From Rhina ancylostomus (taxonomy: Eukaryota), in NCBI GenBank assembly GCA_030265395.1, contig JARFYF010000001.1, forward strand, positions 116,623,182-116,687,181: DNA of 64,000 nucleotides, written 5' to 3'. The position numbers were made by a program, and so were the translations under genes. Shown here one piece after another: positions 1 through 64,000 of the stretch; within the stretch, counting starts at the first letter, position 1, and every line of letters starts with the position of its first letter. The notes under the pieces are model-generated. The model saw only the letters and a program-made list of their open reading frames with translations. It had not been told where the DNA came from and made no database searches.

Positions 1-1235
1 TTACTGGGATGCATCCTGAGGGCAGAATTCATTTGCATTTGGAAAGGCAAGGACTGATTAGGAATGGTTAAACATGGCTTTGTGAGAGATCATGTCTTGC
101 AATTTGATAAGAGTTTTTTGAAGAGGTAGCCAGGAGGATTGATGAGGGTGTGGACTTTAGCAAGGCCTTTGACAAGGTCCTGCATGGTAGACTATTGTGG
201 AAGATCAGAATACATGGGGTCCAAAGTGAGATGGCAGATTGGATACAAAATTGGCTTGGTGGTAAATGGCAGTGGGGAGTAGTGGACGGTTTTCAGATTG
301 GTCCCCATTGTTTGTCATGTGTATTAATGGTTTGGATGAGAATACAGGTGGCATGATTAGTAAGTTTGCAGATGACGCCAAAATTGGTGGTATGGTGGAC
401 AGTGAAGAAGATTGCCTAAAGATCACAACAGGACCCAAGTCAACTGGAAAGTGACAAAGAATTCGCAGCTGGAATTTAACTGGCACAAGTGCAAAATGAT
501 GCATTTTGGCAAGCTAAACTAGGCCAGGACATGCACAGTGAATGGCAGGGCCCTGATGAGTGTTTTTGAACAGCAAGACCATGGGGTACAAGTACAAAGT
601 TCCCTGAAAGTGGCAACAGAGTTAGATAGGGTGGTGAGGAAGGTGTATGGCATGCTTGCCTTCATTGGCCAAAGTATTGCGTTTTGGAGTTGTGAAGTCA
701 TGTTACAGTTGTACAAATTGTTGGTAGGCTGCACGTGGATTATTTCTGGTTGCTGTGCTATAGGAAGGATGTGATTAAGCTAGAGAGGGCATGGAAAAGG
801 TTCACAGGAATGTTGTCTCGACTGGAGGGCTAGACTGGATAGGCTGGGACTGTTTTCTCTGGTGTGAAGGAGGCTAAAAGGTGACCTTATAGTTTTATAA
901 AATTTTAAGGGGCACAGGGTTGATAGTGACAGTCTTTTTCACAGGGTAGAGGAGTCTAAAACTAGAGATGGTAGGTTTAAGGTGATGGGGAATAATTTTA
1001 AGGGGATTTGAGGGGCAAGTTTTTCACAAAGGGTGGTGGATATATGGACTGACTGCCAGAGGAGCTGGTAGAGGCAGGTACAATTACAACATTTAAAAGA
1101 CATTTGGGCAGGTACATGGATAGGAAAGGTTCAGAGGGATATGGGCCAAATCTGGCAAATGGTATTAGCATAGATAGATATCTTTGGTATGGACAAATTG
1201 GGCTGAAGGATGCTTTTCATGCTGTATGACATTGT
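1..1235 (+). mobile_element. CR1-clade LINE, ORF2 3' half and tail (decayed)
   Basis: DFSKAFDKVLHGRLL, ISKFADDAKIGG, YGMLAFI RT motifs; CR1-type 3' tail. Confidence 0.9.
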
Positions 1236-1471
1236 GGGTCAACAGAACCTTGGGTGGCTGGATTTTCCAGACTTTCGGAAACTTAAGCACCTGAAAATAA
1301 GCAATTAAAGCTAAATCTATCCTGGTTATCAGTGAACAGGCAAAGGAATGCTTCTTGCAAGCTCATGAATGCCTGTGTATTTTTTTTAAAAGCAAGCTGT
1401 TTACTCCTGACTCTCAGAATAAACATTTCCCGCTTCCTATGTCAGGAAGCTAGCCACATTTCCTCCCTTTC

Positions 1472-2590
1472 ATAGAGTCGTACAGCAGAGAAAGAGACCC
1501 TTTGGCCCACCATGGCCATGCCGACCATTAATTACCCATCACACTAATCCCATTTACCAGCACTTGGCATGGTTTCTATACCTTAGCAATTCAAATGCTC
1601 ATCTAGATGCTGTAAGAATACTTCTACCCCTTAATCAGGCAGTGCATTTCAGATTACATCTACCCTCTGGATGAAAAAAAATCTTCCTAAAATCCCCTCT
1701 AAATCTCTTCCTCCTTAGCCTAAACCTATGTCCTCAAAATTTTGATCCCTTTGTTAATGGGAAGAGTTTCCTTTTATCTACCATCTTTGCCCCTTATAAT
1801 TTTGTACATTTCAATCAGGTCCACCCTTGGTCCCCACTACTCCAAGGAAATCAAACCCAGCCTATCTATTCTCTCCTAATAAGTGAAAAGCTCCATCCCA
1901 GGCAACATTCTTGTGAATATCCTCTGTATCCTTTCCAGTGCAATTATGTCCTTCCAGAACTACAGCTGTGGCCTAACCAAATGATCTCCCTGCTCTTATA
2001 TTCTGTGGTCTTGCTGATGAAAGTTGGATTCCATTTGGAGCCTTCACCATTTCATCTACCTGTGCTGCCACCTTCAGGGATCTAAGGATTTGTGCACTAA
2101 GGTTCCTCTGTTTCTTATTCCTGCAGCCCAACTATTATTGTTTATGCCCTACCCTTATTCGTCTTCCTAAAGTGCAACACCTTGGACTTGTCTGGATTAA
2201 ATTCTATCTGCCATTGCTCTACCCATTTTACTAAATGATTAATATCTTCATGCAACCTAAGACTTTCCTCGTCACTTTCAACTACACCACCAGTCTAGTA
2301 CTCATGCCTCCTACATTCATATTCAAATCGTTAATGTATATGACAAACAATAGAGTCTGCAGCACTGACCTCTAGGATGCCCAAATAGTCACGGGGTTCT
2401 AATCACAAAAACAACCCTACACCATCAGCAATCACCAAGCCAATTTGCCTTGGGCTCTAACTTTTTGGACCAATCTCCCATGTGGGACCTTGACGCCTGC
2501 CTTATTGAAGTCCATGTAGATTACATCAACTACACTGCCCTCATCAACACTTCATGTTATCTCTTCAAAAAATTTAATTAGATTGATCAG
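1472..2590 (-). mobile_element. CR1 LINE fragment, minus strand
   Basis: Reverse-complement similarity to the element at 1-1235, including the DFNKA/KVPHGRL region and tail. Confidence 0.8.
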
Positions 2591-2899
2591 ACAATTCAGT
2601 ACTCTATCAACATGATACTTTGCAGCATCAGCTTTATCTGAGAATCCCTCTGATTTGTCCATACAAGTGTAAAGGTAGGAGGGAAGCTGGGTCAGAGATA
2701 GTAATTCAAAGAATCTTGCAACACATTGTACCTGCTCTTTAAAAGAACTCTGAACTTCTGGTCAGTGTCAGTCAGACGGATATACCACCAGCCTTGTGCA
2801 GTTTTGAGAATGAAGATGAGCATGTGGAAGGAGTATGAATGGAAAACCATTTTTGTGGTGGTGATCATAAATACAATTAGATTGAGCATAGTTAAGGAA

Positions 2900-4050
2900 A
2901 ATGACAAACATAATACATCAAGGTTCTAAATTGGGATAAGGCCAAATGTAATAGAAGTGATTTAACCTAGGTGGACTAGAAATGGTTTCTTTTACATAAA
3001 TCATTTGAAGAAATGGAAGGAATTCAACAAGGAGATTCAGGGTAAACATATTCTCAGAAAGCAAAAAGTTGAGGCAGCCAAATCAAGAATCACCTCCCAA
3101 CCCCCTTCCAGGAGGATGGTGAGGTGCATAAAAGAATAGGATAGGGTAAAAATGGGAAGCTGATGTTAGACACAGAAGGTGTGGAGGAGTATCGTGAGTG
3201 GGCTGAAATTAAAAGGGAAATTAGGAAAAGGAAAAGTTGATATGATAAAGTATTGGCAAGTAAAACCAAGGAGAGTCTCAGGAAATTTTATAAATACATG
3301 AAAGCAAGGTGGTCACTTAAGAAAGATTAGGGCCTGTCAGTGACCAAAAAGGTAACCTGTGTATGGAAGCAGAGAATGTGTACATCGTTCCTAATGAATA
3401 TTTTGCAATAGTCTTCATGAAAAAGGGAGATATTGCTGATGAAACAGTTAAAATGAACCTGTAAAATATTGGATGGGGTAAACATTGTAAATGAACAATT
3501 ATTAAGAAGTATTTCATCTTTAAAATGGCACAGTCACGCAGTAGGTGGAGCCTCAGCCTCACAGCTCTGGGGATCCAGGTTTGATCCAGACCTCAGATGC
3601 TATCTGTGTGGAGTTTGCACATTCTCCCTGTGACCATGTGGGTTTCCCCTGGGTGCAATGGGTTCGTCCCACATCCCAAAGACATATGGGTTGGTTAATT
3701 GGCCGCTGTACATTATCCCTAGTGTATAAATGGATGGTAGTATCTGGGGGAGTTGATGGGAATGTGGAGAGAATAAAATTGGTTTGGGTAAGTTTAGTGT
3801 AAATGGGTGGCTGTTGGTCAGCATGGACTAGGTGGACCAAAGGGCCTGTTTCTGTGCTGTATGACTATGTCTCTAACTTGCATTAATAAAGAAAATGGAC
3901 AAACTGCCATCTCCCATGAAATTTATCCCAGGCTGTTAAAAGAAGTAAAAGAAGAAATAATGGAGGTTCAGAGTTTTGCTTGTCAATCTCCTGTTGGTAC
4001 AGGAGTGCTACTAGAGGTTTGGAGGATTGCTGACATTGCCTTGCTCAAAT
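2900..4050 (+). mobile_element. CR1 ORF2 internal fragment interrupted by a V-SINE
   Basis: LNEYFA and IYPRLLKEVKEEI / WRIAD motifs either side of the SINE at 3528-3872. Confidence 0.65.
3528..3872 (+). mobile_element. V-SINE (HE1-like, tRNA head, CR1-type tail)
   Basis: V-domain core ctgtgtggagtttgcacattctccctgtgacc...gggtttcc; tail gggcctgtttctgtgctgtatgactat shared with CR1 3' ends. Confidence 0.85.
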
Positions 4051-4809
4051 ATGGCTAAATGGCCTCCTGTGTTGTAAAATATTTGTGATTTCTTTTTTTC
4101 AAACAATTTCTTAATTATGCACACCACAGAAAACAAGTGGTTGAAAGGGTGGAACCGGATTTCGGATAATTCATGTTTAGATAATAAATGAGACAAGGAT
4201 GTGCTTGTCATTGTAGTTACGTGCTGAAGCATTTGGAGCAATCAGTAATTTTGTTGGCATGGACCATAGTTAAAATACATTCCCTCCATCGTTGCACTGT
4301 AGTTGCAGTATGTCCCATCTATAGAATGCATTGTATTTACTTAGGTTACTCTTACCTCTACAAAGGCACTCGGTGTATAGGGACATCACCATCTGCAGGT
4401 TTCCCTCTCAATTATATACCATCCTGACTTAGAAATGTATTGCTGTTATTTTCATCGTCACAGGATTTATGTCCTAGAATGCCTTGTCTTTCAACATTGT
4501 GGGAGCATTTACACCAGAAGGACTGCCTGACCACCTCAAAGGCAATTAGGGATGGGTATTAAATGAAAACCTTTCCAGTGATCCCCACTGTCACCTGTTC
4601 TTGATACAGAATACCTTATTTGCAGACCCAAAGTGCCCTGGATTCCAGCAATGTGGCTGAGTGACAGCAGGGCTGCAGTGGTGCATTTAAGGCGCACTGC
4701 CCTGAAATGTACTTGAAAATTCCATTGCTAGCCTGCCACAGTTTTGCTGACTGTCAAATTTATAATGTCTGTTAAATGTTACTGTCTATTCTTGACATTT
4801 GAAGGCACT

Positions 4810-4917
4810 TATAAATAAATTTTAAAAATTTTAAGGAAGAAATTACTTTTCCAATGAATCTAATATAAATAAATTTTAAAAATTTTAAGGAAGAAATTAC
4901 TTTTCCAATGAATCTAA
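4810..4917. repeat. Perfect 54-nt tandem duplication
   Basis: tataaataaattttaaaaattttaaggaagaaattacttttccaatgaatctaa x2. Confidence 0.9.
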
Positions 4918-5859
4918 TTAGCCAAAACACTTACAAACAATTAAAAAGTTAGATCATTTTGAAAAAGGATAGTTGCCTGCCTTAATCTCTTTCCTTTCAC
5001 TCCACTGCTCGACACATCCCATTTAATATCACTGGGGTCTTGAGAGCTGATTTCCCAGAGTAAATGCTGGGAATCTCAACAAGATGGAACTCTGCTACTG
5101 GTCTCCAAATAGAATAGAGAAGCTAAGCAAATTGACTGATTCAATTTCATATCTGTAAATAAGGGACTTCTTGACTTTACATGTATGGAAGACTCAGATC
5201 TCTTTCTGTTTATGAGGAAAACCTGGGCTAATGTCTCAAACTGCTGTATTTTGTTTGGCAAAGGTGTCTTTTTTTTCCTGAACATGTATTCCTTTGTATT
5301 GAATGCAGTCTTTACATACTTTAAATGTTTCTTTAAGTTTTCCAAAGTTGAATTTGTAAGCATAGCTACTACTGTACAGCTTGATTGGAATTAAAACAAT
5401 GATGGGTTTATCAAGATTACACAGTAGGCCATTAGCACTGTCTCTTTAGTTTCTTTCCCTCTTTTTCTCCACCCCACCCCCATTTCCTTTGTCATGCTTG
5501 CCTCGTACTTGTATGCTGCATGTACACACTGTATTTGGACCCCAACTTATTTACAGCATTTATATATTTATGTTTATTTAGCTGAGTTGATGTCTGGTGC
5601 AAAATTGGGAATGCATTAGAAACTCTACAGTTTCATCTTAAGGTTAGATACAGTTGCTAATGTCTGGTACATCATGGCACAAAATGTTAATATTACATTT
5701 TAAATCTATGTGAAGCTTCTTTACATTATTAAAAAAATCAAATGGATGTGTAATAACTGATTCAATAACCTAAAATGCACAGATAATTTGGAGAGACTGG
5801 GCTTGCCAAAATAGGATTTTGAACATTGTTGGTCTAATTATAGGAATAAGCCATATAAA

Positions 5860-6560
5860 TCTTTGATCTTGCTCAGCCATTCAGTAAGCTCATGACATTT
5901 CCTGCATCTTATCTGTTTACCATCTAATCTCTTGATTCTCTCTGTCTTCAAAAATCGACCAGTCACAGTCCTGATTTATATGCAAGGACTGAGCATTCAC
6001 AGTTTTCTGGAATAGAGAATTCCCAGATCCTACAGCTATCTGAGTAAATAAATTTCTCCTTGTCTTGGTTGAGACCTTTATCCTAAGACTATGCCCACTT
6101 GGTTTGAGGAAACAGCATCTCATGATCTACTTTATCAATCTCTCTCAGAATCTTGTATTTCGTCACTTTTTCACATTTCTGAATTCCAGTGAATGCAGGT
6201 CTATTCCTTACAGTATCTACTGATTGGATAACCAGCCCTCTTCCAAATCAGTTTAGTATATTTATACTTCCTTGAAGACCAGTGTGGAGACCAACACTGC
6301 GTTCAGTATTCCAAGTTTAGTCTTGCCAAATCCTAATATATTGCAGATTGATTCCGTACCTTGGTGCTTAAACCATCTTGCAATTAAAAGTCGATCTACT
6401 ATTTATTTTCCAAATTACATATTAACTTCTGTGTTTCATGAACTAAAGCATTGTATTCCCTCTTTAAATCCAAATTTACAATTTAAAAAATATTCTTACT
6501 ACTTAGTGGATGACCTTGCATTTCCATCGTTATGTTCAATCTGCCATCTTCTTAGCCTTT
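5860..6560 (-). mobile_element. CR1 3' fragment (old)
   Basis: Minus ORF GHSLRIK...TRRNLFTQ..V..GNSL typical of CR1 ORF2 C-terminus. Confidence 0.7.
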
Positions 6561-6668
6561 TTACTTTATTTGTCTATATTACATATATTTTAGTGCCCTA
6601 CATAGATTTCTGAAACAAATATTTGGTGTTGGCAACCCTTCTAATTCTTTTATTTTTCATCTTTGCAG

Positions 6669-6760
6669 CTAAACCATTTACTTCTACTGTAAAGGAACTA
6701 CGGCTACACCGAGATGACTTTGAAATGTTGAAAGTCATTGGCAGAGGGGCATTTGGCGAG
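6669..6760 (+). CDS. CDC42BPB: MRCK beta exon (probable exon 2): [31 protein letters not shown]
   Basis: ttgcag|CT ... GAG|gtgagc; 92 nt; Gly-rich loop GRGAFG. Confidence 0.95.
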
Positions 6761-7069
6761 GTGAGCATTCAACAAATTGCATCTAATAGTGATCACATAC
6801 TTCATAGTATCCTACTATATTGTGGAAGTTGCTTTTCTGAGACAGCGATAAACCATTTACTATTATGTAATTGGATATTCTGTATAAAAATTAGTCAAAA
6901 CATTGATTGTGATCATCACCTGTTTTTTATAGTCATTTTTCGCTTATAATTAACTGATACTCTCTGTAATAGTTTGGAAATTTAATCTCTTGTTTTTGTG
7001 CACATGAAAATTTTTTTAGTCAAACCAATGAAATTACTACAATGATAACCATTACTACTGTTTGCCCTT

Positions 7070-7620
7070 AGGTAGTGCCTTGAACACAGCAAAATGTCTT
7101 ATGGCATTTTGCAGGAATGGTAACAAATAAGATTTAATTGAGCCATATATGGATAACCCAAGGCAGATGTCCAGAAGCTTGATGAAATCAGTAAGCTTTT
7201 GGGATTGTCTTAAAGGAGGAGAGAATACTATAGTGAAAACTTGTTTGTGAGGGACAATTTTAACATTATAAATGTAAGTAATATTTATCTAATTCCTGTC
7301 GAGAGAAATGGTAGCACTCATGATAAATTCAGAATGCTTAATAAAACAAGGTATCAAGGTTGCACTGTACTGAGAAAGGAGGGTCTGGGGAGAGAATTCC
7401 AGAGCTTGGAGCCTGGGCAGCTGAAGGCCTAACAGTCATTGGTAGTGATTTAAGTTCAGGAAAAATCAAAAACCAGAATTGCAGCAGGGAAGATATTTCA
7501 GGTGCTTACAAAGCTGAAAAAAAAATTACAGATATAGGAATGGGTGACGACATGGAGGGATTTAAAAACAAGGGTGAGAATTTAAAAAATCATCACTGCT
7601 TAACTGAGAGTCTACACATT
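7070..7620 (-). mobile_element. L2-like LINE 3' fragment
   Basis: gggagagaattccagagcttggagcctgggcagctgaaggc motif and tail as recalled for shark L2 3' ends; not database-checked. Confidence 0.55.
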
Positions 7621-8319
7621 CAGTCAAGTGGTGAAGTTCCTAACTTACTCTCAGCAACCATATATTAGTTATTTTTTTACCACTTGATGATAAAATTCTG
7701 AGTTATATTCTGGTTTCAAGCAGGTTGTTCAATCATCACCCCCCCCCCCGCCCCACCACCAGCACACCCCTTCCCTTTCTCTATAAATGGTCATAATGTT
7801 CAACTCTACTTGCTCTCAAAATAAAAGCTACATCAGTACAATTATCTTTCATAACTGACCATGTTGATAAATTTAGACTGGACAAGAAGTGAAATCTTAA
7901 AAGATTGGATCACTATTGATTGTAAATGTAGAGATTGTAGCATTTAAAATTGTAATAAAAGAACAGTACTGTATTGATGGGAAATTTTTTTTTAAAACTT
8001 TTCACTCTTAATTTATTTGTGTGGAATTGGATGAAAACCATTTCTTAGCGGAACTGGCTTGAGTTCTGCAGCTTGTAATTTAGTTTGTGTTTCCTGAAAT
8101 GGGGTGGGGAACTAAAAGCCTTTCTGAGAACCAAGAGGACTGCATTCCATAATTTGTTAGATCCTTCCTTAATAGGCATTGTTATAACAAAGGACAGATT
8201 ATTAGTGGCATCTAATTCTGTGCAATGATAATGAGAAGTGTGATAACTATAATTGCTAATATTCATGGACTGTGACCCTTCAATAAATCTGTATATATAA
8301 TGTTATTTGCGTTCAGTAC

Positions 8320-8525
8320 CCAATTAACCTACCAGCCATCATATCTTTGGCATGAGGGAGAGAACAGGAACACATGGGGGGCAAACCCACACGACCACAG
8401 GGAAAATCCACATGACCACAGGGAAAATGTACAAACTCCACACAGAAGAAGCCTAAGATCAGGATGGAATCCAGGTCTCTGGAGCTGTGAGGCAGCAGTG
8501 CTAACTACTGAGCCACTGCACTGCC
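8320..8525 (-). mobile_element. V-SINE with internal ~21-nt tandem duplication
   Basis: Reverse V-domain; ccacacgaccacagggaaaat repeated near 8386-8428. Confidence 0.8.
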
Positions 8526-10179
8526 TCATTGTTTGTCAGCTGTTTACCATTACAATAGCAATTAAGAGAGAGAAAATTGAGAATGTAATAAAGCATCATG
8601 TTTAAGATGTATGGTAAATTCTGTCGCATTAATTTGATGTGAAGCTGTCATTTTACGAAGAATCACAAGTGGAAAAACTGACTCATGCTACTTACAGCAT
8701 GATAGCTCACAACACCAGGCAATTAAAGAAATAACATTAACATCTTATTATATCAAGGGTTTTGTAGAATATTTAAGAATATTGAAGAAAGTAGTTCTCT
8801 TAGAATGTAATTTGTGTGAGTATGTAATTCTCTTAGAAATGTGGTAGTCACCAGAGGAGATGAAAATAGATTTACTGCACTTTGCTAGGAATACTGAAGC
8901 ATTATCCCAGATTATAAGATGGTGCAAGAACAGTATATGGCTTCAGTTAAATAACAGACTTTTATTCCATGGAATAAATTGGAGCTAAACAGTAAAAAAA
9001 AAGCCAGTAAGTAATATAGAATCATATAATAGTGCAGCTAGCACAGCCAACTAATCCCTTGCTACTTACCTATGCAAAGTAGGTGTTTTCCTTTTAAGCT
9101 TTTGAATTTTACCATTGAATCAGCTTCTAACCACTCTTTGGCAGTGTACTCAAAATCACAATAACTTTTATTTTAAAGTTTTCAGTGCTTTTACTTATCA
9201 TCTTGAATCTATGGCCTCTGCTAACTAGCCCTTCTGTACAGGAAGCTGTTTCTTCTTGTGCTCTTGGTTTTGAAACCTTCAACCAGATCTCCTATTAACC
9301 ATTTCTGCTCTAAAGAAAACCCTACCTTCTCTTATCCCACAATACTAAAATCCTCATTAGTAGTACCATTCTGAAATCCCTCACCAGTGGTTCTTTGTTC
9401 CTGCACCACCAAAGTTATACCTTTCACTTTTTATTGCCTTTCCTCATACTTCATTAAAATGTTTCTCATTGTTAAATTTTAACTGCTATGTGTCTGTCCA
9501 TTTTACCCACTTGTCTGCATCCTCAAGTTGATGCCTATCTTATTGTTTACCACATTTCTGATTTTTTTTGTATGTTAGCTTAGAAATTGTGTCCTGTACA
9601 TCCAAGGCAGCCACAGAAAAAGGTAGGGACAATGGATCATAATAAGTGATTTTAATTATCCAAAGATCAACATGAATAAATTACACTGGTATCCGTGGCC
9701 ATTGCTACCTGTCGAGTGCAAATTTGCTGTAGAGTTCTTGGTTCTCCAGTCCAAACACTCAAAGGTACATCCCTCTTATAAATGAAATCATCTGCACGAT
9801 GCTGTACCTAAAACCTGGTATGATCCCCTGTCCTCTGGCCTACCTGCAGCAAAGAATTGCCCATGGCTTGTTGCAGAGAGGCTATATGTGAGGGCTGCTG
9901 TTGAATGGCTGCATCACATGCCTCAGCTTGCCTGCCGTTGAAATATGGGGCTAAGCCAGCACCCCAGCCAGCATGGCAGGTGGAGCCATTGTTGGGGACT
10001 AGGAATGGCTGCTCCGCACATTAACACGCAGCCTGGAACCTCTCATCAACACCAGTTGAATGTGATCGAAGCTGCTGTCTCCTCTTTGTTTGGCTGCACA
10101 ACTCTCCCTAGCTCAGAGAAATTGCCATGGTAACAATCTCAACAGTGGTCCCTAGCCATTAAGTTTGTTACCATTAGAC

Positions 10180-12060
10180 AAATAGTTAATTGGAGAAGAG
10201 CCAATCTCATAAGGACAGAAACAAGTCTAGCTCAGGTAAGTTGGATTCAGAGCTTGAAAGGCTAAATTAAACAATGGGAGGCTTTTAAAGAATTTCAGCT
10301 ATAGCCTAGGTACATTCCCACAACGGAGAAAGATATAGGAATTAAAGCCAATGCTCCATGCATGATCGAAAAGAGAGTAAAATAGTGTAAAGAAAAGACA
10401 GGTTTATTAACACAAATGAGAACCAGGCTGAATACTAAGTTCAGGGGGAAAATAAAACGAGAAATGATAAATGATGGGGGGGGCGTGATAAAAGTCTGAT
10501 GATAAGCATAAAAAAGGAATTTTAAAATATTCAATAGACATGTGAACAAGAAAAGGGTTGTAAGAGGAGATCAGTCCAAAAAGTGCATGGCTAATGTAAT
10601 AGATGATTACTTGGTGAAGACTACTGCTGTCTCAGCAAATGAGGAGGTAATTGAGATTTTGGGTGGGTTGAAACTTGATAAATTGGAGGTATTAGAAAGG
10701 CTAGATGTACTTGGTGATATAAATGGGATGTTTTCTTGGTTGCTGAGGAAATTCAGAGGCCCTGGTAATAATCGTTCAGACATCTTTGCAGTCAGGCATA
10801 ATCACTGAATTCAAAGTTTAAAAACAGATGCATCAGGCTAAACTGGGAAACTACAGAGCAGTCAGTTTAACCTCAGTGGTGGAGAAATTTCCAGAAATAA
10901 TGATCAGGGACGGAATTAGCAGTCTCCTGGATGAACATGAATTGATTAGAGAAAGCCAACATGGATTTGGTAACTAGCTTGATAGAGTTTTTTGATGATG
11001 GAATAGAGCGGGGTGATGAAGGAAGTGCAATTGGTTCAGTATATTTGTACTTCCAAAAGGCATTTGATAAGGTGCCATGTAATAGATATGACATCAAGGT
11101 TGAAGGCCATGGAATAAAAGTGGCTAATAACAAGAAACACAAAATAGTTGTGAAAGATTATTTTTTGATTTGGTGGGAACTCCCCATGGTCAGTACTAGA
11201 AGCACTAGTTAATGTATATTAATGATTAGGTCTTGGGTGAACAGAGTATAACTTCCATATTGACAGATGACCCCAAAACAGAGAACTGTGAGGAGGATAG
11301 TAATAAACTTCAAGGACACATATACAGATTGATAGACTGGGCAGATAGAGAGCAGACGACATTTAATTCTGAGAAATGTTTTGATTTTGGTAGCAGGAAT
11401 GAGGAAAGGGAACAAACTGGAGAACACAATTCTAAAAAGAATATAAGAATGGGATTTGTACCAAATTTATTGAAAATGGTTTTAAAAAAGTAACTCAGAT
11501 AGAACCAAGAGCAAGGGAATCATAATGTACTTTTATAAAATGGTAGTTCATCCACAACTGGAATATTGTGTTCAGTCTGGGTGCCACACTGCAGGAAATG
11601 GTGGGGAAAGGGTGCAGAAGAGATTTACCATAATCTATTTTGGGACAAGGGACTTCAGCTGTGTGGGTAGACTGGAGAAGGTTGCATTATTTTCTTTGGA
11701 AGGAAGAGATTGAGAGGAAATATAATGAAAGTATTTAAAATCATGAAAGGTAGAGATGGAGTAGAGAGGGATTAATCCCGTTGATGTAGAGGTCAAGAAC
11801 TTGGGGACAAAGAATGAAGGTAAAAGAACCAAAAGTGACATGAGGAAGATTTCCATATAGGGCATCAGGTTAGGGTCTATGATGTACTGCCAGGGGTAAG
11901 AAGCAGATCAAATTGGACCATTCAAAAAGGAATTTGATGGGTTTCTGAAAATGAATAAATTTCAGTGCTCTGGGAGAGAGTGAGGGAGTGGGATTAGTTA
12001 GGTTACTCTTTAATAGAGAGGGTACAGTTTTGACAGGTAGAACCCATTCCGTGCCACAAT
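10180..12060 (+). mobile_element. CR1 ORF2 long fragment with tail
   Basis: LIEFFD, VYLYFQKAFDKVP, LEYCVQ, ERVQKRFT motifs. Confidence 0.85.
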
Positions 12061-15000
12061 AATCTTGTCATTCTTAATATGATAGCAGAAAGTAGATAAT
12101 GTAAGGAAAGAATGAATGACCATAACATAAGTTGGTTCATGGTTAGAAGATGAAGATCGCAAAGCCTGTTTGAATAAGCTAAAATGAAAATTCCACATAA
12201 TGGAACACAAACATCACTCAGTATTTAAAGAGATGTTGAAGGTGCAAATCAGACATAGTCCTACATGAAATAAATTCATGGAGAAAAATGAGTTTCTTGC
12301 ATTGGTTGAGAAATGAAAATGAAAGCAAGACTTTAATTGCACAGGTTAATTCCAGAACTAATTGCAGAAAAGGCTAACAAAGTGAAAGGATGTGAAGAAA
12401 TTAATGTTAAGTGAGGGTATTAAANNNNNNNNNNNNNNNNNNNNNNNGGAAAAGTCTTTTAAGAAATAAAAGTTCACCAATTAGAACTGGGGGAAAGAAA
12501 AACTGAAAGCACAGCAATGATACTGACCGAGGACTTCACATTGTTTTTAGTGGAAGCTTGTGTTGGGACAGTGAAAGATACAAATGAAATGCTAGAATAG
12601 TAAAACAGGGACAATTGGAAATGAGAGCACTAAATCTTTGTGGAACTTTGAAAGTGGCCACACATCTTTACTTACTGCATGTATCCTGTAGATTTTAGGG
12701 AAGTCTTAGAGGAAATAGCAGAGGTTCTGATAAAAATGTTGTGCCGAATGGCTGGAGGTTTGCCAGTATAACAGCTCAGTTTAGAAGGGAGAAAAATAAC
12801 AAAACATCATTCTTTTAATGTTGGTTATGGCTGTTCTGTGAAGGGTAACAAGAGTAAAGTTCATGCTCACTTTAAAAAAAAATTAGGAGCAGCCCATATA
12901 GATTTGCAGAAGGAAAGTTAATTATTTTAATTAAGGAAATATAATATCTTTCAGACATGTGGTGAAGTACCGGAAAACCTTGTTGATTTGAATCCTGAAT
13001 GTGGGAATAGGAAAAGATGGAAAATTGATTAACTCTTAATTGATAACTTCACAATCTGAAGCGTTGCAATCCAGGAATTGATGTGAGGTGTACCTCAAAT
13101 TGTTCCTTCATTTCCTCTTTCTGACTCCTTAATCCCACTCAGAGCTAGCAGTCTTTATTTCTATCTTCCTTGATGGTATATGAAATGGCAGCATATGATT
13201 GCCTCCCCATGACTTGTTCAGGGGTTCAACACCTGTGCAGGTCATGATTACACATGGGTGCGGTACTCCTGAATGTCTTCTACAGAAGGGCATTGAATTG
13301 GGACTGAAGTAAAGTTGTTGGAGATTCAAACTAGTCCATGAGGAACACTTCAAGGATAGAAAACAGGAGTAGGGAGTAAAATTGGTAAGTGGAGANNNNN
13401 NNNNNNNNNNNNNNNNNNAGAAAAAGTGGAACAAACAAGATGAGGTGAAAAAGGAACATAAAGATGGAGGAAGGGACAAAGTAAGATAAGGGAATAAACT
13501 TTAGAAGAGAACAAAAAAGTAAAGTTTTGAAATAAAACTGGGTCCTCAGAGACTAATTGTGTGCAGAATCGGATGTGTGAGAATGTGGCAGCAAGCGGAT
13601 GCACAGATGCAGTTTATACAAGATGTGTTGGAGAAACTGCTTTGCATTGGGTCAGGGTTTCCAGGGGATTGTGATAGGTCCACTTTTAATAGCCCTCTCG
13701 GCATTTACAAATGAGTAGAGAAGGAAGCTGGTCCTTCCCTTGAAGTGCTAGCTATGGACATGTTGCAGGCATTGGAATCCGGATTCTAGCCAATGAGGTA
13801 TGCAGAAAGCTGTGGCAAAAAGTAATTTAAACAATCTACTAATTTAAGATTTTATAAATGAGTTTTTTAATTTTAGATTTGTAGCCTGCTCCATTTTATT
13901 TTTTCAGTCTTGCTGATCTCGCAAATCCCATCTGTTCTTCAAGATAACAACATTGTTTTAGATGAGGAAGATCATTCAACACAATTTATCAATTGAGAAA
14001 GATCCTGAAGACACAGAACAGTACATTGCAGGAACAGGCCCTTTGGCCCACAACCATTTACTGTGCCATTTAATTGCTTTTTAAATAATTGAATCTTCCT
14101 TCTCCATCTCCATCTGGAAAACTGTTCCACACCACTTTGTTGAGAAGGATTTCCCAATGGTTCTAAATTTACTGTTGTAGATTTACTTACAGTTTTGCAT
14201 ACACTATTTAAATTTTCAATTCTCTTGATTTTGAATGCTTAAGATTCTCTCCACTTACCTCCTTTCTTATCTCCAAAAGCGCAAGGGCCTTATCAATTCT
14301 TATTTCAAGGACCAGTCTTAATGATTGTTCCCAGGAATGAGTTTTTTGTTACATGGAAACCAAAGCTGGATGCAGTATTTTCTGTTGCCTTTATCGATTG
14401 CTGTTCTGCATTAGTTGGATGTGAAAACATTGTGTACTAAGGTTCACCTGTCAGCCTCTGTTTAATCAGCAATTTCAGCTTCATCCATGGAATCAGTTTT
14501 TTTTTCCTTTACACAACATTTTCCGCATTAAATTTCATCTGGTGTTATTTCTCTAACTTGTCTTGATATTTCAAAGCAACGTGGTTTGTTAGTTTAGTAT
14601 CATCTGAAAATTTGCCATTTTGCATTGAATTTCTAAATCCAGTACTTTAGCTGATATGTCTACCTAGCGCCACATGGGTCCATATTTTGCAGTGGGATAA
14701 TGAAGGCAAAACCTATCATAAGTTTGTGAAAGTGAATGCTGGCATAGATTAACACCGAAGTCAATGATTCCACTCTCCTTCACAGGATGATTTTCTTTTA
14801 GCCTTCTCCAACAGAATCAAAGAAAATCAGTTGAATTGACATAGACTTAACATATTTATGAATCAGTTTTGCTGTAAATACCCTGAAAATCTCCTACTTT
14901 GTTGTATATGGTCTGTAAACTTTTAATAGTCAGTAAATTATAATTGCTGACGAGCCATCTCCTTGGCTTTAAAATAAACTAATTTTGTGTATGGAGATTA

Positions 15001-15589
15001 TAATTCCCTCATGCAAGTATTTCAAAATATTATTGATTTTAAAATAAATAATGTTTATAATACTTCAGTTCTTAAAATCATTAAGTATGTTCTGATCCAT
15101 AGCACTTGTTTACTGTCTGATAATTTAATATGATTGACTGCTCAGCTAGCATTATGACAACACAGCTGAGATCCATGGGAACAAATGGTAAATGACTTTG
15201 GAAAGGGGAAGAACATGTCACATAGAGCACTAAATCTTTGTGAGAGTATTTCTTCATGGTCAATGGTGGGTGCTGTTACTTTGCCACTGACCACAAAATT
15301 CAGGTCAAGATAATTTTCACCGAAGTTAAAATATGGTATTTATCTAGCATTTGCTGTGTTTAATATATAAATGGTACTTCATCTGCTTCATCAGTCACCT
15401 TCCTTGCACTTGTTCAGTTGTAACAGTGCATGCTGCTGATCGTACAACATTCAGTTCTGTTTGCTACTGTTTAGAAAATGAAGCAGCCCATGCCTGCATG
15501 CAGCAAGACTAATAATTGGCAAGTGGCATTCACATGGCACCACTGGTAGGCAATAACCATCTTCAATAAGAGAGACTGATTAACTTCTT

Positions 15590-16560
15590 ATCCCAAGGCT
15601 ATGCCTCTCTCATCCTCTCCCCTCTCTTCACCCCAATGCTTAGTTCTAGACTCTCCAACTGAAGAAAAGAGCCTCCTGGTACTTAACCTATTATTCCTTT
15701 CAAAATCTTGTTCATTCCATTGAGATTGCCTCTAATTTCTTTAAATTGCAGTGAATATAGGCCCTGCTTACTTGTATCTCTTCATAGTGCAATACCCTAA
15801 TCCCAGGAATTGTTATACATAGCAATGTGGAGTGAAGTCCTAAACTAAGGCATCCATTGGGTATGGAGGGAAAAAGAGCACGCAGAGCTTCACAGGGGGT
15901 CTCACCAAGTCTTTGTTGCTTTGATATTCCAGCCCACTTAGGATAAAGGCCAGCATACCATTTGCCTTTGTGACTGCTGCTTGTAACTGCAAGTTTATTT
16001 ACTGAACCTTTTGAATCAACACACTAAGATTCATTATGCAACGTGGATTTTTTTTCCCTTCAATCAATGTGTGTAACCTCATATTGTATTCCATCTACAA
16101 CTGTCTTGCCTACTCACTTAACCTGTCTTTATCCCTGTGCTAATGTCATGCCCTCCTTCCAGCTCAGTTTCCAACCTAGTTTTATGCCATCAATAAACTT
16201 GGGTGCTATACTTCATCTTTTCTGCTAAGTCATCGATAAAAACTAAGTAGCTTAGAACTTGGTACTAGTCCCTGTGGCACCTTGCCAATAATAGACTGCC
16301 AATGTGAAAACAATCCCTTTATTCGAATAATGCATTCTGTCCTTGAACCAAGCTTCGATCCATGCTGATGCATTTTCCTCCTTAATCCCACATGATCTTA
16401 TTTAATGTTAAACCTTTGGGGGTTAGCTTAATCAAATGCATTTTGAAAATCATCAGATATTACAACTACTACTTACCCTTGCCTCAACCTACCTGCTGTT
16501 CTGGTTGCATCCTGGCAAAAGATCTACACTAGTTTTTGCCTTTGTGTGACCATGTTGTTA
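15590..16560 (-). mobile_element. CR1 fragment (old)
   Basis: Reverse similarity to CR1 RT/tail (ggccagcataccatttgcc, tcaaatgcattttgaaaatc = DFQNAFD). Confidence 0.65.
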
Positions 16561-18589
16561 CTCTATTGGATTTGTGAAACATGATTTTTTTTGTTAAACC
16601 ATGTTGATTTCTTAATAAAATTCTGATTTTCTGTATGTTCTGTTAATACTTTCCTTAATGATGGACTCTGGCAGTAGCATTTACATCTGGAAACCCCAAA
16701 ACCTCTCCAAACTCTGCAGGGCAACCAGGAATGTGATGGAATAGTCCCCATTGCTGTTCCAACAACATTGAAGAAGCTTGACACCATCCAGGAGCAGACT
16801 GCTTGATTGCCATCCATCCATCACGCCCTCCACTACTGAAGCTTATACCACATCTGTTCATAGTCAAGGCTAATTTGCCAGTACTCTTGAACCCACAGCC
16901 TCTTACTAGCAAGATGAACATGGAGTGAAGATGTGTGAAAACACCAACTGCAGGTTCTTCTCCAAGTCGACCACTATCTAACCTGGAAGTATAGAGGTTC
17001 ACAGATTACAAATGATCTGATTTACAGAAATCCAACTTTATGCAAATTCTCCCATACATTTTTTAAGTATTTTTCAAGCTACAAATAAATATTTTGTGAT
17101 ATTCATTAATGACTTAATGCAGTGTACATTCCATTAGTTTAATTATGGTATTGTTAGGGTGATTATTCAATGAAGTGAAAGAATTATAACAACTATACAT
17201 AGAGCAATATGATGTGGCCAGCTTTAGAAAATGGAACCTTATATAACCAGAGGACTGCCTTCATCATTGATATACATAATTCCTAAAATACCTAAGCCAA
17301 AGAGGAGTATTTTCACTTGATGGACTACAGTAGTTCAAGAGGCTTCTCTAGAACTATCGGGGATGGTGATAAATACTGATTTTTCCAGCAACACCTTACT
17401 GTAAGAGAATAATACATTACAAACCACGAAAATTGAATTTTAGGTTCCAAATTTAGTGCTAGGTATTTAGTGAGTAACATTTTTTAAAAAACTGAGAATC
17501 AGTTGATGGCTGGCAACATTTTCTAACAGACACAAAACTTGATTTGAGTGTTGTCATTTTTCTGATAGCATTGAAATTTCCAGTAGTATTTAATCCACAG
17601 AATAGTATTCCTTTTATTTAACTGAAGACTTTGGTATCAAAATGGTGTAACCTTGATTCTGTTGGCTTCTTAGAGGTGCAGGTTAGAGTTTCAGCTTGGT
17701 TGTGTTGGCATTTTTAGCATAATTTACACAATGTTGGCAAGTGATTGAAGACTTCCAAGCATGAACAGGGGAATTGGAGTTCCTCCATTGTTTGCATTAG
17801 TTTACAGACCACTTGTGCTAGAATCTATCCCCCTCCAGAAAATTGTGCAAATCCCCAGGTCAAATTAATCACCGTTATCAAGTTGCTTTAAGTTTTGAGA
17901 AGGAGCTAAAAAATCCTTTAGATACAAGGGTCCCAATAGGTCCTTTTGAATGGGTTTTAATTGTGATTTTTTTTGTGCCCTATTACTACATCCCTTAATG
18001 ATGTATTCCAGCAGTGACATCTGTGCTTGTCCTCCCCATAGCCTTTCCACAATTTACCAAAACTGACTATCATATCATAGTTATACCAATTAATAGTGCC
18101 ATCTGCCTTTTTCAGGTAAGCATAATAACAATTATTTTTGCAATTAAATTTGTTTTTAGTTATTAAGTTTGCATTTGATCACCACTCTTAAATAATTTTT
18201 AATGCAAGGAAATTAATCAAAATGCAGTGTTATTGTGCTGATTCATGAATGATTTTACAGTTACAAAGGTTTGATCAGAAACTTAAACTAAAGTTTACTC
18301 TCAGAACATCAATGCAATTTTCAGTGCCGTTTACACTTGGATTGTGGTTATTCTTAAAGAGTGAATTATACCAACAACAACTTACATTTATATAGTGTCT
18401 TTAATCTAGAAAAACATCACAAAATGCAGGCTAAATCCAATCCAGCTGTCCAATTTGTCTACTTTCATTGGCAGAGTTATGGGTGGTGTTATCAAAAGCA
18501 CAATCAAATAATTCTTATGCTCCAAGAGCATGCTCACCCGCTCAGTTTGAGTTTTACTAAGAAGACTCCTTGGCTTCAGAACTCATTGT

Positions 18590-19410
18590 AGCCTTCGTCC
18601 AAACATGGACCACAGAGCTGAATTCCAAAGGTGAGGTGAGAGTGGTTACCCTTTGACATCAAGGCAGTGATTTTCATGGTATGTGATGTCAAGTAGCTTT
18701 GGTAAAAACTGAAGTCATTTAGTGTCAAGAGCAAAGCATTCCAATGGTTGAAACCATATCTTGCTCAAAGGAAATGGTTATGGTTATTTTAAATCCATTT
18801 CATCCTAGTCCCTGAATATCACAGCAGGAGTTCCTTGGGGCAGCATTTTAGACCCATCCATCTTCAGCTGTTTCATCAATAACTTTTCATCATAATGTTA
18901 GAAGTAGGGATGTTTGCTGATGGTGCAATGTGGAAATCTATTTGCAACTCCACAGAAAATGAAGCCATTGACTTGATGCAACAGGACCTAGATGACATTC
19001 AGGTATAGCCTGATAAGTGGGATATAACAATTGCTTCGCAAAAATACCAGTCAATAACCATTTTCAACAAGAGAGGACCTAACAACCACCCTTGAGATTC
19101 AATATATTCCCATGCTGAATATCCCGCCATCAATGTCCTAGGGATTACAATTGATTAAAAACTTGCCTGGACCAGCCACATAAATACAGTATGTGTGTAC
19201 AGGGGCAGACCAGAAGCTAAATATACTTCCTGCCATCTTAATGTCATTCCCTCTTCGACAAGATACAAGTCAGAAGCATGGAGGAATGCTTTCCACTTGC
19301 TTGGATGAATGTGGCTTCAACAACTCAAGAAACTCAATCCAGGGCAAAGTAGCTCACTTATCTATCAACCTCAGCATTCATTCCTTCCACCACTCTCACC
19401 TTGTGATGTA
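18590..19410 (+). mobile_element. Second non-LTR family (CR1/L2 group) RT fragment; related tails at ~4420-4590, ~16690-17400, ~26105-26275, ~54690-55225
   Basis: EVRVV, (L)DIKA, QWLKPYLAQRK, AGVPWGSIL, IFSCFIN, VGMFAD motifs across frameshifts; shared tail gcaattagggatggg...aaatgctggtct. Confidence 0.7.
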
Positions 19411-20419
19411 CTCTGCTGCTGCTGCAAAAAGCTAATTTTCATGGCATTTATGCCCTGTGTGTATGTCTATGATAGCAATAAACTTGAACACTGTTGCCGC
19501 AGTATGTTTATCTAAGTGCATGTGAAATCACATATTAGAAACTTAGAGGCTTCTTCTGCTAATTTTATCTCAGTGTCTATTGTGAAAAGCAAAGAAGTAA
19601 TTCTACNNNNNNNNNNNNNNNNNNNNNNNNNNNNNNNNNNNNNNNNNNNNNNNNNNNNNNNNNNNNNNNNNNNNNNNNNNNNNNNNNNNNNNNNNNNNNN
19701 NNNNNNTAATTCTACAAAGCCTCCATTTAATGAAAACATTGTGAGAAGGCAAGCATTAATGTAAGAGTTCATCGAGGTTGCCTGCTATATTTAAGTCACT
19801 TGTATAATTATTGAACAGTGATGGCATTGTTTCTGTAAGTGCTGTGCATTCATTTGAATGTCTGGATTATTTGATATAAGGAAAGGGTGAAAAAGTTGGG
19901 AATGGTTATGATATTCTCAAAGATTTATGGATGATATCAGGTGACTCAGTAAATCCTTTGGGCATGGTGCTTTATTGTAGTTATCTAAAATAGTATTTAT
20001 GTTTGCCTTAAGTTAGATATGATCAAGCACAACAATTTATCTTATAATAATCAACCTACATATTTTACTCTGCTACAGGTCTAAGCTGTAACATCTGTAA
20101 TATTTTCTGATATGTGGGAAAACTTGCAGCAAAACAAATGAAATATTTCTGCCCTGCAGAATTGAAGCATTGCCATCTTGTAATTACTTATTAAATGGAA
20201 CATCTCCACTATTATTGCTAAAGAGATTCCTTTCTCTAAGAAGCAGGACAAAACAAAATGAGGGTAATTCTGAGATTACAGCAGCAAAAATATGTTCTTA
20301 TGACACCTTTTAATATTTGGACCAACATGGACCTGGCTTTTTTACTGCGATTTACTCTATTAAACATTGTGAGAAAATCATAATACCAATAAACAGAGAC
20401 AACATGATCACATGAATGG

Positions 20420-21250
20420 AAAACAAAACAGCAAATACTGGAAATCTGAGTTAGAAAGAAAAGTGGAAAAATTCTGCAGTCAGGCAGTATCTGGGAAGAG
20501 AGGAATTGGGTTAATATTTCAAATTGGTGACCTTTCATCAGAACTACAAGAGCCATGTTCAAGTGGCATTTAGGTAGGCAGGGAATGGAAGGATACAGAT
20601 CAAGGGCAGACGGATGGGATTAGTTTAAATAAGCATGATGGTCAGCACAGACATCGTGAGGCAAAGGGCCTGTTCCTGTGCTGTACTATTCTATGCTTTA
20701 TGTAACTGAGAAGGATTAGAAATCAAATATGTTTTAAGTTGCAGTGAAATGCGGAGTGTTGGTGAGGAAAAAATGTGGTAGATTGGAGACCAAGAGAGAC
20801 TAAATGGTACAAGTGATGGTGGTGCTGGAGGAGCTGTAACCAGAAGATGAATGAAAGTAGAGAGAAAAAACAAATACTGGAACCATGAAACGCAGAGCAC
20901 AAGATATGTAAAATGGGGGTAATTCTGAGATTACAGCAGTAAAAATACATTGCAGCAGTTGCAGGAAGTCTATCATGAAAACAGAATGCAAGTTAGGTAG
21001 TATCTATGGAGGGAGAAAAGCAGAATTAATATTTCAGGTAAATAACCTCTTGTCTGAAGCAACACACCAGCTCATGCCAACTTGTGCTCCTCCCCCTCCC
21101 CCAACTCTTTTATTCTAGTTTCTGCCCTCTTTCTAGTCCTGATAAAGAGTCTTGGCCTGAAACGTCGATTGTCCATTTCCTTCCATTAACGCTTCCTTCA
21201 GCATTTTGTGTGTTGTTCCAGATTTCCAGCATCTGTGGTCTCCCTTGTGT
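20420..21250. mobile_element. Cluster of Penelope-derived terminal repeats in both orientations with a nested CR1 tail (~20560-20700)
   Basis: Repeat unit ctgatga-stem-gaaa...gatgctgcctg...ccagcattttgtg shared with other copies in the window. Confidence 0.65.
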
Positions 21251-22599
21251 CAACTTTTTGTCTAAACTAGCCAATTATGATAGAAACTGAAAAGGCTGAT
21301 TATCTGAAATTATTGTGCCTTTTTTCATTTTAAATTTATTGTGTAGGACAAGGACAATCCCAAGTATACACTCACCCCTTGTTATTTGCTGATTTGCTAC
21401 CTCTGTACTCGCAAGGTTAGCCCCAGACCCTATCTCGAATTCTTTCTAACAAATATATCTGTGTATATGTTTATAACTTGAGGAAACAATCATTGTCTGT
21501 ATAAATGTGGTCATCACTTTCCTGTCCACTTGTATGAAGTGGCTCCCTACTGTGCACTGTTCTAATTGAGAGTTGTCAGTTTACAAAGCTGCACCTTTTA
21601 ATTTCAAAATTTATTGCTGCTTGTAAATCTCAATAGAAATTTTGCTTGTTAATATTTCCTTTGATGTATTGAAATGTTTTAATTATGTTTGTTAATGTGT
21701 GATAATGGCTTTAGAACATTATTGGGGATATTTATGTTTATTCGGGGGCTGAATTGGATACAAAGGAGAAGACCTTGGTGTGTTTTTTATCTCGAGGAAG
21801 TATATGCCCTACTGTTCATGGATAATGAGGACTTGGTGTAGTTCTAGTATTTAGGTCTTCCTGAAAATGTGGAAAGTAATATACCAATCTGTTGGCACTA
21901 CTGTACAATACTTAATTTGGTTCACTAGACATTGATGTTGTGATTAGTTAAATTATTGTTTTGAATTCATCACATCTAGCAAAATTTAAGCACGTAATTG
22001 TTTAATTCTTGTAATTTTTGTGTAGACCATGGCATTTAAACTGAAATAGCTGGGTTTTTACACGCTGCAGAGGATGACTGCATGCAGGATACTGTCAGGA
22101 AGACAATATTTTCAGTGAAAGGAAATGGCGACAAAATGTGGTTTCCTGAAATACCTTCTGTGATTTTCGTGTCCAAGCAGGCCAGTGAGCAACGTTGACT
22201 GCATAGTTTTGCCTATGTGATTTTTTAAAATATATTTTGGTTCTGGATCATGGTATTTTAGTGATTTTTAATTTATGTAAATAACCCATTGACTTGAATA
22301 ATGGGTTATAACCATCACGGATTCATAAATAGATTTGAGAACACATGAGCCAAGATGGGGGCATGAACAGAAAATGGAGACTGCACATCAGAGTTAATGT
22401 AAGTCTCATGCTGAATAAATAGACGTAGCCTTTCATCAGAGATCTCTACGGTGCTATTAGTGTCTGCTCCTACTTTGTGGTTTTTCACTTAATGGGTTAA
22501 ATAGTCCATCAGCTAAGTTGAATCTGGCTGGATAATTGTTTTGTTGCCAGCTATGTGAAACCTTTTTAGGACCTTTTTCAGTGAAGTATTATTTGCAAT

Positions 22600-23080
22600 A
22601 GAAAAACATCGCACTGGAGAGGGTACAGAAGTTCACCAGCATCTTGTCTGGGATGGAAAGGGAGATTGGATAGGCCTTGGTCTCTTTTCCTTGGAGTAGA
22701 GGAGGCTGAGGGGGGGGACCTGCTAGAAGTTCACAAAATTACAAGAGGCATAGATAAGGCAGATAGTAAGAAACTTTTCCCCATGACAGGTGTTTAAGAC
22801 CACAGGGCATAGCTTTAAGTAGAGGAATAGGAGGGTTAGAAGGAATCAGAGGAAGAATTTTCTTTTTCACCCAGAGAATGGTTGCAATTTGGAATGCACT
22901 GCCTGAGAAGGTGATGGAAGTGGGTACTCTTGCAACATCAAAGAAGCACTTGAACAAACACTAAAATCACCAAGGCATAGTATATTATGGACAAAGTGCT
23001 GGTTAATGGAGTTAGTATAAATAAGACTTGATAGTCAGCAAGGACCTCTTTCTGTGCCATGTGTCTTTATGATTGCATGA
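22600..23080 (+). mobile_element. CR1 3' end
   Basis: LERVQK, LFSLE*RRLRG, FFTQRMVAIWNALP motifs. Confidence 0.85.
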
Positions 23081-23259
23081 CTATAAATTTAATGAAATAT
23101 GAAAAGTCTGATTCTGACTGTTCTTGCTTTTATGTGACTGAAAACTATTCAGTGGCTGACTGAAAACAGGTACATTTAATTAGTTCTGCATTGTAATTGG
23201 TGCATTAAATAGATTTTTTTAAAATTGGTACTCTCTGCTACCTTCAATGAGATTTCACT

Positions 23260-24160
23260 AGCTGACACCACTTCTCCCCTCACCTTTTCAGCATTTGTAA
23301 GGGCATGCTCCCTCCACGACTCTGGTCCAGTCTTCCATTTGCACCAACCACTATCCTCATGACAATTTGCAACTGCAAATGATGATGTATCATTTACCGC
23401 TATTCTTTTCAGTATTCACAATGCATCTCCTCCATGTTAGTCCACAGATTAGGCGACTGCTTTGAAGAACACCTCTATTCTGACCATAAAGGTGACCCTG
23501 AACTACCAGTTTCTGTCATTCTTATTCTTCCTCAGACTCCCACTTCGATTTCTCTTGACTTTGTCCACCCATACTGCTCCAATGATGCCTAATGTAAGGA
23601 ACAACAACTCCTCTTCCATCTGGGAACATTGCAGCTGTTGGGACTTAGTATTCAAATTAACAATTTCAGGTAACTAGCCTTTCCTGAAAATCAATAAAAC
23701 TGCAGATGCTGGAAATGTAAAACAAAAATAGAAAATGCTGGAAATGTTCACCAGGTCAGGCAGCATCTGTTGAAAGAGAAACAGTCAACGTTCCTGTTTG
23801 TATAAGAACTCCACCTGTAACATTAACTCAGTTCTTTTCTCCACAGATACTGCCTGATATGCTGAGTATTTCCAGAATTCTTATTTATTTCTAATTTGCA
23901 GCCAACATATTCTTTTGTTTCTTGCCTCTCTCTGTAACTTTTGACTTTGAAAGTAATTGTGTTGCCAGGCAACTGTGGTTTTCACCCAGTCATAGAAATT
24001 CTCTACCCTTCTCCCATGCAACTTAAGACATTGTTTTCTCATTGGTTCAGTTCGTGCATTCAAAATGTTAATTCTGTTTATCCTTCCAGTTGCTGCCTGA
24101 CCTATTGAATGTTTTCAGCATTTTCTGATTTTGTTTCAGATTTCCAGCATTTGCAGTTTA
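23260..24160 (+). mobile_element. Penelope-like element 3' remnant: GIY-YIG endonuclease C-terminus plus inverted/direct terminal repeat copies
   Basis: RLGDCFEEHL, PELPVS, EQQLLFHLGTLQ..GLSIQINNFR* matches the PLE EN end; followed by a hairpin pair at ~23695-23900. Confidence 0.75.
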
Positions 24161-24214
24161 TTATGTCAACAAAAAGGGATCTAGTGGGTTGAATTAAAAT
24201 TTTTAAAACATTTT

Positions 24215-24600
24215 ATTTACAGTGTGGTAACAGGCCCTTCCGGCCCAACGAGTCCATACTGCCCATTTTAAACCCCAAGTTAACCTACCTGTACATCTTT
24301 GGAATGTGGGAGGAAACCAGAGCACCCAGAGGAAACCCACACAGACACGGGAGAACATACAAACTCCTTACANNNNNNNNNNNNNNNNNNNNNNNNNNNN
24401 NNNNNNNNNNNNNNNNNNNNNNNNNNNNNNNNNNNNNNNNNNNNNNNNNNNNNNNNNNNNNNNNNNNNNNNNGCACCCAGAGGAAACCCACACAGACACG
24501 GGAGAACATACAAACTCCTTACAGGCAGCGGCGGGAATCGAACCCAGGTTGCTGGAGCTGTAATAGCGTTGTGCTAACCACTACACTACTTTGCTGCCCC
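24215..24600 (-). mobile_element. Young V-SINE spanning a 100-N gap
   Basis: Reverse V-domain, B-box-like ggcgggaatcgaaccc with CpGs retained, CR1-type tail caggcccttccggccc. Confidence 0.85.
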
Positions 24601-24864
24601 AAAAAGCTGTACTAATTTGGGAAATACCAGAAAATATTAAGTCACTATTATTTAATATTTTCACTGCTTGGAGCTCTCAGCTGTCATATCCATTCCTGCA
24701 CCAAGTCCTGCTCACTATTACTGTTGTTCTCACTAACATGCTTTTTAACTCATTTGCCTGTGTTTTTTTTTCTCTTTCACGTTCTTCAGGATGTTTTTCT
24801 ATATTAGAGTAACTATGCATGTGCATGTAGCTGTTGGTGAATAATGATAAAATAATTCAGAACA

Positions 24865-25185
24865 GAACTGCGCTGTTGAAAATCTTGTCTTTCAGATGAG
24901 ATATTAAACCAAGGCCTTATTTGTTTACTCATGCAGATATAAATAGTGCCAGCATTTTTGAAGAAAGCACCTTGTTCTCTAGGTGCCCTGGGCTATGTTC
25001 TTCCTTCAGCACGACAGATTATCTGTTTATGCAATCATTCATTTGTTGATTGTTTGCCCTTTTCATATAACAGATTGCTGCATTTGCCTACATGACAGTG
25101 GCCACTCTTCAGAATTAATTGACTTGACTAGAAAAGTGCTTGGGATATTCAGAGGACATGGTATAGTGTAGATGTGCAGTTATTT
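24865..25185 (+). mobile_element. Deu-domain SINE (SacSINE1/AmnSINE1 superfamily), old copy
   Basis: gtctttcagatgagatattaaaccaaggcc ... acagattatctg ... gctgcatttgcctacat matches the Deu core as recalled. Confidence 0.7.
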
Positions 25186-27439
25186 GTTTACTGATGTATA
25201 TATTTATGCCTATGTTCTTTAATTTGCTCATGGATAAATTGTATGTGCCTGTACCAGATTTCCATCCAGAGTGTGTATACTGTCCAAGGCTGCAATCCTT
25301 TCAATGAGATATTAAAAAGAGGCTCTCTGTTCAGATGTATGTAAAGATCTGCTTGGGGATAAAAGTAAAATCCAATCTAAACCTGACCTGCCCAAGAATG
25401 CTTTAAACCCAACCCAAGCCTAAGCACTTTTTCCGTCAGACTTAAAGGACTTCATGCATCCTGAGCATGAATGTTGTTCGACTCACATGGGCACATGTTA
25501 CCACCAGATCATGGTACCAAGCCAAACTTGGAAAGTACTCCCCGAGCCTGGGCAACATTGGCTGTTCACTCTGTGTGCTGCCTGAGCACGGCATTGAGGT
25601 TAACTTGAAACAGTCACCAAGATCCCAGGCAAGGTCATGCCTCCTTTCTCTACTACCAACACAGAGCCAAACTTGACAAAGATGCCCAGAAAATTCAGTC
25701 CAAGCCTTTGAAGTCCTCTGTACACACTGTGGGGAGGATGCCACTGCTCACACATGCACATTTTCCCCCCCACTCCCGTTGATATTGAGCCAACTTAGAG
25801 TAGTCATCTGAAAATAAATGTCATGAGCCCAGACGACATTTGCCATCCAGTCCCTTTTCCAATGCTTCTCCCTGCCCTCGCCATGTGTTTTTCTATCAAT
25901 TTCACTGCCTGTTGGTACTGAGTCAAACTGACGTGGATGAAGATCTGTTTGGGGCCAGCCAACCCAACTCAAACCAAAAGGTTTCAGCAGAACATACACC
26001 CAGCCTGAACCCAATCTGTGACCTCTGCCAACAAGAAGGACAAGTTTCCCTCCAAGCTATAAATCGTCCTGAATTGTATATATTGCAGGTCCTTCATGAA
26101 AGCTGGGCCTAAATCCTGGAACTCCCTGCCTGATGACATCATGAGGGAGTACCTTCATCAGAAGGACTGTCACAGTCTTGGAAGATGGCTCATCACTATC
26201 TTCTCAAGGGCATTTAGAGACAGGAAATAAATGCTGGTCTTGCTAGCAACACCCACATCCTGAAAATGAATGAGTAAAGAAACTATATACAAACACGGAA
26301 AACTCTCAAAAAATTTGAAGTCACATTAAGTAAAATTTAACAACGATTTCTGTAGCTTACAAGGCATGATCATGTACAGGAACCAAATTAACATTACTGA
26401 ATGATTAGTAACCACTGCATCAGCAAAGCATGTTTGGTTTTGGTGAAAGAAATGATTATTAATATGTATAGCAATTATCTTTTGAGGTTAAGTTTTTCCA
26501 ATGATTCTATGAGTTAACAATTTCTACATAGAGACAACACCCCTGGACGCTTCCTCTGGACACCGAGTTCTTTACTTTCAGACTTGTTTCCTAAGTATGT
26601 CCAGCTGCTATAACAAAAGAGGGAATTGAATGTCTAAGAGTGCTTAGTTTTTTCCTTCCTGCTCCTGTTCACCAAAAGAGATTTGAATGAGTTGCCTTGG
26701 TTGACCATTGATTGAGTCAGATTGATTAAATGATTTTTAAGATCCCATGTGCTTCCTCTGCGGAAATTGCCATGAAGTGTTTGCCCTTGCTCCTCACTGT
26801 GTCATGTATTGTTTTACACAATGGTAGAATACTTTATCTACAGTATTTTGAAATTCACCCTCTGTGGTTCCTAATCGCAAATTTCTGATTAACAATTCAG
26901 GAACTTTGGCTACAATATTCCATATTTTTGTGTTTATCATTTAAGCACCTTGTGCTTAACACATAGTAGATGATACTTGAGTTTTATTCCAAAGCATTTA
27001 ACGGAGGATGTTTTACATGGCATGCAAGTTTTTGAATCCACCACACTCCTTTCAGTTCTTCCATGTGCTCAAACCACATGATGATCTCACAGAAAATGAA
27101 TTTTACAATGTTGTTAGAAATGAAATACTACTTTGAGGGCTAATCTGTGTATCTTTCTGGGGAAAAAAATATCATTTTTTCAGTGAAAGGTGTCTGAGGA
27201 AGGGTTGCTTACCCAAAATGTTGACTCTTTCCACAGATAGTACTTGCCTGGCTGAGTTCTTCCAGTGTTTCTGTTTTTGTTTCAGGGGAGCTTTAAGTTC
27301 CGCAAGCAACTTCTAATGTTTGATATTTTTGACTAGTGTACAATTGGTTACGTTTTTGCATAAAGAATGCGTGCCGCATACTTTTTACTACCCTTCAGCT
27401 TACCTGAAGTATGTCAGTATCCTTCAATTTGCTTTTGTT

Positions 27440-27870
27440 GCAATGAACAGAAAATTTAAAAAAACAAGCGTTTTATAGCATCTTTCACAACCTCTTGGTA
27501 TCTGAAACAATGCATTTTTTGAAATGTAGTCATTGTTGTATCATACCCAGACATGGCAGCCAACTTATGCACAACAATGTCTCACAGGATGTAATGAGTT
27601 GAATGTTGAGGGGAAACTACTCAGAAGTCTTGTGCTCTTTTTTTAAATAGTGCTATGGAAACTTTTGCATCTAGCTGAAGAGATAAACAGTCCATGCTTC
27701 TCTTTTTGNNNNNNNNNNAATGCATCTATTGGATATTTTACACCTATTTGAGCTGACAGATGGAGACTTATTTTCGAGGTCATCTGAATAATAGGATCTT
27801 TAACAGCATTCCCTCAGTAATGATGTTGGATCATATAGTCAAGTCTCTGGAGTGATTCATGACCCCATAA
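27440..27870 (-). mobile_element. Deu-domain SINE, old copy
   Basis: Reverse of Deu 3' part: ttgaaatgtagtcattgttgta...catggcagccaacttatgcacaac. Confidence 0.6.
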
Positions 27871-29271
27871 CCAAATGCGTGTACTTAAGTTACTGACGTG
27901 GAACCAGGTTTGATGGCTGTATATGAACTATAGAATACAAATGTACTTGAGCATCTACTCTGCACCCACCCACCATCTGAACACCACCGAAACCCTTTGC
28001 CAAGCACCCCAAGTCAATCCTCTTGTTTTGCCATGCATTTACCTCGTGTAACTTATCAAGCTGAATCATTTTGATATTTATAAAGTACTGACATTACAGT
28101 TAGATGATAACTTCTGACCTTGTTAGGTTATGTGATATTTGAGAGGTTTTATATATTTCTCAGAATTCTTTAGAGCAATGCTGTAATCCTGGTATAATGT
28201 ATTGTTGTGAGCTATAATCCAAAGCAGCCTCTTCCCTGCGATGTATTCTCACAAATAACCTAGTGTGCTGCAAAATGTTGATCATTGGCCCTTGCCGTGA
28301 TCACCAGATGGTAACTACCTAATCTTAACTGGATTCTAGTAGTTTAATTTTCCCTTGGTATATCTAATGTTGTCTGTTTGATTTTTTTTCTCATTGTACA
28401 TTATCTCCCTCTTTTCTCCACCGTTTCCCCTCACTCCACCCCAATCTCTTGTCTCAGGGATAGTTTGAGTGATAAGCTAATAGTGAGTGTTGGAATGGGC
28501 ACTGGAGGCTGATCTCGTCAACTGTAAGCACATTCCATGAGTGAATGATAGAGAAAAATCTTTCCACCACTTGCCATTGTAGTGCAGCAAAAGACTTGTC
28601 TGAGAGTGAGGAGTGCAGAAATTATTAATGACGCAAATTTTGTGAGGATCAGGATTGTGGCAACTGATATCTAATGTGCAATATTTGACTGATCAAGTGT
28701 GCATTTATAGTGGTTGCTGTAGCAACTCAGGAAAATGGGTATCATTGGCCATTGATGCGGGGTGGTGAGTTGGACTTTTACAGAGTATTGGGTGGAAGCT
28801 ATAAAGGGATAAAAAGATTGTGAGCTATAGCTGTGAAAATAGGGGAGGCATAGTGGACGTGACTGTTGGATTACTAACAATTTTTGTGAAGTGTTCAGTT
28901 AAATGACCCTGAAATTGCTTAACATGAATTTTCATAGTTCATGTGAAGACATGAGTTTTCATAGTTGCATATTAGGAACAGAAGAAATTACTGGTCAGTG
29001 GCAGTGTTCTCTGCTGCATAATTTTGGTACAATGTACAGTTTGTTCCAGCTACTTGAAGTGGTTAGAAATTTTATTCAAGAAGGAAGTTAATTATAAATA
29101 TTTACTACATTCCTGTGAATTGGGAAAGACTTGACTTGAGCCCAGATGAAAACTAACAAATTTCTAGGCTTCAGTCCAATTTTTAATGGATTTGGAAGGT
29201 GATAGAAATGTTATTTGATAAAATTTTTATCTAGCAATATAATGGGCGTTCAGCACTAGCAATTTAAGGCA

Positions 29272-29344
29272 TATTGGAACAGATCATGAATACTAAGTCA
29301 TCCTTTATTATTGGAAACAGATCATGAATACTAAGTCATCCTTT
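29272..29344. repeat. ~37-nt tandem duplication
   Basis: tattggaa(a)cagatcatgaatactaagtcatccttt x2. Confidence 0.9.
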
Positions 29345-31289
29345 CCAGAATTCTGCCTGTTGCTTCCCAGTGCTTTTTACTTACCTGGACTTGATGCAGA
29401 CTATCCAGGACTCCAATAATTTGTTCTAATCAGTGGTAAGGCTTCCTGTGGCACAATGAGGAAGCACCACCCTGAAAGCACTATCAGCTAGCCCCTTGCT
29501 TTGTCAGCAGTAAAAAGAGTGAATTTTAATATTTTTTCGATATATTTTATATCTATAAACATTTAAAAAAAATAAACTATCACAATTGAAGTAAATAATT
29601 AAAACAACTAAAATTATGATGCATTTTGTTATAAAGTTAACCAAAAAATTTTACAAATATTTTTCTTTGGTTTACTGCTTTTAATTTAAAAAAATATGTG
29701 AATACTAATTTTCCTCCTAATCTAAAGCTCTACAATCCCTTTTGAAAGCAATGGGGTTTTGGGATCGTGCACCTATTCCAAGAGCAAACTGACACATTTA
29801 GTCTTCTGAATCTGTCAGTAAGTCTGGGACTTGTGGCTCTCTAAGCTTGAATGAAGACAGTTTTGATATGAACTGCTGTTTAAACAGCTAAGCACCAGTG
29901 AATCCAATCAGGACCATCTACATTAGCCAGTAAATTCCAGCCTAATGGAAACTGCAGGTGACCGTATTAGAACAGCTTTTAGAACAAATAAAGCATGAGA
30001 TGGAATATTGCAAGCCACTTAGCAATTTTAGTAGATTATCAGTAGATAATCTGTGGTATTGCTTATAGTAAGTCAATGATGATAATTTTATAATACATTT
30101 TTTGGAGTACTTATTAGGCATGATATCAGGACAACTGATTTATGGAGACTGAATAAGTTGATACTTTCAATTGGTGTGATTTAAATTTTTACAATTCTGT
30201 CTGTCCATTCTGTGATAATCATAAATGAGCCTGTGCTTAGTCTTTTATACAGCACAATTTATAGCTGAAAATATAAAGCAAGTTGATTTGTAATTATTTA
30301 ATGTTAAGCAATAGGAGGGTGGGATTTTGTTCCATGTGGAGGAAGTCCTAGGTCTGACTTCCATAGTGAACTGATAGTGAAATTTGGCAGTATGGGAATA
30401 GGGTTCCTGAAACTACACAATAATAAATCTGTTGGAGTTTGGCAACATGAGAAGTTCTGTAGCCTGGAATTCCTGTGGGTTGGGAGCCTGGGGTTCATCA
30501 CAACTGATAAAAAGTAAGCCTGGTATGTGAACTTTGAATTTTTGTTTTTCCAAATAATTTTGAAAAGCAGCAAAGCTGGAGCTGCTAGAAGCTGAATATT
30601 CCACCTGATTGTTGACAAAATGTCAATGCAACATCCTGAACAAAAGGATGCATTACATAGACTTTTGTAAGTGCTGCACAATCTAAAGGCAATGAACTAA
30701 GCACAAACTCTGGGCAAATGTATAATCTCCAAGCCTTGGCTGAGGTTCTCAAGTTGGGCATGAGATAATGAGTAGTAATTTAATGGGAAAATGTATAATT
30801 TTTATTATGAAAAGGCAGAAAACATTTTTTTCCCTCAATGGCTGAAGCATCGATAAGCAGAGAGTTAAATATGAGATGTTCAGCAAATGAACCAGTGACA
30901 GTACAAGGAATAGCTTTGATGCAAGTGAATGTTTAGGATTTGGCATACAGTATGAAAACAGATTAATTAGTAGCTTTCAAAAAAAAGTTGGATGGATACT
31001 TGAAGCAGGGAAGCATAACCTGGATATGGAGAAAGAACCAGGGAATGGGCTAACTGCATTACTCTTTGAAACATCCAAGAAGGACAAGCATATAGCTTGT
31101 ACTGTTTTATAAAATTAATTGTAAATGTTTCATTGTTTTGGAAGAATGTGTGCAAGTTGTCCAACAATTTTTCAGAGTAAAATAATGCAAAAGTAAAGAT
31201 GAATTCTAAATTTTATTAGGATTGAATGAACTGCTGATTTGTAAACAATTTTTAAATGATGCCCTGTTTAACAAACATCTGCATTATAG

Positions 31290-31385
<96 letters not shown>

Positions 31386-32209
31386 TAATATATGCTTTGC
31401 TACATTTTACATTTGCAGATGAATCTTTTTGCAGATTGTTTCAAAAACTTGTGTTTTTTTTGCCAACATATATGATGCTACAATTCTTTTCTGTTATCAT
31501 ACTATGATTTNNNNNNNNNNGTTCTGAAATGTCAGAAAGAAAACCTGATACTTTCAACTTCAGTGACATGCCAGATGTCATTTATTATTCAGGCAAACAC
31601 AACTTTAAAGCATTTTATGGATGAGAGAAAATGTTAAGATTTTGATGATATGATTTCATCTACGTTTTCTAAACTGAAGTGTGCAATGTTTCCCTTCAGG
31701 CGTCTGCCAATCAGAAATAGCTTTGTCACTTACTCATAGTAACTACTACTTAGTAAAATGATGTTATATTTTGAGCCACATGATGTGTACTCAAAGTTCT
31801 TTACATGGAATCTAATTGAAAGTCCAATGGTTTTAAATGGAAGAGTATTGTGCAGTGATATCCTTGATTTCATCTCATGATAAATTGATATATTTTGCCT
31901 AACCATTTCCAGCCTACTTGACTCTCATATCGTGAAAGTAAAGTATCCTAAAATTAATATTTGATAGGCTACTCTCCTGATCTTGATTCTTTGCCTGATC
32001 TGGAAAGAGTATGGCATAATGTTACACATATATGTGCTCCAATCTATCCCAGTCATTGTTTTGTTGAAATGGCCAGGGAGTGTGTCTCTCTCTTCTGTTT
32101 GAGTGTACTAACCTATCTATGTCAAGGTGACGTGTGTCACTTGTTATTGAAGAAAGGTAGGAGAGAAAAACAGAATTACAGACTAATTACCCTAAATGTT
32201 GGAAATAGA

Positions 32210-32700
32210 GGCAAGTGGGTGATAGGTGGAAGCAGAAAAAGAAAAAAAAAGCAGGTGCAGCCAGGTGAGGAGAGGGGAGGGTGATAAGTGGGGGCACAAA
32301 GGCTACCAGTGCTGGAATCTGAAGATGATAACGGGAACCATTAAGGGAGAGATGAAGGGCAGATAGAAGGGGTAGGAGATCTGGTGGGATAAGTGTATGA
32401 GTAGTAGGTGGAACTGGGAAGGGATCAAAAATGGGTGATTGGGGTGGGGGGGGGAGTGGTATGGGAAAGGGAACAAAAATGGACAGACCAGAGGTAGATC
32501 GCGAGGGGAGAGAGGGGAGAAACGCTGGTGGTAAGGGTACCTGAAATAGGCAAATTTCATCTCATTTGGTTGTAACTACCCAGGAAGAATATGAGGTGTT
32601 GTTTTTCTAGTTTGCTTTGGATCTCACCCTGGTAGTGGAGAAGGCGGCGGATAGACAGGTTGGAATGGGAAGGGGAGTTGAAATGGCATGTAACCAGAAA
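32210..32700 (-). mobile_element. Penelope-like element 3' remnant
   Basis: Minus translation KLEKQHLIFFLGS followed by a pyrimidine-rich 3' UTR. Confidence 0.65.
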
Positions 32701-32834
32701 TGTGTGTCCATTTCATTTATCAGCCTTTTAAACCTCCAAATTGGTTCCAAAACATTAAATCCTTCCTCAGATGAGGAGACCCAGTACTGATGCAGTACTC
32801 TGGGTGTGGTCTCACAAATGCCCTGTTTAACTTC

Positions 32835-34020
32835 GCAGGGTAGATAAAGGGGGAGCCCTAGATGAGGTGTACTTGGGTTTAAGAAGATAAATTAGCATAC
32901 TTAGAGGCAGAATAAACAGAGCAAGAATAAGCAGACCAATTTCATTTTGGCAAACTTTAACTGGGAGGTGATTAGTGCTGGGTCCTCAACAATTTACAGT
33001 CTGTATTAATGGCTTGAATAAGGAGACTGAATGTGATTATCTTTGCTTAACATGGAAAGGTGGAAAATTGATACAACATTTGCAAAAGATTATAGATAGG
33101 TTAAGTGAGTGGGCAAAATGATAGCAGATGGAATATAGTATAAAAACATAAGAAGCAAGAAGAGGGATAGGCCAGATGCCCCCTTCTGGCCTGTCCATCA
33201 TTAAAGAAAATTGTGGCTGATCTAATCTTAGCCATGGCATCACTTTTCCAATTTCTCCCTGGAACCCCAAATAGCTTAAGTGCCTGCCAGTAGGGAAATA
33301 TGAGATTACTGATTCTGATCAGAAGAATGGAGTACCAGAATATTGTTTAAATACTGAGAGAATATAAAATGACCTTCACAGAGTGAGTTATTAAGAAATA
33401 CAGAGTAAACAAGGTGGTCAGGAGTTTACTTACATTGGAATGTTGCAAAGGGGATGGAGTACAAGAGAAAGGAAGTCTTGCCTACAATTGTAGAGGTGTT
33501 TGGTGACATCATACTGGTACTGCATGTAGCTTTGCTCCTTTTTTAAAGAAGGATATGCTTACGGTGGAGGCAGCACCATGAAAGTTCACTGGTTTGTTTC
33601 CTGGAGTGAGAGAGAGGTCCTAAGAAGAAAGACTTAGCTGAATAAACCTATACTCTTTGGAGTTTAGAAGAATGTGAAATGATATCTCGGGAACACATGA
33701 AATTCTGAAAGGGCTTGACAGCGAAGTTGTTGGAAGGATACACCTTCAGAGATGGGGTAATCTTGAATGGTGGCACAGTTTCAGGATAAGGAGGCAATCA
33801 CTGTTGTGAATCTTTGGAATTCCTCACCTTGGAGGGCAGTGGATATTGGGCAGATATTTTAAGGGTTTGTTGGCTAAATGTTAGGAGTATAGAGGAATCT
33901 GGGTCATAGAGTAGGGCAGGGAAGTGAAGTTGAAGTCTAAAATGAGTTTAGCAATATTGTAAATGGCAGAGTGGGCTCAAGGGGTAGAATAGCCTATTCC
34001 TTTTTCTTATGTTCTTGGTT
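32835..34020 (+). mobile_element. CR1 fragment (old, with nested short repeat)
   Basis: VLGPQQFTVCIN, LSEWAK, YSLEFRR motifs and CR1 tail. Confidence 0.7.
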
Positions 34021-34472
34021 TTCTACACTGAAAGCAACAATTTCCCTCTGATAACAAATGCAATGGAACCACATTTAGCTTAACTACACAATTTTATTAT
34101 AACAATTGTTTGCCAATTCTGGTTGTTAATAAGTAAACCAATAAGTAAGTATATGGGTAACCAATATATTCAGTAGTAAGTACAATGAAAAAGATCGAAA
34201 GTCTGGCAGAATGTATGTAATCTTGAAATTGATCTAAAAAAGGGACAATAAAATATATTTACCTTGAGTTGTATTGTTGTCTGTGAAGCATTGATTATAA
34301 ACTGAGTTTTTCTCTGTTTACTTAACCTCTTGTGTGGCAAATGGGTTTCCTGGTTATGCCAGTGATCCAGTCTTAATGTCAGAGTATAAACCCAACCATA
34401 AGTAAATGTGTGAAATAATGCAGCCTCACTGATAAACGCAGTAAAGTCCATAAAGCTCTTTCTTATATACAG

Positions 34473-34568
34473 ACAGCTTGCTTTCGTGAAGAAAGGAATG
34501 TTCTGGTGAATGGTGACTGCCAGTGGATCACTACATTACACTATGCCTTTCAAGATGATAACTACTTG
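34473..34568 (+). CDS. CDC42BPB: MRCK beta exon (probable exon 4): [32 protein letters not shown]
   Basis: tacag|ACA ... TTG|gtaagt; 96 nt. Confidence 0.95.
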
Positions 34569-34723
34569 GTAAGTCTGTTTTTTCTTAATTTTTTTAAAAT
34601 GATAAGCAAAATGATAATATTGGTATTCCAGAGAAAATTATATCTCACATTCTGTGTTGTTGGATTTTTCTTATTGTCAAACTAAATTCAGTGAGTTTTT
34701 TTATTATCAAACTATATTTGTAG

Positions 34724-34978
<255 letters not shown>

Positions 34979-36261
34979 TGAGGGATAATTTGCCTGTTTC
35001 TCCTTCTATGTTTTTTTTAAAACCCCATCCTGAGGTCATCTTAGGGTTGCACGTATTTCACTTGTACTTCATAAATGCAGTTAATATTTACCCTGTGAGC
35101 TTTGACAGGGAGTGTTGAGAAGCAATTTAATTGAAGGACTTATCAATGATTGGATCTTACTTTAACCTGAAGTCCACATGTGCACATTTCCAGTAAAGGT
35201 AATTGGGTCATTCTTCCCTTTTCCATTGGTTTGGAGATGATTTGATAATGGAATTAAATGAAAGGTATTTCTAACTGTGCCAGCTACTTGTTGATACAAA
35301 TTGAGCCTTTGGTGAGACCAATAATATATTTTTCATGCACTCTGTATGGACTCGGTCCCTGATTTCATTGGTATTTAGTTGTTGAGAACCTTCAAAAGGG
35401 GCCAAAATTCACAAACTTTAGGCCAAAATCTAGAATTACTAATCAAGGACACATTGGGTGTAGAGTACTCTTTGTAGAGAAGGCACTGTTCAGCCACATT
35501 GAAGAATTCTACATGCAGTTAGAATTAAAATGTTAAATTTTCCCATGTCCTGTGAGCATTACCTTTAGTATTACAGTTGACCTGCACTGCTTGATCTGTG
35601 ATTTTACTTTCCTATATCAAAAGGGAAATTGAGTTCATGTTGATTTTTTTTTGTGCATACCTCAAAAGTAGATTTCAGCCTGTATTTTGAGCAATAATTT
35701 TTATGTTGTATGGAAATGTGTAATGGATATCTTACACTAGAGCGCAATAATTTAAGTAGTTCAATATAAGGACAATGAGGAAACTTGATGCTTCTGTGGT
35801 CAAGGCACAGGTTTGAGGATTATGATTGCCAATAGGTTCCAGGAAATTTCTTGTCCTGTATTACACACTGTTGGTTAACAAATAATTTTATAATGACAAA
35901 CCAGCCAAATGTTAAACCAAAGAATATAATGAAATTGAAAAAATACAAATAATATAACACTGACCACTCTAAGATACTCTCACTCCAGATCTCTGTACTC
36001 AAATTTTAAAGTGGGTGTTATAAACCTTTAGGATTAGACTTTGCAAATGCATAAGATCACTTCAGTGGTTTTAGTTGCAGTGGTGCTGTAATCCCTTAAG
36101 TGATGGTACCTCAGAAGTATGTGTTTTGAAGTTAGTGTTGAACAGATTCTAAAAAGCTGAATGTCATTTTAGCTAAACTGAAAGGAATACATTTTAATGA
36201 GAGTGCCTGGAAGTGAATAACTTATGCCATTTTAAAGTTGTGGCAGCTCCAAGATGGACAA

Positions 36262-36540
36262 TACAAACGACCCCTGTGCTACGACCGTTTGGCAAAGGGA
36301 AATTCATCCCAACAGAATTTACAAATCACTGCCTAAAAATTTGAGATACTGGATCAAATTTGCTCTTACAGAATATATGTTGTGGCGGGGGGGGGGGTGG
36401 GTAAAAGGTAAATAAATAACACAATATTTTTATGCAACTTGTGTTTCATGACACGTGTAGATGACGAGGCTTCATGTTATGGAAAATTGTGATATAGACT
36501 TTTTTCTAGGAACGTAACCAGTAATGCCTGGTCACCTATA
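36262..36540. mobile_element. Non-autonomous pogo/Tigger-like DNA element (MITE), copy 1
   Basis: TA-flanked degenerate terminal inverted repeats; internal homology to 40293-40511. Confidence 0.5.
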
Positions 36541-38639
36541 GTTTGTTTTTTTTTGAAAAATTGGTTATTCGGCAGTGCCTTGTATGAGAGCTAGAGAATT
36601 CTGATCAAACTAATGTAAATTGTTACTTTTGTAGACCTTTTCAGTCTAAGTGAAGATTGAAATATTAGTTACAAATGTTAAAAGAAACAAGCTATTGTTC
36701 ATTTGTTATGCCATTATTAATTTAAGTTTTAGGAATCCATTATTTTTGTTTACTTGCATTGTTCAAAAGTTTTACATAAATTCCACAACAGAAATTGTAC
36801 AATTTTAATCCATCATTTTTAAGTTCTGACAAAGGTGTCTTGGGTTTCTGAGTGTGAATCATTTTTGTGTCCTTTTGGTAATATCTCTTAAAGAGCTATG
36901 GGGAAATAAAAAAAGAACCAATTTGAAGCTTTCTGCAGAATATGATTGACTTTAATGTGGGGTTAAGTACTAGACCTTATCTACTGTGATTTACCTCAAG
37001 CAGAGAGTGAATGAATGCACAGCTTTTGGTTCAGAAATTATTTGGTTAATTCATGACAGTAGTCCAACTTGGCATTGTAAAAAGGTGTGGAAAATGATCC
37101 TGAATCACGTAATGTACTTAATCATATAGCAGGTAAATACAGTATTTGGTGAGGCACTGAGATGCATTCATCATAAAGATTCTAAACTTAATTTCTACTA
37201 AATTAACTAAACTTAAAATTTTCATAGCACTGTTAGAGGCCTGTTACAGATCAGTATCTAATTTTGATTGGGAAGAGGATACAAAAACTGGCCAGAGTTT
37301 GTACTGCTATTTAATGCTGTTGTGGTTTGAATCTTGCCACTGATAAATAGGCAAGTTGGCAAGCAACTGATGGCATTTGAAGAGCACAATCTAAGGAAAT
37401 ATACTGCAGCATGTGTAGTAGAGAAAGGAGGCAAAGTTGATTAATGTAGGATAACTAAAACCTCTTTTAACCACCAAAAGATAGTCACATGGAAGATTAT
37501 ATAATAATGGATTAGATTTTTGGCAGTAACATACCTTTTGCCTTAACTTATTGGTCAGTATCATCAAGATTGTGATCAAGTAAAACAGGGCTTCACTTGA
37601 GATTTTAATGCATAGATGGAGTTTCAGTGTATCTGAGCATATTGAAAGAAGGATTTGCCAATATTACAGCTGGGTAACCTATAGCAAAACTATCTAGTTC
37701 TGATACAAAGGTGGAAGAGAGTTACCTGGAGATGTAGAATTTGATATTGAGTCCATCTGGCTGTCCAGTAATGCTGTAGGTCATCCATTTGTAATATTGG
37801 CTTGATTTTTCTCTCTCCATTCAGAAGGCCTGACCTGCTGGGCACTTCCTACAGCTCTATATTTCGCTGCTTTTGCATTTCTTTGTTCATACTCCCTCTC
37901 TTTAACTGTCTGCATTTCTTAGCTTTTATGTTCCTTTGGTCATAGTTTCTCTATCTGCTCTTATTAACGTATAATTAACCTGAATGACTTAATACCCATG
38001 GCAACTCTGGCCTTACCCTCTGAAGCTTCAAACTATCATGTTTTTTTCTTTCCCAGTTCTGAAGAAACATTGACTTTTTTTCTCTTTCCACATGTACTAA
38101 GTGATCTGCCAAGTGTTTCCACCATATTTTGTTTTATTTAATAGTCACCTCGTTCGGAGAACATGATTCAATGCAAACTTGCATTATTGTTGAAAAAGGG
38201 AGAAGTTATCTGTGGAATTTCTGTTTCTTATGTGAAGTTTAATTTTCTGCATTTTCAAATGAGCATGAACTTGTTTTTCGACTCTGAGTAATGATATAAT
38301 TAAAATATTTCAACTGTATGAATTTGTTGAGATGTATTGCTGTTTTTATTTTGGAAACAGCTAACTGTGGAGAAATTGCTTCAAGTTGACTTTATTTGTC
38401 TTGTTAATGGTGATTGTGATTTACTTTGTTCCTGCCATCAGTTGTAACGGTTAAAATGTACAACAATGAGTTTCCTCAAATATTCAGCCTCCATTGTTTG
38501 CAAATGCACAACTATGTTCACTTAATGTAATCAACATATTCTGTTGTAGTTTACAGCCATGATAATGAACAAATGCCATTTGTAGCTCAACCTTGATAAA
38601 ATCAAAGAGACCCATTGTTTTAGTATCAGCTATGGTGAT

Positions 38640-39415
38640 AGAAGTCATAGTTAGTCATACAGCACAGAAACAGGCCCTTGGGCCCAACTGGTCCATGCTG
38701 ATCAAGATGCCCATCCAAGTTAGCCCCCTTTGCTAGCATTTGGCCCATAACCTTCCAAAATTCTGTTCCTACCAAAGTATATATCATCATAATTCAGTGT
38801 GTTAAATTTCATCAGGCATGTGAGTGCTTATTCTACCAAATAGTTTCCTTCCCCTTAAAGTCTATAACTATTCTTCTTAGTGTTTACTACTCTTTCAAGT
38901 TTTGTGTTATCTGCAAACTTTGAGGTTGTGGCCTGTGTACGAGTTCATTAATTTATATGAAGCAAAGCAGTGTTCCTGTGATAAATCCTGAGGGAACTCT
39001 ACTGCACATCTTCCTCTGATTTGGAAGACGACCAATCACCATGACCTTTGTTTTTTGTCCCTAAACAAATTTCTTATTCACATTACCTCTCCCCCTTTTA
39101 TATTGAGTCACAGAGAGATATCTAATGGAAACAGAGCCTTTGACCCACTGAATCCACAAAGACCAACAAGCCCCATTTTTACACTAATTCTCCCCATGTT
39201 CCATCAATTCCCCCCAGATTCTACCACTTACCTGCACAAAAGGAGCAATTGACAGTGATCTATTAATCTATCAATTCGTACATTTTTAGGATGTGGGGTG
39301 AAGTTAGAGCATCCTGAGGAAATTCATGTGGTCCCAAGGAGGACGTGTAGACTCCACACAAACAGCACTTGAGGTCACGATAGAACTCATCTCTACTTGC
39401 TGTGCCGCCATGTGG
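38640..39415 (-). mobile_element. CR1 tail/fragment followed by a V-SINE (~39110-39415)
   Basis: tacagcacagaaacaggccct tail; reverse V-domain gtagactccacaca. Confidence 0.7.
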
Positions 39416-40292
39416 CCCATGTTACGAGCATACAAATATACAAATTAGGAGCAGCAGAAGTACACTTGGGCCCTTGAGTCTGCCATTTAATAAGATTGTG
39501 GCCCAATTGTGTTCCCATATATTTCATTTTTTTCAACATAGACAGGCTATTCAGCCCATTGTCTGCGCCAGCTTCGAGAGAGCAATCGCATCAAATCCAT
39601 TCCTCTATTTTCCTGTAATCTATTGTTTCACACATCCCTTCAGCAGTCCCTGATTATCCTGCCACCCAGTTAATGTACCAACAGTAACCTTTCACACTTA
39701 GGCTAATTGGGAATCTTTCTATCTTTGAATAAGATGTTTTAATATTTCATGTAAAAGTCAGAAATAATGCAAAATTTTATTCACAAATCAAAAGTGGTAT
39801 TAGAAAGACTGTCTTTCTAATTGACAGCCTGAGCATTTATTAGTAGTAAAACACTTTTAAGGCCCAAGAACCTATTTGACCTGTGTTTTGCTATTTGAAT
39901 ATGCAGAACTAATATAAAAGTTTTGCCTGTGAAACAGCTACCACTGCACATCAAATTAATTCATTACATATGAAGGGTAATGAGCTGCTTAGAAGAATTA
40001 ATAATGCAAAACAAAAGTTTAATTTAAGCCATCTTCCAGTCAAAATTATTTTTAGCTGGGCAAGGGATACATTTTTGCAAAGCCATTCAGTTCTAATTTT
40101 GGTCTGGATTGCATCTAAGGTACACTACTTTCCATTATTAACAGGTTAAACTAGAAAAAGAAATACTCAAACAGAAGACAAGGGATGTCACTTCCTTTAA
40201 TTCACCTTTCTTTGACAGCGAAGGTACTATTCCCTCTGCTATCTCTTCAAAGCAGTATGGGAATGAAATATGGAATAATAGGCTTGAATGAT

Positions 40293-40511
40293 TACAGGCT
40301 TCTATGTTATGGCCATTTGGATAATGGAAATTCGCCTTAAAGAATTCACAGATCATAACCCAAAAATTTGAGATATTTGAGAATAGAATTTATGTGGGGG
40401 TTTAAAAAAAGTAAATAAATATGAAATCAAGAACAGCTTCGCGTTACAGGAAATCGCGATATGGACCATTTGCTAGGATCACAAAACCCTGTAATGCAGG
40501 AATCTCCTGTA
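40293..40511. mobile_element. Non-autonomous pogo/Tigger-like DNA element (MITE), copy 2
   Basis: ta-cagg...cctg-ta ends; ggaaattc...aaaaatttgagata and gcttc..gtta..g.aaat.g.gatat.gac blocks shared with copy 1. Confidence 0.55.
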
Positions 40512-40731
40512 TTGTGACATTGTCCTTTGTTGCCAGCTATATTCTTCACTTGCTTTTTTCATTGTGTACAAAACTGCATTTTAATCTGTCTAGATGAAAT
40601 ACTTATTTTTTGTGGATGTAAATAGGACATAATTAATATTTTGGGTGAATAATCAGTGTAAAGAAATTATTTGGTGTATGAATTCCCTTCTCCCAAAAGA
40701 ATATTTGGTGAATAATTGCATTTTTGTACAG

Positions 40732-40825
40732 GGATATAAAGCCTGATAATGTTTTGCTGGACATGAATGGACATATACGTCTTGCTGACTTTGGTTCCTG
40801 CCTGAAGTTGATGAATGATGGCACT
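40732..40825 (+). CDS. CDC42BPB: MRCK beta exon (probable exon 6): [31 protein letters not shown]
   Basis: tgtacag|G ... ACT|gtgagt; 94 nt; catalytic loop and DFG. Confidence 0.95.
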
Positions 40826-41299
40826 GTGAGTACTATTTCTTACAGAGTATTCTAGGTATGTATTTGAATAATAGCTGCATAATAACAATATTCAGGAAAT
40901 AGTTCTTTATGTACAGACTATGCAATATTTTACACCATGTCATGTTCTGAAGGAATGTATAAATAAAACAAGAAGTTGTCTGGTAAGTTCTGGTAAATTC
41001 CTAGTATTTTTAACATCCCTTTTGTTGGTAATCTTAATTTGTTTATTTCTTGTGGTCTCCAGTTAGAAGCTCAAAATTTAAAAATTTGTTCCATCTTGTT
41101 GTAAACAAGACTTCCTACTGCTAACGTCTGCCAAGCAGCGGCATTAAGAAGCTTCCAAAATCTTATATAGTTCAAAGTTTTTCTAATCTGATGAAAATCA
41201 GCAACTTTGGAGAAAGCTGAGCTGATTGAGATTTTGATAAGCATGGAATGAAGAGAAAGAATGTGAATGATTCTGGAACAATGTCTTAAGTTTTAAATG

Positions 41300-42580
41300 A
41301 AACTTTAAATTCTGCTAAATTAAGGCTCACAGGATTAGGAACATTATATTAGCATAGACTGTTTAACATGAAAAAAGGCAAGGAAGATGGAGTTATTTAT
41401 GTTGGCAGTCTGAAATTGGTAGGGTACCAGATAGATCAGTGCTTGGGTATTGGCTATTGTCTGTTGTAGTGGTGAATGAAGGGACTGACTGTGGTTTATC
41501 CATATTTACTGTAAGTACAGAACTATGGGTGAATTAAATTGTGAGGAGGATACAAAGAGCTGGAAAAGGGGTTTAAAATAAAAATAAAATGCTGGAAATG
41601 CCCAGCTGATAAAGCAACATGTTGAGGGCAAAACAATGTTTCAAGTTGTTGACTGTTCATCAAAAAATTCTGATGAAAAGTCAGGAACCTGAAATGAAAA
41701 CACAAGCGTAGTCTGATCTGTTGCATACTTCCAGCATTTTCAGCTTTTTATTTCATATTACTGGTATCCACACTGCTTTTGCAAAGCATTATGGACAGGT
41801 TAAGTGAATAGACAGGTGTATTACAGATGTAATATAATATGGAGCAAAGGGACATTACCCAATTTGGAAAGAAAATAAAAAGTAGAAATAGTTTTAAAAA
41901 GTGAGAGGTGGGGAAATAGTTGGTGTTAAGAGGTACATTGATGACTTGTATCCAAATTGAAGCCTGCAATTGAGAAAGCAATAATGTTTTGACCTCTATT
42001 AAAAAAGGGTTTGAAGTATGTGTCAATAAAGTTTACTGCAATTATGTAAGGCCAAGGTGAAAATGCACTTAGAGTTTATTACTCAAAGAAGGAGATATTT
42101 GTTTTTTAAACAATGCAACAGTGGTTCATTGGACTAATTACTGTGATAAGCATTGCTCTATAAAGAGAGGTTGAGTTATTAAGGCTAGAATTTAGAAAGC
42201 TGAGAGCTGATCTCATAATGTGCAATGTTCTTAAGTGGCTTGGCAGGAGAGATGGGGGAGAAGTTTTCTCTGAATGTGGTGTCTGGAACAAGGGATCAGT
42301 CTTAGAATAATGAGTTGCTCACTTAGAATTAAGATGAGGAGACTTTCCTTCACTAAAGGGTTATGAGTCTTCAGAATTTTGTACCCTGAGAGTTGTAGAT
42401 GCTGACTTTTATTAAACACATTCAAGACAGAATTCAAAATATATTTGAATAATAAGAAAATTGAAGGATTTGGGGATAATGTGGGAAAGCCGGTGATCTT
42501 AATGATCAGCCATGATCTTAATAAATAATGGAAGAGGCTCGGATGGCTAAATGGCTTAATCCTCATACTTATGTTCTTAT
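41300..42580 (+). mobile_element. CR1 fragment interrupted by an inverted pair of Penelope repeats (~41575-41770)
   Basis: GVPDRSVLG, LEFRKLRADLI motifs and CR1 tail; PLE repeat aaatgctggaaat...ttccagcatttt. Confidence 0.7.
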
Positions 42581-42716
42581 TTCAGTAATTGTGCAAACAA
42601 AACTTGGCAATGGCAGTTAAAATTTAAAGCGTTCATTTTATATTTTCAAAGAGTCCTCCTACAATTGTTTTCTTTCCATGGGACTTTGAACATAAATCTT
42701 AAAACCATAAATCTGA

Positions 42717-43031
<315 letters not shown>

Positions 43032-43448
43032 TAAGGTTGACATTTTAAAAAACTTGTGTAATAATTAAACAATGTGTGGTGAACTACAGCATTTCACTTC
43101 TTTGTAGAAGAAGAATGGCAGTATAATATGACAAGCTGTTTAAATGGTTACCATATGTTTTAATTTAAATTTTGGCAAAGCTCTTTTTACTTCTGCTAAC
43201 GTAACGTTTGGGATGGCCTTTGCAACCCGTGTAAACAATCATGATTGTACATAATTAACTATGATAAAAATGAAATTAAAATATTATAATTTTGGGGAAA
43301 GAGTTAAATTTTGAATCTGTTAATTTCAGGATATCTGTTTTAAAAAAAATTCAACCCACTCTGTCCTTTGTATACAGAAATTGTATCATTGTTCTGCGTG
43401 CATGGTACGATACTTTAAGTGGCATTCTGACTATATTTTGTTTGACAG

Positions 43449-43697
43449 GAACGATTCCAATTTCCATCTCATATCACTGATGTATCTGATGAAGCCAAGG
43501 ATTTGATACAGCGGTTGATCTGTAGTAGAGAACATCGAATTGGAAAAAATGGAATGGAAGATTTCAAAAAACATTCATTTTTCAAAGGGATCGATTGGGA
43601 CAATATTAGAAATATCGAAGCACCTTATATTCCTGAAGTCAGCAGTCCAACCGACACTTCAAACTTTGATGTAGATGATGATATACTCAAAAATCCA
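43449..43697 (+). CDS. CDC42BPB: MRCK beta exon (probable exon 8): [28 protein letters not shown]...[15 protein letters not shown]
   Basis: tgacag|GAA ... CCA|gttagt; 249 nt; AGC C-tail PYIPE...DTSNFD. Confidence 0.95.
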
Positions 43698-44334
43698 GTT
43701 AGTATTTCAGTTTTTGTGGAATACCACATTTAACTTTTGACATGCTCCAGCCAGTGACAGGATTTGTCTAGAGATGAGTTTTACATCTGATTCTTTCTAG
43801 TACTTGATATTTTGTAGAATTCCTAGGTTTATCCAGAGTTGTGAGACAGCCTTGAAATTTCTAACTAATGAACTTGTTCTTGAGAGCAGAAAATACAGTC
43901 AAGATTAGTTGATCTCGAGGGTAGTCAATTTTCCACAACCAGAGACCAAAGTGTAGTCACTTGTCATGAGGTAATGTGGAGATTTACCTTCATTAACCTC
44001 AGCAAATCCGTTTGAAACAAGTTACCTCAAAATTCTCAGGATCAAGACTTCTTAATCTTTCCAGCAAGTGGACCATTTCTAAGTCTTATAATAAACCTGT
44101 TTTCCTTTTTGTCAGAGAAGTGAATAATTTTGCAGGACCTTGTACTCCTAATTGTCTTCGGTGACATTAGCTTGAATTTGTATTACATAAGGAGGTGCAG
44201 ATTCAAATAGACAAAGGGAGAAGTTGAGACTTTACACAGAATAGCCAACACTTGGGATGGATTAGTTTTTGTGGAACAAGTATGTTCTGTAATATGAGGG
44301 AAAGGAAGGGGATGATAACTTCTTGATACATGAA

Positions 44335-44735
44335 TAGAGTTATAGAGATATACAGCACAGAAACAGGTCCTTTAGCCCATTGAGTCCACACTAATCATCA
44401 ACTGCCCATATTATGTTAATCCTACATTAATCACATACTTCATTCTCCCCACATGCTCTTTAACTCCCCTGAGTTTCGACCACTCACCTACATGTTTGAG
44501 GCAACTTACAGTAGCCAGTTAACTTACAAACCTGCAAATCTTTTGGATGTGAGAAGAAAACTGAGCACCTGGAAGAAACCTAATTGGTCACAGGGATAAT
44601 GTGCAAACTCTAGACAGACAGAACCCAAGGTCAGGATTGAACCCAGGTCTTTGGCACTGTGAGATAGTGGTTTTACTAGCTGCAGCACTGTGACACTCGT
44701 GTGCAAATGTTGTGCCACTGTGCTGACCCTGTGCC
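44335..44735 (-). mobile_element. V-SINE
   Basis: Reverse V-domain and CR1-type tail. Confidence 0.8.
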
Positions 44736-45416
44736 CAATGAGCAAAGACTGATCTCTTTTGTATTCACACCATTTTATGAATTCGTCATTATTCCTGGTC
44801 AGTACAAGTTCTATTTCACATGAATTGCACCATTATTCTGGATTGATGGTTTAAAAATTATTCTGGGAATTAGAATACTTGCCAACTTGAAAATTGGTTT
44901 TCCTCAGTTTGTAAACAATTTTTTTAAGCAGTGTTGGGCATAGGTTTAGAGAGGTTTAGCCAACATCTGTTTATTAGCAATTTGCTTAGTTATTGCTTTC
45001 CCTGTACAATAGGACTGATCTGTGCCTGAAATGATGAGTAAGTCTGCCCTTCAGAAATAACTATTATCAGGCTTTATGAAGAAAAACTCAATTGTTTGTC
45101 AATTTTTATCTTTACTCTTAATTAATTTTGCTGTCTAATACCTAGTGTTGAGAAATAGAAATATAAAAAGCTGGATATATTCAGCAGTACAGGTGGCACC
45201 TTCAGAGGGGAAAAAAAACTGAAAAAGATTGAGGATCTTTCTCTAGTTCTGTTCTGATGAAATTTTCTGAATTGTTATGTTTCTCTCTCCATATCAGCAT
45301 ACAGTATTTTGCTTTTGTATAACACTGAGAAAATTAAATTAAGTTGGCATTCTGACAATTTATTGGATTAAATGTAATCCTCTATTCGTACTGATAAATG
45401 CTTTCTGTTGTTCAAG

Positions 45417-45496
45417 GAATTGGTGCCCCCAGCCACTCACACTGCTTTTTCTGGACTGCACCTGCCTTTCGTTGGCTTCACATTTACGACCACCAG
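45417..45496 (+). CDS. CDC42BPB: MRCK beta exon (probable exon 9): ELVPPATHTAFSGLHLPFVGFTFTTT
   Basis: ttcaag|GAA ... AG|gtagaa; 80 nt; AGC hydrophobic motif FVGFTF. Confidence 0.93.
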
Positions 45497-46069
45497 GTAG
45501 AACATTTTTGTAAATGTTGTATAAGTTGCTCATTTGCACATTAATGAACAATCCACTGTTATAAAAGATGGATGATATTATGTTTAGTGACGTAACAGTA
45601 TTCTTTGCTTTCTCCAAGGCATTTATGACCTACACATTATTTTGACCCTAATTTATGCTGTATAAATTACTTAGAAGATTTAAGGCAGCTTACTACTTTT
45701 TATTAGCATGGCTTGTTTAATTTGTTAGTTCGGGATAAAGTGTTTTGTGGCGTTATCTACCAGTTTGCTTTTGAAAGGAAGTGACTTTTACCTTGATTAG
45801 AATTCTGGGANNNNNNNNNNNNNNNNNNNNNNNNNNNNNNNNNNNNNNNNNNNNNNNNNNNNNNNNNNNNNNNNNNNNNNNNNNNNNNNNNNNNNNNNNN
45901 NNNNNNNNNNGGGGGTTTATCTTTCATTTGGATGGGCCTTCATAAGTTCATGGACCTGAAATTTTAATTTGGTTTCCCTCTCCTTAGAAACTGCATGACC
46001 CCCTGAGAACTTCCAACGTTTTCTGTATCTCTTTCAGATTTGTAGTATTGCAGTACTTTGCCTTTAGTA

Positions 46070-47050
46070 AAAGAATGTATGAAACAGGAACAGTAATCTG
46101 CCCCTCAAGTCTGCTCTGCCATACAACAAGTTCATCCATTTGTTATCTCAACAGCATTTCCCATGCTCTCTCCTAACTCCCTTAAAGTTTAAATATCATT
46201 GATCATATTCAGTGTCTCTACCTTGAACTTATTCAAAGATTCTACTTCCACAGCTCTCTAAAGCAGAGTTCCAAAGAGTAACAACCCTCTGAGAGAATAA
46301 ATTCTTCGTCTGTCTTAAGTGGCCTATCCCTTATTCTGAAATTCACGCCCCCAATAGCAGAAACATCCTCTCAACATCCACCCTGGCAAACCCCCTCAGA
46401 ATTTTATATGTTTCAATAAGAACACTTTTTATTCTTCTAAACTGCAATAAGTATAGGACCAATCTCTCATCATATACCAACTCTCATTCCAGGAATTAAC
46501 ATTCCTTTAGCTTTCCTAATTACTTGCTGTACTCCCAGCTGAATATTTCCATTGCATGCACTAAGATTCCTAGATCCTTTGTATGACTACATTTTGTTAT
46601 CTATTTAAATAAGAAATTGTTTTTTCATTCTTCTTTCCAAAGTGGATAATCTTACATTTTTTTCATATTATACATATTATACTCCATCTGACAATTTCTT
46701 GCTCATTCACTCAACCCATCTCTATCCATTTGCAGGCTCTTTGTGATTTTTAATGATTTACAACAGTCTGAAGAAAGATATTTTTCCTCATCTCAGTCAT
46801 AACTGACCAACATTTTTTTGGACACTTTACCCCCTTTCCCCATCTAGTTTTAGACTTCTCAATTTGAATTTATTCATCTGTTCCTGTTGTTCTCTTCTCA
46901 CCAAAACAAATAATCACCAAAAGCACATTTTCTTCCATTTTACTCCCAACAACCATCTTCTTGATTGCTCACTTAACCTGTCTTTATTCCTTTCCAAATT
47001 CTTTTGTGCCTTTTTTGCAGCTTGCCTTTCAACCATCAGCTATGTTAATT
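46070..47050 (-). mobile_element. CR1 fragments
   Basis: ccacagctctc...agagttccaaag, ttatatgtttcaataag and other reverse CR1 3' motifs. Confidence 0.7.
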
Positions 47051-48619
47051 TATGTATTTTACCTAAGTACTTATATCATTTGAATGTGACTTTGCCTGCA
47101 TGGTGGGGACTGCAGTGAAGTTCAGGAACCCATGTAATTTTTCTTCTTTCTCAGATAACGTCAGTTACGGTTGTTGACCCATACCTTGGTCAACTAACTT
47201 AGGTTAGGTAAATGACCATACAAATCCTAATTAATTCAAATATGCAACTTCACTGCATCAACTTTATCATATCAAATGTAAATATCCATGCAAGTTGTGT
47301 TGACCCTGGGTCAACAATTCCTAAATGCTATTGTTTCTTTTGGACCAGTACACACCCAAGCTACTACTCTTGCAACATTGAAATTGGGGATCTTCTGATG
47401 GCCCAACGAATGACCCTTCTTCTCCCTGCCCCCGACATGGGGGTCTTCCTTCCAATAGTTGGTCTCCCCGGAGTTCTCGCTTGTTAGTCTTCTGAGTTCT
47501 CGCTGCTCTACCTCCACCTCCAAAAACCTTCATTATTATTCTTTTCCCTCATCAGTTCTACTACTTCGATTCTGTTGGCTCAGATTCATTGGTGGCACCA
47601 CCTCACTGCTCTTCTCCCAAACAAGGACTTGCTTCCGATGTCATTTCTTTTGCTTTTTTGCTGGATCAGGCTATTCACACCAATTTTTGCCAGTTCAAGT
47701 CAGACACTGGGCTCAGGCCATTCCAGTTCACGGACACAGACTACTCTTATAAGCCCATGTTGATTCTTCTGCCTTATCAAAGAGCATCCCACAAATAACT
47801 TCTGATTTGGAAATGATCTCTGATTAGCAGATTATTGGTAGGGCCTTCATTATGTCCACTTTCGATTACTTCAATTCAGAAAGTATTAATTTAGAAAATG
47901 ACGGCCTCCACTTCTTCCACCACCTGGCGAGAGCTTAGGCATTTGTTTTATCCATTGTCCTTGACTTGTTNNNNNNNNNNNNNNNNNNNNNNNNNNNNNN
48001 NNNNNNNNNNNNNNNNNNNNNNNNNNNNNNNNNNNNNNNNNNNNNNNNNNNNNNNNNNNNNNNNNNNNNNNNNNNNNNNNNNNNNNNNNNNNNNNNNNNN
48101 NNNNNCTAACTGATGTTGATATAATGATAATAATTTTAAAAAAGTTAGTAAAGCATTATTAATGTGCCACCTAGATATTAAAATAAATTATGTTTGAAAT
48201 GACAATTGTCAATGAAGGTTAGTTAATACAATGTGAATTCTGAAAGTTCCCATGTCAGTATCTATGAAACAGGGTAACAAGCAGATGCATTCTTCCACAT
48301 AATGAAAACTTCATTGTACAAAACAAAATGCAATTAGCATTGCAGCAAACAGTGTTAAATCAAAATGGTTATGAAAGTACAAAAGACATGGAGGAAAAAT
48401 CATTAAGTTATAAAGTATTCATAATTTATATCATAAGTTAGTACATGTAATACTGATAAGTATAATACATGCTTATTATTAAAAGTTACAATTATTGTAT
48501 AATATCAAAATATAATCATTATGGACAAAATTTGGAATGGCGCTTAGCACACAAGCATCTAAGTTGTTTAAGTTGCCATCAAAAGACGCTTAGGAAAATA
48601 CATTATATACTGAGGTTAA

Positions 48620-48941
48620 TGAATGGTTTCACAACAGGTTTGGGTAATTGTCCCTTTTGTGTCTTTCTGGACCTCATCACACAACAAAGACTAGTACTGT
48701 TGGTACTGTAATGGTTGTGGTATCAGTTGTCAACCCCACTGTTGGATTAGGGGCAGGAGGAAGGTCTCGGGACAGCAAAGTAACAGGAATGGAGTTGCCA
48801 GGACTAAGTGCTAATTCATTGTCTTGTATTCATGTCAACATTACACTCACAGTGAAGTTGTATTTAAGTAATAAGCCCTTTGCTATCTAAAGCAGGACCC
48901 ATAAAAAAGTGACTCCCTACAGTTATCCTAACACTTACCAT
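48620..48941 (-). pseudogene. Possible env/glycoprotein N-terminal remnant
   Basis: With one frameshift: MVSVRITVGVTFLWVLL*IAKG (signal-peptide-like), NFT sequon, P/T-rich stretch, then RHKR furin-type motif at 48664-48653; several stops. Confidence 0.35.
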
Positions 48942-48959
48942 CCTTTCCCCTTATTACCG

Positions 48960-49247
48960 TTACCCGATCCCGATTATCCTCAAACCTCTTGCAAAATCTT
49001 GTTCAACTTCCTCATTAATTTGCACAACCATTTCTTCTCCCCCAACCACACAGTCCGTTATTACCATGACATCTGATGGAATCCATATAGACTCTTCTGT
49101 GAATATTGTGAATAGTTCATCCATAACCACCCTCATCTTTATTCTTTGCATTTGTCCAGGTGAATATTCAATTGGCCAGTAGTACACTGTATTGGTCAAC
49201 GTGTAACCTTTAGGAGAATCTTTGACTGTTATCAGGCCACTCAGCAT
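48960..49247 (-). other. Open 95-codon ORF downstream of integrase (candidate accessory gene of the retroviral element)
   Basis: ATG at 49247 directly after a pyrimidine-rich acceptor-like site (ttcctttccag, AG at 49259-49258); no stops to 48960; same strand as pol. Confidence 0.45.
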
Positions 49248-49559
49248 TTTTAAATACCTGGAAAGGAACACCAAGAGCAGTTTCTGTACCTATCCAAGCA
49301 TCTGATATATTTCCTAAATTTAACTCTTCCATCTCCTGCTTTATTCCCACAAGATCTGGGGAGGAACACATTCTCCCATGTGCCTCTCTTTCCCATTGTC
49401 TCTGCTTACACTGCTTGTGGCAATTGCCTAGCTTTAACTTACTCCCTTATAACCTCCAGGTAAAAACAAGAAGTGGCCACTTAGCTTAATGGGGATGCAC
49501 TTGCTTCTTCATCCTCATTACTTCCAGTTGGCTGAAAAACAAGACGAAGAGCATCATCA

Positions 49560-52500
49560 TCCCATTGACAGTGAACCTCAGCTACAAAAGGGCATTGACT
49601 TTCTCCAAAGGGTTTAAGTTGGTTAATATGATACCAACCCAACTTGTCGGGGGCAATCTGTACTCAGTATGCTGATGGACTGACTCTGCCACTAATGTCA
49701 CATGGCCCTACAAATCCTGGAGATTTAAAGGGGCCTGGCTAATGTACAGCGATCATAATCTTCTGCCCTATTTCCAACTCCCTAGATTTTGTTTGCACAT
49801 CAAAATAAGCTTTACTCTGCTTCTTTCGTCCCATATTATGGGCTGCGACATAATGAGCTTCTTTAATGGTGTTGATCAATTGTTGTGCCTATTTGTCCTT
49901 TAAAATACCGTCACACTTGGGCTCAAACAAATCCAGCCAACGAAGAATTCTAACTCTCATTTCTCTTCTGGTCATTAGCTTAAAAGGTGTAAACTTAGTA
50001 GAGGAAGCCATGGAGTTATGAATTATCATAAGGACATATGGTAAGACAGTGACCCACGTGGTCCTGTGCTGTTTGACCATTTTACCTAACATCTTTAAAG
50101 TCCTATTCATCTGTTCAACAATCTCATGGGATTGGGGTTGATAAGGGATGTGGAAGCTCTTTCACCCCAAACAGTTTCATCAGATCTTACATCATCTATG
50201 TGATGNNNNNNNNNNNNNNNNNNNNNNNNNNNNNNNNNNNNNNNNNNNNNNNNNNNNNNNNNNNNNNNNNNNNNNNNNNNNNNNNNNNNNNNNNNNNNNN
50301 NNNNNTGATGAAATGAGAGCCTTGATCTGATTCTAGGCTCCTTGATAATCCCAACAGGTAAAAACCTTCTCAAAGAGAATTCTGGTTGTAACTTTTGCAG
50401 TATTAACTCTAGTTGGGAATGCCTCAATCCATTTGGTGAAAGTATCCACTACCACCAGGATACATTTCAATCCACCAAGAGATGAGCATAAAGGTCCCAC
50501 AAAATCAATCTGCAAGTTAATCCATGGCCCTTCTGCAGGGCGAGTGTGCCTTAAAACTGCTTTCCTAGCCAATCTATCTGGATTATACTGAGCACAAATC
50601 AAACAATTCGTACAATAATGTTCTACATCTTCAGCTGTTCAGTAGTTCTGTCCACTCCTTGATGCCCATAAATGTCATGGTACGAATACATCTGATTCCT
50701 TTCACTTCTGGCACCACAAATCTGTCATTATAAAATACAATCCCATCCTGTATCCGTATTCCTAGATGTTTCCCATATTCTTCAGATTTCTCTCCCCTCT
50801 CTACCTTTGCTAATTCCTGATGCTGTTTCTATACCTGGACTAAATCTATAGGTATACTCTTTGTTAGTTTCTGTGACATCATCCCCTTTATATCCAGACT
50901 CCATTCCATCCCATATCTCACTCCTGATTTAGCTAACTCATCTGCCTTTCTGTTCCCTTCTGGGGATGTTTTTAGGTGACCTTTCACCCTTTTTTATTCC
51001 ATTAGTGTTTCCTCTCACCTTCTCAAATATATACTTCAACAAGGGTGCTGATGGTAAAGGCTTACCGTCTGCTGAAATGTAACCTCTGACTTCTCATAAT
51101 GGTAGGTATTCAGTCAAACTATTACAAACATACATGCTATCTGAGTGTATTATTGCTCCTGAAGGATATCTGCCTGGATGGCTAACAACAAAAGCTATAG
51201 CAGCAAGCTCTTGTGCACTCATTGTCTTGGGTAACTTGATTGTGACACTCTATCTATACTCCTTCCTCATCCTCTACATAAATGCTACATCCTGTAAGCC
51301 TCTCTCCATCCTGACTGATTATGATCCATCAACTAATACTCTTTTACAGGCAAACCTTTTGGCTGCATGACCTTATTCCCCTCTCCCAATTTTAAGATAG
51401 GAGGGCGGNNNNNNNNNNNNNNNNNNNNNNNNNNNNNNNNNNNNNNNNNNNNNNNNNNNNNNNNNNNNNNNNNNNNNNNNNNNNNNNNNNNNNNNNNNNN
51501 NNNNNNNNTTTTGTCCACCTATCACTGCTCTGCTTTTCCCTCCTATATATTGGGCTTCCGCTTTTCCTATCTTCAGTCCTGAAGAGGGGTCCTGATTCAA
51601 AACGTTGACCGCCTGCTTTTCTCCATGGATGCTGCCTAGCATGCTGAGTTCCTCCAGCGTCATTGTGTTTTTCATTAAGATGGGAATGAGTGGTCCGTTC
51701 CTGTGCTATTATCACCTGACACTCTTGGGGTTCTCCTTGATAGGCTAGGTTGTCAGCCAGAATCGTTGTACTATTCACTCTTAACCATGAAATTATGACC
51801 CTGTAATAGCAACGTCAACTGAGCTATTCTATTTTGATTGACTGTCCCAACTTTAATACGTCCATCCAGCAAAAGCTCAATGGGATGTGTTCTTTTAAAA
51901 TAGTTAGCGGATTAAGTCCTACCACATAAGCAAAATGGTTAACTGCCCAAAAGACTGCTACCAGATTTCATTCATGTGTTGTCTATCCCTGTTCTGCTGG
52001 AAGAAACATTGAAGATTCACACATCACTGGCTCCAGTTGGCCATGTGTCTCCTGCAGTAACACAGCTGAAATTCTGTTACTGGTGGCAGTGAATTCCAAA
52101 GATGATGCTCGGAAGGTTTTGAGGCCTTAAGAGCAGATGCTTCTGCCAGGCTAGTTTTAAGATCTGCTACTACCTTAGTATGTTCTGGTTTCCATTCCCA
52201 TAGAACACCTTTAAGAGTTCCATAAGTGGGGATGCCTTAGTGGCAAAGCCATCTATATGGTCCCTACAGTACCCCACCAAACCCAGAAATGACCTCAGCC
52301 CTCTCATGTCAGTGGGGACGGGTAGGTTTGCCACTGCAGCCACACGTTCTTATCAATTTCTCGTCTCCCAGGTGTTATGACTACTCCTACGTAACTGACT
52401 TGCTGTTTCATGATTTGAACCTTTTTCGGGTGAACTTTTAAACCCAACCGCTGTAACAGTTGCAGGANNNNNNNNNNNNNNNNNNNNNNNNNNNNNNNNN

Positions 52501-53300
52501 NNNNNNNNNNNNNNNNNNNNNNNNNNNNNNNNNNNNNNNNNNNNNNNNNNNNNNNNNNNNNNNNNNNACTACTCCTAAGTAACTGACTTGCTGTTTCATG
52601 ATTTGAACCTTTTTAGGGTTAACTTTTAAACCCAACCTCTGTAACAGTTGCAGGAGCTCTTTCAACAATTGGTAGTGCTCCTCCTGGGTCTCTGTAACAG
52701 CAGATCATCCACATATTGAATTAGGCACTGGGGAGCTGAAAAGACTTTCAGCCTATTTGCTAACCATTGATGGAAAATGGAGGACTAGTTATGTATACTG
52801 TTGTCCTTTCCATGTGAAAGCAAATTTGTATTGACGCTCCCTTTCCAGAGGAACAGACCAAAGTCCATTACTTATGTCCAATACTGTGAACCAGTTTGCT
52901 ACAATGTTTTACTTAATCATGGTTTTGGGACTCATGGCTACAGTTATAGGAGTAGCTGTATTCTGTTCCTGACGTTCTGTGTTGAGAGTCTCCAACTTCC
53001 ATCAGGTTTCCAGACTGGACATATTGGTGAATTATTCTTAGATACTATTTTTTGCAGAATTCCCTGTGCTAACAAGCTCTGAACAATTTCTGCGTCTGCC
53101 TGTTTTGGAAATCCATATTGCCTCTGGGATTTTGGATCAGAACCCTGCAGCTACACCTCTCCTTGCATCCTGCCACAGTTATGTTTATGCTTAGTAAATA
53201 CTGCCTGGCAATCCAAAATAATTTGTCTGGCCCATGAGTCCTCTGTCATGTTCTCTGCCTTCACCCACATCTCTCCAACCGTACATATCCTCTCCTCAAT
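49560..53300 (-). mobile_element. Decayed pol of an endogenous retrovirus-like / LTR retroelement (RT - tether RNase H - RNase HI - integrase), 5'-truncated, antisense in host intron
   Basis: Manual minus-strand translation across frameshifts. RT: QRQYGFP, NSPICPVWKPDGSWRL, LDISNGLWSVPL, YKFAFTW, CLIQYVDDLL, GLKVNPKK, LRSFLGLVGYCR. Tether: ISAVLLQ, AVFWAVNHF. RNase HI: VDGS, AQELAAI, HSDSMYV, VKGH, GNRKADELAK. IN: YHDIYGHQG...CTNCLIC, PWINLQIDFVGP, DQGSHF, IVEQMNRTLK, FVGPC, WYHINQLK. No gag or LTR recognised. Confidence 0.9.
51393..51674 (+). mobile_element. Penelope terminal-repeat insertion nested in the retroviral pol, between the two RNase H domains
   Basis: cagtcctgaaga...aaaacgttgacc...gatgctgcc...gagttcctccagc unit; ttaagat present at both junctions; partly in N gap. 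Confidence 0.75.
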
Positions 53301-53499
53301 TAGTAGTTAGCTGGACAACAAAAGAATGACAGAGCCTTGAATGTGTTATGTTGCTCAAGTCATCACACTTGAAAGAGTTCCCTTTATTAATTGTGAGAAC
53401 AGTTATACTGCACCTGAACTAAGTCAGGAAACTAGAAAGATCCAGGTTTGATCCTGTGCTCACTAAGTTGATTATAGCTGGGATTTCAGTGGGGTACTA

Positions 53500-53820
53500 T
53501 GTTTCAGCCTATCTAGAGATTTGAACTCATAATCTGGATTGATACTACAGTGCATTACTGAGAGAATATTGCACAATGCAATGTGCTGCTGCTTCAGTGA
53601 GGCATTAAGACTCTGTTCTGGCTCCTCAAGTGCTTGTGAAAGTTCCAGTACAGCTACTGTAAAGAATGTGGGCATTCTCCCAATGACTCGGCTAGCATTT
53701 GTCCCTCAAAACAACCTCTCTGTAATAGATAACTGATCACTTGCCATTTTATGGGATTTTGTACGTATAACAGTGACCACCTTAAAAGAGTGATTTGCGG
53801 TGTACTGAGAAAGCAAAAAA
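53500..53820 (+). mobile_element. Highly decayed Deu-domain SINE
   Basis: ttctcccaatgactcggctagcatttgtccctcaa...agataactgatca resembles the Deu core. Confidence 0.45.
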
Positions 53821-53931
53821 AAAGCCAAATGCAAAGTATATCTCTCTGACAGCTTCCAATAAATAGTAAATTAATGTGCAATCAAGTTGTCTAATTCTTA
53901 GAAAAGTGAGTAATGTGATTTGCTATTTCAG

Positions 53932-54098
53932 TCCTTTGTCAGATAGAACTTCTTTGAAAACAGGCATGCAATCAGAATCGATTGACAGAGATGCAGATGT
54001 ACGGATAGACTTGGAAAACAGTTTACAAATTGAGGCTTATGAGAGGCGAATCCACAGGCTTGAACAAGAAAAACTGGAACTAACTAGGAAACTGCAAG
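53932..54098 (+). CDS. CDC42BPB: MRCK beta exon (probable exon 10): [14 protein letters not shown]...[22 protein letters not shown]
   Basis: tttcag|T ... G|gtaact; 167 nt; start of coiled coil. Confidence 0.93.
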
Positions 54099-54437
54099 GT
54101 AACTTTGAAATTTAAATGATACTTAAAAACATGAAAGCTCATAGCAAACCAATCTGTAACGAAAAATAAATGTTTTGAGTATGTATGCATTGTCAGAACT
54201 GAAACTTAATAACAAGCTTCAAACAGAAAGCAGAAAGATTAGATTTCAGTTCAAAAGGAGAGTGCTTGTCCTAGAAGTTTTTTTGTTAATTGACATTGTT
54301 TATTTACAGCATTTCATATTTAATGCAGATTTCCAGTATTTATTTTTTTTTCTTAAACTTCATGATGAGATTGCTGTTGATTTGCTGTATTCACTCTTTT
54401 TAATTGCTGATTAAATTTCATATTCTTGGACTCTTAG

Positions 54438-54557
54438 AATCTGCACAAGCGACACAGTCACTTAATAGTTCAACACGTGGAATGGGAACCATCAGCAGAG
54501 ATAAAGAAATTAAGAAGTTAAATGAGGAAATGGAAAAATTGAGAAAGCAGTTAGCAG
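54438..54557 (+). CDS. CDC42BPB: MRCK beta exon (probable exon 11): SAQATQSLNSSTRGMGTISRDKEIKKLNEEMEKLRKQLA
   Basis: cttag|AA ... G|gtacat; 120 nt. Confidence 0.92.
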
Positions 54558-56599
54558 GTACATTTTTATATGTTGATATTTCACATTCTGAAATTCATAC
54601 CATAGCTTGTTGGTAGATTTATTTATTCCTCCACTTCAAGAGCAGTTTAGAGGATAGTAACCCTGCAGCGAGTACCTCTCCTTCTAACTCCCCAAAGCCT
54701 GTCCACCATCTACAAGGCTCGTCAGGAGTGTGATGGAATACTTTCAACTTGCCTGGATAAGTGCAGCTTCAACAACTTAAGAAGCTCAACATACAGGATG
54801 TAGCAGCCTGCTTGATAGGCACCCTATCCATAACCATTCACTCACTCCATCACCAACCAACACACAGTAGCAGAGGTTTGTACCATCTCCAGGGTACAAC
54901 TCACGAGAACTCCTTAAGCAGCAGCTTCCAAACTCGCAACCTCTATCAACCATAAGGGCAAGGGCAGCAAAGCATGGGAAATACTACCACCGGGAGGTTG
55001 CCCTCCAAGCCACACACCACCCTGACTCAGAAATATTTTGCTGTTCCTTCACCATTGCTGGGTCAAAATCCTTGAACTCTTTTTCTAACAGCTCTCCCTA
55101 ATACCTCAAGGACTGTAGTGGTTCAAGAAAGTAGCTCACCACCACCTTCTAAAGGGCAACTAGGGATGGGTAATTAAATGTTGGTTCAGCCTGCAAAGCC
55201 CACATCGCTTGAATGAATATTTAAAAAAAAGGTAAAAGCACACAACAGATTAATCTTTTCTCTTTAAATCAATATATTCTGTATTAATTTGAGATCATCC
55301 TGAAAATTGGTTTTGTCATTGATTCTCAATGTGATTTTTCACCACAGCTGTTCAGTTGCCTTGTCCATGTTACATTCCTCCCAAACTTTGCTCTTAACCA
55401 CACTGATAAATCATCCACCATTGTCTTAATCCTCTCAAAGCCTTCAGTAAGGTACTGTGCACTTCTTAATAAGTTGGTGAAATCTTACCTTTCACCTTGG
55501 GTTGCCAGTTCTGGTTGGACACTCTTGATTTCAGTTAGTATGCCTAGCTAGCTGGGCAATGGTTTTTTGGTCACTTTAAATGTCTTTTCATTCAAAGAAA
55601 GTTTTTAAAAAAAAAACTTAATTTTAATGGCCTTACGATTTTTTCCCACTGATACTCACACAGTCCCTAAGTGATTCATCATTAATTCCCGGATACTGCC
55701 AACAGAATTCCCATCAGAGTCATGTCCATTATCATTGGTTTTGCTCTTATCTGTGCTATTGTTAATGGCTCATGCTGTGACTCATTTTGCATTAATTCTT
55801 AGTTTCCTATTTATTTGACTATCCCATTTTGATGACTCCGAGTTATCTGTCAATCTTATTAAATCTTGCATTGGCCATTCTGATTTACCATTATCAACCA
55901 ACTTCAGTATAGTTGGTTTTATATGTAATCCTATCATTAGCCCAGTAATTGAGTGATTGTATTTTGATCATCTCCAAGCTTATAATGGGGCAACTAACAT
56001 TTTTTTGGCTTTGGTGATGCTTTGTATTTTCTCTTATTAAATTCATCAAAATATTTATTGAAGTGAGTAGATTTCAAATATATGATCATCATTCCCTTCA
56101 TGAGCTTCAGGTCATGATTCACTCCTGGGCCTGTTACCAAACTAGTGCATTTCCAATCTTTCAAATGCCATCAACTCTAATCTACATTATATTTCATTTA
56201 GAAAAATGACTCTGATTAGATTAGTTGTGATCAGGAAGACTGAGTTTTAGAATTATACTTTACAATGTGAAGTCATTTGGCTCATTGGTCTGCACTGGCT
56301 CTTTGATAGTGCTGTCCAAATAGCTCCACCCTCTATCCCCACACACCTTAAAAAATCGTCCTTTTCAAGTATGCATCCAGTTCCCTTTTGAAAGGCACAA
56401 TTTCAGGTAGTACTTTTAAATCAGAACAATTCATTACATAAGAATTTTAATTTCTTACTAGTTTTTGGGCAATTATATTCAGCCAAAGGACAAAGGAAAC
56501 TTTTATTTCTTTTGTGCTCTATTTCTAAATTGCTGTTTAGGAACAGGGAACCATTCGGAATTAGAGACTAATTTCCAGGTTTGGAACTGTTTAAGTGAT

Positions 56600-57260
56600 G
56601 AGAGTTAACATTTCAGGTCAAAGACCCTGTGTCAGAACTGGGAAGGAGAGAAAAGGAGCTCATTAAGCTGCAGTCATGGTGGGGAAGGGATGACATCTCT
56701 GATACAATAAAACCAGGGTGAGATCTCTGATGGGGTAAAACGGGGTGACCATGGAGATGAGCTGTAATTAAGTGAAATGGAACAGTAAGAGGGTGAGAAT
56801 ATAAATAGATGACTGACACAGACAATTTCAGCTAATTTGATTTCTTTCTCTCTGTGTCAGTCATCCATCTGTGATGGTGGCTCAGATTATTTTCTCTCTC
56901 TCGAATTGGAAGGATGTGCCCATCCTGACCTGCTGGGCGTGTCCTCTTCTACATTTTGCAACTCCTATGTTTTTGTCTCATATTCTTATATCTCTGTTCC
57001 CTCTCTCTAACTGCTCCCATTCACCCATTGACCAGATAACCTCGTTTACAGCTTATCCCCATAGTCACTCCACTTTTGCCCCATTAGAGACCCCACCCTA
57101 ACCTGCCCTAGCTTCATTTCTCCTTCCCAGTTGTGCTGAAGGGTCTTTGACCTGAAACATTAACTCTGTTTCACTTCCCACAGATGTAGCCTGATCTGCT
57201 GAGTATTTTCAGTAATTTCTGTTTTTACTTTAGATTTCCAGCTCTTGCAGTTTTTTTATT
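56600..57260. mobile_element. Inverted pair of Penelope terminal repeats
   Basis: gagttaacatttcaggtcaaagaccct (56602-) is the near reverse complement of agggtctttgacctgaaacattaactc (57140-). Confidence 0.7.
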
Positions 57261-57479
57261 TTAATTTAACTAATGCGATTAATTTAAATATCCAATATGG
57301 TTGACAAATTTTATCCAACATGTTGAGAGTTAAGTTCATTATGGTTAAAGACTACTCAGACTCATTTGAGGCATAAATGAAAGATAACTGCTTACTTGAA
57401 ANNNNNNNNNNAATTGATTATTATTTTAGCCATATCTTAGCCTCGTGAGTAATTGGCAAATCAGGTTTTAGCTGACAAG

Positions 57480-57684
57480 AAACTCATACAAAATGCTGGA
57501 GGAACTCAGCAGGTCAGGCAGCATCCATGGAGGGAAATAAACAGTCAACGTTTTGGGTTGAGACCCTTCATCAGGACTGGAAATGAAAGGGCAGAAGCCA
57601 GAATAAAAAGGGAGGGGGAGGAGCACAAGCTGGCAGGTGATAGGTGAGTCCAGGTGAGAGGGGGAAGATTGGTGGGTGGTAGAG
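57480..57684 (-). mobile_element. Young Penelope terminal repeat running into a ~600-N gap
   Basis: aaatgctggaggaactcagcaggtcaggcagcatc...gacccttcatcaggactgg. Confidence 0.75.
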
Positions 57685-58497
57685 NNNNNNNNNNNNNNNN
57701 NNNNNNNNNNNNNNNNNNNNNNNNNNNNNNNNNNNNNNNNNNNNNNNNNNNNNNNNNNNNNNNNNNNNNNNNNNNNNNNNNNNNNNNNNNNNNNNNNNNN
57801 NNNNNNNNNNNNNNNNNNNNNNNNNNNNNNNNNNNNNNNNNNNNNNNNNNNNNNNNNNNNNNNNNNNNNNNNNNNNNNNNNNNNNNNNNNNNNNNNNNNN
57901 NNNNNNNNNNNNNNNNNNNNNNNNNNNNNNNNNNNNNNNNNNNNNNNNNNNNNNNNNNNNNNNNNNNNNNNNNNNNNNNNNNNNNNNNNNNNNNNNNNNN
58001 NNNNNNNNNNNNNNNNNNNNNNNNNNNNNNNNNNNNNNNNNNNNNNNNNNNNNNNNNNNNNNNNNNNNNNNNNNNNNNNNNNNNNNNNNNNNNNNNNNNN
58101 NNNNNNNNNNNNNNNNNNNNNNNNNNNNNNNNNNNNNNNNNNNNNNNNNNNNNNNNNNNNNNNNNNNNNNNNNNNNNNNNNNNNNNNNNNNNNNNNNNNN
58201 NNNNNNNNNNNNNNNNNNNNNNNNNNNNNNNNNNNNNNNNNNNNNNNNNNNNNNNNNNNNNNNNNNNNNNNNNNNNNNNNNNNNNNNNTTGGATTATGTA
58301 AAAATTGTTCTTTTTGAGGAAAATATGCAGCCTTATATTTTTAAATTAAGTTTGTGTATACTTTGGAGTTCATTTTGCAGCTATTGCTACTGCTGTCAAT
58401 TAAGGTTTCAGAGGGAAGTCCCTCTAGTTCTTGGTGCATTATGGCAATTGAAAACATTGAGCCATCAATTCCTTTTGAGCATGTTTCATCTGTGTTT

Positions 58498-58541
58498 CTT
58501 GTTCCTTAGCTCAATTACCCTTGTTCCTTAGCTCATTACCC
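58498..58541. repeat. ~21-nt tandem duplication
   Basis: cttgttccttagctca(a)ttaccc x2. Confidence 0.85.
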
Positions 58542-59220
58542 ACCAAGATAATGAACTTTATGCTTTGCTCAATGAGTTACCAAATATTATTTGACGTTTG
58601 ATCAGGTTATTCCTAAGAAATGTTTATTTAGAAATGTTTAAAGATTCCAGTGCTGAAATAGATTTTACGACTTCCACTTATTAAACTCAGTTTCTACAGA
58701 TGCCTTCAGAGCTGTGGCATGCCTTTTTGCTGGCATTAAACTTTTGTGTAAACCTGAGTATTATTTGTTAAACAGTTTCTAATAGTAACTTCACAATAGT
58801 GTTTTGATAGGTTGAGGAATTTATCCAGTGAGCTGGCTGATCAGGGGTGATTACATTAAATGAAAATTGGTTCCATTTGTGTGAAAGCCACTTTGAGGGC
58901 ATATTTTAGAGCTGGTTTGGATTCTCAACTGGAAAATGATTGTGTGAACTCACTTTTTATGCTGATCACTGCTGTCTTAATTTGTAATTATGTGAAAACA
59001 AAATGTGACAAAGTTGGATTGTATTTACTCTTGAACTTGATATATTTTTAATTTACCAGTATTCTGAATGCAAAGTAAGTAAACTAATGTAATCATTAAC
59101 AAAACTGCACCTGTTATTGATTATATTTACTTTGTATTTCATCATATTGCTTTGGAATTCAAGCTTTATAAATTTAGAACACAATAAAACGTAATTGATC
59201 TTATAATCATTTCTATTTAG

Positions 59221-59354
59221 AATCTGATCGGTTAGAACATCAGCTTGGAAATGCGGTGTCTCTCCGTCAAGACTTTGAAGAATCTACAAACAAAGTAAAA
59301 GCACTTGAAAAGCAGATTAAAGCACTTAAGCAAGAAAAAGAAGAAAATCACAAG
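59221..59354 (+). CDS. CDC42BPB: MRCK beta exon (probable exon 12): SDRLEHQLGNAVSLRQDFEESTNKVKALEKQIKALKQEKEENHK
   Basis: tttag|AA ... AAG|gtaccc; 134 nt; phase matches neighbours; absent from ORF track. Confidence 0.9.
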
Positions 59355-61437
59355 GTACCCAAGTTAGATTATTTTGGCCATCTTCTTATAAAGGCCTTGA
59401 TAGGTAATGAATAAAAGACAGCATGATTGTAAACTCAACCATATTTAATTCATTCTTTGGGATTTGAAATCACTTGCTCCTGAAATCAACAACGTTGTTA
59501 CATAATCTGAAGTGTTACCATGTTCTTATGCTATCCTAATATAAACAATGCAACTCTTTTAAATGTTATGTAAATATAAATTGCCTGAAGTATGCAGGAG
59601 GTCACTCAGCATCTTTTATTTGTGTTGACAATGCTAAATTTTGTGCTTACTAACTTGGTAACACCAAGTTACCAAATGCAACACCAAAAAACGTGAGCAT
59701 TTAGATTGAAAATCCTGAAGCTACCATCAGTGACTCCCATTCTTCCATAGGGAATTACCTTTGGATCAGCAAAGTTAATTTTGGAGAATAGGAAAGAAGC
59801 AATAGTGGCAGTGCCATTCTGCGTCAGAATATCAGTGACTAAATAGGGTCAGAATTTGAAACTGATGGCAGAATGATAGTTGTTGTCAACTCCAAATCCT
59901 TGACACAAAAATCTAGTGATATTCCCATTTTTGACATGTTACCGTCAGCTACAGCTCAAGAGGATTTCTAGCTTCCAGCAGCTATGAAGTCATCAAGTAC
60001 ACTATATATTGCAGGAATTGAGACATTGAGCAATTTTGGCTTTAACTAGTTAATATTTGATGGGTGTTTGAGGACAGGTGAGGAAGTCATTTTAGGCTGA
60101 AAACATTTACTTTTCCATTTTCTCTTCTCTATCCACCTCGCACCAAATCCCACCATTTTGCACCACAATCATACCCACAACTACTCAAACAACATTTGGG
60201 GGACAGTGCTCAAACCTTTTAATCAGTGTGTTATATACTACATGCTTATATATAGCAAAAGAAATTTGAATATTTGTTTATTATTATGTTGGGCCACAAA
60301 TTGTTGCAGGAGTGAATTTAATGGCTTTAATATTCTGGATGTTCAGATTTTAGAATTTGATGGGTTGCTGAAAGTGCAAGCTGAAAATCCTTCAGCATAG
60401 TAAAAGGGCATCTGGGATTGAAGTGAATGGATCAAGCAACTATATTCCTCCTTAATCAAACAAATTGAACATTGAAAATAACAACAGAAGGAATGAGAAG
60501 GAAATGAAAGTTAGAATGGCTATATCGATGCAAAATCAAATGCAGAAGAGGGCAATAAAGATCAGATTGAGAGAAGAAGTAAGAAGAGATCAATAGTAAA
60601 AGTATCAGAACACTTTTAAAACCTTGAATTAAAAAAATCAGCAACAAAAAACTGAAAAAAAAAAGGAACTGCAGCCTTGCAGTAGTTAATTTCCAGTGCC
60701 ATTGAACTTGTAGGCAGTATTCAACTTTATCTTGTGAGTGTGGCTATATCTATTTCTTAGGTACAGCAACTTCAACATTGGTCAAGCCAATGATATGTCA
60801 TTTTTGTAAATCTAACAGTGGAACACAGCAAGTCTGACTGCAATGTTTTGATTATTCAGTTTACCTGCGTGCATGGATCTCACCTGAAGTAAATTGTGGT
60901 CCAGTGATTTTAAAATTTCTATGACATACAATTTTAGTACTATGAAAGTTCCTTGTATACAGTGCAAAACATAAATTCCACATTCTAATGCCACTATTTT
61001 AAAAAAAAATTTCTTTAGATAAATTTGAGTTACTGTTAGCTCACCTCCTGAACCTTGTGTCATTAAGTTTTAGATCTGTAATTTCTAAAAGCTTTAAAAA
61101 CTGCGGGTGTAATATCATCTCAATTTAATAGTTTCACACCATTAGTGTCGCATACAGATTCATCTTTCTGTCAAGCTGGGTTTTCAAAGAGCCTCGTAAA
61201 TCTTTGAACTTAAAGTGTTATGAAGGGTGTATTGCTTTTGCCTGGTATAAGGAGTTAATTGCCCTGTATCTGATGTGTGCTTTGACATTAGACTTAATGT
61301 AGCCTACAGTTTTATTTGGCTGTTAGCTTAGCTTGGTGTCTGTGTGATAATGGCATTTTAAGTTGTAGTAAATTATTAACATTATACAAGCTCGTGTTTT
61401 TTTAATGAAATGTCTGTACAATCTATAATTTTAATAG

Positions 61438-61680
61438 CAACTTGTTGAAACCCTTGAAAGACAAAAATCCCAAACTAAGGAATTAAAGGATGCACATCAG
61501 CAGAGGAAGATTGCAATGCAAGAGTTCTCTGAACTCAATGAAAGGATGGCTGAGTTGCGCTCTCAGAAACAGAAGTTGTCCCGCCACCTCCGTGACAAAG
61601 AAGAAGAGTTAGAAATAGCTATGCAGAAGATTGACACGATGCGTCAAGACATCCGAAAAGCAGAAAGGATAAGAAAGGAG
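61438..61680 (+). CDS. CDC42BPB: MRCK beta exon (probable exon 13): [57 protein letters not shown]...RIRKE
   Basis: aatag|CAA ... GAG|gtaaat; 243 nt. Confidence 0.94.
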
Positions 61681-61925
61681 GTAAATAATTATCAAATAAT
61701 TAACCAGGAGAATATAATCTTGACCCCAGTTTGGGGGCAGAAACTGGATACAGCATAGCAAGTAATAATTTCATGAATTAATTTGCCATATATTTCTCAC
61801 TGCAAGTTCCTCTGTGTTCTTTTCCATTGTGCTTCTTTTTAGTGACCTCATTGTATCTGTATTGCTCCATTCTGATTTATATATTTCCTTTTTAATTCAA
61901 TATGCCAGATGAAGTTCCACTTACT

Positions 61926-62160
61926 GGAAATGGATAGTTGATGTTTTGGGTTGAGACCCTTCCTCAGGACTGGAAAGTAAGTGGGCAGATACCAAGTTCT
62001 TGCCTCACGCCCTTTGCCCCACCCTTTTATACTGGCCATCTGCCCTCTTTCTTTCCAGTCCTGATATTTTGGGTTGAGACCCTTCCTCAACTATCCATTT
62101 CCCTCCATAGATGCTGCTTGACCTGCTGAGCTCCTCCAGCATTTTGTGTGTCGCTCTAGC
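61926..62160. mobile_element. Inverted Penelope repeat pair with internal micro-inversion
   Basis: Arms 61926-61977 and 62051-62102 are reverse complements except for a 22-nt block in direct orientation. Confidence 0.75.
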
Positions 62161-62544
62161 TTCTCTAATCTAATCTTGCAATGGAACCATTTTAGAAAAT
62201 CTTGTGAGCATCCTGACAAGGACCTTGTTATCCTTGACCAGAGCAAGCATAACTTCTATGATTCTCCACTTATGTAACTTGAGATCCATGTTTTACAAAC
62301 TACACTTAATATGCCCTTCAAAGATCTGTGCACCTGACCTCCCAGCTCCCTGTGTTCCTCTTTAAAACTATGCCATTAAATCTATATTGCCTGTCCCCAA
62401 ATCTTCTCAGTGTTAAATTTCATTATTCCACTTTGGAATTTGTCTGTCCATTCTGCTAGCTTTTCTTACCCAGTTGCAGCTAATTGGTATTATCCTGTTT
62501 GACAATCTTGCAAGTTTGATATAATTGGCAAATTTTAGACTTTT

Positions 62545-63340
62545 AATCCAATCTTCAGGTCATAGGTGGGAGAAAAAAATCACCCATTGCCTTAGCCTCC
62601 ACAGCCGTCCTTGTCAATGAATTCCACAGATTCACTATCCTCTCATTGAAGACATTCCTCCTCATCTCAGTTTTAAAGGGACGTCCCTTCATTCTGAGGG
62701 TATGCCCCTGAATCCTAGACTCTTCTACTAATGGAAACATCCGTTCCATGTCCACCCTATCCAAGCCTTTCTGTATTTAGTAGGTTTCAATGATATTGCC
62801 TCTCATCCTTCTGAATTCCATCAAGTACAGGCCCAGAGCCATCGAACGCTCCATATACATTAAGCCTAGGATCTTTCTTCTGAGCATTCTCTGGATCCAC
62901 TCCAGGGCCAGCACATCTTCCCTTGGATATTGGATTCAAAATTGCTCACAGTATTCCAAATGCGGTCTGACCAATGCCTCATAAAGCCTCTGCAGGACAT
63001 CCTTTTATATACTAGTCCTCTCAAAATGAATGCTAACATTGCACTTGCCTTCCTTACTACTGGCTCAGCTTGCACCTGAATCCTGAACTAGAGTTCCCAA
63101 GTCCCTTTGTACCTCCGATTTCTGAATTCTCTCCCCACACCTTTATTCTTCCTACCAAAGTGCATAACCCCTTACTTCCCTACACTGTATTTCATCTGCC
63201 ACTTCTTTACCCGCTCTCCCAACCTGTCCAAGTCCTCCTGCAGATTCCCTGCCTCTGCAACACTACCTGTGTCTCCACCTGTCTTGGTATTGTCTGCAGA
63301 CTTGGCCACAATGCCATCAGTTCCTTTATCCAGATCACCC
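62545..63340 (-). mobile_element. Relatively young CR1 3' fragment
   Basis: Minus ORFs VVRKASAMLAFILRG and ERMFPLVEESRIQGHTLRMKGRPFKTEMRRNVF..RIVNLWNSL. Confidence 0.9.
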
Positions 63341-63769
63341 ATCTTTCATTAAACTTTTATTCTGCTTTACCTGGCTGCATCCCTTCTCATCTCAAAGAGG
63401 TAGGCCCATCTCCACTTCAGAAGTTCTGTTTTAGATTGTTTCTTGCCCCTGTCCATCACTAATCTAATGATGCAGGGATAAATGTTATTCAAGGGATCTC
63501 CCATAAAATCATATCTTGTGTGGTTCACAGCCCACCTTATTCCTCCAGAATCAAATCCAGCAATGCCTCATTCCTAGCTGTGCTGGCAATGTTCTGCTCA
63601 AGGAGGTTTTCCTGAAAACATTTCAGATGTTTTTATTCCATTATTATCTCAATTAATATTTGGATAATTGAAGATCTCAATATCACTACTTGCACATCTC
63701 TGTAAATTACCTGGAGATTTGCTATTGTCTTCTCACCAATCAGAAATCTGTTGAATGCTTGTGATCATG

Positions 63770-64000
63770 AAAGCATCGGGGTTATCAAGAAAGCACATCA
63801 ATGTATGTACTTTTTCAGGCATCTGAGAAAATTTGGCTTGTGCACGAGGATTCTCTTGACCTTCTCACTATAGAAAGTATCCTGATGGGCTGCTTTTCAG
63901 CCTGGTATGGTAACTGCTCTGCTCTGGACCATCAGGACCTGCACAGTGTGGTAAACACTGCCCTGTCCTTCACAGGCTTATCACATCCTTTCATCCTGTC
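63770..64000 (+). mobile_element. Rex1/Babar-clade LINE RT C-terminal fragment (runs off window)
   Basis: IKKAHQCMYFFRHLRKFGL...TIESILMGCFSAWYGNCSALD motif typical of the Rex1/Babar clade. Confidence 0.75.

Follow-up and report, generated by a model that had tools for sequence, protein, structure and literature searches.

A broken retroviral pol on the minus strand of a 64,000-nucleotide stretch of the Rhina ancylostomus genome (contig JARFYF010000001.1, positions 116,623,182 to 116,687,181; hereafter the window) raises the question of which retroelement lineage left it there. The initial annotation, which noted a Gypsy-like tether followed by a second RNase H, had proposed a member of the lokiretrovirus (Loki) lineage that would extend the host range of Loki to cartilaginous fishes. 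Loki is defined on the reverse transcriptase (RT), as the sister of canonical retroviruses (PMC7947760). Fig. S1 of that report records Loki in none of six chondrichthyan genomes, as the annotation had supposed, and the titles and abstract openings searched in the lokiretrovirus literature announce no cartilaginous host. The window element is a dead, 5′-truncated copy of a multi-copy endogenous retrovirus (ERV) family, and our analysis indicates that it is very probably a canonical retrovirus and not Loki.

Reading of the letters together with the open reading frames places the whole broken pol at 49616-53298 on the minus strand, which also carries all the motifs given below. The end of the protease–RT linker and the RT occupy 52150..53298 and are interrupted by frameshifts and stops, with the motif QYVDDLL at 52698-52718. 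The tether, which is the first RNase H fold and is Gypsy-like both by Pfam and when aligned with sequences from Gypsy, Loki, and snakehead retrovirus (SnRV), lies at 51734..52140 and carries ISAVLLQ (52052-52072), PAEQG (51986-52000), and AVFWAVNHF (51932-51958); it lacks the catalytic aspartates that Gypsy carries in TDAS and TDH, and the tethers of Loki and retroviruses lack them too. The second RNase H (50898..51339), of the RNase HI type, retains the D-E-D-H-D positions, and its motifs are LVDGS (51322-51336), AQELAA (51199-51216), HSDS (51136-51147), KGH (50976-50984), and ADELAK (50928-50945). The integrase (IN; 49616..50700), which contains an N gap at 50206-50305 and is 75-80% identical in sister copies, has HHCC and D-D-E signatures and a GPY/F-type C terminus, with the motifs YHDIYGH (50662-50682), CTNCLIC (50594-50614), LQIDFVG (50495-50515), ESDQG (50319-50333), EIVEQMN (50105-50125), and FVGPCD (49697-49714).

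Pfam searches of the three frames of the window returned RVT_1 (4.7e-11), RT_RNaseH (PF17917; 2.2e-9), and RT_RNaseH_2 (PF17919; 4.7e-8), all over the cut-off, while RNase_H (PF00075; 0.0023) and rve (0.0051) remained under it in this decayed copy. The natural open frame of a sister copy (L011) matched RNase_H at 4.4e-12, Integrase_H2C2 at 8.9e-16, and rve at 8.3e-11, and both RNase H folds are therefore real. The domain reading of the initial annotation is thus borne out: every motif it named lies at the place given for it, the catalytic positions of the second RNase H and the GPY/F-type integrase end are recognizable, and both the presence of two RNase H-fold domains and the architecture of a Gypsy-like tether plus RNase H are supported.

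The copy is heavily damaged. Frame-aware alignment counts 23 breaks over the four pol domains, two of them at N gaps, and the segment with the LPQG motif is deleted from the RT. An assembly gap at 52468..52567 carries the same ~90 bases on either flank; sister copies are continuous there, and the repeated flanks are an artefact rather than a biological duplication. Between the tether and the second RNase H, where the annotation had also recognized an insert, a later insertion at 51402..51675 has ATCTTAA at both edges and an N gap (51409-51508) within. It is missing from all four sister copies that span the site (L011, L013, L019, and L020) and belongs to a high-copy repeat, with 1979 candidates in the genome, 39 of the 40 scored being other places at 92-94%. 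The window copy is inert, and no working protein is possible from it.

The element reaches past the coordinates first given, and the initial annotation overlooked its 3′ portion. A putative env remnant, traced by DNA homology and frames, lies at approximately 48500..49500 on the minus strand, its 5′ part being common to sister copies. It is followed by the 3′ LTR (47172..47970, minus strand), which recurs in other copies, ends in ...GGTCAACA, and has its first ~70-100 bases inside an N gap (47971-48105). DNA homology among family copies continues to 47172 at this end; at the other, homology to fuller copies ends at 53298, and gag, protease, and the 5′ LTR are missing from the window copy. The segment 55250-56200, gag-like by eye, was rejected as gag, being single-copy with no Pfam or local match.

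Fuller copies, which the annotation had proposed to seek, are present in the same genome. Several loci, 70-84% identical, were recovered with the integrase query, for which 150 of 1031 candidates were scored. The last 800 bases of the element are the LTR, which gave 61 matches when 40 of its 371 candidates were scored; it recurs upstream of pol in L020 and L041 and at both ends of C7:54575935-54586160. The LTRs of this C7 copy run TG...CA, measure 871 and 895 bases, and differ from each other by a K2P distance of 0.157. The copy is flanked by TTCAG/CTCAG, a target duplication of 4-5 bases, and carries a TGG tract (PBS-like) after the 5′ LTR, a gag with a zinc knuckle, pol, and a purine tract before the 3′ LTR. 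Together with the other copies, it gives the family layout LTR-gag-pro-pol-env-LTR with PBS, PPT, and target duplication. The window family is old. A search for the primer tRNA gave no match (a loose search yielded 17 matches versus 8 for the control, and there was no tRNA in 12 loci). The RT of the family carries the motif (L/M)PQGFHNSP, with PQGFH in three of the five copies scanned and PFGY in none. Three of seven copies (L048, L049, and L050) keep an env segment with a basic (furin) cleavage site and a hydrophobic stretch (fusion peptide), and these score 93, 90, and 53 against the Env profile of a sister family, with shuffles at 17-28. The same segment is deleted in the window and three other copies, whose profile scores are at background.

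The sister family is younger than the window family and retains, at locus L017, a 996-codon open pol with all domains; among the sequencing runs listed for it, none is an RNA run. Its Pol is closest to a protein without a name (68%) and to one from the sevengill shark Heptranchias (67%), and is 41-43% identical over the full length to frog, coelacanth, and Xenopus proteins, several of them automatically named 'protein NYNRIN-like'; among the 50 matches listed in a search of longer proteins, none is named NYNRIN. The shark match and an acetylcholinesterase exon of this genome make an elasmobranch host likely, in line with the cartilaginous fish of the annotation. The exon scores 946 bits on Torpedo entries such as 1GQR/1EA5, to which it is about 85% identical by eye count, 772 on 4QWW from snake, and 672 on 4EY4/1MAA from human and mouse, in a comparison that covers ray, snake, and mammals. 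The rows for our trees were hand-picked from ~340 proteins to cover groups, and include no Odin, fish foamy-like ERVs, alpha/delta viruses, NYNRIN, or CmiERV-I itself. Viral contigs labelled from their motifs are taken here to be foamy, beta-type, and lentiviral. The SnRV reference (P0027) fits by eye the SnRV row in the supplement of Wang and Han and matches a 10,688-base viral record at 99%. For Loki, P0019 fits Loki-Aro by eye, P0221 fits the row before Loki-Aro and was taken as lamprey Loki, and P0012, P0013, P0273, and P0277 were called Loki on motif; Loki-labelled L111 and L112 have an Env resembling the published Loki Env and weak PF00523 matches.

The RT places both families inside canonical retroviruses in every tree, with support of 100/98 (63 rows), 100/99 (43 rows), 100/99 (50 rows, with foamy, beta-type, and lentiviruses added), and 98 (a fourth tree), and Loki forms a separate sister outside the canonical retroviruses (100/99-100). 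AU tests on RT reject a union of the window group with Loki at the modest p-values of 0.020 and 0.025 (LG+G4). The window RT is 33-36% identical to the Loki rows, which are 59-81% identical among themselves, and reaches 45% to SnRV, the best among named viruses, and 49-53% to frog and coelacanth ERVs. The tether tree (93/85) and a tree of RT, tether, and integrase combined (100) agree with this placement. In the 50-row tree, the window RT lies outside the class I, class II, ERV-L, and foamy clades and within a group of 15 rows from sharks and rays, frogs, coelacanth, and turtles. The window family most likely belongs to the SnRV-like assemblage (clade Huo; class III), of which it is a new family, the Repbase and Xu 2018 consensus ERVs lying outside the comparison. 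At the base of the canonical clade, the tree gives no order among the 15-row group, SnRV, ERV-L with foamy, class I, and class II, and a union of the group with SnRV is neither supported nor rejected on RT (AU, p 0.23). As the integrase rejects that union (AU, p 0.001) and RT leaves the base unsettled, 'SnRV-like' may be a grade.

An Env resembling the paramyxovirus F protein was previously thought to mark lokiretroviruses. The N part of the sister-family Env aligns with Loki Env at scores of 134 and 121 (0/300 and 1/300 shuffles as high) and the C part at 114 and 112 (0/300), in shuffles that control only partly for heptad repeats, and both halves are collinear with Loki Env. Beta-type and foamy Env controls gave no alignment with the sister-family Env (34-245 of 300 shuffles). 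SnRV Env also aligns with Loki Env (3/300 and 0/300 shuffles as high) and with the N part of the sister-family Env (score 112, 0/500), and does not align with its C part (73/500). The short env remnant of the window family gave no direct alignment to Loki Env, and the Loki gene model P0019, which is gapped, yielded blank comparisons. Loki Env rows match PF00523 weakly, and an Atlas search with the sister-family Env placed a PF00523 cluster first (0.94, low recognition); the C-terminal piece retrieved unrelated glycoprotein families. Searches of PDB and Pfam with the Env profiles brought up no F protein, the profile run as an HMM gave no match in SnRV Env, and hhalign of the sister-family Env to SnRV Env gave 5%. 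Folds of two Env pieces were poor (pLDDT 32 and 46), and Foldseek left the better one unmatched in both libraries at E<=0.001. These alignments suggest that the sister family likely has an F-type Env and, through the chain from the remnant to the sister-family Env to Loki Env, we infer one for the window family. An F-type Env would then be no hallmark of Loki, and it may be ancestral. With SnRV Env aligning to that of Loki as well, the type of Env is no guide to membership in Loki.

How far, then, could the element still be a lokiretrovirus, the first in cartilaginous fishes? Several parts of it do look the part, as profile scores are higher to Loki than to SnRV for both the tether (119-135 versus 52) and the integrase (300-318 versus 155), the AU test on the integrase tolerates a union with Loki (p 0.31), and the sister-family Env aligns with that of Loki. 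However, the RT lies outside Loki in all trees with the union rejected, the RT motif of the family differs from that of Loki, and the Env likeness is shared by SnRV and thus undiagnostic. When the genome was queried with Loki RT, none of the 150 candidates scored, out of 3089, exceeded 38%, and a query with Loki Env gave no match. We consider this reading very improbable, and the lineage assignment of the initial annotation is not upheld. Nor is a host-range extension gained, since SnRV-related ERVs have already been published from the elephant shark (PMC4422223). To a reading as a Ty3/Gypsy retrotransposon carrying an additional RNase H we give almost no credence. The first RNase H fold does fit Gypsy-type Pfam models, and the best PDB match of the sister-family Pol is Ty3, but 7-19 Gypsy rows split off at 100/98-100 in the RT, tether, and integrase trees, and the family has env remnants. 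The annotation had named nesting inside a Gypsy clade as a refutation of its reading; the window stands apart from Gypsy in both the RT and integrase trees, and the broader wording of the annotation, a deep-branching ERV, is sustained.

The annotation had remarked on a resemblance of the integrase to NYNRIN/CGIN1. The top database matches and, with weak support, the integrase tree put it near the Loki/'NYNRIN-like' type, and a recombinant history might be read from this. A canonical RT and tether could have been joined to an RNase H, integrase, and env derived from Loki, or Loki (and mammalian NYNRIN/CGIN1) could have received its integrase from the group. One integrase tree places Loki among or beside the window group with weak support (90/92) and nests it beside the frog and coelacanth members (94/89), as does a second one (88/48), and the RNase H tree puts Loki weakly beside the window group (72/88). 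Wang and Han also infer that Loki replaced its integrase with a CGIN1-related one (PMC7947760), and the top matches bear the automatic name 'protein NYNRIN-like'. However, the AU test on the integrase also leaves the RT-defined canonical clade, with Loki outside it, standing (p 0.32). A mosaic is thus not demonstrated, and a proven RT/IN mosaic was given up as a conclusion; shared slow evolution explains the likeness. We regard recombination as unlikely and retain the reading of a canonical retrovirus.

Drawing on general retrovirus biology, the ancestor of the family would have been copied by tRNA-primed reverse transcription, with the second RNase H presumably removing the RNA and the first fold acting as a connector, and would have been integrated by its DDE integrase. 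Entry into cells would have relied on an F-type class I fusion Env. Because none of the seven copies examined keeps more than part of env and the deletions are shared, the family appears to have spread without its own full Env, and its copies probably arose within the germ line or with the help of a borrowed Env. The window copy has since lost its 5′ half, received the repeat insertion, and decayed.

A broader reading can be put forward tentatively, as a possibility about which we remain more doubtful than convinced. The 'NYNRIN-like' ERVs of sharks and rays, frogs, coelacanth, and turtles could be true retroviruses that branched off early, evolved slowly, and kept an ancestral kit of Gypsy-like tether, Loki/CGIN1-type integrase, and F-type Env. 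On this reading, Loki and canonical retroviruses would both descend from a form with an F-type Env, which SnRV would retain and the gamma-type Env would later have replaced, and mammalian NYNRIN would probably derive from the group. If true, this would answer the four-way question of Wang and Han, who left four Env scenarios open (PMC7947760). If the Env homology among Loki, SnRV, and the group holds, the link to paramyxovirus F would be no peculiarity of Loki, and the origin of the retroviral envelope would become testable on already public genomes. The locus itself is minor, being one decayed copy from an ERV group already known in cartilaginous fishes; it does correct a trap, in that tether, integrase, and Env look Loki-like whereas the RT does not.

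Comparing the element with Loki, both have a tether plus RNase H, a Gypsy-like tether, a similar integrase, and, for the sister family by alignment, a probable F-type Env with an RxKR site. The combination of tether and RNase H is common to all retroviruses and is therefore not diagnostic of Loki. The RT motif of Loki is PFGY(S/A)NSP, a diagnostic of our own drawn from published Loki rows and those used here, whereas copies of the window family have (L/M)PQGFHN. The N-terminal part of the sister-family Env is long and has a weak Ig-like match; the Loki Env rows lack this part, and no smc gene was seen in the families here. Odin, which has dual RNase H and no env and is sister to Loki, was also rejected; the family has env remnants and its RT does not group with Loki, in trees that hold no Odin row. 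SnRV shares YVDD with the window, the RT identity given above, and an Env that aligns with the sister-family Env. However, its integrase groups with the ERV-L type rather than with the window family, its tether is more degenerate, and a long insert separates its RNase H from its integrase.

SnRV-like ERVs have been described (Hayward 2015, via PMC4977317), and CmiERV lineage I of the elephant shark clusters with SnRV (Han 2015, PMC4422223). It too has a cartilaginous-fish host, and by eye its published DNA shares with the window family the PQGFHNSP RT motif, a Gypsy-like tether, and a GPW-x-x-IQIDFIGP...KWIEAF integrase. A protein used as its stand-in, P0158, joins the window family in a weakly supported group (80). 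CmiERV-I is nonetheless a separate family, the window RT being 40% identical to the stand-in, and its Env, again by eye, has a gamma-type immunosuppressive motif and CX6CC, whereas that of the families here is probably F-like. Clade Huo spans all major vertebrate lineages (Xu 2018, PMC6001957). The Pols that carry the purely automatic database name 'protein NYNRIN-like', from ERVs of frogs, coelacanth, sevengill shark, and turtles, share the 15-row RT group with the window family (85/89).

The F-like Env, a type that probably resembles the F protein of Mononegavirales (PF00523), as in lokiretroviruses, is also carried by further decayed ERVs, namely L033 (C2:66906000-66915900), L034, L035, L036, L037, L038, and L039. 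By eye, the RTs of L033 and L034 are similar to another canonical lineage, that of the proteins P0022 and P0086, and the F-like Env thus spans several RT lineages within one genome.

A second and younger family belongs to the same ERV group as the window element and comprises L017 (G000:C1461), L016 (C66:16695101-16697942), L027, L024, L025, L040, and a copy on contig C12355. Its pol is an open frame of 996 codons with the protease upstream and in frame, and its Env pieces display an RVKR site together with long open frames. Six organisms and a single metagenome run from fish contain DNA near-identical to this family. Toward its N terminus, Env gave weak Ig-domain matches to Ig_3, both under the cut-off, in L016 (positions 1181-2842; E 0.094) and in the P0290 Env (E 0.0027).

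The locus L047 (G000:C94:40163500-40170500) holds two LTRs of the window element's own family spaced ~5 kb apart, between which a pol match is absent; it is possibly an internally deleted or nonautonomous copy. Within the window, local searches of positions 1-47000 and 57000-64000 matched repeat fragments only, and these did not point to any host exon. The minus strand of 55250-56200 is single-copy and looks like decayed coding sequence, and this segment had no matches in Pfam, local, or genome searches.

The Pol of snakehead retrovirus (SnRV; protein P0027, locus L066), the closest named virus by RT identity, contains an insert of ~180 residues between RNase H and integrase. Two H-x-S/T motifs are visible by eye in this insert, which we take to be reminiscent of a putative 2H phosphoesterase.
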